A stretch of DNA of 64,000 bases from Malacoraja senta (Eukaryota): assembly GCA_038087875.1 (NCBI GenBank), contig CM075987.1:5208001-5272000 (forward strand), read 5' to 3'. Shown here piece by piece: positions 1 to 64,000 of this stretch. Position 1 is the first letter of the stretch; every line of letters starts with the position of its first letter. A program made the translations under genes and the position numbers. The notes beneath the pieces were generated by a model. The model had not been told where the DNA came from and made no database searches. It saw only the letters and a program-made list of their open reading frames with translations.

Positions 1-14
1 TATACACCCACCAC

Positions 15-318
15 GGTCACGGTGGCGCAGCGGTAGTGGCCTTACAGGGAATGCAGCACCAGAGACCCGGGTTCGATCCCGACTACGGGTACTGTCTGTA
101 CTGAGTTTGTCCGTTCTCCCCGTGACCTGCGTGGGTTTTCTCCGAGATCTTCGGTATCCTCCCACACTCCAAAGACGTACAGGTTTGTAGGTTAATTGGC
201 ATGGTAAATGTTTAAAAAAATTGTCCCTAGTGGGTGTTAATGTGCAGGGATCGCTGGTCGGCGCGGACCCGGTGGGCTGAAGGGCCTGGCTGTTTCCGCG
301 CTGTATCTCTAAACTAAA
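15..318 (+). mobile_element. HE1-like V-SINE
   Basis: tRNA-like head (A box ggtggcgcagcgg, B box gggttcgatcc), V-domain (gttctccccgtgacctgcgtgggttttctcc..cctcccacactccaaagac), CR1-like tail ending ctctaaactaaa. Confidence 0.9.
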
Positions 319-899
319 CCACCCTTTGTGTGAAAAAGTTACCCCTCAGGTTCTAATACATTTACTTAACAAGCTATCATACTTAATTTCCAAATTTTCC
401 CATGACTTGGGCTACCGGATAGTTACAGATTTCCACAATCCTTTTTGACAAGGAGTATATCCTGACCTTTAAATTTAAAAAGATATATAAAGCAACATGC
501 AATAGCTGCTGAATGTCTGAAATAGAATAAGGATGTTGGATATCCACGGCAAGTCAAGTGCCATCTGACAGGAGAGAAACAACATTTATATTTCAGGTCA
601 ATGATATTCAACTTAACCCAAAAAGAAACAATGGAAGATGAACCTGAAGTGCTTTATTTCTCACTAGCCGCTGCTTGACCTGCTGAACATTTCCAACATT
701 TTCCACTTGTTTTTTCATTTTATTTCTTACTTTCCCTATGACCAGCCCAAAGAAAATGATCATCTTTATCCACCCCATTAGCTCCTGTAATCATCATGAA
801 CAACTCACAGCGATCACCAGCGCACATTTTGGATGTTAATCTGCAAGGCCCACGATATCACTCTCACAAGTGTGTGTTGACCCCTTCCAAGGCCACCGT

Positions 900-1460
900 G
901 GGCGGCACAGTGGCGCAGCGGTAGAGTTGCTACCTTACAGCGCCAGAGACCCGGGTTCTATCCTCTACGGGTGCTGTCTGTACAGAGTTTTACGTTCTCC
1001 CCGTGACCACGTGGGATCTCTGGTTTCCTCCCACACTCAAAGACGTACAGGTTTGTAGGTTAATTGGCTTGGTATAATTGTAAATTGTCCCGAGTCATAG
1101 AGTCATAGAGTGATACAGCGTGGAAACAGGCCCTTCGGTCCAACTTGACCACATAGGCCAACATGTCCCAGCTACACTAGTCCCACCTGCCTGCGTTTGG
1201 TCCATATCCCTCCAAACCTGTCCTATCCATGTACTTGTCTAACTGTTTCTTAAACGTTGGGACATACACCCACCACCCTTTGTGTGAAAAAGGGTGTGTG
1301 TAGTGTGTAAAACCCAGTTTTTCCGTATGTAAACTGGGAAACTAGGTTTTACTATCCTCATGTGTGTAAGATAATGTAAGTGTGCGGGGATCGCTGGTCG
1401 GCGCGGGCTCGGTGGGCCGAAGGACCTGTTTCCGCGCTGTCTCTCTAAATTAAACACTAA
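900..1460 (+). mobile_element. HE1-like V-SINE split by a CR1 tail
   Basis: Head and V-domain 900-1090, tail resumes about 1360-1460. Confidence 0.85.
1091..1292 (-). mobile_element. CR1 (HER1-like) tail nested in a SINE
   Basis: agtcatagagtcatagagtgatacagcgtggaaacaggccc tail in reverse orientation. Confidence 0.8.
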
Positions 1461-1918
1461 ACTCTCCTGGACCAAGGAGTTTTCCTTGCCTGTATCACAA
1501 AACTTTTCTGGACAGTTGTTAACAATTCATTGTCCTAAAGAACTTGAAACATGACAAGTTTTGTAACAATTTAATATCAAAACCAAATCAGAGCCTGATG
1601 TGCAGCCGACTGTAAAGAATGTTATCTCACAATTACAAGTCTCGTGTTAATTTTAATTTACGTTGATAATACAGTTTAATTGTTAACATATTAGCTGCAT
1701 TAGTCCACAATGATGAGTTCACGAATATAGATGTTTAAAGACAGCATTAAAAAATTACCTTACAACTGGGTAATGAATGAGAAAATATCAAGTATTAACA
1801 CTTCAAAGCAGTAGTGGAAGAACCTAGCGCTGAATAGAACTAAATCAGAAATAGGTCTCCAATCTTACAAGTCAAGAGTATCAAAATCAGTTCAGCTACA
1901 ATCTTAGTAAGTCAATCT

Positions 1919-2215
1919 TTACACTTTCGAGATAAAGCATGGAAATGTGCCCTTCAGACCACCAATCCATGCTGTCGAGTGATCACCCCCCCCATATACT
2001 GGCACTAATTATTCTACACATTAAAGACAATTTACAATTTTTACCAAAGCCAATTGACCTGTATGTCTTTGGAGTGTGGAAGGAAACCGGAGCACAAGAA
2101 GATAAAGCCATGCAGTCACGGGGAGGATGTACAAAGAGCACACGTAGTCAGGTTTGAACCTGGGTCTTTAGCACTGCAAGACAGCAACTCTATCTCTGTG
2201 CCACTGTGCCGCCCT
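1919..2215 (-). mobile_element. HE1-like V-SINE
   Basis: Reverse-complement family match. Confidence 0.8.
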
Positions 2216-2339
2216 TCATTCTCCAAAACTATTTATTGGTATTACCGCTGGTTTAGAATTGCCATGTATACCAAGCTACAATTTTTAAAAAGTGTTTTGT
2301 GTGCGATCCAAGCAAATCACACATACACAAGTACATCAG

Positions 2340-2463
2340 GCACTGCAGATGCTGGTTTTAATCGAAGATAGACACAAAATGTTGGAGTAACTCAACAGGT
2401 CAGAAAAAGCATCTCTGCAGAAAAGGAATAGGTGACGTTTGGGGTCGAGACCCTTCGTCAGAC
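2340..2463 (-). mobile_element. PLE terminal-repeat fragment
   Basis: ctgcagatgctgg...gagtaactca...gacgtttggggtcgagacccttcgtcagac; hammerhead G12 mutated. Confidence 0.75.
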
Positions 2464-3175
2464 AATGTATTATCAGGTTGTGAGTATAACCGATCAGGAT
2501 CTAAACTGATCAAGCAAGTACCGATGAGCTTTCACGTATAGGGAGCCTGCCACTAGAGGTCCTCAATGGGCTACAGAGAAGACCAGGCTTAAATTAAGCA
2601 GAAACAAATTTGATTGTGCTACATTTTGATTTACTTTCGCAGGTCCCGCTGGTTTTGAGTACTCTACAGTAATGTTCGACAGAATGGTACCTACTGGAAC
2701 AAAGACATTTGTTTATAACACACGTGAAAACGGCAAGCAGGTGAAGATCAGCCATCAAACAGTGATCCCAAATCAATGTCACAAACCCCCGGTAGAGGAC
2801 CAGGATAAATATACATATAAATGGCTAATTCAGAGCAACTAAGCCTGGAAATGTTTCTCAAACCACCAAATTAATCAGAGATCTGGAAACAATAGTGAAA
2901 ATAAGGCGTATCATCCCATATCCCGTTATAAGCTTCCTTTATTCACAGGAACTCATCCAGCTCGCATTATGAATGCGTGGGGCAAACCCACACTGGATGT
3001 GTGTGCTGCAACTAATCCCAGGCCTTAATCAGTGAAAAGGCAAACCTCGCATCATCTAGCCAATGTAGTACATTCTTAAGTCCCCAGATTGTCTGCAGCA
3101 CGTCAAAGAGTCCCTTCGTCATTTAAAGCACCGAATACCTCCAAGGGATCCAATTTCTGGGAACAAAAAGACCCA

Positions 3176-3472
3176 GGGCGGCACGGTGGCGCAGCGGTGG
3201 AGTTGCTGCTTTACAGAGCAAGAGACCGGGTTCGATCCTGACTACGGGTGCTGTCTGTACGAACTTTGTACGTTCTCCCCGTGAGTTTTCCCCCAGGTGC
3301 TCCGGTTTCCGCCCACGCTCCAAAGACGTGCAGGTTTGTGGGGTTAATTGGCTTTGGTAAAAAATGGAAATTGTCCCGAGTGTGTAGGATAATGCTGGTG
3401 TATGGGGACTGCTGGTCGGCACAGACCCGGTGGGCCGAAGGGCCTGTTTCCACACCGTATTGCTAAACTAAG
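3176..3472 (+). mobile_element. HE1-like V-SINE
   Basis: Full-length family match. Confidence 0.9.
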
Positions 3473-3872
3473 CTCCATAAATACATTGTTATGACCATGC
3501 ATCAAGGCACTGATCCTCCTTGAAATATTTTCCAAGGTTTCCAAAACCAGTCGACAAAATTCAAAACTGCTTTCCAGATGTGGCTGTTGTAGGAAAACAG
3601 TTGTGTTGTGTTTTAAATTGGATCATCCTGGCAACAGATTCTCAAAGTCTATTTGCTTTAATGTAGCTTCACTGCCGATTATTAAACGCTAAGGATTTTA
3701 TCACAGCCAGATCCCTTTCTTTGTTGACAGACTTTAATTCAAAATCCCAGATGGTGTAAATGTGCAATATCTGTTAAGTTGATGAATTCCGGGGAATTTA
3801 TAAAATTGTTATTTCATGGAACAGGCCATCTCAGCCAAGATCAGCACTGATTGGCCATCAATAACTGTCACA

Positions 3873-4185
3873 AGAGTGATACAGTGTGGAAACAGGCCCT
3901 TCTGCCCAACTTGCCCGTACCAACCAGCATGTCCCATCTGCACTAGTCCCACCTGCCTGCCTTTGGCCCATATCCATCTAAACCTGTCCTATCCATGTAC
4001 CAGTCTAATTGCTTCTTAAACGTCGAAATAGTCCTTGCCTCAACTACCTCCTCCGGCAGCTCGTTCCATACACCCACCACCCTTTGCGTGAAAAAGTTAT
4101 CCCTCAGATTCCTATTAAATCTTTCCCCCTTCACCTTAAGCCTATGTCCTCTGGTTCTCGATTCCCCTACTCTGGGCAAGAGACT
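3873..4185 (-). mobile_element. CR1 (HER1-like) 3' fragment
   Basis: ESRTRGHRLKVKGERFNRNLRDNFFTQRVVGVWNELPEEVVEA. Confidence 0.9.
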
Positions 4186-4599
4186 GTGCAATCTTATTGC
4201 AATTAATAAGGTCATGGAGAGATCCTGAGTACTATGTGCACTTTTGGTTTCTTTACCTAAAAAAACAAATAACAAAAGCCTCAGAGGGATGGACAGAGAG
4301 AACACAAAATGGACAGCATGTGTGGACGGAATGGACAGATGTTGTTCAGGTTGGGAGCCTTCTTTAGTCTGAAGAAGGTTTCCAAGCCGACATCATGATT
4401 GTGGTCATTGTTCTTCCTTGATCATTAGAAGGCATTTGGATGATGATGGTTTGTAGGGATATGGGCCACAAGCTGGCAGGTGGGACTAGTGCAGATGGGG
4501 CGCATTTGTCAACAGGGGCAAGTTGGGTCAACGGGCCTGTTTGTGTGCTGTACAACTCTATGGACCATCCTTTTTCCATTCCCTGCACAGCATGCTCAC

Positions 4600-4815
4600 T
4601 CAGTTCAGTTTAGTTTATTGTCACATGTACCGAGGTACAGTGAAAAGCTTTTGTGGCGTGCCAACCAATCAGCAGAAAGGCAATACAATCAATGGATTCA
4701 CAGTGTATAGATACATGATAAGGGAACAACGTTTAGTGCGAGGTAAAGCCAGCAAAGTCCGATTAAGGATAGCCCGAGTGTCATCAAAGAGGTCGATAGT
4801 AGTTCAGCACTGCTC
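4600..4815 (-). mobile_element. Rex1/Babar-like 3' tail
   Basis: tttattgtcacatgtaccgaggtacagtgaaaagc, homologous to 57980-58250. Confidence 0.6.
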
Positions 4816-5356
4816 ACTGGCAATAAATATCCTGCTCAAACCTTTAAATATTAATAAATGTATCAAATGCAGTTGTGAAACATTTGGATATCAGCAGATG
4901 TGTGAAATCTACTTAAAGCTCAGACAACAGGCAATCCTGAAAGCCCACACAAGTCATGCATGTCATGAACCATTATCAATCACTGTTAAACTGTTAACCA
5001 TGCTGTAATACTCTTAGGCTCTGGCCTGTACCTTTATCAAGCACAATGTCTACATGCCCCTATGTTGCATTTGTGGTAGCCAAACTTTAGAAGTGGCTGC
5101 CATATTATTCTGACTAGAATCCGAAGTCTGGAGCCACAGGTTCAAATCCTAGCATGGGGACTGCAGATACTTAAATTCAAATAAATAGAAAAGGCTGGAA
5201 TATCGAGCCGCTACCATTAAGAGTGACAATTAAACTACAAGATATTCATAAACCCCATTTAATTCACTAATGTGAACCTGCTACCAGTGCACAAACTCAC
5301 CCATCTAAGTGGGTGATTCTTGACTGCCCTCTGAAACAGGCAAAAGAAATACTCAT

Positions 5357-5572
5357 GTGTAGGAAGGAACTGCAGAAGCGGGTTTACACCGAAGATAGAC
5401 ACAAAAAGCTGGAGTAAATCAGCGGGTCAGGCAGCATCTCTAGAGAAAAGGAATAGGTGAAGTTTCAAGTCGAGACCCTTCAGACTGAGAGGCGGGGGAG
5501 AGGGATAGCAGAGATATGAAAAGGAACATGGAACAAATGAATGAAAGGTATGCAAAAGGACAAATCAAAGCC
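5357..5572 (-). mobile_element. PLE terminal-repeat insertion with 13-bp TSD
   Basis: AAGAAATACTCAT at 5344-5356 and 5573-5585; splits an older SINE. Confidence 0.8.
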
Positions 5573-6767
5573 AAGAAATACTCATTTCCAGGCACAATTA
5601 GGAATGGGCTGTACTTGTTCGTTTAACCAAAAATCTCCACATCGCTTGAACCCGAATCAAAATATAAACTTGTTGCCAACTGTTTTACAAGTTCACGAAT
5701 TGCATGGTTGTAATTTATTTTCACAGGGAAAACCTGAGATCCTAAAATGAAAGAGTTGATCTTGAAAGAGTGTCAGTATCATTAAGATTTAAGGCATCAT
5801 TAAACTGGCCTCAAAACTACTTGATAAAACCTGGGAGAAAATGCGAACAAAGCACTCCAGCTTTAAAATGCGGTCACTGCATGAGGAAATAAACTAGCCC
5901 GAGAAAGGGAGACTTGAAAAACTAGGTTGCGTGGTTTTTTGGTGAAATACAGTCTATGCAGACAAACAAAAGAGCCTTGCATACTTTCAAAGGGAAAGGA
6001 TCAATATTTTCTCCTTTATCACCTTCAGTTTAATAACCCAGTTTACAATGTCAATCCCAGGTGACTACACACACAGCAAAAAATCATTCACTAATTCCTT
6101 TTTTCATTTAGTAGACAAACCACAAACCTCTAGTCCCTGTAGTACACTTACAGACATTTCTGCTGTAGTCAATGACAGGTTTTTCACAAGACTGAAAGCT
6201 AAGTAGAATTTCATAAGAAGCTAAAAATTATCAGCATTTTGTTAAATCCTTTGGGTGCAACACATTTTTTGTTAAAAACAGCAAAAACTGATCTGTATCT
6301 AATTAAATCTTTACTGTGACCCTACTTGGGAACAAATGCTGACGTTACAGGTTTTTTTTAAATTCCACATCAAAATCTAAACGAATAATTGACTGCTCGA
6401 AATCAAGCATTTCGATCATATTCTTCTTAATTCTCTGTCTAATAATATTACTTTTCTGATACATTTTTGCTTTGAAATTTAATTAAAATTACATAATCCT
6501 GCAAACTAATTTGTGAAGCAAGACAGCAAGATGAAGAACAAAGCAGATCAATGTACTCCATGTCAAACTTCTACAAGCCAACAAGTTTTAGAATTTGTTT
6601 ACCAAAATATCGCAATTTAAAATAACACCAGTTTGCGATTCACTTACATGAGATTACCAAAGAAAAACTGTGTTGATATTCTAACAAAGTCCTAAATTGT
6701 ACTAAATCCAAGATTGGAAATAATTGCATTTTAAAGGAACACGCAAATCAATTTGTAATGACAAAAT

Positions 6768-7062
6768 ATGTAGGAATGACCTGCAGATGCTGGTTTATAC
6801 GGAAGATAATCACAAAATGCAGGAGCAACTCAGCGCGTCAGCTGAGGTCTTCTGTCGTTGGTCCACATTTGTTCTGGCCTTTTCCCACCTCCAGACTTCA
6901 CCCTCATCCTCACCCTCACCACCCATCCCCCCCCCCCCCCCCACCCCCCACCTTCACTATCTTTCAGTCTGAAGAAGGATTCCAACCCAAATCGTCACTT
7001 ATACCATTCCACCAGAGATGCTACCTGACCCGCTGAGCTACTCCAGCATTTTGTATCCATCT
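6768..7062. mobile_element. PLE-derived fold-back element
   Basis: Inverted copies of the same terminal repeat; degenerate TSD (atttgtaatga/atttataatga). Confidence 0.7.
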
Positions 7063-7380
7063 TCCATTTATAATGATATTAAACAAAACCAATATAAACT
7101 TGAAAAATGGAAACATTCTAGATAATTAAAATGTTTATTTTTCCTGCGTTTCTGAACGGATCTCAAACAGTTCTAAATACAGGTAAAAGCAAGGTAGTAA
7201 ATGGAAATACAAAGTGAATGTGCACAGCTAAGTCATGGGCCTTCTCCTGGCCAGTTTCAACAAGGTTGTAGCTGCCAGCTCACCATTTAATGACATAGGA
7301 AGCTGGAGTCCAATAAGCAGAAAATGATGGCACTAGGACTCTTGTACATTTCATATCTAGATACACTTGGCACAATAGCC

Positions 7381-7595
7381 GGCACAGCGGTAGATTTCCT
7401 GCTTTATAGCACCAGAGACCCGGGTTCTCCGGGTGCTCCTGTTTCCTCCCACACTCCAAAGACGTACAGATTTGTAGGTTATTTGGCTTTGGGAAAATTG
7501 TAAATTGTCCCTACCGTTAGTCTGCGGGGATTGCTGGTCAGTGTGGGCTCAGTGGGCTGAAGGGCCCGTTTCCAAGCTGTGTTTCTGAACCAAAA
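7381..7595 (+). mobile_element. HE1-like V-SINE (internal deletion)
   Basis: Family match. Confidence 0.8.
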
Positions 7596-7947
7596 CGAGA
7601 CTAATACAGCTTATTCCACAACAACCAAGACGATAGGAGTGGTAGAATTCCAATAGTTTTGAATTGTGCTTATTTTAAACATAGATCCTCACTATTTGTA
7701 AATTTGCAGCTAAAAATCCAATATGAACCATGGACACAATATCCCCGAGGTGGTTCATTCCTTAGATCTGCACTTTAAAGGGAATCTCATAAAAGTCGTC
7801 TAATTGGGCCATAGACAATTAATGATAAATGAAGAGAATTTTAAACTAGTGGGTACGGCAATCCACTGCTGGTCAGTAAGAACAAAGAGCTGACATTTAC
7901 AGAGGGTGACTGAATTGTAATAACCGCGTCTAGGGCTGACAAACTTT

Positions 7948-8228
7948 GGGCGTTACGGTGGCACACGCCAGAAACCCTGACCACGGGTGCTGTCTGTACG
8001 GAGTTTGCACGTTCTCCCTGTGACCGCAAGGGTTTTCCCCGGGTGATCTGGTTTCCTCCCACACTCCAAAGACGTACAGGTTTGTAGGTTATTTGGCTTC
8101 AGTAAAAAATTCTAAACTGTCCCTAATGTGTGTCGGATAGTGTAAGTGTATGAGGATGGCTGGTTGGCGCGGACTCAATGGAGCAACGGGCCAGTTTACG
8201 AGCTGTATCTCTAAAGTAAACTAAACTA
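7948..8228 (+). mobile_element. HE1-like V-SINE
   Basis: Family match. Confidence 0.85.
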
Positions 8229-9129
8229 AATACATATTTCAGATTTATCTGCAGACAGTTTGAGGGATGGTAATGTCGGGAGAGAATATAGAACACGAAA
8301 GCTCAACTCAAGATCCAACAGTCTAGCTTCATTGAAGGCACTGGCTAAGGACTGCTTCAATTGAAGTCTCGGTTTTCTTCTCCCCAAAATTATAGTGGAA
8401 GGAATTATGGAACAACCAAGGCCTGATGTTGAAACAAAGTCTTACAACACAGTAACAGTGAAGGCGTCAAGTCAAATGAGAAATGCTAATTCAGCATTCC
8501 AGGACAATGGTACTCAAGGATCAGAACGTAAATAAGGACCAGTATTAAGCTAAAGGTGAATCATTCAATGAGTATAATTGCTCTGGCTGTAGTTTGTCAG
8601 GCAAAAGCAAAAACAACCAAAGATTTGTCTAATTAAATGAGGGATTAGAAGAAGTATTGAGATAGGATGGTGTGATCAACCACGTTCTAGGCTGCAAAGA
8701 GGGTAACACAAAGTGCTGGAGGAACTCAGCGGGTCAGGCAACATCTGCGATGTGAATGGACAGACAATGTTTCAGGTTCAGACTGAGTATGATGTACCTC
8801 AGTGTACACCTTGTGTGCTTACTGTAAGTATTACTTCAGGGTTGTGGTAAGAACAGAAGCAGGATTCAGAAAGATTAAAAGGGAACTGCAGATGGAAGAA
8901 GCAACAGAACCTGCATTGCAGATGAAGGGAAGGTTGAAGATGGAGCCCGCAAGGATAGGGTACAAACAGTTTGAGGTGCGGGTGGTGGGACGGCAGTATT
9001 GAAATTGAGGGCAATCTATATCCAAAAACGGGAAACACTTCTTCAGCTCACATGTGGGCTTGCGGAGGAGGTGAAAGCGTTAACCGTTTTGCATCAAATG
9101 AACATTTATGGGTCAGAGCATGACATGTC

Positions 9130-9535
9130 GGATATAGCAGCATATTGGTCATTTTATTCAACTGGTAAAATGAGGCTTGGACGAGTGATGTGGAGTCAGA
9201 AATTCAATTCTACCTCCACTGCTGGCAAATTTAAAATCAATTAACTTGTTAAATAAGCCTGCAATTTAAACAAAAGGACAGTACTAGCAATGGTGACCAT
9301 GAAGCTACTAGATTGCAGTGAAGTCCCTTGTGGTTTCCAGATGGCTTTCAGAGAAGGTAATCTGGCATCTTTACTTGCGTTGCCCTTTATGTTACCTCAG
9401 AATTACAAAATTCTGGCTGACTCTTAACTGTATCCTGAAATAGCCCTGCAAGCTTCTTCGTTCACGAGCGATTAGAAATGGACAATAAATTCTGGCCTTG
9501 TCAGTGACAACCACATCACATGAATGAACTCATTA
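9130..9535 (+). mobile_element. Ancient SINE-like repeat (second family)
   Basis: Homologous to 5090-5610 and reverse 58500-58700 (aatggtgaccatgaa..gactcttaactg..ctgaaa..gaatgaa). Confidence 0.55.
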
Positions 9536-10261
9536 AAAAAAGCTCACAAAAGGCCCAGGAGAAATGAGGAAATGGGAGAGAAGCCAGGGAAGGCAGCAAC
9601 AGAGGGACTTGAATAGCCGATCTCAATCTTAATACCAAAACGACTCTGTGGGGGTTTCTGTCCACTATATGGGGAGGGGGGGGGAGAAGGGGGGGGGGGG
9701 GCAGAATGAAGGTTTAATATGACTATTGGCACAGAAAGGAAGTGTGATTCTCTTTAATCTGGAGCAGTGAATGTGATCAGTGGAAACTAAACAATGCTCA
9801 ATGTCAGGGAAAATCGAGAAAATAAATTAGTTATTCCTCCCTCATCTTGAAACCCCCAATCCCAAATTAACAACAAATTCAATCAAATGACTCAAATACA
9901 ATTTGTCGACTTGCTTGGACTTGCCGTTTTGAAGGAGTTATAAGGCGGATGAAAACGTATCCTTGTAGGTTACGTTTAAAATAACTAGCAATTATAGAGC
10001 ATGCTTAATGTAGTGAAACATCCCAATGCATTTCAGAGGCATAATAAAAAGAAGAAATAAAAATACCACAGATCCCATATGAAGCCTGCCTTTGATATTG
10101 CTTGCCTAGGGCTCGAGTGGGACTAAGTTGGTGGTGTTAAAATGGGCATTTTTACCTGTTTTAATTCTGCTAAGATGTCAGTTTTTCCTCATTGGTCAGA
10201 GATGCTACCTGTCCTGCTGAGTTACTCCAGCATTTTGTGTCTATCTTCTAAATATTCTCTA

Positions 10262-10575
10262 TTTTGAATCACAGAGTCTTTTACTGAGAGTAGGGGAATC
10301 AAGAAACAGTGGAGATAGGTTTAAGATCAGATGGGAAAGATTTAATAGAACCTCAGAGACAATTTTTCCACACAGACGGTGGAGGGTATATTGAACGCGC
10401 CGCCACAGGAGGTAGTTGAGGCAGATACTAGAACAGCATTTAAAAGACATTCAGACAGGTACATGGATAGGATAGGTTTATAAGCCAAATGCGAGGAGGT
10501 GGGACTAGTGTAGATGGGGCATCTTGGTCAGCATGGACAAGTTGGGCCGAAGGGCCCGTTTCCCTGCTCTATGAT
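10262..10575 (+). mobile_element. CR1 (HER1-like) 3' fragment
   Basis: Homologous to 3873-4185, with ...ttgggccgaagggcccgtttccc tail. Confidence 0.8.
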
Positions 10576-10914
10576 TCCGATGTGCAAATTTGTGCAGCCT
10601 TCTTTCTGAAGGTACCGTACACCAGCTCAGAGCTCTCTCACAAAAGCCTGAATTCGATAGATTGAAGAGCTTCTTTGTCCTGGTGCAACACAGGTGAAGA
10701 ATTGGAATCACTTTTAACCACGGAAATTATTAGGTGGATGTAAAAGTTTGGTCTCCACAGAAAATTATTTTATGGAAACTTCGGACTCCAACCAAGTAAC
10801 CTAGTAACCAGACAGGAAGTCAGCATCACCAAGAATTGGCTATGGACATTTCATGAGCTCTTCAGTCAGAAAGCACACTTGATCCACATAGCCTCTTTTT
10901 CTTACTTACCGAAT

Positions 10915-11197
10915 AGTTTAGTTAAGTTGTGGTTTAGAGATACAGTGCAGAAACAGGCTCTTTGGCCCACCGGGTCTGCACTGACCAGCGATCCCTGCAC
11001 ATTAACACTATCCTACACCCACTCGGGACAATTTTTACATTTACACCGTCAATTAACCTACAAATCTGTACGTCTTTGGAGTGTGGGAGGAAACCGAAGA
11101 TCTCGGAGAAAACTTACGCAGGTCATGGGGAGAACGCACAAACTCCGTATAGACAGCACATGTAGTCAGGATCGAACCCGGGTCTCCGGCGCTGTGA
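10915..11197 (-). mobile_element. HE1-like V-SINE
   Basis: Family match. Confidence 0.85.
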
Positions 11198-11199
11198 AA

Positions 11200-11555
11200 T
11201 AGTGAAAGGCTTGGATAGAGTGAACGTGAACAGGATGTTTCCACTAGTGGGAGAGTCAAGGCCTAGAGGTCATAGCCTCAGAATTAAAGGGCATTCCTTC
11301 AGGAAGGAGATGAGGAGGAATTTCTTTAGTGCGAGGGCAGCGAATCTGTGTAATTCTTTGCCACAGAAGACTGTGGAGGCCATGTCAACGGATATTTTAA
11401 GGCAAAGATTGATTCTTGATTAGTACGCATGTCAGAGGTTATGGGGAGAAGGCAGGAGAATGAGGTTGGAAGGAGAGATAGATCAGACATGATTGAATGG
11501 CAGGGTAGACTTGATGGGCCGAATGTCCTAATTCTGCTCCTATCACTCATGACCT
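11200..11555 (+). mobile_element. CR1 3' fragment (second subfamily)
   Basis: KGLDRVNVNRMFPLVGESRPRGHSLRIKG; tail ctaattctgctcctatcac. Confidence 0.85.
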
Positions 11556-11591
11556 TCTTCCTAGTTTCATAGAATCCAAAATCCCACCAAA

Positions 11592-11848
11592 TTTAGTTTA
11601 GAGATACCACATATAAGCAGACCCTTCAGCCCACCGAGTCCATGCCAGCCAACAATCAACCTTACACCTTTGTCCTATACACTAGGGACAATTTACAGAA
11701 GTGCACAAACCTCTACATATTTGGAAGGAAACCGGAGCACCTGGAGGAAACCCACACGGTCCGCACAGACAGCATCCGTAGCCAGGATCGAACCTGGGTC
11801 TCTGCCGCTGCGAGGCAGCAACTCTAGTTCTGCACCACTGTGCTGTCC
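11592..11848 (-). mobile_element. HE1-like V-SINE
   Basis: Family match. Confidence 0.8.
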
Positions 11849-12296
11849 CATCCACCACCTGTACCTCAAACTTCACATTTGACTGTCCTTGCAAATTGAC
11901 ATACTCCAGAATTAGTGACCTTCCTCAACCCGTCCTACCACAAAAACACCCAACAGCATTCGTCCTAAAGGCCTCGTTTTGGCCATGACTCCTGCAGCTC
12001 ATAGTGCACTATGGTGAATGAGGCTTCCCATTTGTCATCTTCTCCAGAATGATAGTGTATTGCAGCGATAACTAATGCCAGTTCATAGCTGGGCTCTTGG
12101 TCTAATGGAGAGCCAAGGATATTGATCATCACTATGTTTTGAATGAAAACCACAACACGTCTCTTTCCTTGGCAGGCAAAGAATCAGACATGCAGACGTG
12201 TGGAAAAAAAGAGTAAGAGGTGCAAGTTGATTAATTGGTTCTTGGCCTCTGCCCTCCATTCAGTGAATGGTGTATAAATCTGTAAATCATACTGAC

Positions 12297-12542
12297 ATTT
12301 TCACCCAGAGAGTTGTGAATCTGTGGAATTCTCTGCCACAGAGAGCAGTGGAGGCCAACACACTCGATGTATTCAAGAAAGAGTTGGATATAGTTCATGG
12401 GGCTAATAAAATCAAGGGTTATGGTGGGAAAGCAGGAACAGGGTACTGATTCTGGATGATCAGCCATGATCAGATTAAAGGTGGCGCTGGCTCGATGGGC
12501 TGAATAGCCTACTCCTGTACCTATTTTCTATGTTTCTATGTT
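12297..12542 (+). mobile_element. CR1 3' fragment
   Basis: FTQRVVNLWNSLPQRAVEA; tail cctactcctgtacctattttctatgtttctatg. Confidence 0.85.
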
Positions 12543-12559
12543 CCTTTGACATGCAGTCC

Positions 12560-13250
12560 CAATTCAGTGCACTTGTGGGTGGTAAAATACTCAAGATACT
12601 GCAGGCATCAAAAAGCATTGGAGCAGTACCACCAAAGTTGTCTTTGCAAGATCCAACTAACGGATAAGGATAAGCAAACCAATGTCAGCATCCCCTCTTG
12701 GTCCAATGTCCTGATGAGATATGTAGGAAGGAACTGCAGATGCTGGTTTATACCGAAGATAGACACAAAATGCTGGAGTAACTCAACAGGCCAGCCAGTA
12801 GCTCTGGAGAAAAAGAATAGGTGATGTTTCGGGTCGGATCCCTTCTTCAAACTGATTACGGTTCAGTCTAAAGAAGGGTTCTGACCCAAAACATCATCTA
12901 TTCATTTTCTCCAGAGATGCTGCCTGACCTGCTGAGTTACTCCAGAATTTTGTGACTATCCTGGTGAGATGTCCTGACGGCAGACATCCAAATCAAGCAC
13001 TCTATCGCAAACTCCAACGCCGAAAGCGATTTTCAGGAGACGTGGAAAATGCCCAAAGATGGCCTCCGAACCTCCTTGAAAAATAAAAGGTCTTACTATC
13101 ACCGGCTCATGGCAATCCTCACTTTGGGTTGCTCAAACTGACCGATAGGAAGGCACAAAGAGCTGTGTCTCGCTCCAACTGGAACGCATGGAGGCCCAGC
13201 ATAAACAGCAGACAGTACATCCATCTAAACAACTCAACTAGCAGGCCCCT
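12560..13250 (+). mobile_element. RTE (BovB-like) LINE 3' remnant
   Basis: HQKALEQYHQSCLCKI...DKQTNVSI, and after the PLE insertion RHPNQALY..., resembling the RTE RT C-terminus. Confidence 0.65.
12721..12962. mobile_element. PLE-derived fold-back element inside the RTE remnant
   Basis: Inverted terminal-repeat arms meeting near 12860. Confidence 0.75.
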
Positions 13251-13576
13251 TCCAGTTCCTCCATCTCATCAGTTGCGGTATGCATGGATCATGCATTGGG
13301 CTCAGCAGTCAGCTCAGAATCCATATGGTAGTGGCAACAAGTCAACCCCAACCCGGAAAATATCCTGAGAACAGGAGGAGGAAACAAAAAACCTCCTTAC
13401 TTCTATTACAGTGAAAATTAAAGAATACTGCTGTCATTGCAGCATATCTTCTGGGACAAGTCAAAGAATTAAAATTCACACCCATATCAGGAACTGGTTT
13501 CCTAAAGAAGTGTTCCCCAAATGAAACTGGTAAATCCACAGAGAAGGTGAGCCATCAATTTTGTAAAACGCAGTAC

Positions 13577-13702
13577 CTGGGAAGGTTGGGAGCACAACTT
13601 GATGAAGATGGCGTAAATGATGTTTTAGTAGTCGATGTTGGGATTTCTTGTGTCCTTGGAACTTTTCCCATTCTGTACCAGATTCCCATGTTGTTCAGTT
13701 CA
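13577..13702 (-). CDS. MVB12B: MVB12B coding exon (exon 6 equivalent), 126 nt, phase 2-2
   Basis: (G)ELNNMGIWYRMGKVPRTQEIPTSTTKTSFTPSSSSCAPNLP(R); TAG acceptor 13705-13703, AG|GTACTG donor at 13576. Confidence 0.95.
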
Positions 13703-13995
13703 CTAAGTAGACAATAAACAAGTTACAAAAAGCAAATTTAAAAAAAGAACAATTATCCCTTTGCAGATCCCTCCACAGATGCTGCCTGGTCCACTGAGTT
13801 ATTCCGCAGTTTGCTTTTTGCTGTCTATGTATGTTTATGTATTAGGGTAACCAAAGTGTACCAAAGGCCACTTCATAACCTCAAGATGGCAAGATTAAAC
13901 AACCAAACTCAATTTTCCTTCTTTGTTTGAATAGATTCTTTATATTCTCAATCAGACATCCAAAGGGTCACATTCTTCCTTTCAGTTGCAGATTA

Positions 13996-14297
13996 GGGCG
14001 GCACAGTGACGCAGCGGTAAAGTTGCTGCCTTACAGCGCCAGGGACCAAGGTTCGATCCTGTCTGTACGGAGTTTGTACGTTATCCACTTGACCTGCGTG
14101 GGTTTTCTCCGAGAACGTCAGTTTCCTCCCACACTGCAAAGACGTACAGGTTTGTAGGTTAATTGGCTTGGTAAAACGGCAAAAATTGTCCCTAGTGTGT
14201 AGGATAGTGCCAGTGTAAGGGGATCGCTGGTCGGTGCGGACTCGGTGGGCCAAAGGGTCTATTTCCGCGCTGTATCTCTAAAACTAAAAAACTAAAA
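13996..14297 (+). mobile_element. HE1-like V-SINE
   Basis: Family match. Confidence 0.9.
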
Positions 14298-14344
14298 TTA
14301 CCTTCCTTGATACTGACTGCTTTCTTTTCACTGAGCTTTGGACT

Positions 14345-14495
14345 TGAAAGCAGAAAGCCTTGCTTTTATGAAACTTTTGACAACTTGTCCCAAAGTGTGT
14401 TAAGTATTATTGAAGTGAGATCAAAGTTGCAATGTAGGAAAACTGCAACCAATTTGCAGAGAACAATCTCTGCTGCTTAACTATACGATTAAAAC
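14345..14495 (-). mobile_element. Decayed DeuSINE-like (SacSINE1-type) 3' remnant
   Basis: Reverse complement resembles the Deu-SINE tail as recalled (gcaaattggttgcagttttcctacattgcaac..cactttgggac). Confidence 0.4.
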
Positions 14496-14504
14496 CAGAA
14501 GACG

Positions 14505-14858
14505 CAAGGAACTGCAGACACTGGGATCCTGAGCAAAGCACAAGGTGCCGGAGTAACTCAGCAGGTCATGCAGCCTCTGTGGCACTCTGAAGAAAGGTTC
14601 ATAACCGAAACGTCACCAATCCATTCCCTCCACAGATGCTGCTGTGTTACTGCAGTGTTACTCTGCGTTTTAAAACCAGAATCTTGGCTTTCATGTCACA
14701 GATTAAACACCGAGGAGAACTAGAATGTAGGAGCGAGGTGCTGCAGATGCAGGTTTACACAAAAGTACACAAAGTGCTGGAGTAACTCAGCGGGTCAGGG
14801 AACATCTCTGGAGAACATGGATAGATGATGTTTTGGGTCAGAACCCTTCTTCAGACTG
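14505..14858. mobile_element. Cluster of PLE terminal-repeat fragments
   Basis: Fold-back at 14505-14670 (core CTGAAGA..GAAACGTC at 14587-14614) and a minus-strand copy at 14740-14858. Confidence 0.7.
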
Positions 14859-14863
14859 ATTGT

Positions 14864-15172
14864 GTTTAGTTTAGTGTAGAGATACAGCGCAGAAACAGGT
14901 CCTTCGGCCGACCGGGTCTGCACTGACCAGTGATCCCCATATATTAGCACTACCCAACACACACTATGGACACTTTTACATTTATACCAAGCCAATTAAC
15001 CTACAAACCTGTATGGCTTTAGAGTTTGGGAGTAAACCGAAGATGTTGGAGAAAACCCATGCAGGTCCCGTGAGAACGTACAAACTCCGTACAGACAAGC
15101 ACCCATAGTCACGATCGAACCCTGGTCTCTGACGCTGTTAGGCAGTAGCTCTACCGCTGCGCCACCGTGCAG
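14864..15172 (-). mobile_element. HE1-like V-SINE
   Basis: Family match. Confidence 0.9.
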
Positions 15173-16004
15173 CCCCGCCTGTGGTGGGGGGTTGGGGCGG
15201 GAAAGCTGGGAGAGAGGAGAGAAGAGAGCTACTTTGCTCTTTTTCCAAGAGATGCAATCCCAGTCAGAGATCACATGAAAAGCCAGTTGATGGCAATTTT
15301 GTAACAGATTATGACTACAACAGTCACAATTCCTTTGGTCCCTGCTGCCTTTACCACACTCCCAATGGAGTCAGACAGTCAGCTTCTCTGGCCACAGTGT
15401 GTGGTCGTAAGCTCTCATAATTACAGGTATAACATTTTCTTAGGCTGAATTAGTGGTTGGGCAACACATATAGCATTGACCTTAAATGTACCCACTCACA
15501 ATGATCAAGCTAGCTTTAGGATCTTTGAACATGTATTTCAGATGCCCCTCAGGTTCTCTACATTTCTCAGTTTCCTATTGTTTAGTTGACATTTCTTTGC
15601 CTCTTTAGACCTTCCCAAATAACAAACCTCATCATTTTCTTCCATCTTTTCATTGATATTGTCAAGCAATTTATGACTTTATCCTTTAACTAGCGACCGC
15701 TAGTTGTGTTTTCTGCAAACTGCTTAATCCCTTACATTGTTTGCACAATTATTACTTACTCCAGAAAACAAGCAATCATGTACTAGGCTCTACAGAAACA
15801 TACCACCAACAAACTCCCAGCAACAAAAACACGTGTAAACCATAGCCGTTTGCTCTCTGCCACATTGAATCCATCCTTCCTTTGACCCCCCCCCACGGTT
15901 TTTCATTTACTGACCAGCCCATTGCGTGGGACCAGATCAGAATCCATACAGATTGCATCAAACTCACTGTGTCCTAACTATCCTTCCTGCACCACTCACT
16001 AACT

Positions 16005-16347
16005 TGCCTGGATAGAGTGGATGTGGAGTGGACGTTTTCCCTTGGGGGACAGTCTAGGACTTAGAATTAAAGGACGTCCCTTTGGGAAGGCGATGAGGAG
16101 GAATTTCTTTAGTCAGAGGGTGGTGAATCTGTGGAATTCATTGCCACAGAAGGCTGTGGAGGTCAAGTCAATGGATATTTTAAGGCAGAGATAGACAGAT
16201 TCTTGATTAGTACCAGTGTCAGGGGTTATGGGGTGAAGGCAGGAGAATGGGGTGAGGAGGGCAAGGTAGATCAGCTATGATTGAATGGTCTAATTCTGTA
16301 CACTTGACTGGCTGAATGGTCTAATTCTGCTCCCATCACTTATGAAC
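16005..16347 (+). mobile_element. CR1 3' fragment
   Basis: Homologous to 11200-11555. Confidence 0.8.
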
Positions 16348-17480
16348 TAACTCGTTTTCCCCTCCCCAGCTCTGTAGAGTCTTCAACCTGCAAGACTAAC
16401 TGTTTTGCTTTCAACTGATGCTGATCATTGGCAGCGTTTTCTCCTATTGTTATATCAAACACATACTTCACATTGGCTCCCAGTTACAACTGAAATAAAA
16501 ATGCAATCACTTGGTGGATTTAATTTTCTTTTTATAAATCCATGCTGGCTACCTTCAATTAATTGGTATCTTCCAAAATAATGATTGAAATCATCCATCA
16601 CAATTATCTTCCCGTAATACGTCCAACGTTGAGTTTATCATGCAAGTTTATAATAATAGTCTAGCCTTTGTTCTCTTTGTTTTTAAAATAGAGTAGAAGC
16701 CAGCAATCCTCTGACACTACATCGGTAGCAGAGAGGATTGGACAATGATGGGTTGAATAATCTCTATTTCCTCCCTTGCCTCTATTAACAGCGCAGGCGA
16801 AATTTTATTCAGGCCTTCCATTAACCTTCAACCAAAAATACCAAGCCCCCTAATATTTCCTGCTTCACTGTGTCGAACCTGTCACTATTTCACACACCTT
16901 CTCATTAACTATTATGTCCCCCATTATCTTGACGGTGAAGATAATATGCAGTGCATTTATTACAAACCACATCCATTTTCTCCACCTCAAAGAGGTTCTT
17001 TTTGTTTCGCAAAAGCCATTGTTATTTATACTCTGGAACGTTACATGCAAAGGTTGCTTCCCCCCCCCCCCCCCCCCCCACACACATTTATTGTCCCCCT
17101 CGCCACATAAAAATACATGGCAATAAAGAGGCCCTTTCATTTGCACCATCACATTTGTCAGGCCCTTGAATAGCAATTTAATACTACTCCCTGCCATAAT
17201 GCAAAAAGCAGCAAGCACAGCAATGAAAATTAAAGCAAAGCGCTTAAGATTTCTGCTTGCATTAGTCAGAAACAGAAGACAAACGATTCATTAAAAGTTA
17301 GATTTTTTTTAAAATGTTCACTTGCAGAGTAGTCAAGTACGGAACGACGAAGCTGCAATGAACAGTTACCACACATCCACACAAAATTTAAATCTGAGCG
17401 CATTTTATAGCATCAGGATGCCACAAATTAAACTCCCTTTATTACACTCAGAAGCTGCCAAACAAAGTGAGGTCGCCTAC

Positions 17481-17610
17481 CCAATGAAGGTATACTGTGG
17501 GGGAGCCTGCTTGGATTTGCCATAGATTTTCACATCACAAATGGCAGCTTCAGTTGAGTCGCGAGGAATAAACTTGATGCACAATCTTCTCTTCCTGAAA
17601 GCCGACTCTT
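17481..17610 (-). CDS. MVB12B: MVB12B coding exon (exon 5 equivalent), 130 nt, phase 1-2
   Basis: (Q)ESAFRKRRLCIKFIPRDSTEAAICDVKIYGKSKQAPPQYTFI(G); TAG acceptor 17613-17611, GTAGG donor at 17480; phases fit both neighbours. Confidence 0.97.
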
Positions 17611-17977
17611 CTATATAAAAAAAACATTCAATGCTACAAATAAGTGCATGGCAACGTAATTCGTTTAACACCTGATAAAAATTGAAGAGATAGTTGCTTT
17701 GACCTTACCCTGACATATGCAGACAATTGTGCACTTATAATACACAAAGATAAGCATCCGAGCAGTAATTTTTTTCAATGTTATACAAATTATGAAATAG
17801 GGCAATTTACCACAAGTGCCAACTCCTTTTCTCCACCTGGAATTGCTTGGACAAGCTATATTGAGTGTTCTATTGTCACGTCCCAAACGGAACAATGACA
17901 TTTTTACTCGCTCCAGTACAACAGAATATGTAAACAATATACTCTGCAAACAATATAACAAATAGGAAAAAAGTTCA

Positions 17978-18035
17978 GTGTGTGTGTGTGTGTGTAAAAG
18001 TTCAGTGTATGTGTGTATGTGCATCTGTGTGTGTA
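17978..18035. repeat. (TG)n microsatellite, interrupted
   Basis: Direct inspection. Confidence 0.9.
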
Positions 18036-18060
18036 TAGAATGTAAACATATATACTACAT

Positions 18061-18620
18061 ACCGGGTGGTTCCGCGATGGCAGCCTCGCCAACAGTCAGT
18101 CTGTCCTTTCATCTTTTAAAAAAATATTTAGTGTGTTTTAAAGGTTTGTGTTAATGTTCTCTGGTTTGTTTCATGTGGGGGTTGGACGGGGGGGGGGGGG
18201 GGGGTTGGGGGAAACTTCAACCTCTTACCTTGCCGGAGATGCGATTGTTTTCCGGGTCATATCTCCGGTCGCTCTGCGGCCTAACATCATGGAGCTGTAG
18301 GCCTTGCTCGGGACTGACTTTGAGCCCCACCGCAGGAGCTTGATCGCCTCGATGGGGAGGGCCCAAACGCCGCCGGCTACAGGAGTAAGATCGTCCCGTC
18401 AATGGAAGGCTCAAAGCCCCCGGCCGCGGGAGCACAAAGAAGGGAAGAGATTGAACTTTTTTTCGCCTTCCATCACAGTGAGGAATGTGGAGGAGTCACT
18501 GTGGTGGATGTTTATGTTTAAATCCATTTTGTGTGTTCTGTTGCTTTTTATTAGTATGACTTGTATGGCAAATCAAATTCCTCGTATGTTGCAAAACATA
18601 CTTGGCTAATAAAGTAAGTA
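18061..18620 (+). mobile_element. CpG-rich non-autonomous element with a LINE-type 3' tail (unclassified)
   Basis: The 3' 150 bp are homologous to 41670-41820 and end in hairpin + AATAAA; no ORF. Confidence 0.55.
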
Positions 18621-18855
18621 CGAGTATGGGTATATAGAATATACACATATACATACATATATGTGAATTATATATATGAATTATATATGTGAAATTCATA
18701 TATACACTGAACTTTTTAATGATTTTTTAAATGTCCAGATTAAAATATATTATACATATATAATATGCAATTAATAATATAATATGCAATTATAAATACA
18801 TTTATAAATACACAAAATATAAATATAAATACACAATATACATAAATATATATGG
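18620..18855. repeat. AT-rich low-complexity (TA)n-like tract
   Basis: Direct inspection. Confidence 0.85.
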
Positions 18856-19156
18856 CTATGAATCAGTAGGAGGGTTATTTTTTCCACCAGCAGATTCCAA
18901 ATAGTGTACTTTTTTTGTTCAGAATCCAATTTGCACCATAACCTGATTCGAGCGCCACTCAGTCTCAAAAATGTCAGAGCCGACCAGTTCCATTCCAGTT
19001 GCGAGAGGACATAATTTACAACTTCAGTTGTGCTTTAACAACCAGGAAATAAGAGATAAAGTTTTCCTAATTCAAAACGTTACAGCTACATGCCACTATC
19101 TGATAGAATCCAATACCGTTTAACCGTGTCTGCAGCAGGCAAAGGCCATAACTTAC

Positions 19157-19253
19157 GAGTGTCCACTGTTTCTTGAATGGGGATAAAGCCCACCGGTAAA
19201 GTATCCTTTAAATCGATCAGCTTCATATCCACTAGCACGTTCCCTAAATGGCT
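19157..19253 (-). CDS. MVB12B: MVB12B coding exon (exon 4 equivalent), 97 nt, phase 0-1
   Basis: SHLGNVLVDMKLIDLKDTLPVGFIPIQETVDT + C; AAG acceptor after a pyrimidine tract, GTAAGT donor starting at 19156. Confidence 0.97.
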
Positions 19254-19744
19254 CTTTAAAAGCCACAAGAGGAAGAAAAAAATAAAATAAAGGTGTCACA
19301 CATGCTACAATATTCTGGACAGCCTATGTCGTGATATTCCATTATTTCTCTGGCTCGGAAACAAATAAACCTCTGTGCAACGAGAAAAATACAGGAAATC
19401 AATTGGATGCTCCATAAAAGTTTCTCTTCAGAAAATACCAGTGTGAAAAGAGAGGTTTCCGTCATGAACGAATGTCCAACAATAAGCCTGTCGACTGGGT
19501 TGGGAGCAGCGAGGGGAGAACATGAACATTTACACACTGTACATCGTCCCCTTTAATATTTTCAAACGGATCCATAAAACCGCATCATCAACACCTTCAA
19601 CTTTATTTATCACAAATAGCCATCAAGCAAACTATGCTGGAATAATTCTGTGGCTACGCCAGATCCTAAAATCCGACCAGGTTCTATCTAAAAATGGGTA
19701 GATAACTAGGTTGTAGAGATAGGTTTGGAAATATATTATTCTAA

Positions 19745-20047
19745 GTTTAGTTTAATTTAGATATACAGCGCGGAAACAGGCCCTTCGGCCCAGAGTCCGC
19801 ACCGACCAGCAATCCCCGCACACTAGCATCATCCTCCACACTAGGGACAATTTACAATTTTACCAAGCCAATTAGCCAACAGACCTGTACGTCTTTGGAG
19901 TGTGGGAGGAAACCGGAGCACCCGGAGAAAACCCACGCAGGTCACGGGGAGAACGTACAAACTCCGTGCAGACAGCACCCGTAGTCAGGGTCGAACTCAT
20001 GTCACTGGCGCTGTAAGGCAGCAACTCTGCCGCTGTGCCACCGTGCC
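19745..20047 (-). mobile_element. HE1-like V-SINE
   Basis: Family match, close to consensus. Confidence 0.9.
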
Positions 20048-21059
20048 ATAATGCAAATTGATTAATGAAGTGTGCTCTGGAGAGGTGCCAAAATATATTC
20101 TACCACTGACAGCGGGGCAAGGAAAGGGAACAAATAAAGAAAGTCTGGAACCACATGCACAACATCAGAAGATACGGAAGAATGAGTCAACATTAAGAGG
20201 ATGGAAAAGGGCCCATGAAGCATTAAAGACAAACAATCTGAGGTGATCACAGTTTGTGGTAGCCACGCAGACTTGGACTTCACAGGCTTAGGATTATTTT
20301 CACCCACCCCCAACCCACTACAGAAAGGGGAGTCAGTATATTGAATGATAGGTTCAGAGAGATATGGACCATGCATAGGCAAATGGGACTAGCACAGGTA
20401 GTGGCTGAAGATAGTCACAAAAAGCAGGGGTCAGTGGGTCAGGCAGCATCTCTTGAGAAATGGAATGGGTGAGAAGGGGGATCATATGGCGGCAGGCAAT
20501 TGATAGGACTGTCGGGTACTTTTGTAACTTTGTCGTCACCAGAACGTGGTGACGCATGTGTATTGCCTAGGTTGTATGCAAAACAAAGCATTTCACTCAA
20601 CCTCGGTACATGTGACAACAAAGTGTCATTCATCCATTCAAATTCCAACTAATAACTTGAGCAATGCATTGCAATCAATTGGAAATGAACTGGTTAAATG
20701 AAAAGCAGCTCCAAGCTGGCTGCCATTACGTTTAATCCACATCTTTATCAGCTTTCCCATCCTCCAATGCTTTTCGTCCGCCGCATACAAGTCATTGAGA
20801 ACACGGAGGGCGACGTCCTTGCCCTCATTCCTCTCAGCCCTTGCCAGGCTCCAGCAGCTTTACCCGCACCCTCCTTGCTTTCTAAACCCACCAAGGCCAT
20901 GTGTCAAGCTACGCCAGCACTCCTGAAGCTGCACTTGCCCCTGGCTGCTGGTTTAGTTCTAGTTGGCTGCCGCAGTTGCACTGCCTGGAAGGAACATTCC
21001 TAAACTCTCTCCTTGCCACACAACCTCCATCTCAGAGGTTCATCTGTGCACCGTCTAGA

Positions 21060-21340
21060 ACACAGTGGACATAGGTTTAAGGTGAGGGGGAAAGATTTAA
21101 TAGGAACACGAGGGGTAACTTGTTTTACACAAAGGGTGGTGTGTGTATGGAACGAGCTGCTGGAGGAGGTAGTTGACGCAATGTTTAAGAAACATTTGGA
21201 TAGGTACATGAATAGGATAGATTTAGAGAGACATGGGCCAAATGCAGGCAGGTGCGACTAGGGTAGATGGGACATGTTGGTCAGTGTGGGCAAGTTGGGC
21301 TGAAGAGCCTGGTTGCATGCTGTATCATACTATGACTCTG
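21060..21340 (+). mobile_element. CR1 (HER1-like) 3' fragment
   Basis: GHRFKVRGK..FTQRVVCVWNEL. Confidence 0.8.
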
Positions 21341-21494
21341 AAGCAGAGTCCCAACCTGAAACGTCATCTGTCCATGTTCTCCAGAGATGCTGCCTGACCT
21401 GCTGAGTTACTCTTGCACTTTGTATCTTTCCTTGGTAAACCAGCATCTGCAGTTCCTTGTGTCTACATCTCTAATTTTTGGGATTGAATTAAAG

Positions 21495-21730
21495 ATACAT
21501 AGCCCACACAGTCTATGCCAACCATCAATCACCTGTTCACAGTAGTTCTAGGTTATCCCATTTTCGCATCCGCTCCCTACCACACTAGGGGCAATTTACA
21601 GAGGGCCAAATATCCTGCAAACTCACACAACTTTGGGATATGGGAGGAAACAGGGATAGGGTCGCAAGGAGAATGTGCAGACAGCACCCGAGGTCAGGAT
21701 CAAACTGGGGTCTCCAGCGCTGTGAGGCAC
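21495..21730 (-). mobile_element. V-SINE (older subfamily)
   Basis: Family match with deletions. Confidence 0.7.
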
Positions 21731-22687
21731 TCCTATTAAATGCCAGTTTCTTCAAACTCACCCCCTCGCTACACCCAACCATGCTCCAAATGCTCTTCTC
21801 CACAGAACTATTTTCTTATAACCAGAGATTGTTATCAAAATGAAAGTAGTATTACGACACAAATGATAAAGGGTGATTTGATTTTATATTATTCTTCCAC
21901 TAAGCTACAAATCATGACATTTTCAGCCACTTGAGTATTTGCTTCTTCAAGCCTGTGTAAAGCAGTTATTTCATCTTTACTCTAAAACTTGCAGGACCAA
22001 AGCAATCTTCCACTTGTGACTAAATAATCATAATCAATAACTTGAAACAACATAACCGCATAAGTGCACCTAATGGTGCAAGAATGGTTTGATGATCAGG
22101 AGCATTTGTTGATTGAACGATTGCAAGACCATCTAAATGACCGCTTTTTGAGGAAAACAGCCAAAGTTATCAAAGGGTCAAAGGGAGGTCATGCAAGTAA
22201 CAGCGATGACACGGTAAATGGAGGCATTCAAGCATCTAGTTTCAAATTCTGGCTTTTCATCAGGTTGTGCGAGGTGTCATAGACACTGATTTGTGACCTG
22301 TTGTGCAGGAAATGAGTTGAAAACTCAATGAAATCAAAACAAAACTCACTGCCAGTCAAGCAGGTGGGGAGTATGCTTCATATTAGATAAAGGGATGTTC
22401 TTACTTGAAAATTCAAAATCTTAACATTAAATATCTTAACTATAGCTAAAGCGTTCAGCTATGGACAATTACAACAAAGCTAAGGGGAAGATCGTTCGTG
22501 AAGAGTTTGCATATATTTGACATGTTAAAATAAACAAAATTATTTTTTAATATTTGGGGATTGACCAAAATTTGGACCAAGAAGTGGGATTTAAGGAGGG
22601 TGTTAACGGAAGAGAGGGAGCTGCAAAGGCAGAGTAGTTTTAGAGAACGAGAGAGGGGGCGGGTCGAGATTACTTAAAAAGGTGGCA

Positions 22688-22860
22688 GCTCCAGTTTCCT
22701 CCCACACTCCAAAGGTGTGCAGGTTTGTAGGTTAATTGGCTTCTGAAAAATGTAAATTGTCCCTCGTATGTAGGATAGTGCTGGTGTACGGGGTGATCGC
22801 AGGTCGGTGCAGACTCGGTGGGCCGAAGGGCCCGTTTCCATGCTGTTTCTCTAAAGTCTA
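22688..22860 (+). mobile_element. HE1-like V-SINE 3' half
   Basis: Family match. Confidence 0.8.
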
Positions 22861-23420
22861 TTTAGTAATTGTAATCGAGACAACACTGGTCAGAACCCAT
22901 TTAAAATCTAGTGGGATCCCTGGATTCCAAGCACCCGAGTCTTTACTTCATGTACTTACTGAAACCTCAACAGAAAATACATGGAAATCTAGAACAAGAA
23001 CTTCATTCTCTAAATGCAAATAAAAGCAGAACTTACAAGACAACATCTCAATGAATCTAAATCTATTCACAATTTAGGTATTTAAATCTTCCTTTAAGTT
23101 GGATAAAACTAAAGGGAAAAGTCATTATGGAGTGCAGTGCCTTGAAGTTCACTGACAGGACATGTTGGAACTGTTCTGGTATGCTGTCAATATTTACTAA
23201 GTCAAGTGGGAAGGTGAACTACAAGGAGAACACACACAATCCGAAAAGCGATGTAGTCAGGTTATACCGGTGGGAGGAAAAGGCGGGATACTGGAGTACA
23301 ACGTGAAATAGAAAGTAGGAAGATTAGAAAAGCAGATGTCATTTTAAAAACATTTTAAAAAAATGGTAAATGTTGGATGTGTGGAAAGACCCTGGGTGTG
23401 TACTGGTTGATGAAGGTTTA

Positions 23421-23485
23421 AGGGCCTGTCCCACTTACGTGATTTTTTCGGCGACTTGCTGAAATGTTGAAAATCCAGCATGTCG
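23421..23485. mobile_element. Truncated left end of the same MITE family
   Basis: TTA + AGGGCCTGTCCCACTTACGTGATTTTTTCGGCGAC...GAAATGTTGAAAA; cut off by a CR1 fragment. Confidence 0.65.
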
Positions 23486-23985
23486 CATTTGGCCCATATC
23501 CCTCTAAATCCTTCCTATCCATGTATTGTTCAAATGTCTCTTGAATGTTGTTATGGTATCTGCCTCAACTACCCCCTGTGGCAACTCATTCCATATACCT
23601 ACCACCCACCTAGTGAAAAGATTGCCCCTTAAGTTTATTATTAAATCTTTTCCTCTCACCTTAAATCTATGTCCTCTGGTTCTTAATTCCACTACCTTGT
23701 GTAAAAGACTCAGCATCTACACTATCTATTCCCCTCACTATCAGTACATTCACTCTTTCTATTCCCCTTATGATCTTATACACCTCTATAAGATCACTCT
23801 TCAGCCACCTGCGCTCCAAGGCATAAAGTCCGAGCCTGCCCATTAACCTTTCCCTGTAGCTCAGGCCCCCAAGTCCTGGCAACATCCACGTAAATCTTCT
23901 CTGCACTCTTTCTAGCTTAACATCTTTCCTACAGCCAGGTGACCAAAACTGAACACAATACCCCAAATGTGGCCTCACCAACATC
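23485..23985 (-). mobile_element. CR1 (HER1-like) LINE 3' fragment
   Basis: ORF LVRPHLGYCVQFWSP..KLERVQRRFT..DLIEVYKIIRG. Confidence 0.9.
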
Positions 23986-24296
23986 GTTTAAAATGGTTCA
24001 AAAAGCAGAATCTTTTCACCTTAGATTTACTTTAAAACGTTCTTTTGCATTTCTGCCATATTACGAAGACATTCATAATTGGACTTTTTTACCCTTTACC
24101 AATTATTTCCTTTAATCACATCCCAAAAGAAACAACATTGGCTATTTAGACTACATCCGCTACTTGTGGCCACAAAAGGTCAGGTTTCTCAGATCTGCCT
24201 CCTTACTACAGGAAAAGCATCTTCTCATTTATCTGCAAAGATCAGGAAAACGGTGTACCAAATACACACCGGGATATATCATTTCACTGCATTTAT

Positions 24297-24900
24297 GGGC
24301 AGCACGGTGGCGCAGCGGTAGAGTTGCTGCCCTACAGCGCTTGCAGCACCAGAGACCTGGGTTCGACCCTAACTACAGATGCTGTCTGTGCGGAGTTTGT
24401 ACGTTCTTCCCGTGACCTGCGTGGGTTTTCTCCGAGATCTTCAGTTTCCTCCCACACTCCAAAGATGTAGGTTTGTAGGGCAATCGGCTTGGTTAAATTG
24501 TAAAATTGTCCTTGGTGTGTGTAGGACAGTGTTAATAGACAATAGACAATAGGTGCAGGAGTAGGCCATTCGGCCCTTCGAGCCAGCACCACCATTCAAT
24601 GTGATCATGGCTGATCATCCCCAATCAGTACCCCGTTCGTGCCTGCTCCCCATATCCCCTGACTCCGCTATTTTTAAGAGCCCTATCTAGCTCTCTCTCG
24701 AAAGCATCCAGAGAACCGGCCTCCACCGCCCTCTGAGGCATAGAATTCCTCACACTCACCACTTTCTATGAGAAAAAGTGTTTCCTCGTCTCCGTTCTAA
24801 ATGGTTTAATCCTTATTCTTAAGTGTTAATACATGGGGATCGCTAGTCAGTGCGGACTCGGTGGGCCGAAGTGCCTGTATCTCTAAAATAAACTAAACTA
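24297..24900 (+). mobile_element. HE1-like V-SINE split by CR1
   Basis: Family match on both sides of the TSD-bounded insert. Confidence 0.9.
24538..24821 (-). mobile_element. Young CR1 3' fragment nested in a SINE
   Basis: TSD AGTGTTAATA (24528-24537, 24822-24831). Confidence 0.85.
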
Positions 24901-25299
24901 TACTTAGCTTGCGGTCCTGTGGTTAATGCAACTGCAGGGCGTTGTGAAACAAATCAAATTTTCAAAAGGCTCTGTGCCTCAACCTTTCACTAATCATACA
25001 AAAAAAGTCCTAGTCCAATTTTACCCATTAAAATTTGAAACTATTCCTAACGCATAGATTGTATTAGACAAAAACTGTAATTTTGCCCTCTATGCCAAGA
25101 AAAATCCTCATCAACATATTAGAAAGCACACCACTGCATTATTAAAAAAACAATTACATTATTGAAACTGCCGTTGTTGCAGTCAGTGCGTTTAAAGTGG
25201 TTACTGAAACACACTTCAATGTTTCTAAAAGGCTCCATTTTTCAGACCGTAACTGATAACTATAAAAACACAAGCACAAGGTCAATGACTTGAACTCAC

Positions 25300-25407
25300 G
25301 TTCTCCTTGGAAAATGATCTCGTAAAGCAGAGATATCGGGTGACCTTGGATTTAAATAAGGCGTCCTTCCACAGGTCAGCATCCAAGCCATCTGCCGTTT
25401 GCGAAAT
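25300..25407 (-). CDS. MVB12B: MVB12B coding exon (exon 3 equivalent), 108 nt, phase 0-0
   Basis: ISQTADGLDADLWKDALFKSKVTRYLCFTRSFSKEN (MABP domain); TAG acceptor 25410-25408, GTGAG donor 25299-25295. Not in the ORF track, read manually. Confidence 0.96.
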
Positions 25408-26258
25408 CTATGAAAGCAAGACAGCGTGTGAAAAGGCGAGGTGGTGTAAAGCTAATTCATGTACAGTGAGGCTTGCTACTTTCCCTAATTAACACCAACA
25501 GTACCATCACAGCATCTCATTTGATCGATTCACCAGGTCTTGTGTAAAAATATTTACAAAAATGAAATACAGCATCCGAGGATACAGTTGCTTATGGAAG
25601 ACATTGCAAACGGTTTTGATGAGAAATCTTCGATGTTTTTAAAACATGTGCGGGATGAATGGTGCGGGGCAAATTGGAAAAATAATCGTTCCCTTACGAT
25701 TCGAGCCATGGCAGAGAATTTTCATAGTGCGCAACATTGAAAACTTATGAGGCAAAGTTACAGAAGATAACGAGATGTGCTAAAATTGGATCTTGCATGT
25801 TGCTGTAGCCAGACACCAATTACACAAATGACAGCAATACTTTCAATTTACACTCAGCTTGTTCATTTTGAGGTGGAAAAACTGTGAAATGAGATCAAAT
25901 CCAAAATGTTAATGGCATTTCAATTAACACTGTCCTCTGTTAAAATGAAGGTGTGACATGCATTCTATCTGTATCGGCAAAATTGTGACTTCATTTCAGT
26001 TTAAAACTGAGTTAGTTAACTCAGCAAATATACACGGCAGACTTTTAGTTTTCAACTGTAAACTTAAAATTAATGAAGGGCTATTTCATTCAACTAAACA
26101 TGAAGCTGTTAACTGCAGTTAAAAATCACCGATTTTAATTTTTAAACAAATCACAACAGGTAGATTTTTGGCACTTACAGTACATAAAGCTAACATTCCT
26201 TTTACAAGTAATATTCCTCAACATTGTGATTCTGACAACAAGGAGTAGTAAGCATTGG

Positions 26259-26692
26259 ATTTTTGGTTTCGAGGTGCAACGCAGAAACAGGCCCTTTGGC
26301 CCATCGAGTACACGCTGACCAATGATCCCCATTACACTCGCACACGCTACGCACTAGGGTCAACCTACAATTTTTACCGAAGCCAATTAACCTACAAACT
26401 GGTTTCGGCCCAAAACGTTACCTATTTCCTTCGCTCCATTGATGCTGCTGCACCTGCTGAGTTTCTCCAGCATTTTTGTGTACCTTCGATTTTCCAGCAT
26501 CTGCAGTTCCTTCTTTAACCTACAAATTGTACGTCTTTGGAGTATGAGAGGACACCGGAGCACTCAGGGAAAACCCAGGTGGTCACCGGGAGAACGTACA
26601 AACTACGTACAGACAGCACCTGTAGTCAGGATCGAACCCGGGTCTGTGGTGCTGCAAGGCAGCAACTCTACCACTGCGCCACCATGCTGCCC
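26259..26692 (-). mobile_element. HE1-like V-SINE split by a PLE fragment (26401-26515)
   Basis: Family match; ttaacctacaaa duplicated around the insert. Confidence 0.85.
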
Positions 26693-26851
26693 TTAGAAAG
26701 AAAAAATGTTGCCTACCTACTGCTCAATCCCATTCTTAACACAGCTCACTCTCACACATCGTCTACCAGCCAAGACTACTGAGGTCTTCTTATATAGCTT
26801 CGGACACGCTTTAGGGTGAAACAATGAAAAGCAAACGATTGGGAACGAAGG

Positions 26852-27290
26852 CACAAGGAACTGCAGATGTCAAATTTTTTTTAAAGACAAGGTCCTGGAG
26901 TAACTCAGTGGGTCGGGCAGCATCTCTGAAGAACATGGATAGGCAACACTTCGGACCAGGACTCTTCTTCAGAATGATTGTAGTAAGGGGGGGAGAGAAA
27001 GCTGGCAGAGAGGTGTGGGGGGGGGGGGGGGGGGGAGTCTGTTATGTTAGGTGGATATAAGAGATGGGGGGGGTCAAAGTCTGACAAGTGATGGGTAGAT
27101 TGGTAGAATTGAATTGAATTGAATTGAATAGATACAGGAGAGGGGAAGGGCAGATTGGCAGATGGGTGGACAAAGGCCAGAGATGGGGGAAAAAGACAAA
27201 AAGGTTGAGAGATATGGAGGGTAGATGCACAAAATATGAAGGCTGGGGAAGGGATATAGGTAGAAGGTAGACGGGGGAAGGGGAAAGGGT
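26852..27290 (-). mobile_element. PLE 3' region/terminal repeat with an internal (GAATT)n microsatellite
   Basis: Terminal-repeat motif followed by purine-rich reverse-complement 3' UTR sequence. Confidence 0.65.
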
Positions 27291-28290
27291 CGCTGTTGCT
27301 TAGTTTTCTAAAAGCGGAAAATTCAAACGGCAAATGGAACTTGCTCCCTGCTGGCGTACTGAGTAAAGGAAGCATCCATTGCAAACCGCTCGTAAAACCA
27401 AGTAACCATAATGACAGCAGGAACTGTGGCAGCAGTTATAAACAGCCATCTAAAATATTTGATTTATCATTATTTTCTCCATTTTGAAAGTTGTTCACCA
27501 TGATTATGAGCCTTAAAGGAAAACACATATTGATTTGCAATAGAGATGTTAATACTTAAATTCCAGCCTTGAAACACTGAAGATGTTTGTAGGTGAAGAA
27601 CAATTTAACGACAAGCTGGTATTTGTACCGACTTTAAATAGTTAAATTCCTCTCAAGATTAGTAACTGATCAGGAACCCCCATCTAAGTGTTATCTGGCT
27701 TGAAATACATTTCTAGCACAGCCTGAGTTTAAAAGAACAAAGTATTCCACAGTTCCTTCTCTTTCCCAGCAGAAATAGACTTTCTATTCCGCAAATTGCT
27801 AAGTAAATCTACAGTTTTAAAAAATCCAATAATTTGAAAATTGCCAACATAAACAGTACATCAAAATGGGAATTCAAAAATTAAATTCAGATATACTGAA
27901 CAGAATGTCCTTTTGATTAAAAAAAAAACTTCATTGTGGCTTATACTAATTACAGTGGTAAAAGAAAGTCTTAAGCCTCACATGCCACAGACCAATGTAA
28001 AGAGACACACTGTTCCTAACTGATCATTTTCTCTGAGGATTATGCTGTAAGAAATTCTGGATGGAAGGGAAAAACCCCCACCACAGCTGTGTGGGCCCAA
28101 TCTCTGCTTGCACCATTGATGTATTTCAGATCATAGTCACCCCTATCGAAGATTTTACTTCCTAATCCAACTCGTCGTCTCCAAATGCAGATTACTATTC
28201 ATCAATGGATTTTTTCCATGTTCTCACCTGCACATCAACCTTGACGTGTAACGCCAACGACAATACACGTCGCACACTTCCATCCATTTG

Positions 28291-28535
28291 ATTTTAGAGA
28301 TACAGCGCGGAAACAGCCCCCCCCCCCCCGCCCGAGTCCGCACCAACCAGCGATCACCCTGTTACAGAGGGTCAATTAACCTACCAACCCTCACGGCTGT
28401 AGGATGTGGAGACCGGAACACCCTGGAGGAAACCCACACGGTCACAGGGAGAACCTGCAAACTCCACACACACACAGACGGCACCCGAGGTCAGGATGGA
28501 ACCCAGGTTTCTGGCGCTGTGAGGCAGCAGCTCTA
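28291..28535 (-). mobile_element. V-SINE
   Basis: Family match. Confidence 0.75.
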
Positions 28536-28544
28536 CCCAACAGA

Positions 28545-28746
28545 AGGCAGTGGAGGCCAATTCACTTAATGTTTTCAAGAGAGAGTCAGATTTAGCTCTT
28601 GGGGCTAATGGAATCTAGGGATATCGGGGGGGAAAAGCAGGAACAGGGTACTGATTTTAGATGATCAGCCATGATCATATTGAATGGCGGTGCTGGCTCG
28701 AAGGGACGAATGGCCTACTCCTGCACCTCTTTTCTATGTTTCTATG
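28545..28746 (+). mobile_element. CR1 3' fragment nested in a SINE
   Basis: Tail gaatggcctactcctgcacctcttttctatgtttctatg. Confidence 0.8.
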
Positions 28747-29974
28747 TACACTAACACTATCCTACACACGAGGGACCAAAAAGTCAATTAACCTACAAAC
28801 CTGAGTGTTGGAGGAAACCGAAGCACACGGAAAAAAACAATGCCCCAAATTCACAACTTGCCAGTCTGACAGTGCAGAGACAGTCACAAGCCCATCATTG
28901 TGTTTCCAAGAGTTACAATTCCTGCCATCAAAGACCAGGAAGACGGAGGCAAGCGCAAATTCTGATTATTCTCATGCTGATCCCACTTTACCTCATTATT
29001 ATTATTAAATCATCTAAAACATTAGCGATGCAGCGGCGCTGGTTTCCGACAGGCAAACCTAGCTTCCACAATCCTAACTTGTAAAAATAGCCTCCACCCT
29101 AATATCTTTTAACTTCCATCTCCAATAACACTGCCTGCCTTTACCAAGAACTAATTCTGGTCATTGCTGGAACTATAATCGACACCTCAGATCTACACAG
29201 ATTTTTCCCTTTTCTTTCCTTACAGTTCTCACAAAACCATGTCTTAGACCATGACTTCCTTTCTAATTTCCCCGTTCCCAACATAATCTTTACAGAACTC
29301 TTTCGATGGCTGCATTTGAAGTGCCTTGGGACAGTTGTTGCAACAAAGTACTGCTTGATAAATGTATACCATTATCAGCTTTTTAACAATAATAATATTC
29401 CACGTCGCCAATTGTCTCTGACAAGTAAGCAGAAATTGCTAATTACTGTGCTTTATTTGGTATGCAAAGATCAGCCAAGGCTTTTAGAGTCCAGAACTGA
29501 GCTGGGCACACACACAATTATAGCCCAGAGACCAACCATAAAACTCAGCTTCTGCAATAAACATTCCAAGGCAATTCGGAGATAGGTGTGAGTAAATTGT
29601 GAAGACTGCTGGGCAGGGAGAAATAGGAAAGGGTGACTGACTGAATTGGTTGAAAAGATGGGCAAAAACGGCCACGTTCTAGATCCAAATTGTACTCGAT
29701 ACATTATCAGATCCACACTTGGAGACAGAACGTCACGTCTTTCAACACAAATACAAAGATTGTGTTGCAAATTCTTCAATGGTGTTTTTTATTGTCACGT
29801 GTTCAAAGTGCAAAAGCACAGTGGAATTATTTCCTTACAAACAGTCCAGTAGAGTATTGTCATACTCAAGCACATCCCCGATTAGCAAGGGTAGAGAAAT
29901 TGTCTACTGATCCTGCATACAATAGGCCCATGGTGTGCCACCATTTTCAAAGTCTAGTCTGCACTCTCATGTTA

Positions 29975-30201
29975 AGGTCCTGTCCCACTTTCACGACTTA
30001 ATTCACGACCTCTGCCGAGTTTGCCCTTAACTCATACTCGCAGCATGGTTGTCACGAGGTCGTAGGAGGTTGTAGGTCGGTCGTGATGCTAGTCGTATGT
30101 ACTCGTGGCATCAAGTAGGTCGGGGCGTTTTTCTAGCCTGATGAAAATTGTCCACGAGTAAAAAAGGTGGTGTATTAGGTTGTGAAAGTGGGACAGGCCC
30201 T
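29975..30201. mobile_element. MITE, PIF/Harbinger-like
   Basis: TIR AGG(T/G)CCTGTCCCACTTTCAC(G/A)AC; TTA TSD (29972-29974, 30202-30204); interior rich in GTCG/CGAC. Confidence 0.8.
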
Positions 30202-30849
30202 TTATGTGCAGTGCCCAGTGCAGGCGAGCCCCAGGCTGCTGCGGGCCTCCAGCCGGCGCCTTCCTTGGACGTCTGGATCGACCAGCAAGCCGACGTCCCT
30301 CACCTCGCCCGTCCACCTTTGTTCCCCTGGGGGTGTCTCCTGCAGCCGACCTTGAGGGTCAACCCCGGTTCCCTCTCCTCGTCCATCTTTACACCGATTA
30401 ATTCAGCCTAAAATGCACAGCAGTACTAAAGCTCACTCCAAATTGCAACACATGCACAGAAATGTAATACATCCACACTAAGAGGATTTAGTTAGAGCAG
30501 TTGCTTCAGGAGAAAGACAACCAGCTTAGATGACAACTGCTCAGTATTAAACTACATTCCTAGCTTGAAGTGATCCCCAGCACAGCCATTCATTTGAAAC
30601 AAAGGAGAGTTCTATCCTGTAAAACAAGCAACAGAACAGCACGAGATTAAATTGAGTTCATCCACAAGGATGTTTTAGTTTAATTAAATCACCTTAGTCC
30701 CCTTTTAAAAAAATAATAATAATTTACGGACTTGGGTTCCACCTGTCCCCTCAGCTATTCGTTCACCTATAACTGCTCTCGAGAAAACAGAGGCACACTC
30801 ACCTTCTTGAACCATGGTGCAATCAAGGTGCTCCACATTGTCATACATC

Positions 30850-31730
30850 ACAAAAACAGGCCCTTCAACTATGCTGACCAAGATGCCCCATCTACACTAG
30901 TCCCACCTGCCTGCATCTGGCCCATATCCCTCTAAACCATTCCTATCCATGTACCTGCCCACATTTCCTTTAAATTATAGTACCTGCCTCAACTACCTCC
31001 TCTGGCAGCTCATTCCATGTACCCACCACCCACTGTGTGAAAGAATTGCCCCTCAAGTTCCCATTAAATCTTTTCCTTCTCACCATAAACCTATGTTCCC
31101 TGTTTCTTTATTTCCCAACTCTGGGTAAAAGACTTCATAATTTCTATTCACCTCATAAATGTACAGGCCTCTATAAGATCACTCCTCAGCCTCCTGTACT
31201 CCAAGGAATAAAGTCCTAGCTAACTTAATCTTTCCATTATTACAAATATAGGGTGCAAAAGTACCTTAAAAAAAAACTGAGGTCAGGTAAGGGGGGATGA
31301 AAGTTGGAGAGTTGGTATGTCCCATTTGCGTGATGCTTACAAAAACTATTTGTTTTTCTCTTTTCCCTCTTTCTCTTTCTTCTTCTTTTCTAGGGTCTAT
31401 TTCTTAACTCTTTTTCTTTTGTTTTTAATTTCGTTCTTATAGGGTCTTCGTTCTTTCTTGTTGTCACGTTTTTTACACTTTCACCTTTTCCTTCACTTTC
31501 TTCTTTCTCTCAAGCTCATCCTTTCCCTTTATTAGTGTAAAAACAAACGGAGTACATTAATTGTAAGAAGATATATGTGACGAGTACTAATGTATGTGGT
31601 TGTAATGTAATGTACTTCTAATAAATAAAAAATAAAAAATAAAATAATAATAATTTAAAAAAAATAACTTAATCTTTCCCTATAGCTCAGACTGAAGTCC
31701 TGGCAACATCCTCATAAATCGTCTCTGCAG
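30850..31730 (-). mobile_element. CR1 (HER1-like) 3' fragment split by the L1-like insertion
   Basis: Homology to 23485-23985 on both sides of the TSD. Confidence 0.8.
31236..31664 (+). mobile_element. 5'-truncated L1/Tx1-like 3' end with poly(A)
   Basis: Pyrimidine-rich UTR, AATAAA and A-rich tail; 15-bp TSD TAACTTAATCTTTCC (31221-31235, 31665-31679) splitting a CR1 fragment. Confidence 0.75.
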
Positions 31731-31959
31731 GAAGATCCAGATTGTTAATCCACCAGCACCAGTTGCTGTGGTACGGGGGCAGTGAATAGTTAGGCCAGTG
31801 GGTGGGTGCCGATCAAGCACTTTGCCCTGGATGACGTTAAGTGCGTGTTGCTAGAGCTGTAATGATCCAAAATAGTGGACAGTATTCCATCACAATCCTT
31901 CCGACGCGAGGTGATGATGAAAATGTTTTGAACAATCGGAGAGTTACTCTTGTAACTTG

Positions 31960-32540
31960 AGTATACGTTGAGTGGTCATGTTGCAGTTGTATAAGACATT
32001 GGTCAGACTGCATTTAGAGTATTGTGCTCAGTTCTGGGCACCATGTTACAGGAGAGATGTTGTCAAGCTGGAAAGGGTACAGAGAGGATTCATGAGGATG
32101 ATGCCAGGACACGAGGGTCTGACCTATAGGGAGAGGTTGAGCGGGCTAGGACTCCATTCCTTGGAGCGCCAGAGACTTTTAGAGGTGCATAAAGTCATGA
32201 GAGGAATAGATCAGATAGACTTACAGAGTCTCTTGCCCAGAGTAGGGGAATTGAGAACCAGAGGACATAGGTTGAAGGTGAAGAGGGAAACATTTAATAG
32301 GGATCTGAGAGGTAACTTTTTCCACACAAGGGGTGGTGGGTGTATGAAACAAGCTACCAGAGGAGGTAGTTGAGGCAGGGACTATCGCAACATTTAAGAA
32401 GCAATTAGACTGGTGCATGGATAGGACAAGTTTGGAGTGACAGGAACAAAACGCAGGCAGGTGGGACTAGTGTAGATGAGACATGTTGGTGTGAGCAAGT
32501 TGGGCCGAAGGTCCTGTTTCCACACTGTATCAATCTGACT
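31960..32540 (+). mobile_element. CR1 (HER1-like) LINE 3' fragment
   Basis: ORF VMLQLYKTLVRLHLEYCAQFWAP..KLERVQR..LRTRGHRLKV; tail shared with the V-SINE. Confidence 0.9.
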
Positions 32541-33271
32541 TTGCTAGGCGGCTGCTCCAGTCGAGTTTACGGCAAATGGTGACCGTCTCCCCCAGCTCCC
32601 AGGCTATTGATGGCGAGGACACAACAATGTACTGCCATTGAATGCCAAGGTTAGATGAGTATACTTTCCCTTGCTGAAATGATCATTGTCTGGCATGAAG
32701 TGCTAACGGTTACTGTCAACTCGTGCCTGACTGCCATCAAAGTCTTACCACGTGTAATCACCATCCAGGAGAATTGAATATCATTAAATCACAAAGAAAT
32801 AGCTCCAATTTCTGATCTTGTGGAAGTGTGCATGCCTTTGAGACAGCTGAAGACTGAGCCAAGGGCCCTACCTTGAGAAATTCCTGCAATGTTAACGTGG
32901 ACCCAAGATGATTGATCCTCAATAACCCGGAACATCTTTCTTCATGCTGGGCATGAATCCAGCCAGCAACAGGCCTTCTCCAATTCCCATTTAACCTCAA
33001 TGTTACTGCAGCTCCTTCAAGTCTCTATTAATTACCTCAGTTGTTCAAGCTGGGAGCTCCTGAACACGACACAACATTAACCTATGAGCTATGGATTGTC
33101 TTTGGTTGCACTAAGGACTTCGCGCATTTTTGCATTGTATTTGTATTACTTATTGATTTTTTTGCTCATAATATTATTAACATGTATTGTGTTTACAGGC
33201 CTATTTTGCTGCAAGTGAGAAATTCATTGTTCCGTGTTGGTACATACGGCAATGAAACACTTTCCACAAGA

Positions 33272-33575
33272 GGGAAGCACAGTGGCACAGCAGGTAGAGC
33301 TGCTGCCTTGCAGCGCCAGAGACACTGGGTTTGATTCCGACCTCGGGTGCTATCTGTGTGGAGTTTGCCCATTCTCCCTGCGACCGCATGAATTTCCTAT
33401 GGGTGCTCCGGTTTCCTCCCACATACTAAAAAGGAGCAAGTTTGTAGGTTAATTGGCCTTAGTAGATAGGGTGGATGAGAAAGTGAGCACTAGTGTGAAT
33501 GGGTGATGGATAGTCGGTATGGACTCAGTGGGCCGAAAGGTCCTTTTCCGTGAGGTATCTCTAAATTAAACTAAA
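33272..33575 (+). mobile_element. V-SINE
   Basis: Family match. Confidence 0.85.
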
Positions 33576-34609
33576 TAAATGCTGGACTGTGTCTTGACCT
33601 CAGGGGTAGTTCCTTTCACCTCGCCTTTGGAATTCAGTACTGCTATCCATTTTGGACCAAGACAACACAATTTTCTGCAGCCGACAGGACCATGTGAAAC
33701 CAAAATCCACATCTGTAGCCGTATTGATTGCAAGTAGGTGCCACTTGGTCACACTACTGACAATACCTTAGGTTAGTCCCGTCTTAAGAGTTCAAACATT
33801 GGAAGAAACTCGCTAGAATGCAGTTGTCTGACACTCTTTGGACTGGGTACACCTGGCCAAATATATATTTTTGTCACATACACACGCCAATGCTATACCT
33901 CAACTAGATCACCTTAGCTGGAGGCACAGCCAGCTCTAAAGCACAAACCATCAGTGTAAGCTTTGACTTATGAGGTATACTCAGCAATTTGAGTCAGACT
34001 GCAAACTCAAATGGCTAAAGATCAACTTCTTTGATGTGTGAGTACTTGGAAGAAGGCAGAAATAAATCACTCACTGAGCAATTCTGGTTGGAAACTGTGG
34101 CAAATGCTTCAAGATGTCTTTGGCACTCATTCATTAATAGGCTCCGACATCAGCAAGATCAGGATGTTCATGATTGTAGGTCTGCATTCCAGCTTCACCA
34201 AGGTTAACACTTCACTATCGAGTACATTTGATGCTGCTCTTCATAACCAAGGTCTTGGGGGCAGCAAGGAAGGGAGGGATGAGAGCTACTGGAGCCCCAG
34301 AGGTTACAAATTGTTGTGATATACAATTTAGCTGTTGATGATTGCCGACATCTCCTCAGCCTCTCATCACCTGCTACAAACTATCTCTGGCAGCTCTGGC
34401 CTTCGGGACATAGACAGCTTAGTCAGTAAAGATGACAATGATGGACAGTGAATTATTACTCCACCCAAAGTACATTTTGTTCTCTTGCTACTGCTAGCTC
34501 CTGCCACTGGTGCTTAACCCAGAGAAAGGGAGCTGGGTAATAATCAACGCTTCCTTGCCTACATCTGGCTCCCCCGAGGCGATGGGATTATATTAGGGCT
34601 GCAGTCAAA

Positions 34610-34912
34610 GGGCGAGACAGTGGTGCAGCGGAAGAGTTGCTGCCTTACAGCGTCAGAGACTTGGGTTCAATCCTGACGACTGTCTGTACGGAGCTTGTTC
34701 GTTCTCCCTCTGACTGTGTGGGTTTTCTCCGGGCGCTCTGGTTTCCTCCCACACTCCAAAGACGTACAGGTTTGTAGATTAATTGGCTTTTCAGTAAAAT
34801 CTGTAAATTGTCCCTTGTGTGTAGCATAATGCTGGAGTATGGGATGATCGCTGGTCAGCGCTGACTCGGTGGACCGAAAGGCCTGGTTCCACGCTGTATC
34901 TCTAAAGTCTAA
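34610..34912 (+). mobile_element. HE1-like V-SINE
   Basis: Family match. Confidence 0.85.
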
Positions 34913-35039
34913 GGACACCTGTTGGGATCACTACATTCCATCTGTATAACTGCACCACCATCTATGGCGAGTCCTGTTTGATCTTTCCCAGGACACTCGT
35001 ATTGTTTTACGAATGGGAAGGAGAATTAAAGTGTCCAGC

Positions 35040-35430
35040 AACCTGAAGATCTCCCGGTGGCTCAGCACTTCAACTCCCACTCCCATTCCGAATCTGACCT
35101 TTCTGTCCTGGGCCTCCTCCGTGGCCAGAGTGAGGACCACCGTAAATTGGAGGAGCAGCACCTCATATTTCGCTTGGGCAGTTTGCACCGCAGCGGTATG
35201 AACATTGACTTCTCTAATTTCAGGTAGTCCTTACTTTCTCCTCCCCTTCTCAGCTCTCCCTCAGCCCTCTGGCTCCACCTCTTCCTTTCTTCCTCCCGCC
35301 CCCGCCCCCCCCCCCCCCCCACCCTCATAGCAGTCTGAAGAAGGGTTTCGACCCGAAACGTTGCCTATTTCCTTCGCTCCATGGATACTGCCTCACCCGC
35401 TGAGTTTCTCCACCATTTTTGTCTACCTTT
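35040..35430 (+). mobile_element. Penelope-like element 3' fragment
   Basis: GIY-YIG C-terminal signature (RKLEEQHLIFRLGSL..GMNIDF-like) followed by a hammerhead-bearing terminal repeat. Confidence 0.85.
35335..35362 (+). ncRNA. Minimal hammerhead core in a PLE terminal repeat
   Basis: CTGAAGAAGGGTTTCGACCCGAAACGTT; GUU triplet, helix I only about 2 bp. Confidence 0.55.
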
Positions 35431-37093
35431 GTCAACCTGAAGATCAGATTTGTTCACGCGGGCTGAGCGAAGGTGTTCCGCTAAACGATCGCCCAGTCTG
35501 CGTTTGGTCTTGCCGACCTTCGGGGATAGGGCCAGTGAATGCCTGGAACAGGGATTGGTCAACGAACCCTACAAAGAGGCAGACCTAGCTGGGGCCCATG
35601 CGGGTGCCCATAGATACACCTTGGACTTGGAGGAAGTGGGAGGAGTGAAAGGAGATGTTGTTGAGGGTGAGGACCAGCTCCGCTAGGCGGAGTAGAGTGT
35701 TAGTAGAGGGAAATTGGATGGTTCTGCGGTCGAGGAAGAAACACAGGGCTTTAAGGCCTTCCTGGTGGGGGATGGAGGTGTAGAGTGACTGAACGTCCAT
35801 CGGAAAGATGAGGGAGTGGGGGGCTCGGAAAGCTTAAGTCATCAAAGATGACTCGGAAAGCGGAAGTCATCAAAGAGTCTATTTACCCGAACTCTATCTC
35901 CGTTACATTGATGACTGCATCGGTGCTACCTCCTGCATCCATGCAAACTCATGGACTTCATCAACTTTACCAATTTTCATCCTGCACTCAAATTTACTTG
36001 AACCATCTCCAACATCTCCTTCCCCTTTCTTGATCTGTCTCCATCACAACAGACTATTGACTGACATCTATTACAAACCCACTGACTCCCACAACTATCT
36101 CGACTGCACTTCTTCCCATCCTGCTTCCTGCAAAGTCTCTTATCCCCATCTTCCAATTCCCCTGTCTACGCCGCATCTGCACCCTCTACCATCATAGATG
36201 AGGACCTCACTCGTGTCTCCTCGGTACCCCGCAGCTGCGCCCTTGCTCCCCCTCCCCCTAGTTGCAACAGAGACAGAGTCCCCCTAGTCCTTACCTTCCA
36301 CCCCATCAACCGTCGCATACAACACATAATCCTCTGAACGAAATGTCCGCCAACTCCAACGTGATCCCACCACTAGCCACATTTTCCCACCTCAACCCCT
36401 TTCCGCCTTCTGCAGAGACCGTTCCCTCCGCAACTCCCTGGTTCACTCATCCCTTCCCCATGCAAACCACCCCCTCCCCAGGTACCTTCCCCTGCAACTG
36501 CAGAAGATGCAACACCTGTCGCTATACCTCCTCCCTCGACTGTCCAGGGACCCGACAGTCCTTTCAGGTCAGGCAGAGGTTCACTTGCACCTCCTCCAAC
36601 CTCATCTACTGTATCCGTTGTTCAGGATGTGGACTCATACATCGGCGAGACCAAACGCAGACTGGGCGATGGTTTTGCGGAACACCTTCGCTCAGCCCGC
36701 CTGAACCAACCTGATCTCCCGGTTGCTGGACACTTTAATTTAACACCTCCATTGTCAGAGTGAGGCTAAACGCAAATTGGAGGAACAGCATCTCATATTT
36801 CGCTTGGGCAGCTTACAGCCCAGTGGTATGAATATTGATTTCTCTCACTTCAAGTAGCCCCGGCATTCCCTCGCTCTCTATCCCTCCCCCACCAAAGTCT
36901 CACTAGCTTCTCATTTTCACCACACAAACAGCTTACAATGGCCTGTTCCTTTATGATCATTACTTTTTTGCATATCTTTCATTCATTGTTCTTTATCTCT
37001 CCACATCACCGTCTATATCCCTGAAGAAGGGTCTCGACCCGAAACGTCACCCATTCCTTCTCTCCAAAGATGCTGCTTGTCCCACTGAGTTAC
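35431..37093 (+). mobile_element. Degenerate Penelope-like element (RT + GIY-YIG) with inverted 5' part
   Basis: Minus strand 35431-35850: MDVQSLYTSIP...GVSMGTRMGPS (RT) and GKTKRRLGDRLAEHLRS (GIY-YIG). Plus strand from about 35886: PELYLRYIDD, CRRCNTC, FTCTSSNLIYCIRC, then a terminal repeat with hammerhead. Frameshifted. Confidence 0.9.
37021..37048 (+). ncRNA. Minimal hammerhead core at the 3' end of the Penelope-like element
   Basis: CTGAAGAAGGGTCTCGACCCGAAACGTC; core intact, helix I weak (first pair mismatched). Confidence 0.6.
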
Positions 37094-37814
37094 TCCAGCT
37101 TTTTGTGTCTATCTTAGAATGGTACAGCACAGGGACAGGCCCTTGGTCCCACAATGTCTATGCAGATATATGGTGCCAAGGCCAATCCTCAGCTCCCTGC
37201 AATTAATCCACATCCCTCCATCCCCGCAAGTCTCTTCAATGCCAGTCATATCTGCCTCGACCACCACCCCCAGCTGCACGTTTACAGTCATTCATCATCC
37301 TCTGTGTAAATAACTTGCCCTGCACATTTCCAAAATACTGTTTTACATACGATTCAGTAAAATCATACTATACAGTAGCACAATCATACATCAGTTAAAA
37401 AATGCAATGATTGAATAGATTTCTTCCGAGGCAGTACACAAAGAATGCCACGTTCCCGGCACCGTCTTGTCTGTGGAAGAAAACTCCTCATTTTGTGACA
37501 TCCCGTGATGTCAGTGAAGAGGAATCTGCAGAGATGACAGGGCTGGGTCATGCCTGCCGCATAGGTCAAAAAATGGGTGGATCATCCAGTTTTATTCTTG
37601 CTCCTTGGAAACGGGAAACTTCCCCTGCACATTCCTAAGGGCAACTAAGAGTCACGCCTATTGCTGTGCAGCTGCAGTCAGAGACAGAATGGATCAAACA
37701 GCAAATGTAGATGTTCTTCCTTGCAGAATAAAAACACTGAAAAAAAAAGAAAACTTACCATTTTTTAATAAATTCACCGTTAGTCACTATTTTTTATTCC
37801 AGATCATTTATTTT

Positions 37815-38082
37815 GGGCGGCACTGTGTCTGCTGCCTCACAGCACCTGTGATCCTCAGGTGCTGTCTGTATGGAGTTTGCATGTTCTTCCTTTGTCCATG
37901 TGGGTTTTCTCCTGGAGCTCTAGTTTTCTGCCAACATGCAGATTTGTAGGTTAATTGGCTTCTGTTAATTGTGTGGGGTGCAAAAGTGGGATAATGTAGA
38001 ACTAGTGTGAATGGATGATCGACGGTCAATGAGGACTCAGTGGGCCGATGGGCCTGTTTCCACGCTGTATCTCCAAACTAAA
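37815..38082 (+). mobile_element. V-SINE
   Basis: Family match. Confidence 0.75.
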
Positions 38083-38451
38083 CATATTCACTCCTCTTTG
38101 GCTTGAGTTGGGCGTGCAGCAATCTGCTTGTCTTTTCCCACGTCTTATTACTCAAATGATGAGACTCAACATTTCCTAATTCTTTCCTTTTTGCTGTAGT
38201 AATTATGAAAAATAAATTGTTGAATCAAAGACCAAGTCCTTAAGTTTATTTCCATTTAAGTCAATTGAGAATAAAAGCAGAGATCACGTCTCTCGGAGCG
38301 GCTAACTTACAACATACATGTGGTATTAAATACTCCAGGCAAGAGTTAACCTCAACGTAGAATCTAAGTGGACATTCGGGAGATAAATACAGAAAATTCT
38401 GGAAACATTCAGCATCCACAGTCGTTCAAAGTTTTCAACCTGAAACGTTAA

Positions 38452-38772
38452 TAGCCCTGTCCCAAGTTACGAGTTCATTCCAAGAGCTCTCCCGAGTTTA
38501 AAAAAAAATCAAACTCGTGGTAAGCATGGAGAATGAATGTAGCGGGTACGTCGGAGCTCGGGGACGTCTCTTAGCGGCTCGTAACGCTAACGGCAGGTAC
38601 TCGGGAAGACTCGCTAACGGCAGGTAAGCACGAGAAGACTCGTGAAGATTTTTCAACACGTTGAAAAATGTCCACGAGAGCCCCGAGTACCGACGAGCGG
38701 CCATCACCGTAAATCTCCGAGTTCGAATCAGGGCAAACTCTTGGAATGAACTCGTACCGTGGGACAGGGCTT
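38452..38772. mobile_element. MITE, PIF/Harbinger-like
   Basis: About 35-bp TIR AGCCCTGTCCCA..TACGAGTTCATTCCAAGAG; TAA TSD (38449-38451, 38773-38775); inserted in an old PLE fold-back. Confidence 0.85.
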
Positions 38773-38999
38773 TAACCCACTTTCTGCAGACGTTTCCTGA
38801 CCAGCTAAGCGTTTCCAGTGTTTTGTGTATTTACTACAGACCTGCTGTTTTCGTTTTAATTTTCATTGACTTGTAGTAATCTCCTTAATGGCATAAATTC
38901 CAATTAAAATCGCGTAGCTGGAAAAACTAAATGCTACTTATATATAGAATGATGCAGTACAGAAAGCGATCAGTTAGGCCATCTAGCTCCTTGAAAGAA

Positions 39000-39670
39000 C
39001 TATCCAATTAATCTCACTCCTTTCATTTTTTCCCCTCCCAAGTACCTTTTCACATCTCTTTCAAAAGTTATTACTTAATCTGCTTCCACCGTCCTTTCAA
39101 ATAGTGCTTGCCTCATCAAACAAATTTCCTCCTGTAGCTACTGGTTTCGTGGCCAAATATATTAAGACGCACCCACTGGTTACTCTATAAAACAGTTCAT
39201 AATTTTGAACATCTTTTACACATTTGATCTCATTGTTCTCTATTCCAAGTGGAACAATCCCCGTTTCCCCAATGTCTCCACATAGCCAAAGTAATTTATT
39301 ACTGCTATCTCCTATACAATCTCCGATGCACGTTCTTTGCGGAAGTGTAGTGCCCACAATTGGCCTTAATATTCCAGCTGAGGCCTTACAATGTTTCACA
39401 AATGTTCAACGCAACTTCATTGCTTTTTTTAAAATACTTCTATTTATAACCCACGGACCTGACAAGCATTGCGAATCACCTACTAAACCGGTTCTGCCAC
39501 CTTTAATGGCTTGTGCACAAACACACCCAGGTTTTGCCCATTTTAATCAAACTGTACGTGTTTATAATGCTTTCATTCTTTTTTTTTTAAGCCAAACTGC
39601 AAAATAATGCAATTATCTGCATTAAAATTCATCTGCCTTGTGTCTGGCCACTCCGTAACTACCTCATTAA
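39000..39670 (-). mobile_element. Old, highly decayed CR1 fragment
   Basis: Scattered CR1 3' motifs in reverse orientation. Confidence 0.5.
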
Positions 39671-39734
39671 AGCCCTTGCTTTCTACATTTCTCAATATAG
39701 TAAAACTCTGGTGATCTGTCACCCATGGGACATT

Positions 39735-39965
39735 AAACACAAAGTGCTGAAGTAACTCAGCGGGTCAGGCAGCATCTCAGGTGAAAAAGGATAGGTGACG
39801 TCTCGGGTTGGGACCATTCTTCCAGAGAAGTCTTCCAGTCTGAAGGGTCCTGACCCAAATCGTCAGTCATTCCTTTTCTCTAGAGATGCTGCCTGACCCG
39901 CTGAGTTACTCCAGCACTTTGTGTCTATCTTCAGTAAAACCAGCATCTGTGGATCCTTTCTACAC
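39735..39965. mobile_element. PLE-derived fold-back element
   Basis: Inverted arms; degenerate 14-bp TSD acccatgggacatt/acccttgagacatt. Confidence 0.75.
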
Positions 39966-40659
39966 ACCCTTGAGACATTGGATTAGCAGATTTTCTGAAC
40001 TATTGAATAATACTCATTAATATCCGAGCAAACATCTTTAACATGTACAATAAATTTGCCAGTGAAACTTTCGAGTTTAAACTGAATGGGAAGTATACAA
40101 GCACTCCAGTCCCCAGCTCCAGCCACAGGCCTATCCACGTTCCTGACCCAATGCCCTGAATCCAAACCTTTCCAGTTGAACACCAGTCCCACAGTTCAAA
40201 TTCCAACACGCCCACACAACCAGCTTGTGGTCTGGACTACAGCTCAGATTACAGATGAACGAATGAGCCAGATGCCAGAACGATCGGGATTTCCCAAAAC
40301 AATCAGATGCTGTAATATAATCAGAGTTTCATTACATTATGAAGATCCATCCCAGGAAACACAAATATACATTCCTGTCAGCTTCCAAAAAAACAAATGT
40401 CCGTCTGCTGAGCCTGAAACTCAGTTTCCCTTTTCCCGGACTCTTAGTTAAGGTCTCAACCCAAAACGTCACCTTTTCCTTTTCTCTGGAGATGCTGCCT
40501 GACCCGCTGAGTTACTTCAGCATTTTGTGGCTATCTTCGGTGTAAACCAGCATCTGCAGTTCCTTCCTATACAAATATTAGTGGCAAAGCTTTCTATCCC
40601 ACTATCAATTTAGTATCCACTCTGACATTGCCCCTTGAATGTTACTATCAAGTCTATGC

Positions 40660-40985
40660 AGTTATAGTCATGTAGCACAGAAACAGGCTTTTGCACCCAA
40701 ATCCTTCATGGCGACCAAGATGTCTATCCAATTCCATTTGGCCCATACCCCTTTAAACCTTTACTATCCATCTTCCTGGCCGTGTACCTGTCTCTACAGC
40801 TTCCTCTTGCAGCTCATTCCATATGCCCACTATGTGAAAAAGTTGCCCCTCAGATCTCTTAAATCTTTCCCCTCTCACCTTAAACCCTTGTCCTCTATTT
40901 TTAGTCTCCACTAGCCTGATAGATGTTTGCACTTATCCAACTTAAGTATGCCCCTCATGGTTTTATATAGTTCTAAGATCACACC
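40660..40985 (-). mobile_element. CR1 (HER1-like) 3' fragment
   Basis: Homology to other HER1-like tails. Confidence 0.7.
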
Positions 40986-41379
40986 TCTTGTGTTACTTTA
41001 CTGAATGTCTTTGGAGTTCATATACCTTACAACAACACGATTTTCATCAATTTTCTTCATTACTTTGAAGAACTCAATCAAGCCAGATGACCAAGATTAG
41101 CCTTCTATAAATCAATACAGATTTTAATTTATCACCCTATATTTTTGAATATAATAATTAAATTTGTCCCTGGAGGTTTCTCCATCAAATGTTCAGCTGC
41201 TTGACCTATATTCCCAGTTTAATGCTTTGCCAATTTATCGAACTAGAGTTTTATTTCAACCATTCCTCCTGCATTAATCACCACAATACCAATAATTACA
41301 ACTCCATCACCCCCACCCACAACACACTTAATTCACCATTAATAACTGTCATGGGAGTTAGCTGCACAAAGCAGAGATG

Positions 41380-41670
41380 TGGGCAGCAGGGTGGCAGAGT
41401 TGCTGCCTTACAGTGTCAGAGACCCGGGTTCGATCCTGACTTCAGGGGGTTGTCTGTACGGAGTTTGTACGTTCACCTCGTGACCGCATGGTATTTCTCC
41501 GGGAGCTCCGGTTTCCTCCCACACTCCAAAGAAGTACAGGTTTGTAAGTTAATGGACTTGGTATAATGGTAAATTGTCCTAGTATGTAGGATAGTGTTAG
41601 TGTACAGGGATCGCTGATCGCCGATCGCCGCAGACTCGATGGGCCGAAGGGCCTGTTTCTGTGCTGTACC
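41380..41670 (+). mobile_element. HE1-like V-SINE fused to a LINE-type tail
   Basis: Family match followed directly by 41670-41820. Confidence 0.85.
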
Positions 41671-42129
41671 TCACAGTGGGAACGTTGATTCCGCTGTGTG
41701 GGGATGTTTATGTTAAACTCTATCGTGTGTTGTGTTCTTTTTTATTCGTATGGCTGTATGGTAACTCAAATCACACTGTACCAATTGGTGCACGTGACAA
41801 TAAATGTAACTTGAACTTGAACCTATGTGGACGAACTGAGGGTTTTAGAAGGAGGACGAGATCCACGAGAGCGGAGGTACAGTCTTGTTTTCATATCACC
41901 ACAGGTGATGGTTTCAGCAGAAACTGCTTTAAAGAAGGGAAAACTAAACCTTGGTACTCTATGGTACAATTATACTTTGTTGTAATGGCAAGGTTGAGAT
42001 TGGAATCTTCAGCTTATGTTCAAATCTAACTCAGAGGCTTAAAACAATCAGGTTCAAGTAGACACAGTGGCTAGAGAATGGTAGATGCAGATCCTATGAC
42101 AATGCCTTTGATCAGCCCATTGATCAACT

Positions 42130-42640
42130 AGGTAAAAGTCCACCTAGGCATCTGGGACCTTCAGGTTGACAACCATTTCAATTCCCCTTCCCATACTGAC
42201 CTTTCTGACCTCGGCCTCCTCCTTTGCCTGAGTGAGGCCACATGCAAATTGAAGGAACAGCACCTCATATTTCACTTGGTCAGCTTACAACCCAGTGGTA
42301 TGAACATTGAATTTTCCAATTTTAAATAACTTCATCTTACACTTCCCTCTCCTCTCCCTCCTTGCACCCTTACTCCACCCGAGTGGTTTTACCAGTTCCA
42401 CAGTTCTCCACATTGGTTTTCTTCTCACACCTTCCCTAGCCAACAATGGACTTACGAGGCCTGAATTCATTTGTGGCTGGTCCTGGTCTTTTCTCATCTC
42501 CAGCTCATCAGCTCTTCAAGTCCCCCCCTCCCCCACCCCCCACTTTCAGTCTGAAGAAGGGCCTCGTCATGAAACATCCCCAGTCTTTTTTCTCCAGATA
42601 TGCTGCCTGACCCACTGCGTTACTCCAGCACTTGTTTATC
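42130..42640 (+). mobile_element. Older Penelope-like 3' fragment
   Basis: Same GIY-YIG tail (gaacagcacctcatatttcacttgg...ggtatgaacattgaatt) plus a decayed terminal repeat. Confidence 0.8.
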
Positions 42641-43924
42641 TTATGTGGAGCAATTGCCTCTCAGGTTCCTATTAAATCTTTCCACTCTCACTTTAAACCT
42701 ATGTCCCATGGTTCTTGATTCCCTTACTCTGGGTCAGTCATCTTGGCTCTCCATGATGAGAACAGAGTCGTTTTAACAGTGGAGAGATAACTTGAATGCC
42801 ATCTGGTATATTGTTAAATAAGACACATTTAAGCCTGTACACCTCAAATTTTGGACAGCACAGGTGGAGGTTATGTTGGGGGAGCAGTCAGCATGGGATG
42901 ACAATAAACGTTTGCAAGTGACCAAAGGTAGAACAGCTGTAGAAACGTCAGGAGAAATGAAGGATCAAAGACTGGGAAGTCAACAGCTTCAGAGCACAAT
43001 TCAAAATAACTTGGGGAAAGATTATTTTGTACCCAACGGAGCGGGGTGTAAAAGGAAACGAGTTGGAAGCGGTGGTGAGGGGTTGCAAGGATGCAGTTAG
43101 GACATGATGATGATCTGTCTCATCTAGCATCCGAATGAAAAGGCCACAGGTCGGGAAAGGTTGAGGGAATGCCCATTGGCATAGCCCAGAATATACAGAG
43201 GGGAAATTAAAAACTGAGGGGAAAGAAAGGAGGCTGAAAGTATGAGAGGTGCAGAAACATCGGAGGAACCTCATTGACCTGCGTTAAATGACTGTATTCA
43301 AAACGGAATACCGTTATGTCGCAATGTTTTCTTGGACATTACATAAGAGGATTTTGAAAATTAATCTGATTAACCTGTAATGGGTCACAGGCAGAATCTT
43401 CACAAACGGCAAACAGTACAGTATATGTATAATGTATAATGGTTTCAATGTTCCCATCATAATCCATGAAAGAATCCCCACGTCAGAAGCAGATAAAATA
43501 ACTGTAATTTAAAAGAGTTGGCGCACATCAAACTTGGAAGCAAAGCTAAAACAGCTCATAAACATTGCCTAGTGTTCGAGCAAATTATAGCCTTGTAGTT
43601 CATTCTACCAATATCCAATATGGTGAAGGTAAATACACAAACTGATTAAAGAAAAACAAAACCTCTCGTTAACAAATCTGAGGATTATTCCTATTTTCTT
43701 GGGGTTTTCTAAGTATTAACTTCCAATAATATTTTCAACAGAAAACATTTTTGCTGCACAAAGTTTCTTTCTAATTTACAAATTAGATATAGGGGGAGAA
43801 ATGTCTGTTCCATTGTTTGTTGGATTTGGAACTGGGAAAAAAAGCTGAAGGAGCCAAGAGATATTGAACAGCATAATACTGTGAAAACTAATTAAAATCG
43901 CATCCAATGATCTTGACAAATCTA

Positions 43925-44385
43925 TAGAAGTAGTAGTTGAGGCAGGTACAATAACAACATTTAAAAGACTTTTGGACAGATACATGGATGGGAAAGGTTT
44001 AGAGGGATATGGGTCAAATGCTGGCAAAGGGGATTGGTTTAAATGGGCACTTTGGTCGGCATGGATCAGTTGGGTTGTTGACCCCATTTCCATGCTGTGT
44101 AACATAAGCACTTCTCACACTAAGCCAATTTACACCGAACCAAAATCAAAACCTCTGCAAATCTTGCCTTTACCAGCAATAAGAGCACCCGAACAAATAC
44201 AAACTATAGGAATTTGAAACGGCACAAAGAACTTTGTGAAGAAATATGGATAGGATAGGTTTAGAGCGATATGGGCCGAACATGGGCAGGTGGGACTAGT
44301 GTAGATGGGACATATTGGTTGGCGTGGGCAAGTTGGGCTGAAGAGCCTGTTTCCCCGCTGTATGACTCTATGTCTCCATGACTCT
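43925..44385 (+). mobile_element. Two CR1 (HER1-like) tails
   Basis: 43925-44100 and 44245-44385, both ending gtttcc..gctgt. Confidence 0.75.
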
Positions 44386-44715
44386 AACTGAAGTGTTCAC
44401 TGAAGCCAACAAAAAGAGGAGTATTACACTCAACATCGCCAACGTCCTCTACGTATCTGCTCCCTCTGTACAGCACGACCATCTAACAGTGAGGATCTCC
44501 AAATGATGGGTTGTGGTGACCGACAGGCCAGCCATACTGTAGAGCCTTAAAATGACCCCTTCATTTTTGGGTGAGATTCTTGTACACTGCGTTTTTGGGG
44601 TGGAATGGAAGATGGAGTGAAGGTGTGCAGTTGAAGTAAATGTACTCTACAAGAAAATGCTATTACATTCACTAAGGGAGATTGGAAGATTTCAAAACAT
44701 GATAAAAGTGCTTAC

Positions 44716-44838
44716 TACTTCGTAACTGGCAGGTGCCCGATATCGTGAAGCGACCACTCCAACGCCCGTAATTGGATCCATGGACAAATCAGGCAAAGCT
44801 TCAGACAGATCCCATATTTCAGGCATCATTGAGCGACT
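44716..44838 (-). CDS. MVB12B: MVB12B coding exon (equivalent to human exon 2), 123 nt, phase 0-0
   Basis: Translates SRSMMPEIWDLSEALPDLSMDPITGVGVVASRYRAPASYEV, matching MVB12B (MPEVKDLSEALPETSMDPITGVGVVASRNRAPTGYDV). Polypyrimidine + CAG acceptor at 44841-44839, GTAAG donor at 44715-44711. Contains ATGATG (44829-44824), a possible start. Confidence 0.95.
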
Positions 44839-45082
44839 CTGGGGGGGATAAGAAAAGTAAATTAATGTAATCTTTAATAAGTTTGAACTACCAAATATCA
44901 CTTGCTCAGTAATACAAGGTATAAAGCACTAACCACAGAATATCATCGACGCCTAATCACTGGGTTTCAGTATAAATCTCGAGACAGCTATGCGGAGATC
45001 TAACGTATAGAACAATGATCCATGATTCAAAAGATTGAAGTTTTCCTGAGTATCGCAGTTGGCTAAACATTGAATACAGTTT

Positions 45083-45290
45083 AGAGACAAAAAGCTGGTG
45101 TAACTCAGCGGATCAGGCAGCATCTCTGGAGAAAAGGAATAGGTGATGTTTCTGGTCGAGATCCTTCTTCAGTCTGAAGTAGGGTCTCGCCCAAAAACGT
45201 CACCTATTCCTTTTCTCCAGGGATGCTGTCTGACCCGCTGAGTTACTCCACTATCTTTGGTTTAAACCAGCATCTGCAGTTCCTTCCTAC
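45083..45290. mobile_element. PLE-derived fold-back element with perfect TSD
   Basis: About 85-bp inverted arms centred on CTTCAG-T-CTGAAG (about 45173); ACATTGAATACAGTTT at 45067-45082 and 45291-45306. Confidence 0.85.
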
Positions 45291-45374
45291 ACATTGAATA
45301 CAGTTTCATTGGTCTAGGAGCTTCATGTTACAAGTTCATTAATTAATGCATTTGGTCACAGCTAAATAAAAGCA

Positions 45375-45840
45375 TTAGAACATAGAACAGTACAGCACAA
45401 CAACAGGCACTTCAGCCCACAATATCTGTGCCCAACAAGATGCAAATACCATTCCTTGCCTACCAAAATGTCTCTTAAATGCCACCGTTGCATCTGCCTC
45501 AACCACCACCCCTTGGCAGTGCTTTCCAGGCACTCACCACCCTCTGTGTAAAAAAAGTTGCACCGCACTTCTGCTTTAAACATTGCCCCTCTTACTTTAA
45601 AGCAATGCCCTCTAGTATTTGATTTTTGCAACCTGAAAAAAAGATTCTACTTGTCGAATTATACTCACATAATTTTATATACCTCTATCAGGTGTCACCC
45701 CGCATCCTCCGACCTTCCAGAGAAAACAATCCAAGTCTGCCCAACCTCTCCCTGTGGCTAATACCCCCTATTCAGGCATTATTCTGGTAAACCTCCCCTG
45801 CGTCATTTCCAAGGCCTCCACATCCTTCCTGCAATGGGGT
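45375..45840 (-). mobile_element. CR1 3' fragment
   Basis: SNTRGHCFKVRGAMFK..NFF. Confidence 0.8.
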
Positions 45841-45911
45841 GATATCCATGGGTGATAGGGCATTGGCAACATGTCACACGGCCATTTTCCTCAAACACAT
45901 CTTCCAAGTAG

Positions 45912-46598
45912 ACACGGTGGCGCAGCGGTAGAGTTACTACCTTCCAGCGCCAGTGACCCGAGTCGATCACAACTACGGGTGCTCTCTCTACAGAGTTTGT
46001 ACGTTCTCTCTTGAGACCTGCGTGGGTTTTCCCCTGGTCCTCCGGTTTCCTCCCACACCCCAAAGGCGTACAGGTTTGGAGGTGAATTGGCTTCGGTAAT
46101 GAAAAAAATGTAAATTCTTGAAACATATAAGATTGTTAAGGGTTTGGACACGCTAGAGGCAGGAAACATGTTCCCGATGTTGGGGGAGTCCAGAACCAGG
46201 GGCCACAGTTTAAGAATAAGGAGTAAGCCATTTAGAACGGAGACGAGGAAACACTGTTTCTCACAGAGTGGTGAGTCTGTGGAATTCTCTGCTTCAGTAG
46301 GCGGTGGAGGCAGGTTCTCTGGATGCTTTCAAGAGAGAGCTGGATAGGGCTCTTAAAAATAGCAGAGTCAGGGGATATGGGGAGAAGGCAGGAACGGGGT
46401 ACTGATTGGGGATGATCAGCCATGATCACATTGAATGGCGGTGCTGGCTCGAAGGGCCGAATGGCCTTCTCCTGCACCTATTGTCTATTGTCTATTCTCC
46501 CTAGCATGTAGTGTGTGCTTGCGTAATGGGGATCGCTGGTCGGCACGGGCTCGGGGGGCCGAAGGTCCTGTTTCCGCACTGTATCTTTGAACTAAACC
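45912..46598 (+). mobile_element. HE1-like V-SINE split by CR1
   Basis: Family match either side of 46121-46496. Confidence 0.85.
46121..46496 (+). mobile_element. Young CR1 3' fragment nested in a SINE
   Basis: LDTLEAGNMFPMLGESRTRGHSLRIR; (attgtct)n tail; same subfamily as 24538-24821. Confidence 0.85.
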
Positions 46599-47289
46599 AA
46601 GTACATTTTTTAAACTATTGGTGAGAGGGAGTGTTGTATTTGTTTAAAAATATAAAATGATCCAAAATAAATGTACAAAAAGACAATAGCGATAAAGGAT
46701 ATAGGAAGAGGAGAGGACAATGAAACTTAACTAAAGTTTTCCAACTCATATTGTTGCCGTGTTTGGTTGCAAAGTGTCCACAGATGACTCAAACAAGCCC
46801 TAACATTCTCCTGAGATTCACCATAAAAACAAATATCACTTAGCAGAAAAAAAACACACATTATAACAAGTCCCATCAGAATATGACATTTAGCCATAAC
46901 ATATTATTGGCTTTTCAGTTTTAATAAAAAGGAATCAATATAGTCACAACATATTTGCCAGGCAATTCAATAAACTGAAACTTAAACCAAAAAAATGGGA
47001 CACTTATGTTAGCAGAACAGAGGACCATACCTGCACAGTAATCCAAGTCACTAGTTATACACAGCAGAGGGATCAATGACACAACATCTAAAGTAATTCC
47101 TTTCAAGCACATTTAATCAACAATATTTTTAAGACACACTGTTAACTAAAATCATTTTAATCGTTGGTTGGTAAAAAAAGCCACAGAATTGATCTCATAT
47201 CAACCTGGACATGATAAAGAGGTCACTGCGTTAACTATCAGCAGCAAAGCATCACTCATTGTTGATTTTCTGACTGGGTCATGGCCTGG

Positions 47290-47760
47290 TGCGGCATTTC
47301 AACACACAGGAAAGCAAGAGGCTGCAGAGAGTGGTACACCCAGCCATGTCCATCTCGGTCACTGCCCTCCCTCATCATCAAAGCATCTCCATGAGGTGGT
47401 GCCTCAAGAAGGCAGCACCTATCATCCGGACAGTGCCCTCTTGTCACTGTTCTCATCGAGCAGGACTAAGTACGGGTGTCAGGGTTATGGGGAGATAGAT
47501 CAGCCATGATTGAATGGCGGAGTAGACTTGATGGGCCGAATGGTCTAATTCTGCTCCTATCACTTATGACGTAGAGATGCCTGTACACCACCAAGACAAG
47601 GAACAGCTATCAGGTTCCTACATCTATCAGGTTCTTGAATCACTCCGCACAACTCCAATCCTACCCTGACTACAGAGTGCAATGATCCACCTCTTCCACT
47701 AGCGTGGGCCTTTCTTGCTAATTGTGTTTACACTAATGTCTTGTTATTTTGCACTAAAAT
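47290..47760 (+). mobile_element. Rex1/Babar-like LINE 3' remnant (with a CR1 tail inserted)
   Basis: KRLQRVVHPAMSISVTALP..RWCLKKAAPII resembles the Rex1/Babar RT C-terminus. Confidence 0.6.
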
Positions 47761-47769
47761 CTTATTTTG

Positions 47770-47963
47770 TTTTTAGCTTAGAGATACAGCACAGAATCAG
47801 GCTCTTCGGCCAACCGCGGCCTAGCCGACACTAGCACCCAGAGGAAACCTACGCGGTCACGGGGACAATGTACAAACTCCGCACAGACAAGCGCGCATAA
47901 TCAGGATTGAACCCGGGTCTCTGGCGCTGTAAGGCAGCAGTCTACCACTACACCACCATGTCA
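47770..47963 (-). mobile_element. HE1-like V-SINE (deleted)
   Basis: Family match. Confidence 0.75.
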
Positions 47964-48267
47964 CCATTCCTTTTACAATCTTGCAGAATTTTACATGTAA
48001 TATATGTATGATTTATGTTTTTTGCGTGTTGTCTGAGTCTATGTGCCTGTGATTCTGCAACAAGCAAGATTTTCATTGTACATATGGCAACAAGTTTGGC
48101 TGCATTTTGTCCTAAGGAGCAAGCTTCTGGCATTAGTCACAACTGGAAGATTAGTATAGGCCATGTTAAAAAGTTCTGCATTTCACAAAGTAATTTTTAT
48201 ACATCGTATGATCAAAAGATCAAACAACTCAGACGTGACTCGGTACACTCTGGATAAATAATTGATT

Positions 48268-48570
48268 GATTGAAAGATATAGACTGGAAACAGGCCCTTC
48301 GGCCCACGGACTCCACACTGATCATCGATCACCCGGTCACACTAGTTCAATGCTATCCCACTTTAGCATCAACTTCCTGCACATGAGGGGCAAATTAGAG
48401 GCAAATTAACCCTAAAACCCACACGTGTTTAGGATGTGGGAGGAAACTGGAACACCTGGAGGAAACCCTGGGAGAACGTGCAAACTCCACACAGACAGCA
48501 CCCGGGGTCAGGATCGAACCTGGGTCTCTGGCGCTGAGACAGCAGCTCCACCAGCTGCACCACTGTGCCA
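48268..48570 (-). mobile_element. V-SINE
   Basis: Family match. Confidence 0.8.
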
Positions 48571-48806
48571 TCCTACTTACACATTCCCTACAATAATAAA
48601 TCTTAATGACCTCGTAAGTACATCTAGTTTGGGGTCGGGCGAGATAAATAACAGCATTTTTTTCTATCCAAACATCTATAAGACAACATTAAATTGATCT
48701 TTTCTCCCCCTGCATTCAATGTGAACCATGGTTAGTACTTCTAGATTTCTCCATCAATCCTGTAATAGGTCTCTATTTATACAATAGTGTCATCTCAACT
48801 GTAATG

Positions 48807-49355
48807 TTCATAAGTTATAGAAACAGAATTAGGCCATTCGACCCATCAAGTCTAATGTGCCATTCAATCATAGCTGATCTATCTTTCCCTCTCAACCCCA
48901 TTCTCCTGCCTTCTCCCCATAACCCCCGACACCCATATTAATCAAGAATCTGTCAATCTCAACCTTGAAAATATCCATTGACTTGGCCTCACAGCCGTCT
49001 GTGGCCATGAATTCCACAGATTCACCGCGCTCGGACTAAAGAAATTGCTTCTCATCTCCTTTCTAACGGTACGTCCTTTTATTCTGAGACCATGACCTCT
49101 GGCCCTAGATTCCCCCACTAGTGGAAACATCCTCTCCACATCCACTCTATCCAGGCTTTTCACTACTCGATATTTTTCAATGAGGTTCCCCCTCATCCTT
49201 CAAAACGCCAGAAAATGTAGGTCCAGCCTACATGCTCATCAAATGCTCATCATATGTTAACCCATTCATTCCTGGAATCATTCTCGCAAACCTCCTCGGG
49301 ACCCCTTCCAATGCCAGCACATCATTCCTCAGATATGGGCCCAAAACTGCTCACA
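48807..49355 (-). mobile_element. CR1 3' fragment
   Basis: MRGNLIEKYRVVKSLDRVDVERMFPLVGESRARGHGLRIKG. Confidence 0.85.
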
Positions 49356-49900
49356 ATACTACATCTCACAACACAACACAATCTTCTAGAACAGGTACTG
49401 GGACTGAATGCTTGCATTTCTGATATACCTCATGTGGACCAAGATAACTTGGCACAAGCCTAGGTAAAGTGTGATTTGGATGTGAACTGCTTTATATTAT
49501 GGTTCTAGTGAGGCAGAGAACAAAAGATACCACTGGAATTACTCAGTTCAGTCAGTGCAGTTTCATTTTGTACTTCAAATGACGCCTTGAACAGCATGGT
49601 GTATTGCCTCCGAAAGATTTTCTTTCTTTTTTAAGAATGAAAGAGGAACAGTGGATGAAAGATGACAAATATGCTAACTAAAAATGACTTGTCCTAGAGT
49701 CTAAATAAGTAATTGCCAGTTTGTCTCAGCACTTGGAAAGATAGTCCTTGGTGGTGTGCTGGAACCCCATTGATCTCCTCAGTACAGTCTTTAACACAGC
49801 GAGTCCTTTTTAAAGGACTTTTATTTAAATCAGTTCACAGACACTAGAATGAGTAGCTCTGTAATGGTGCCGGAAAATGCAAGATCATCAAAGAGCAAAA

Positions 49901-50220
49901 GGGCGGCATGGAGGCGCGGCGGTGGAGTTGCTGCCTCACAATGCCAGAGAAACCAGGTTCGATCGTGACCTTGGGTGCTGTCTGTGTGGAGTTTGCACGT
50001 TCTCCCTGTGACCGCATGGGTTTCCTCCGGGTGCTCCGGTTTCCTCCCACATTCCAAAGACGTGCAAATTTTTAGGTTGATTGGCTTCCATGAAAAAAAA
50101 TGATACCTAGTGTGTAGGATAGTGCTAGTGTACAGATGATTGTTGGTCAGCGTGGACTCGGCAGGCCGAAGGGCGTATATCCGCGTATCCCCGCTGTATC
50201 TCTAATCTAAACTAAACTAA
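49901..50220 (+). mobile_element. HE1-like V-SINE
   Basis: Family match. Confidence 0.85.
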
Positions 50221-50404
50221 AGCCGTGCCAACCATTCATTACAATTACAAAACTACAAAATAAAGAATTGTTTACATTGAACTGAACAATTCCAATTGTA
50301 CCTTTAACTCTCTGTAAAAGCAGTTCACAATCCAAATGACACTTCATCTCACTTTGTAACAAGCTAATTCAGTCCAGATGAGGTACATGCAAAAACAGTA
50401 CAAT

Positions 50405-50652
50405 CAAGGAACTGCAGATGCTGGTTTATTAAAAAAAAGACAGAAAGTGCTGGAACAACTCAGCAGGTCATGCAGCATCTCTGGAGAAAATGAAAAAATG
50501 ACGTTTCAGATCGAGGCCCTTCTTCCAACTCCGTTTCAGGTTGGGACCCTTTTTCAGACTCTGAAGAACTGTCCCGATCCAAATCGTCTCCTTCTCCATG
50601 TTCTCAAGGAATGCTGCCTGACCAGCTGAGTTACTCCAGCACTTTGTGTCTT
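50405..50652. mobile_element. PLE-derived fold-back element
   Basis: Inverted arms with a duplicated hammerhead-remnant segment. Confidence 0.7.
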
Positions 50653-50996
50653 TTTATTTTTAGGTAAATGTGAAATGAAAGCATCCACATCCAATATCTC
50701 GGAGGATATTACAACATCCAGTTTACACTACTGTACAAATGGAGAAAGAAAGGCACAAGCCAACTTGAATAATAGTCACCGATTCGTCTGAAAAGAGACC
50801 GATGACACTGAATGCGTGGTTACACCGGATATACGTTTTCAAGACAATTAACAAACCTCGTGTTTAATGCCAAGAGGTATTGCTTTAATATGGGATGGAG
50901 AAAAGAGACATGAATTCTGAGGTATTGAAGAAGAGAGTTTGCACACATCTTCCTATATCTGAAACATATTTTAGCAGGACCAATACATTTTTACTT

Positions 50997-51390
50997 CGAA
51001 GGTAGACACAAAATGCTGGAGTAACTGAGCGGGACAGGCAGCATCACTGGAGAGAAGGAATGGGTGACGTTTTGGGTCGAGACCCTTCTTCAGACTTCAT
51101 TATACAAGTCTTCCTTTAAAAGTCTATTCTATTTCATTCAACAATGATTAAAGGTATGGATGATCAGCGTTACTTTTTTGCATATCTTTCATTCATTTGT
51201 TCTATATCTCTCTATATCACCCTCTATATCTCTTGTTTCCCTTTCCCTTGACTCCCAGTCTGAAGAAGGGTCTCAACCCAAAACGTCACCTATTCCTTCT
51301 CTCCATAGATGCTGCCTGACCCGCTGAGTTACTCCAGCTTGTTATATCCATCTTTGTATTAAACCAGCATCTGTAGTTCTTTCCTACACA
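50997..51390. mobile_element. Two PLE terminal-repeat insertions in opposite orientation
   Basis: Minus copy 50997-51096; plus copy about 51159-51390 with degenerate TSD aatgattaaa.gtatg. Confidence 0.75.
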
Positions 51391-51492
51391 TAATGATTAA
51401 AAGTATGTTTGGTTCTGCATACCTAGAAAGCCAATTCAATCAACACAGCACTACCGTTAAAGAATGAATGACTGCATTGTTCAGCTGGGTTC

Positions 51493-51495
<3 letters not shown>

Positions 51496-51526
<31 letters not shown>
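51496..51526. repeat. (CT)n microsatellite
   Basis: Direct inspection. Confidence 0.95.
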
Positions 51527-51530
<4 letters not shown>

Positions 51531-51850
51531 TGTCAAAAACTTCATCTTCATTTTACTAAGAGATGAAATGATTTTCCACACACCAAGAAATGTCTTTTCA
51601 AGTATTCAGACAACAAGGCATCGCTTTATTTAGACCCTGGGGCAATAAACTTCCAATTAGCATATTTACAATGTTTGAGGAGGTGATGCATTGTTTTAGA
51701 AACTAACCTTTTCCGGCTTTTCTTGTGGAAAATTACAGTGGTGCTCATGTAACCAAGTGGCTGGGGATCCTGAAATATTGCTTGTGTTCCCCTCCCCTCC
51801 CCCTCAAAAAAACGTGGTTACATAAAAAGAAGCACAAAAGATAAAGGTTT

Positions 51851-51978
51851 AAGAAGGAACTGCAGATGCTGGAAAATCAAAGGTAGACAAAAATGCTGGA
51901 GAAACTCAGCGGGTGAGGCAGCATCTATGGAGCGAAGGAAATAGGCAGCGTTTCGGGTCGAAACCCTTCTTCAGACTG
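51851..51978 (-). mobile_element. PLE terminal-repeat insertion
   Basis: aagaaggaactgcagatgctgg...cgtttcgggtcgaaacccttcttcagactga. Confidence 0.75.
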
Positions 51979-52303
51979 ATAAGGTCTAAGGTCCTTCATT
52001 TAGTCAATTACAATGGAAAGAGTTGCTGGAATATTTAAAATACAGGAAAATTGACAGCATTTCAATCTCAAGGAGACGACGAGCCCTCAAACAAGAATGA
52101 ATTTGACAGAGAAAGGCACAAAATGCTGAAGTAACTCATTGGGTCAGACAACATCTTTGGAGGACATGCATAGAAGATGTTTTGAGCCTGGAGCCTTCTT
52201 CAGAAAGATTGTGGTGGGAGAGTGGGAAGGGAAATCAAGTTCCCAATCCAAAAAGCCACCTATCCATGTCCTCCAGAGATGCTGCCTGACCCGCTGAATT
52301 ACT

Positions 52304-52640
52304 CATAAGTTATAGGAGCAGAATTAGGCCAATCGGCCCATCAAGTCTGCTCCACCATTCAATCATGGCTGATCAATCTTTCCCTCTCAATCCCATTCTC
52401 CTGCCTTCTCCCCATAACCCCTGACACCCGTACTAATCAAGAATTAATCTATCTCCACCATTAACTTGGCTTCCACAGCCGTCTGTGGCAATGACTTCCA
52501 TGGATTCACCACAACTCTGACTAATGAAATTCCTCCTCGTCTCCTTTCTGAAGGTACATTCTTTTATTCTGAGGCTATGGCCACTGGCCCTAGACTCTCC
52601 CACCAGTGGAAACATCCTATCTGCATCCACCCTATCCAGG
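52304..52640 (-). mobile_element. CR1 3' fragment nested in a PLE fold-back
   Basis: GLDRVDADRMFPLVGESRASGHSLRIK. Confidence 0.85.
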
Positions 52641-53246
52641 CCCGTCTCTTTTTTCTGGTAAACCAGCATCTGCAGTTTCTTGTTTCGACACGAATATGAC
52701 TAGTACCATTAAAGTTAGCTTTCAATACATCACCAAGTTCATGACTGCTTACAGCGATATTGAGACTGAACATGCTCCAAGTTATCCTTTTACATCGCAG
52801 GCCACCTTGTGAAATACTTCCCCCAATACTCCCAATGAGTTTTAAGCAGCAAAAATCAAACTCTCCAAACAGCCCAACAAGCAGTAATTATCGAGCAATG
52901 ATAACTGCCCACATTATTGGACTGAATTCTTGCACAGCAAATAGCAGTCACAATGAATGACGTATTTTTATCCTCCACAGTAAATGTAGTTAGGAGAGCA
53001 ACTATGCGCCGTGAAACTGACTCTAGTGATCTGTGATAAAGAATGGCGCAGTTATTTCATGAATAAATTACTAAAACCTGGCAACTTAACATAAGGTCCA
53101 GTGTAAGCCCAGTTCTTGGCAGAAGATAAAACCCAATAGACAAAAAAGATATTCAAAATCATGATGGGATCCTGTTTTTTTCCTGACCGTGCCCTTACGA
53201 GGGACAAGTTTTCAGTCCAAAATAAAGAACTGTTTCAATTTGGTAG

Positions 53247-53447
53247 AAAGGAGATGCTGGTTTAAACCGAAGAGAGAGACAAAAAGCTGGGGTAACTCAG
53301 CAGGTCAGACAGCATCTCTGGAGAAAAGGAATAGGTGACGTTTCGGGTCGAGACCCTTAGAAGGGTCTCGATCCAAAACGTCACCTATTCCTTTAACTCC
53401 AGAGATGCTGCCTGACCCGCTGAGTAACTCCAGCCTTTTGTGTCTAT
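53247..53447. mobile_element. PLE-derived fold-back element
   Basis: Near-perfect inverted arms centred on GAGACCCTT-AG-AAGGGTCTC. Confidence 0.8.
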
Positions 53448-55030
53448 TTTCTGTTTCATTTTGATATTGCACATAAAAGACTGGGATGTCAAAATTGATT
53501 TTGATACCAGAAATGTTATATGCTTCTTCGTGGAAGAAACTCATAACATTTCTGGTTTAAAAAATGATTACATTTTGCAAAGGTTGTTAAAACAAAAGCA
53601 GAAAGCATGAGTCTGTCCGAATTGTTCTCTTGTAACACGTTTGAATTTTTAAATCTTCTAAACCAGTTGTACAATTTATCTGATTATTACACAATTTATA
53701 CCAGAAACATATAGCACCACAAAACTGGTGCCTGGAGTAAGTGTGGAAATCAACCTGTTACAATAGCGAATGTTGTCTTTTTTTTAAAGTCTTTGTGATA
53801 TTCAATCAATCATATAACATAGGGAAAGTTAAGCTGGCCATATATGGCCATAACCAAGCTTCTATACAACCTTGCATGTACAGGAAATTTATAATGAAAA
53901 GCTGCCAAGGTTTATTACAAAGTCGATAGTAAGCCAAAAGTACGTTCTCCTTGTTTAGTTGGGCAGGCACAAGAAGCACCAGATCAACATCAGCCGAATT
54001 ATGGATCACATCATGCATTTCTCTCCTCATTTTAAAATTTCTTTCCAATTTTACGTGGCCTCACTTCAATCTTTTTCTTTTAATTTCATTCAAACTTCAA
54101 CTGGCTTTTTCTTGTGCCATGTGTGTCTATGAGCAATCGCTATTCCTTCCTTTCGTCACCACAAGAAAATCTTCAGCACACATAGCTTCAAGGCAGGATA
54201 TTGTGTCTTATTTGTACAGATTTTGTTTTCAACAAGATGGCAGAAGGGGTAACATTCAGCTGGGGAAAGTAGAAACTGATCACGCTCTAAATTAAATGCC
54301 GGGGTTCTCCGTCCCCCTCCCCCGCCCCAATCCTGGCATGGGAAATACTGAAATTTCAAGGGGATATGCAAAAAAAGTAAAATTGACAGCAAATGACAAT
54401 CTGTGCTGTAGCCTGTCTTGCCACATGACAACAGCACTTTGAGATACACAGAATAGAGTTCAAGGCAGAAGATGCACCTTTGTGATTACCATCAAACGCA
54501 AGCCATTCCACTTTGATGATAAACCATCAGGGGTGGCCCAATGGCACTTGTTGGGTATCTAAAGAGATTGTTTATTTTAGCCTAAAGCAGAAAATTTAAT
54601 CTACATCAGAGATTAATTGTTTGAAGTTAAAAAACAAGAAGCACTTTTAAAGAAACAACTGATCTGTCTATATAGGCGATCCGAAAGACAGGCTTTTAAC
54701 ATATCACTGAAATGCTGGTTTGAAGTTTGTAGTTTTACCTCATCTTATTACAACAGATAATTTCCTGCACCGCGAAAGGTAATTGGAGTTCATTGGCTAA
54801 CAAACCCCTAAAGTTCTTCTCAGTTAGTAGATGCATGTCTTGAGAAAAATCTTCACTTAACTGTCAACAATTACAAACACAATAGAGAATGGTTAAATTC
54901 CGGCAAAATGCTTGCATACATTTTTCGTATGAATTATGAATCTTCCCATTGTAGTGCGCGCTAGCATTTAAAAATTGTAATACCAAATTTCTATTTTCTT
55001 CATACATTAGACCATAGAAGGAATAACTTT

Positions 55031-55250
55031 GTGTAAGAAGGAACTGCAGATGCTGGTTCACACCGATGATAGGCACAAAAAGCTGGAGTAACTCAGCAGG
55101 TCAGGCAGAATCTCTGGAGAAAAGGAATAGGTGACCTTTTGGGTCGAGACCCTTCATCAGACTGGGGAAGGGTCTTAACCCGATATGTTACCTATTTTCT
55201 CCAGAGATGCTGCCTGATGCGCTGAGTTACTCCAGCATGTTGTGCTTATC
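55031..55250. mobile_element. PLE-derived fold-back element
   Basis: Inverted arms; TSD-like gaataactttgt/gaatacctttgt. Confidence 0.75.
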
Positions 55251-55695
55251 GGAAGAATACCTTTGTTTCAGAAAACTGTATTAACAACAGATCCATCTAC
55301 TCTCCGAGCAGGTGAACTATCTGACGTAGATGACAGATGTAGAGCTTGCTGCAATACCAGTACACAATAGATGCTCCAACTGCTGCGATGTACGCAACAC
55401 CATGGGACTGCAGATACCCTGATTAATAAATCAAGCAATTTCACAAAAAAAGGGTGACTGAAAAGACCACTTGCCAGAAAAGATTGTAAAGAGCTGGGAG
55501 ATTTTCGAAAGCTTCGCTGCGGCTCTAAATGAAATAAAACCAAAGGCCATTTGGTATCTATCTCTTTCCAAATCTGACACTTTGTAACAAAGCTACAAAT
55601 CCATCAAGTCAAATTAGGCTTTTTTTTCCCCACTTGAAATTAAACATTATTTTCAACGTGAAATTATAAGTGGGCATGGATGAGTGTTAATAATA

Positions 55696-55871
55696 TGTAG
55701 GAAGGAACTGCAGATGCTGGTTTAAACCGAAGATAGACACAAAAAGCTGGAGTAACTCAGCGGGACAGGCAGACAGACAGAGTCTGAAGAAGGGTCTTGA
55801 CCCGAAACGTCACTCATTCCTTCTCTCCAGAGATGCTGCCTGTCCCGCTGAGTTACTCCAGCATTTTGTGT
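55696..55871. mobile_element. PLE-derived fold-back element carrying the intact hammerhead
   Basis: Arms gacacaaaaagctggagtaactcagcgggacaggcag / ctgcctgtcccgctgagttactccagcattttgtgtc. Confidence 0.8.
55780..55815 (+). ncRNA. Minimal type I hammerhead ribozyme motif in a PLE-derived repeat (best copy)
   Basis: GAGT-CTGAAGA-A-GGGT(CTTG)ACCC-GAAA-CGTC-ACTC: intact core, 4-bp helix I, 4-bp helix II, palindromic ACGT helix III remnant, GUC triplet. Confidence 0.7.
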
Positions 55872-55912
55872 CATACTTATGTTTCCTTTACATTTGATGC
55901 GTATGAACTTAT

Positions 55913-56188
55913 ATTTAGTTTTAGAGACACAGCGTGGAAACAAGCCCTTCGGCACACCGAGTTCGAGCCTTCCTACGATTACCCGTACACGAGTTTGATC
56001 CTACACACTGGGGACAATTAACAGAAGCCAATTAACCTGCAATCCAGCACATCCTTGGAATGAGCAGCACCTGGTGAAAACCCACAGGGAGAACGTGTAA
56101 ACTTCACACAGCCAGCACCCACAGTCAGGACAGAACCCAGGTCTCTGGCGCTGTAAGGCAGCAACTCTACTGCGGCGACACTGTGCCA
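55913..56188 (-). mobile_element. V-SINE
   Basis: Family match. Confidence 0.8.
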
Positions 56189-56909
56189 TCCCAAAATATA
56201 TATTTTAATGCATTTGTTAGAAATAAAACAATTCTTGATCAGCCATGCATTAATTGAATTTCTCAGGGACTCATAAACAGTGATTCATAATGTCTGGCAC
56301 AGTCCTCAACTGGGCTTATAGATTACTGCTGTCATGACAAGTAAATCCTTTGTAAAACTGTAGTTTAGGAGAATTCTCAAACTTACTACGGCACATACAA
56401 AACATTACACCTTACAATGTATTATTAAATAATTATGCGATGTTGACACTCATCGTCTATAAGCACTGAAGTTCAGCTTTGTTTTAACTAAAGTTTAGAT
56501 ATGGTCCATGCTTTTGCTGACTATTAGGAATATTGTGCAGTTCCTCTCTGAAAAGCACTCACTGAAAGAATTTTACTAATATTCAAAACAGAGGATTTGG
56601 AAAGAATTAGAAGACTTTGCTCTTAAATCAGTCTCTCTTGACCCATTAGGAAATAAGTATGTGGGGATGGAGGCCTGGAATGGGATCCAAGTTAATCCAT
56701 CTAGGGTGGAGAAGGATTGGAATCCAAGTTTTGATTCCTGGTATGTGTGGAGTCAGCTCAGCACAACAGCGATGCAGCAGGGATACTAAGAATGGCTTCT
56801 GTTCTGCTGGCTATAGAGAGAAAGAAAATCAACTGAGAAAAACTGTTGTTCTTTTCCACTCCAATTCCCATCAAACATCCTATGCTGCAAATACGGACTT
56901 GTATGGACT

Positions 56910-57122
56910 GTGTAGGAAGGAACCGCAGATGCTAGTCTAAACCGAAGATAGATACAAAATGCTGGAGTAACAGCGGGCCAGGCAGCTTCATTGGAGAGAA
57001 GGAATGGGTGACGTTTCGGGTAGAGTCTGAAGAAAGGTCTCGACCCGAAACGTCACCCATTCCTTCTCTCCACAGGTGCTGCCTGTCCCGCTGAGTTCCT
57101 CCAGCATTTTGTGTCTATCCTC
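56910..57122. mobile_element. PLE-derived fold-back element
   Basis: Inverted arms; flanks gtatggactgtg/gtgtggactgtg. Confidence 0.75.
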
Positions 57123-57162
57123 GTGTGGACTGTGCAGGATAAAGTCTGCACTTGGCACAGTG

Positions 57163-57447
57163 GACGGCACGGTGGCGCAGCAGTAGAGTTGCTGCCTTTC
57201 AGCGCCAGAGACCCAGGTTCGATCCCAACTACGGATGCTGTCTGTACAGAGTTCTCCCAGTGACCACTTCAGGTTTTCTCCAGGTGCTCCCGTTTCCTCC
57301 CACACTCCAAAGACGTAGAGGTTTGTAGGTTAATTGGCTTTGGTAAAACATTGCAAATTGTCCCTAGTTAGTGTACGGGGTGATCGCTGGTCGAATCGGA
57401 CTCGGTGTGCGGAAAGCCTTTTTTCTGCCGTATATCTCTAAAGTCTA
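57163..57447 (+). mobile_element. HE1-like V-SINE
   Basis: Family match. Confidence 0.85.
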
Positions 57448-57979
57448 CAGACACCATTTTAAAATGGACTGATAAAACACGTGACTTTTTATTCACAACA
57501 GGGTAAACAGGGAGACTAAAGTTCCAATCTAAAGGGCAGGTTTTGGGAGGGAACACCAGAGTTTAGGATTGATATTACTGCATGCAAAAGGGGAGTACGA
57601 TTTGCAGGAGACCAACATTGGAAGAATCAACACAGAATTGGCTTGGAAACAGGGCAAGTTCTGTCGATCAGTCTGAAGAAGCGCTCCGACCCAAAAAGAC
57701 ACCTGTTCCTTTTCTCCAGAGATGCTGCCTGACCCGCAGAGTTACTCCAGCATTTTGTGTCATCTTCGGTATAAACCAGCATCTGCAGTTCTTTTCTGCA
57801 CATGTGTAGGTAGACCCATAATGGATACACACGTTTGAATTTAGTTTATTGTCGCGTGTAACGAGTGGTCAAGGGGAGAACGTACAAACTGACAGCACCC
57901 GTAGTCGGGATCGAACCCGGGTCTGTCGCTGTAAGCGCTGCAAAGCAGCAACTCTACCGCTGCACCACTGTGCCACCCC

Positions 57980-58250
57980 TGAATAGTTCCTTCCCAGCTG
58001 TCATCAGGCAACTGAACCATCCTATTAACAACTAGAGAGCGGTCCTGAGCCATCATCTCCGTCATTGGAGATCCTCGGACTATCTTTAATCGGACTTTGC
58101 CTTGCACTAAACGTTATTCCATTTATCTTATATCTCTACACTGTGGACGGCTCGATTGCAATCATGTTTAGTTTTCCTGCTGTATAAGTAGCACACAACA
58201 AAATGCTTTTCACTGTACCTTGGTACACGTGACAATAAACTGTGTTAAAC
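57980..58250 (+). mobile_element. Rex1/Babar-like 3' tail
   Basis: ..ttttcactgtaccttggtacacgtgacaataaac; same tail reversed at 4600-4815. Confidence 0.6.
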
Positions 58251-58735
58251 TAGGATGTTACCTAAACATAATGCCAAACATGTGATATCTCTGAGCAGTA
58301 TCCATATGAAATGAAAACCCACACTATCAGTATAGAATTTATATTTCCAGGCCATAACAATGCCTGGAAGAACACGTTGTACTATTTAATTCCAAGTCTG
58401 TCACAACCAGTGGCAGTGATGGCAATAATTTGACCCGATTCATTTGGAGCTCTTCAGAAATATGCTAGCGAACTTTAAAGCATGAACTTCATTCAATGTG
58501 ACCTTTTTTTAACACTTGTTCACGGATGTGGAATCACCATCAATGCTGGCATTTACTGTCCATTGTTAATTCTCATTGAACTATGAAGGTGCAGATGATT
58601 CATCAGCATTAATGGGTCTCGTGTAATATAAACCAACCAGTTAAGTACATCAGATTTCTGTCCCTGAAGGACATTGGTGGTATATCTGGTACTTTATTAT
58701 TTATTTTGTGTTTATCGATACTGAAGCTAGCCTTT

Positions 58736-59060
58736 CATAAGCTTCTAGGAGCAGAATTAGGCCATTTGGCACATCAAGTCTACTCCGCCATTCAATCATG
58801 GCTGATCTATCTCTCCCCTTCAACCCCATTCTCCTGCCTGCTCCACACAATTCCCGACACCCAATACTAATCAATAAACTATCTATCTCTACTTAAAAAT
58901 ATCCATTAACTTGGCCTCCAATTCCACACATGCACCACCCTCTGATCAAATAAATTCTTCCTCATCTCCTTTCTAAAGGTACATCCCTTTATTCTGAGGC
59001 TACGCCCTCTGGTCCTAGACGCTCTAGGACCACTGGTGGAAACATCTTCTCCACTCTTTC
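58736..59060 (-). mobile_element. CR1 3' fragment
   Basis: Homologous to 52304-52640. Confidence 0.8.
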
Positions 59061-59584
59061 ACCACCCTATTCATACCATCTATGAAAATCTATTTATGCA
59101 ATATATTAGGTATAATAAAAACAAAAATACTGGATATGTGCAGCAGGTTGGATGGAATTCGGCTGCCTGAACTGCTAAGAATTTCCAATATTTTGTTTCT
59201 CTTTGAAATTTCTCTAGCGCAGAATATACTAGATGACAGAAACTAATCAAACAACGAACACTTCAATTAACTTTATCGAACTAAGCTCTGAAATGGGAGT
59301 GAACTCAATCAAGCAAGGTTCCAACCAATTTTTGATCAGATATTTGCACCGAAACGTGTCCCGTCAACTTCAGTTTTCAGCACAAACTATTATAACGAAC
59401 ATATCAAACAATTTGAGCTTCTACCTTGTCACTCTTTTGCTTTAGCAAAAGGAATTAATCAGATTAGAGCCTCCTAGTCTAAAAGAATAATTTGGAGACA
59501 TGTTTTAGCCAGTGAACCTTAACTAAAATCACAAAACACTACAAATAGTAGATCAGTGGTGAGAGAAACAAAGTTAATATTTTT

Positions 59585-59915
59585 CATAAGTTCTTAAGTG
59601 ATAGGAGCAGAATTTGGCCATGCAGCCCATCATGTCTACTCCGCCATTCAATCACGGCTGATCTATCTTTCCCTTTCAAACCCATTCTCCTGCCTTCTCC
59701 ACATAACCCCCGGCACCAATACTAAGAAATAAACTATCCATCTCTACTTAAAAATAACCATTGACTAGGCCTCGACAGCCTTCTGTGGCAATGAATTCAC
59801 CACCAACTAAATAAATTTCTCCTCATCTCCTTCCTTTTATTCTGAGGCTATGACTTCTGTTCCTAGACGCTTCCACTAGTGGAAACATCCATGTCCACTC
59901 TATCCAAGCCTTTCA
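59585..59915 (-). mobile_element. CR1 3' fragment
   Basis: Homologous to 52304-52640. Confidence 0.8.
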
Positions 59916-60353
59916 CTTCAGTTTTTTAGTTGTTGATCTTTCATCAATAAGCTCTGTTAACATTGATTCCCTCTCTGTTGCTGTTTGCTGACAAGAGTAT
60001 TTCTACTGTTTCCATTTTTATTCCATGTTTACAACATCTGCAGTATTTTGCTGCGCATTTAGCCTTCCTTGGGCAATGTGAACATTGAATAATAAAAGCA
60101 TCAACCATTTATGAAATAAGCACAACGAAAAGAAAAATTATTTCATGTATTTGTAATAAATACACTATATGCAATACATTTTAAATGTAAAGGCAGGTGA
60201 ATAAGAATACATGGGGAAATAAAAACATGCTGAATTTTGAAAATACTATGATCTAGCCATTTTAAATATAATTATTTGATGGGGGGAAATCAAGAGCATG
60301 ATATGTCAGTGAATTGAAGCTGGGAGGCTGTGCCAAGTCTGGAGAACACCATG

Positions 60354-60750
60354 GGATAGCACAGTGGCAGAGCGGTAGAGCTGCTACCTCAGAGCGCCAG
60401 AGACCCGGATTCGATCCTGACTACAGCTGTGGAGTTTGTATGTTCTCCCGGTGAACGCGTGGGTTTCCTCCAGCTGCTCCGGGTTCCTTCCACATCCCAA
60501 AGACGTGCAGGTTTGCAGGTGAGTTGGCTTATGTAAATTGCCCCTAGTATGCAAGATGAGAATGTGGGATAACATCAAACTAGTAGACACAAAATGCTGG
60601 AGTAACTCAGCGGGACAGGCAGCATCTCTGGAAAAAAGGAATGGGTCGTGACCCTTCTCCCTAAACATAGAACTATCGATGGTTGGTGTGGATTGGGTGG
60701 GCCAGATTGCCTATTACCACGCTGTATCTCAAAACAAAACTAGACTAAAC
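60354..60750 (+). mobile_element. V-SINE split by a PLE fragment
   Basis: Family match. Confidence 0.8.
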
Positions 60751-60983
60751 AGAGGGCTTATATGGATAGGTTATGTGAATGGGCTGGAACACGATGGAAT
60801 ATAATATGGACAAATGAAAGATTATCCATTCTGCTTCACAAAGTAGAAAAGCAAAGTATATTTTAATAGGTGAGAGGCTAAATGGCATTGTGTCCTCGCA
60901 GTCAAATCACTGAAAATTCTCACGCAGATACGATAATTATTCAGGAAGACAAATGGTAGGTTGGCCTTTATTACAGGGGGATT

Positions 60984-61068
60984 GGGGATCATGACAGAAG
61001 CCTCCTCGTGGCGATCCCCGGAAACGACACGATGCCCTCTGTGACGCGTCGGGCGATCAATTCTGTCA
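60984..61068 (+). ncRNA. HDV/CPEB3-like self-cleaving ribozyme fold (predicted)
   Basis: P1 GGGGATC/GATCCCC; J1/2 A; P2 TGACAGAA/TTCTGTCA; P3 GCC/GGC; L3 TCCTCGT; P1.1 CC/GG; P4 CGACACG/CGCGTCG (one A-C mismatch); J4/2 GGCGATCAA. Activity untested. Confidence 0.85.
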
Positions 61069-61131
61069 ACGTGTTGGACGACGACGGAAGCCAACAGCAA
61101 GCTACACGTCGTCTGACACACGAGCGAATGA
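60984..61131 (+). mobile_element. 148-bp non-autonomous retroelement headed by an HDV-like ribozyme
   Basis: Flanked by the direct repeat ACAGGGGGATT (60973-60983 and 61132-61142). Removing the insert plus one copy restores the host CR1 frame KTNGRLAFITGGFEKDKDLVLQLYR. 17 CpG in 148 nt. Confidence 0.85.
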
Positions 61132-61290
61132 ACAGGGGGATTTGAAAAAGATAAAGACCTCGTATTGCAGTTATATAGGATTGGTCTCCATACGTCAGGA
61201 TATACATGCAACTGAAGGAGTGCAATGAAGGTCCATCCAGATGGACTTATGGTATTTGTCGTGCAAGAAAAAGAAAAAGAAAAAGGTTCA

Positions 61291-61769
61291 TGGGCCTGTC
61301 CATGAACCTTAGGCGATTTTTTAGGCAACTACAGGCGACTAGGCTGTCACCACATGGTCGCCGGGTTGTCGCCTGTATGGTCGTGAGTCGTCTCCTCTGT
61401 CGCCCAAAGAATCGCAGTGTTTTTCTGGTCGCCGCTGGATTTTGAAATGTTGAAAACTTTTCGGCGACAGTCGGCTTGACGTCAATGAGCGTAGCTTGAC
61501 TTCTCCTGACGTAGGTTGTCGCCAGGATGACGTAGGTTGTCGCCGATGCTGACTTCCATGAATTCCATTGGGGCTACCTCCGTCAACCGGTGACTGGTAC
61601 CGACGACTGAATTGTCTTACCTTGTCGTAGCTTGACGTCGACCAGGTGGTAGATTGTTGTCGACATTGCCATAGATATTGTCGTAGGGGGGGTCCAGTCG
61701 CCGGCTTTTCGGCAACCTGCTATGACAATGACAGTCGCCGAAAAAAATCGCCTAAGTGGGACAGGCCCA
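61291..61769. mobile_element. MITE, PIF/Harbinger-like
   Basis: TIR TGGGCCTGTCC..CTTAGGCGATTTTTT; apparent TCA TSD (an AT 2-bp reading is also possible); arrays of GTCG/TGACGT. Confidence 0.8.
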
Positions 61770-62199
61770 TCAGTCTTCACCTCTCAAGTTTGGAAGAATG
61801 GGATGTGATCACATTGAAACTACAAAGTCCTTCAGGGCGTTACAGTACAGATGGAGGGATGACAGCTGTGGTGTCTTGAAATAAGAAGTGGCCCATTTAG
61901 GACTGAGATGAGAGGTTTCTTCACCCTGTAGGTAATGAATCTTTGGACTGTCTATCCAAATGGCTCATGGAGCCTCAGTAGCAGAGTATATTCAATGATT
62001 AATTCCCAAAATCCATCAAGGGAATTAACTGTTCAAGCAAGAAAGTGGAACTCATGCAGATCAGCATTGATTTATTGAATGATAGAACTCTAATGAGAGG
62101 TTGTGTGGTCGACTCCTACTGTTTCTTATGTTCTTATGACATGCGCACATTTAAAAGATAATTTTCCGCCGAAAGTAAAAACCACAGAGATAGGTTGGG

Positions 62200-62480
62200 G
62201 GGCATCTCAGTGGTAGAGCTGCTACTTTGCAGTGGCAGAGACCTCGGGTGCTGTCTGTGTGATGTTTTAACGTTCTCCCTGCGCCCACGCGAGTTTCCTC
62301 CGGGTGCTCCGGTTTTCTCCCACATCCCAATGACGTGCGGGCTTGCGGGTTAATTGGCCCCTGTAAACTGACCCCAGTGTGTCGGGAGTGAATGCAAAAA
62401 TGGGATAACATAACACTAGTGTGAACAGGTGATCGATAGTCAGTGGGCTGAAGCGCCTGTTTCCATGCTATATCTCTACA
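62200..62480 (+). mobile_element. V-SINE
   Basis: Family match. Confidence 0.8.
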
Positions 62481-62764
62481 CCCAACTAGTGTGATCTTGG
62501 ACAAGAAATAATAACATGATGTTTCGAAAGTGCTCTGCAAAAAGTTGGGAAACTCTTCAAACTCATTGCAATACAATGAACTTATAATGCTAGAGAATAA
62601 ATAAATAAGCAATATGCATCCTACAAAGGATAAATCCAAAAATAGGATTTTCACACATACTTTTAAACAGGTGCCAGAAAAATCGGTGGTGGACCTGTAT
62701 CTTACACTGTTATACTTCAGGATGATTGTGCCTATGTATAAGTAGGATTGTCACTGATCTGTAT

Positions 62765-63088
62765 GTTTAGTTTATTTATTTAGTTTAATGATACCGCGCG
62801 GAAACAGGCTCTTCAGCCTACCGAGTCCACACAGGCCAGCAATCCCTGCACACTAACATTATCTAACACACACTAGGGATAATTCTACATTTACATCAAG
62901 CCAATTAACCTACAAACCTGTACGTATTTGGAGTGTGGGAGGAAACCGAAGATCTCGGAGAAAGCCCACGCAGGTCACGGGGAGAACACACAAACTCCGT
63001 ACAGACACGCAGTACCCATAGTCAGGATCGAACCCGGGTCTCTGGCGCTGTGAGGCACTAGCACTACCGCTGTGCCACCGTGCCGCCC
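62765..63088 (-). mobile_element. HE1-like V-SINE
   Basis: Full-length family match. Confidence 0.9.
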
Positions 63089-63199
63089 AGCTGCAAAAAA
63101 TAATTCCACAGTACCTAGGTATATGTGAGGGTCGGGTACTTTTCGGTGCTGCCGTTTCGGCGCCTCCGTTTGGAGTTCTAAATCTTTGGGATTCTGTAC

Positions 63200-63385
63200 C
63201 CTGTACATCTTTGGGATGTGGGAGGAAACCGGAGCACCAGGAGAAAACCCACAAGGTCACGGGGAGAACATACAAACTCCGTATAGACAGCACCCATAGT
63301 CGGGATTCTCCGGGTGCTCTGGTTTCCTCCAACACTCCAAAGACATACAGGCTTGTAGATTAATTGGCTTCAGTAAAAAATGTAG
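63200..63385. mobile_element. Inverted pair of V-SINE fragments
   Basis: Minus 63200-63303 abutting plus 63304-63385. Confidence 0.75.
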
Positions 63386-63800
63386 GACACAAAACGCTGC
63401 ATTAACTCAATGGATCAGGCAGCATCTCTGGAGATTTCACAGCATTTCTCCAGATAATCTGCCTGATCTGCCTGATCTGCTGAGTTACTCCATCACTTTG
63501 TGATCTTTATCTCCACATCCTAACCCAAGTTATTTTGTCTATCACCAGACTTTGTTCCTTCAGTCTTCGGTCTGAAGAAGGGTACCGACCCGTCACCCAT
63601 CTTTGTTCTCCAGAGATGCTGCCTGACCCGTTGAGTTACTCCAGCACTCTGTGGCTGTTATGTCCACGTCCTAACATTAGTTCTTTTCTCTATCAGACTT
63701 TGCTCCTTCGGTCTTCAGTCTGAAGAAGGGTCCCAAACCGAAACGTCACATCCATTCCCTCCACAGGTGCTGCCTGGCCCACTGAGTTCCTCCAGCACTT
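63385..63800. mobile_element. Cluster of PLE terminal-repeat fragments (one fold-back, two tandem plus copies)
   Basis: Repeated tctgaagaaggg...gatgctgcctgacccg.tgagttactccagcac. Confidence 0.7.
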
Positions 63801-64000
63801 TAAAAAACTTTTTTTAACATGCAAGACTTCGCACTCTGGGTCACGGAGTTTCTCGCTCTCTGCTCTATCGCCCTTCACATCATTTAAACACTTTGACTAA
63901 ATCTTGCCATTGCCTTCTGTGTTCAGCTTCTCCAAAATGGCGGCGCCGAAACAGCGGCGCCAAATGGTACGATGGCGTTTCGGCGTTGGCGTTCCGGCGG

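What the first reader, a model, noticed from the sequence alone, without database searches (positions are those of the whole stretch)
60973..61142. 148-bp mini-retroelement that begins exactly at the cleavage site of an HDV/CPEB3-like ribozyme
Seen: a CpG-rich insert (17 CpG in 148 nt) between two copies of ACAGGGGGATT; excising it restores the host CR1 reading frame. Its first 85 nt fold into the full nested double pseudoknot: P1 60984-60990/61013-61019, P2 60992-60999/61061-61068 (8 bp), P3 61000-61002/61010-61012, L3 UCCUCGU with the U/G positions of the active-site reverse wobble, P1.1 CC/GG 61004-61005/61020-61021, and P4 61025-61031/61045-61051. The first base after the TSD is G1, the predicted cleavage product end. 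Established: HDV-like ribozymes process the 5' ends of R2, RTE and trypanosome ingi/L1Tc retrotransposons, and CPEB3 has the same fold. Inference: this is a non-autonomous, ORF-free element with no tRNA-like Pol III head. It may excise itself from host read-through transcripts and be mobilised by an Ingi/Vingi- or RTE-type partner (ingi-type elements make about 11-12-bp TSDs). I do not know of such a family described in cartilaginous fish.
Basis: partly seen in the sequence, partly recalled or inferred. Interest (0 to 1): 0.92.

Follow-up and report, generated by a model that had tools for sequence, protein, structure and literature searches.

The report
Ribozyme-headed mini retroposon, dead copy
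This 148-base insert is one old, probably inactivated copy of a very abundant short jumping element of a cartilaginous fish whose front end is built like the HDV/CPEB3 self-cutting RNA, so the family most likely trims its own 5' end out of host transcripts, although cutting itself has not been shown.

Summary
A 148-nt, CpG-rich insert (60984-61131) lies between two perfect 11-bp copies of ACAGGGGGATT. Removing it restores a continuous CR1-type frame. Its first 85 nt fit the HDV double pseudoknot, and Rfam's CPEB3 model matches at 28.8 bits (E 1.4e-4), below the gathering score of 35.

It is a family, not a one-off. In eight runs from at least six coded organisms, summed contig depth rises from about 10-25 to 10^3-10^5 exactly over 60984-61131. 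Contigs with unrelated flanks break at 60983/60984 and at 61128/61133.

New here:
- The odd J4/2 is a defect of this copy. Position 61057 is T here but C in about 85-98% of family depth, which gives the canonical C-C-A-A, so this copy probably no longer cleaves.
- A third to a half of family depth has the G1·U wobble.
- The insertion is shared by two other organisms at about 4% divergence.
- The P4-containing fold fits better than the P4-less one proposed elsewhere in this scan.

Not shown: cleavage, covariation within the family, and the LINE partner. The only RNA run gave 38 reads, mostly read-through.

The kind is known (NARTc/RIME, R2 SIDEs, Vingi and RTE bipartite elements). I found no description for cartilaginous fish. 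The scan has noted this family many times elsewhere in this genome.

The parts
60973..60983 (+). left target-site duplication ACAGGGGGATT
   Evidence: identical to 61132-61142
60984..61131 (+). 148-nt ORF-less retroposon copy: ribozyme head, 3' stem-loop and short tail
   Evidence: Depth rises from about 25 to 10^4-10^5 exactly over this span. Contig flanks diverge at 60983/60984 and at 61128/61133.
60984..60990 (+). P1 5' strand; G60984 is the predicted first base of the cleavage product
   Evidence: 7/7 pairs with 61013-61019; the centroid fold recovers P1 and P3
60992..60999 (+). P2 5' strand
   Evidence: 8/8 pairs with 61061-61068; the minimum-energy fold recovers it
61000..61012 (+). P3 (GCC/GGC) closing L3 UCCUCGU; CC 61004-61005 forms P1.1
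   Evidence: read from the sequence; aligned to P3/L3 of the CPEB3 model; variants here are at most about 14% of depth in every run
61013..61021 (+). P1 3' strand (61013-61019) and P1.1 GG (61020-61021)
   Evidence: 61019 is C here and T in 33-53% of family depth, which gives G1.U. The other outcome of decay at the same CpG, 61020 G>A, is only 2-8%.
61025..61051 (+). P4 hairpin: weak, with one A.C mismatch, and 3 nt (GAC) shorter than most copies
   Evidence: z -0.06 for this copy. The majority form folds as 5 + 4 bp, z -0.4. The gap of 3 appears in most laid contigs, and the loose-end consensus begins behind 61028.
61052..61060 (+). J4/2; 61057 is the catalytic-C position, mutated to T in this copy
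   Evidence: T>C at 61057 in 98% (X1), 85% (X3), 88% (X5), 93% (X6), 90% (X25) and 95% (X11) of depth. L001 also has C. The CPEB3 model aligns its C-G-A-A to U-C-A-A here.
61061..61068 (+). P2 3' strand UUCUGUCA
   Evidence: 8/8 complement of 60992-60999; no variant reaches the listing threshold (4% in X1, X11, X25, X26; 10% in X3, X5, X6)
61071..61119 (+). 3' stem-loop with a 13-bp stem, the presumed recognition element for a LINE reverse transcriptase
   Evidence: MFE -21.7 kcal/mol, z -2.94, 0 of 200 shuffles fold as well. That it is recognised by a reverse transcriptase is inference.
61120..61131 (+). 3' tail ...ACGAGCGAATGA, short and repeat-like, with no poly(A)
   Evidence: L001 ends ...CGAACGAACG; family 3' breaks lie at 61128 and 61133
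61132..61142 (+). right target-site duplication
60870..61250 (+). decayed CR1-type LINE fragment that hosts the insertion (approximate limits)
   Evidence: The frame is restored after excision. The CR1 assignment rests on the ...LAFI.RG......V.LQLY..LVRP.LEY-type motif from my own knowledge, not on a database match.

Best explanation
This is a fossil copy of a bipartite, ORF-less, non-autonomous non-LTR retroposon family, present at roughly thousands of copies per genome.

Proposed mechanism, for source copies:
- The element has no promoter head of the tRNA, 5S or 7SL type. It is transcribed as part of longer host or read-through RNAs.
- Its first ~85 nt fold into an HDV/CPEB3-type double pseudoknot with P1, P1.1, P2, P3 and a dispensable P4.
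- That fold cleaves immediately 5' of G1. This gives a defined, structurally protected 5' end.
- The 3' stem-loop plus short tail is bound in trans by the reverse transcriptase of an APE-type LINE, most likely of the Vingi/Ingi type. The LINE copies the RNA by target-primed reverse transcription and leaves TSDs of about 11-13 bp.

The copy in this window inserted into a CR1 fragment before related species split. It has since lost the catalytic cytosine (C to T at 61057) and 3 nt of P4, so it is most likely no longer self-cleaving.

Shown here: mobility, copy number, the 5' boundary, the fit to the fold, the family's catalytic C, and the age of the copy.
Inferred: cleavage, read-through transcription, and the identity of the partner.
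For: - TSDs and restored host frame.
- Rfam CPEB3 model at 28.8 bits, E 1.4e-4. It is the only ribozyme-type match in the 64-kb window below E = 1.
- Compared with the CPEB3 consensus, all three differences in P1 and P3 are changes on both sides that keep the pair: G-C to A-U, C-G to U-A and G-C to C-G. None breaks a pair (alignment).
- In X1, X3, X5, X6, X11 and X25, depth steps up 100- to 7000-fold exactly over 60984-61131. The commonest loose ends with unrelated flanks (agreement 0.35-0.5) lie at 60983/60984 and at 61128/61133.
- An independent copy, L001 816-964, is 85% identical. It begins within 1 nt of G1 and has its own TSD, AGAGATGTTGTT.
- Position 61057 is C in about 85-98% of family depth and in L001, which gives the canonical C-N-A-A before P2.
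- At CpG 61019/61020 the change that keeps the structure (C>T, giving G1.U) is 33-53% of depth. The change that breaks P1.1 (G>A) is 2-8%.
- The 3' stem-loop has z -2.94.
- There is no tRNA-like head.
- Contigs of X5 and X6 bridge the unique left flank into the element at about 4% divergence, so the insertion is shared (records 17 and 25).
- Literature: ORF-less bipartite non-autonomous LINEs are reported only from RTE, Ingi, Vingi and R2. Three of these four clades have 5' HDV-like ribozymes (PMC5786205).
Against: - No cleavage data exist.
- The Rfam score is below the gathering threshold (28.8 against 35).
- The decayed copy L001 gives no Rfam match.
- P4 is not statistically supported.
- A helix-only descriptor occurs by chance about 0.15 times per 64-kb window.
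- In the one RNA run (X26, polyA, a different organism), 13 of about 19 reads over the head continue into upstream flank, and no excess of reads starts at G1. Those expressed copies carry L3 or P2 mutations, and only 38 reads were laid.
- Covariation within the family could not be tested, because only two full sequences could be fetched.
- Depth is summed k-mer depth of contigs and is not a true copy count.
- No LINE sharing either end was available to test.
Confidence: 0.72

Rival explanations
1. Same retroposon family and same ribozyme type, but the active fold is a minimal, P4-less HDV-like ribozyme of about 55-60 nt. Its P2 3' strand would be UCUGU at 61038-61042, as several other notes of this scan read it. 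The downstream UUCUGUCA at 61061-61068 would then not be part of the ribozyme.
For: - ACAGA 60994-60998 can pair with UCUGU 61038-61042 (5 bp).
- P4 is weak.
- Minimal P4-less HDV-like ribozymes exist (theta ribozymes, PMC10879173, listed).
- 61037-61044 is as invariant as 61061-61068.
Against: - This P2 has only 5 bp, against 8 perfect bp.
- The nucleotides before 61038 (GCCC here, GCAC in most copies) do not give C-N-R-A. The longer fold has C-C-A-A in about 85-98% of family depth.
- The CPEB3 covariance model aligns its J4/2-P2 segment CGAAUUCUGCU to 61057-61067.
- The two observed variants in the P2 5' strand (60994 A>G; A>T in L001 at the position of 60998) do not discriminate between the folds.
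Confidence: 0.12
2. The head adopts or resembles the HDV fold, but its selected role is not defining the 5' end by self-cleavage. It could be an internal Pol II promoter (as Pr77 of L1Tc is both promoter and ribozyme), a 5' cap-like protective structure, or a binding site for the LINE protein. The 5' end at G1 would then be a transcription start.
For: - In L1Tc/NARTc the same 77 nt act as promoter and ribozyme (PMC3383444).
- RNA reads show read-through rather than ends at G1.
- The head is 2-15 times deeper than the rest of the element, which suggests a module reused by several families.
Against: - The family keeps exactly the features needed for catalysis: C at 61057, the P1.1 G, the G1.U or G1-C pair and the L3 sequence.
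- A promoter function would not require the 8-bp long-range P2.
- No promoter evidence is available either.
Confidence: 0.1
3. Chance resemblance: the family is an ordinary short retroposon, and the pseudoknot is an accident of a GC- and CpG-rich sequence.
For: - The helix-only descriptor hits random sequence about 0.15 times per window.
- The Rfam score is below threshold.
- The 85-nt head is no more stable than shuffles (z -0.62).
Against: - E is 1.5e-3 for the whole window against all 4227 families.
- The fold starts on the exact first base after the TSD.
- The one non-canonical feature of this copy is canonical in the family majority, and that check is independent of how the finding was made.
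- All helix differences from CPEB3 are compensatory.
Confidence: 0.06

Closest known systems
NARTc / RIME (and SIDER) of trypanosomatids, the non-autonomous partners of L1Tc / ingi
   Same: ORF-less bipartite elements that keep the LINE's 5' end. That end is an HDV-like ribozyme (Pr77/L1TcRz) cleaving at the first nucleotide. They also keep the LINE's 3' end, are mobilised in trans, and have TSDs of about 12 bp (PMC3185411, PMC3383444, PMC4035085).
   Different: The host is a protist, not a vertebrate. They are about 260-500 bp long and have a poly(A) tail. The head has proven promoter and cleavage activity. No sequence similarity was tested here.
R2 SIDEs (short internally deleted elements) of Drosophila
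   Same: Non-autonomous elements consisting of a 5' HDV-like ribozyme plus the 3' UTR needed for TPRT. They are released from a co-transcript by self-cleavage (PMC3414825).
   Different: They are specific to rDNA sites and use a restriction-like endonuclease lineage. They have few copies, whereas this family is dispersed, has thousands of copies and makes 11-13-bp TSDs.
Bipartite non-autonomous Vingi and RTE derivatives of vertebrates (for example the Vingi-1_EE derivatives, WALLSI3, Bov-A)
   Same: Vertebrate, ORF-less, made of LINE 5' end plus 3' end, and high in copy number (PMC5786205). Other notes of this scan report Vingi-like LINEs in this genome with the same head and tail (untested here).
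   Different: A ribozyme at the 5' end has been predicted for RTE. [quoted passage not shown] At 148 nt this element is unusually small. I could not compare sequences because Repbase is not available.
Mammalian CPEB3 ribozyme (Rfam RF00622)
   Same: It is the best Rfam match. 25 of 37 bases are identical from G1 through P1', including the P2 strands CAGAA/UUCUG. All three helix differences are compensatory, and J4/2-P2 is CNAAUUCUG in both (with the family C at 61057).
   Different: CPEB3 is a single-copy, intronic, mammal-only sequence with no TSD and no retroposon body. The score here is below the gathering threshold. P4 is longer here (36 nt of insert against 19), and L3 differs at 2 of 7 positions.
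Genomic HDV ribozyme
   Same: The same nested double pseudoknot. From my memory of the HDV sequence, the P3-L3-P3' core GCCUCCUCG(C)UGGCG is nearly identical to 61000-61013.
   Different: The Rfam HDV_ribozyme model gave no match at E up to 10. P1, P2 and P4 are unrelated. HDV is the genome of a circular RNA agent, not a retroposon.

Membership tests
HDV-like (delta-fold) self-cleaving ribozyme | P1 of 6-7 bp starting at the cleavage-site G1, closed by G.U or G-C | tested here: met
   60984-60990/61013-61019 is 7/7. G1-C in this copy; G1.U in 33-53% of family depth.
HDV-like (delta-fold) self-cleaving ribozyme | 3-bp P3 closing a 7-nt L3, with a 2-bp P1.1 between L3 and the nucleotides after P1 | tested here: met
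   GCC/GGC, L3 UCCUCGU, CC 61004-61005 with GG 61020-61021. The model alignment agrees.
HDV-like (delta-fold) self-cleaving ribozyme | P2 pseudoknot helix joining J1/2 to the 3' end | tested here: met
   60992-60999/61061-61068, 8/8 Watson-Crick
HDV-like (delta-fold) self-cleaving ribozyme | catalytic cytosine in J4/2 (C75 equivalent, C-N-R-A before P2) | tested here: not met
   This copy has U-C-A-A (T at 61057). The family majority (about 85-98% of depth) and L001 have C-C-A-A. The feature is therefore met by the family and lost in this copy.
HDV-like (delta-fold) self-cleaving ribozyme | Mg2+-dependent self-cleavage 5' of G1 | not testable with these tools
   The RNA run X26 gave 38 reads and no pile-up of starts at G1, which is uninformative.
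HDV-like (delta-fold) self-cleaving ribozyme | compensatory changes in the helices among relatives | tested here: inconclusive
   Against the CPEB3 consensus there are 3 double changes and none that disrupts a pair. Within the family only two full sequences and per-position variant frequencies were available.
Rfam CPEB3_ribozyme (RF00622) | score at or above the curated gathering threshold (35 bits) | tested here: not met
   28.8 bits
Rfam CPEB3_ribozyme (RF00622) | single-copy sequence in the CPEB3 intron of mammals | tested here: not met
   It is a dispersed, high-copy repeat bounded by TSDs inside a CR1 fragment.
Bipartite ORF-less non-autonomous LINE (RIME/NARTc, SIDE or Vingi-N type) | dispersed copies with TSDs and a defined 5' end | tested here: met
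   TSDs of 11 bp here and 12 bp in L001. Flanks diverge at 60983/60984 in hundreds of contigs.
Bipartite ORF-less non-autonomous LINE (RIME/NARTc, SIDE or Vingi-N type) | no coding capacity | tested here: met
   At 148 nt, two frames are open by chance, but only one relative was found (another copy, translated antisense) and the + frame had no candidate.
Bipartite ORF-less non-autonomous LINE (RIME/NARTc, SIDE or Vingi-N type) | the 5' and 3' ends are those of an autonomous LINE in the same genome | not tested
   No LINE in the window shares either end. Other scan notes report a Vingi-like LINE with this head and tail, but I did not see those sequences.
Classical SINE | tRNA-, 5S- or 7SL-derived head with an internal Pol III promoter | tested here: not met
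   ARAGORN found no tRNA in 60800-61500. Rfam gave no tRNA, 5S or 7SL match.

The most novel reading that the evidence does not exclude
The head is truly homologous to the mammalian CPEB3 ribozyme, not merely of the same fold. The CPEB3 ribozyme would then be the exapted 5' head of an ancient vertebrate retroposon or LINE lineage of this (Vingi-like) type. That lineage is still abundant in cartilaginous fish, and the ribozyme head would be a reusable module shared by several element families.
Probability: 0.2. Interest if true: 0.85.

Novelty: new member of a known kind. Interest (0 to 1): 0.6.

Why it matters
Retroelements that free their own 5' end with an HDV-like ribozyme are established in insects (R2, RTE) and trypanosomes (L1Tc/NARTc). 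A 148-nt, promoter-less, ribozyme-headed element at thousands of copies in a vertebrate lineage would add three things:
- It would extend that strategy to jawed vertebrates.
- It would give a natural minimal template (ribozyme, stem-loop and tail) for a vertebrate APE-type reverse transcriptase. Such templates are now of practical interest for RNA-templated gene insertion.
- It would offer a concrete candidate ancestor for the orphan mammalian CPEB3 ribozyme, because the head is closer to CPEB3 than to any other Rfam ribozyme family.

This single copy matters less in itself. It is a dead copy, useful as a natural catalytic-C mutant control.

Tried and rejected
1. Fetching more copies for covariation.
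- An exact 22-mer of the most conserved core found nothing in metagenome contigs or viral contigs.
- Translating the element and searching the protein collections gave one true copy (P0001, locus L001).
- It also gave one spurious hit, P0002/L002. This is an AT-rich tandem-repeat contig with no similarity to the element.
- The + frame found no candidate.
- Covariation within the family was therefore not tested.

2. Rfam on L001 gave no match. That copy has mutations in P1 and P3.

3. In vivo cleavage. The only RNA run with raw reads (X26, another organism) laid 38 reads with no enrichment of starts at G1. This is uninformative.

4. LINE partner in the window. BLAST of the element against the window found only itself. 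All 19 other ORFs of 110 aa or more had no Pfam domain.

5. Pol III head. No tRNA was found.

6. Special protection of CpGs. This was rejected. Seventeen retained CpGs are compatible with about 4% divergence since insertion, and other copies show ordinary CpG decay of 1-9% per site and direction.

7. Microhomology between the TSD (GGGGGATT) and the element start (GGGGATC) as a junction mechanism. This was rejected as coincidence. Both copies of the motif are retained, and L001 shows nothing similar.

8. Literature. Kojima et al. 2011 on Vingi is not held, and the supplement with the Vingi 5' alignment is not held.

Full report
**What is in the sequence**

Positions 60973-60983 and 61132-61142 are identical 11-mers, ACAGGGGGATT. 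They bracket a 148-nt insert at 60984-61131. The insert is 58% G+C with 17 CpG. Its CpG o/e is 1.36, against 0.49 for the window.

Removing the insert and one repeat copy joins the flanks into an uninterrupted frame...NGRLAFITGGFEKDKDLVLQLYR.... By my own knowledge of LINE proteins this is the region just after the reverse-transcriptase domain of CR1-type elements. No database match was made for that assignment.

**The fold**

Read directly from the sequence:

| Element | Positions | Result |
|---|---|---|
| P1 | 60984-60990 / 61013-61019 | GGGGAUC/GAUCCCC, 7 of 7 |
| P2 | 60992-60999 / 61061-61068 | UGACAGAA/UUCUGUCA, 8 of 8 |
| P3 | 61000-61002 / 61010-61012 | GCC/GGC, closing L3 UCCUCGU |
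| P1.1 | 61004-61005 / 61020-61021 | CC/GG |
| P4 | 61025-61031 / 61045-61051 | one A.C mismatch |

- Nested folding recovers P1 plus P3 in the centroid, and P2 plus P3 in the minimum-energy structure. That is expected of a pseudoknot whose halves exclude each other in a nested model.
- P4 is not favoured over shuffles (z -0.06).
- Rfam's CPEB3_ribozyme model matches 60973-61067 at 28.8 bits. E is 1.4e-4 for the 6-kb search and 1.5e-3 for the whole window against all 4227 families. The gathering score is 35, so the match is below it.
- The next ribozyme-type match is the F. prausnitzii HDV model at 19.4 bits, E 3.6.
- A helix-only descriptor that I wrote finds the site, but it also hits 9 times in 60 random 64-kb windows. 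The helices alone would not be convincing.
- What makes the case is that the fold starts on the first base after the TSD, together with the sequence-level model match and the family data below.

**It is a family**

Contigs of public runs were laid on the region.

- In every run of DNA or unrecorded type (X1, X3, X5, X6, X11, X25; at least six coded organisms), summed depth is at single-copy level in the unique flanks. Examples are 24.9 in X1, 11.7 in X3, 8.9 in X5 and 16.4 in X6.
- Depth rises to 10^3-10^5 exactly between 60984 and 61131, then falls back.
- The best-supported loose ends on the left lie at 60983 and 60984. Their upstream sequences do not agree with each other (agreement 0.37-0.5).
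- On the right the loose ends lie at 61128 and 61133, again with unrelated continuations.
- Depth is not a copy count, but the order of magnitude is thousands of copies.
- One further copy was fetched through its antisense translation: L001 816-964, 85% identical. It begins within one base of G1, ends in ...CGAACGAACG, and has its own TSD, AGAGATGTTGTT.
- The element is therefore a dispersed retroposon with a fixed 5' end and TSDs of about 11-13 bp.
- It has no tRNA-like head and no coding capacity worth the name.

**What the family says about the ribozyme**

The weak point of this copy is J4/2. The CPEB3 model aligns its catalytic C-G-A-A to U-C-A-A here, a point the scan also flagged separately.

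- The family resolves this. Position 61057 is T only in this copy. It is C in 98% (X1), 85% (X3), 88% (X5), 93% (X6), 90% (X25) and 95% (X11) of depth, and also in L001.
- The family therefore carries the canonical C-C-A-A directly before the 8-bp P2. This copy has lost the cytosine that acts as the general acid in HDV-type ribozymes (established knowledge for HDV C75/C76). I expect this copy to be inactive or nearly so.
- Most copies also have three more bases (GAC) in the 5' strand of P4. With them P4 folds as 5 + 4 bp, still without statistical support.
- At CpG 61019/61020 the two possible decay products are very unequal. C>T gives the G1.U wobble typical of HDV and CPEB3 and is 33-53% of depth. 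G>A would break P1.1 and is 2-8%.
- That asymmetry fits two source lineages, G1-C and G1.U, that both keep the structure. It does not fit neutral decay. Because depth is k-mer weighted, I treat this as suggestive only.
- No variant reaches the listing threshold anywhere in 60984-61018 in X1, apart from about 2% at the L3 and P3 CpGs.

**Which architecture**

Other notes of this scan read the same family as a minimal, P4-less ribozyme of about 54 nt. In this copy that would use ACAGA 60994-60998 with UCUGU 61038-61042.

I prefer the longer fold for three reasons:
- It has 8 rather than 5 P2 pairs.
- It has a canonical C-N-A-A before P2, while the short version has GCAC or GCCC.
- The CPEB3 model aligns to it.

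The available variants do not discriminate between the folds, so the short fold stays as a rival at about 0.12.

**The rest of the element**

- 61071-61119 forms a 13-bp stem-loop that is clearly better than shuffles (-21.7 kcal/mol, z -2.94, 0 of 200).
- It is followed by a short tail, ...ACGAGCGAATGA, with no poly(A).
- By analogy with stringent-type LINE/SINE pairs, this is the likely recognition site for a reverse transcriptase (inference).

**Age and state of this copy**

- Contigs from X5 (record 17, 60717-61010) and X6 (record 25, 60717-61007) bridge the unique left flank into the element. They show 11-12 differences in about 290 nt.
- The insertion is therefore present at the orthologous place in two other organisms, at about 4% divergence, and predates their split.
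- This copy differs from the family majority at 61036, 61057, 61071, 61086, 61099 and 61105, and by the 3-nt gap.
- Its many CpGs need no special explanation at that age.

**RNA**

- The only run with raw RNA reads (X26, polyA, another organism) laid 38 reads.
- 13 of them continue into upstream flank across 60983/60984, and no excess of reads starts at G1.
- The expressed copies carry changes in L3 or P2.
- This neither supports nor refutes cleavage.

**Partner and literature**

- No LINE in the window shares either end.
- Kojima (2018, PMC5786205) states that ORF-less bipartite non-autonomous LINEs are reported only from RTE, Ingi, Vingi and R2. [quoted passage not shown] Vingi is not on that list.
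- NARTc/RIME (PMC3185411, PMC3383444, PMC4035085) and R2 SIDEs (PMC3414825) are the closest described designs.
- I found no paper in the held library that links HDV-like ribozymes with cartilaginous fish or with Vingi.
- Other notes of this scan report many more copies in this genome, and Vingi-like LINEs with the same head and tail. I could not check those sequences, so the Vingi assignment remains a lead.

**Relation to CPEB3**

- From G1 to the end of P1', 25 of 37 bases equal the CPEB3 consensus. This includes the P2 strands CAGAA and UUCUG, which the fold does not constrain.
- The three helix differences are all compensatory on both sides.
- With the family's C at 61057, the J4/2-P2 segment is CNAAUUCUG in both.
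- This is more than the fold requires but is not proof of common descent. I put homology at about 0.2.

**Verdict**

This copy is a fossil with a mutated catalytic base. The element is a new member of a known kind (ribozyme-headed bipartite non-autonomous non-LTR elements), and apparently the first such case in cartilaginous fish.

Noticed in passing
window 61290-61400 and beyond: A second, far more abundant repeat starts here, with summed contig depth up to 6.6e5 against about 25 for single copy. Many contigs extend upstream of 61308 with ...GGGCCTGTCCCA. ARAGORN finds no tRNA in it.
   Followed up: no
window 60700-60760: Another high-copy repeat ends here, with depth 1e5-3e5 in all four runs.
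   Followed up: no
window 60988-61014 versus 61024-61131: The ribozyme head has 2-15 times more summed depth than the rest of the element in every run of DNA or unrecorded type. This is the opposite of what 5' truncation gives. The head may be a module shared with other families or with the LINE partner.
   Followed up: partly
window 60977-60983: The left TSD copy GGGGATT can itself pair with the P1 3' strand 61013-61019. It would then compete with the true P1 in read-through RNA of this locus.
   Followed up: no
window 56964-57100: A palindromic hairpin is matched on both strands by the plant MIR2118 model (37 and 36 bits, gathering score 85). It is probably an inverted-repeat element rather than a miRNA.
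   Followed up: no
window 60822-61328 (- strand): A 168-aa antisense ORF runs through the element. Its only relative is the antisense translation of another copy (P0001), so it is not a gene.
   Followed up: yes
window 61258-61293: A (GAAAAA)n-like purine microsatellite lies between the CR1 fragment and the next repeat. Reads appear cut there.
   Followed up: no
window 61023-61070: Single-copy-depth contigs in several organisms lack 45-90 nt between about 61023 and 61070-61112. These are copies with P4 and P2' deleted, and are presumably dead derivatives.
   Followed up: no
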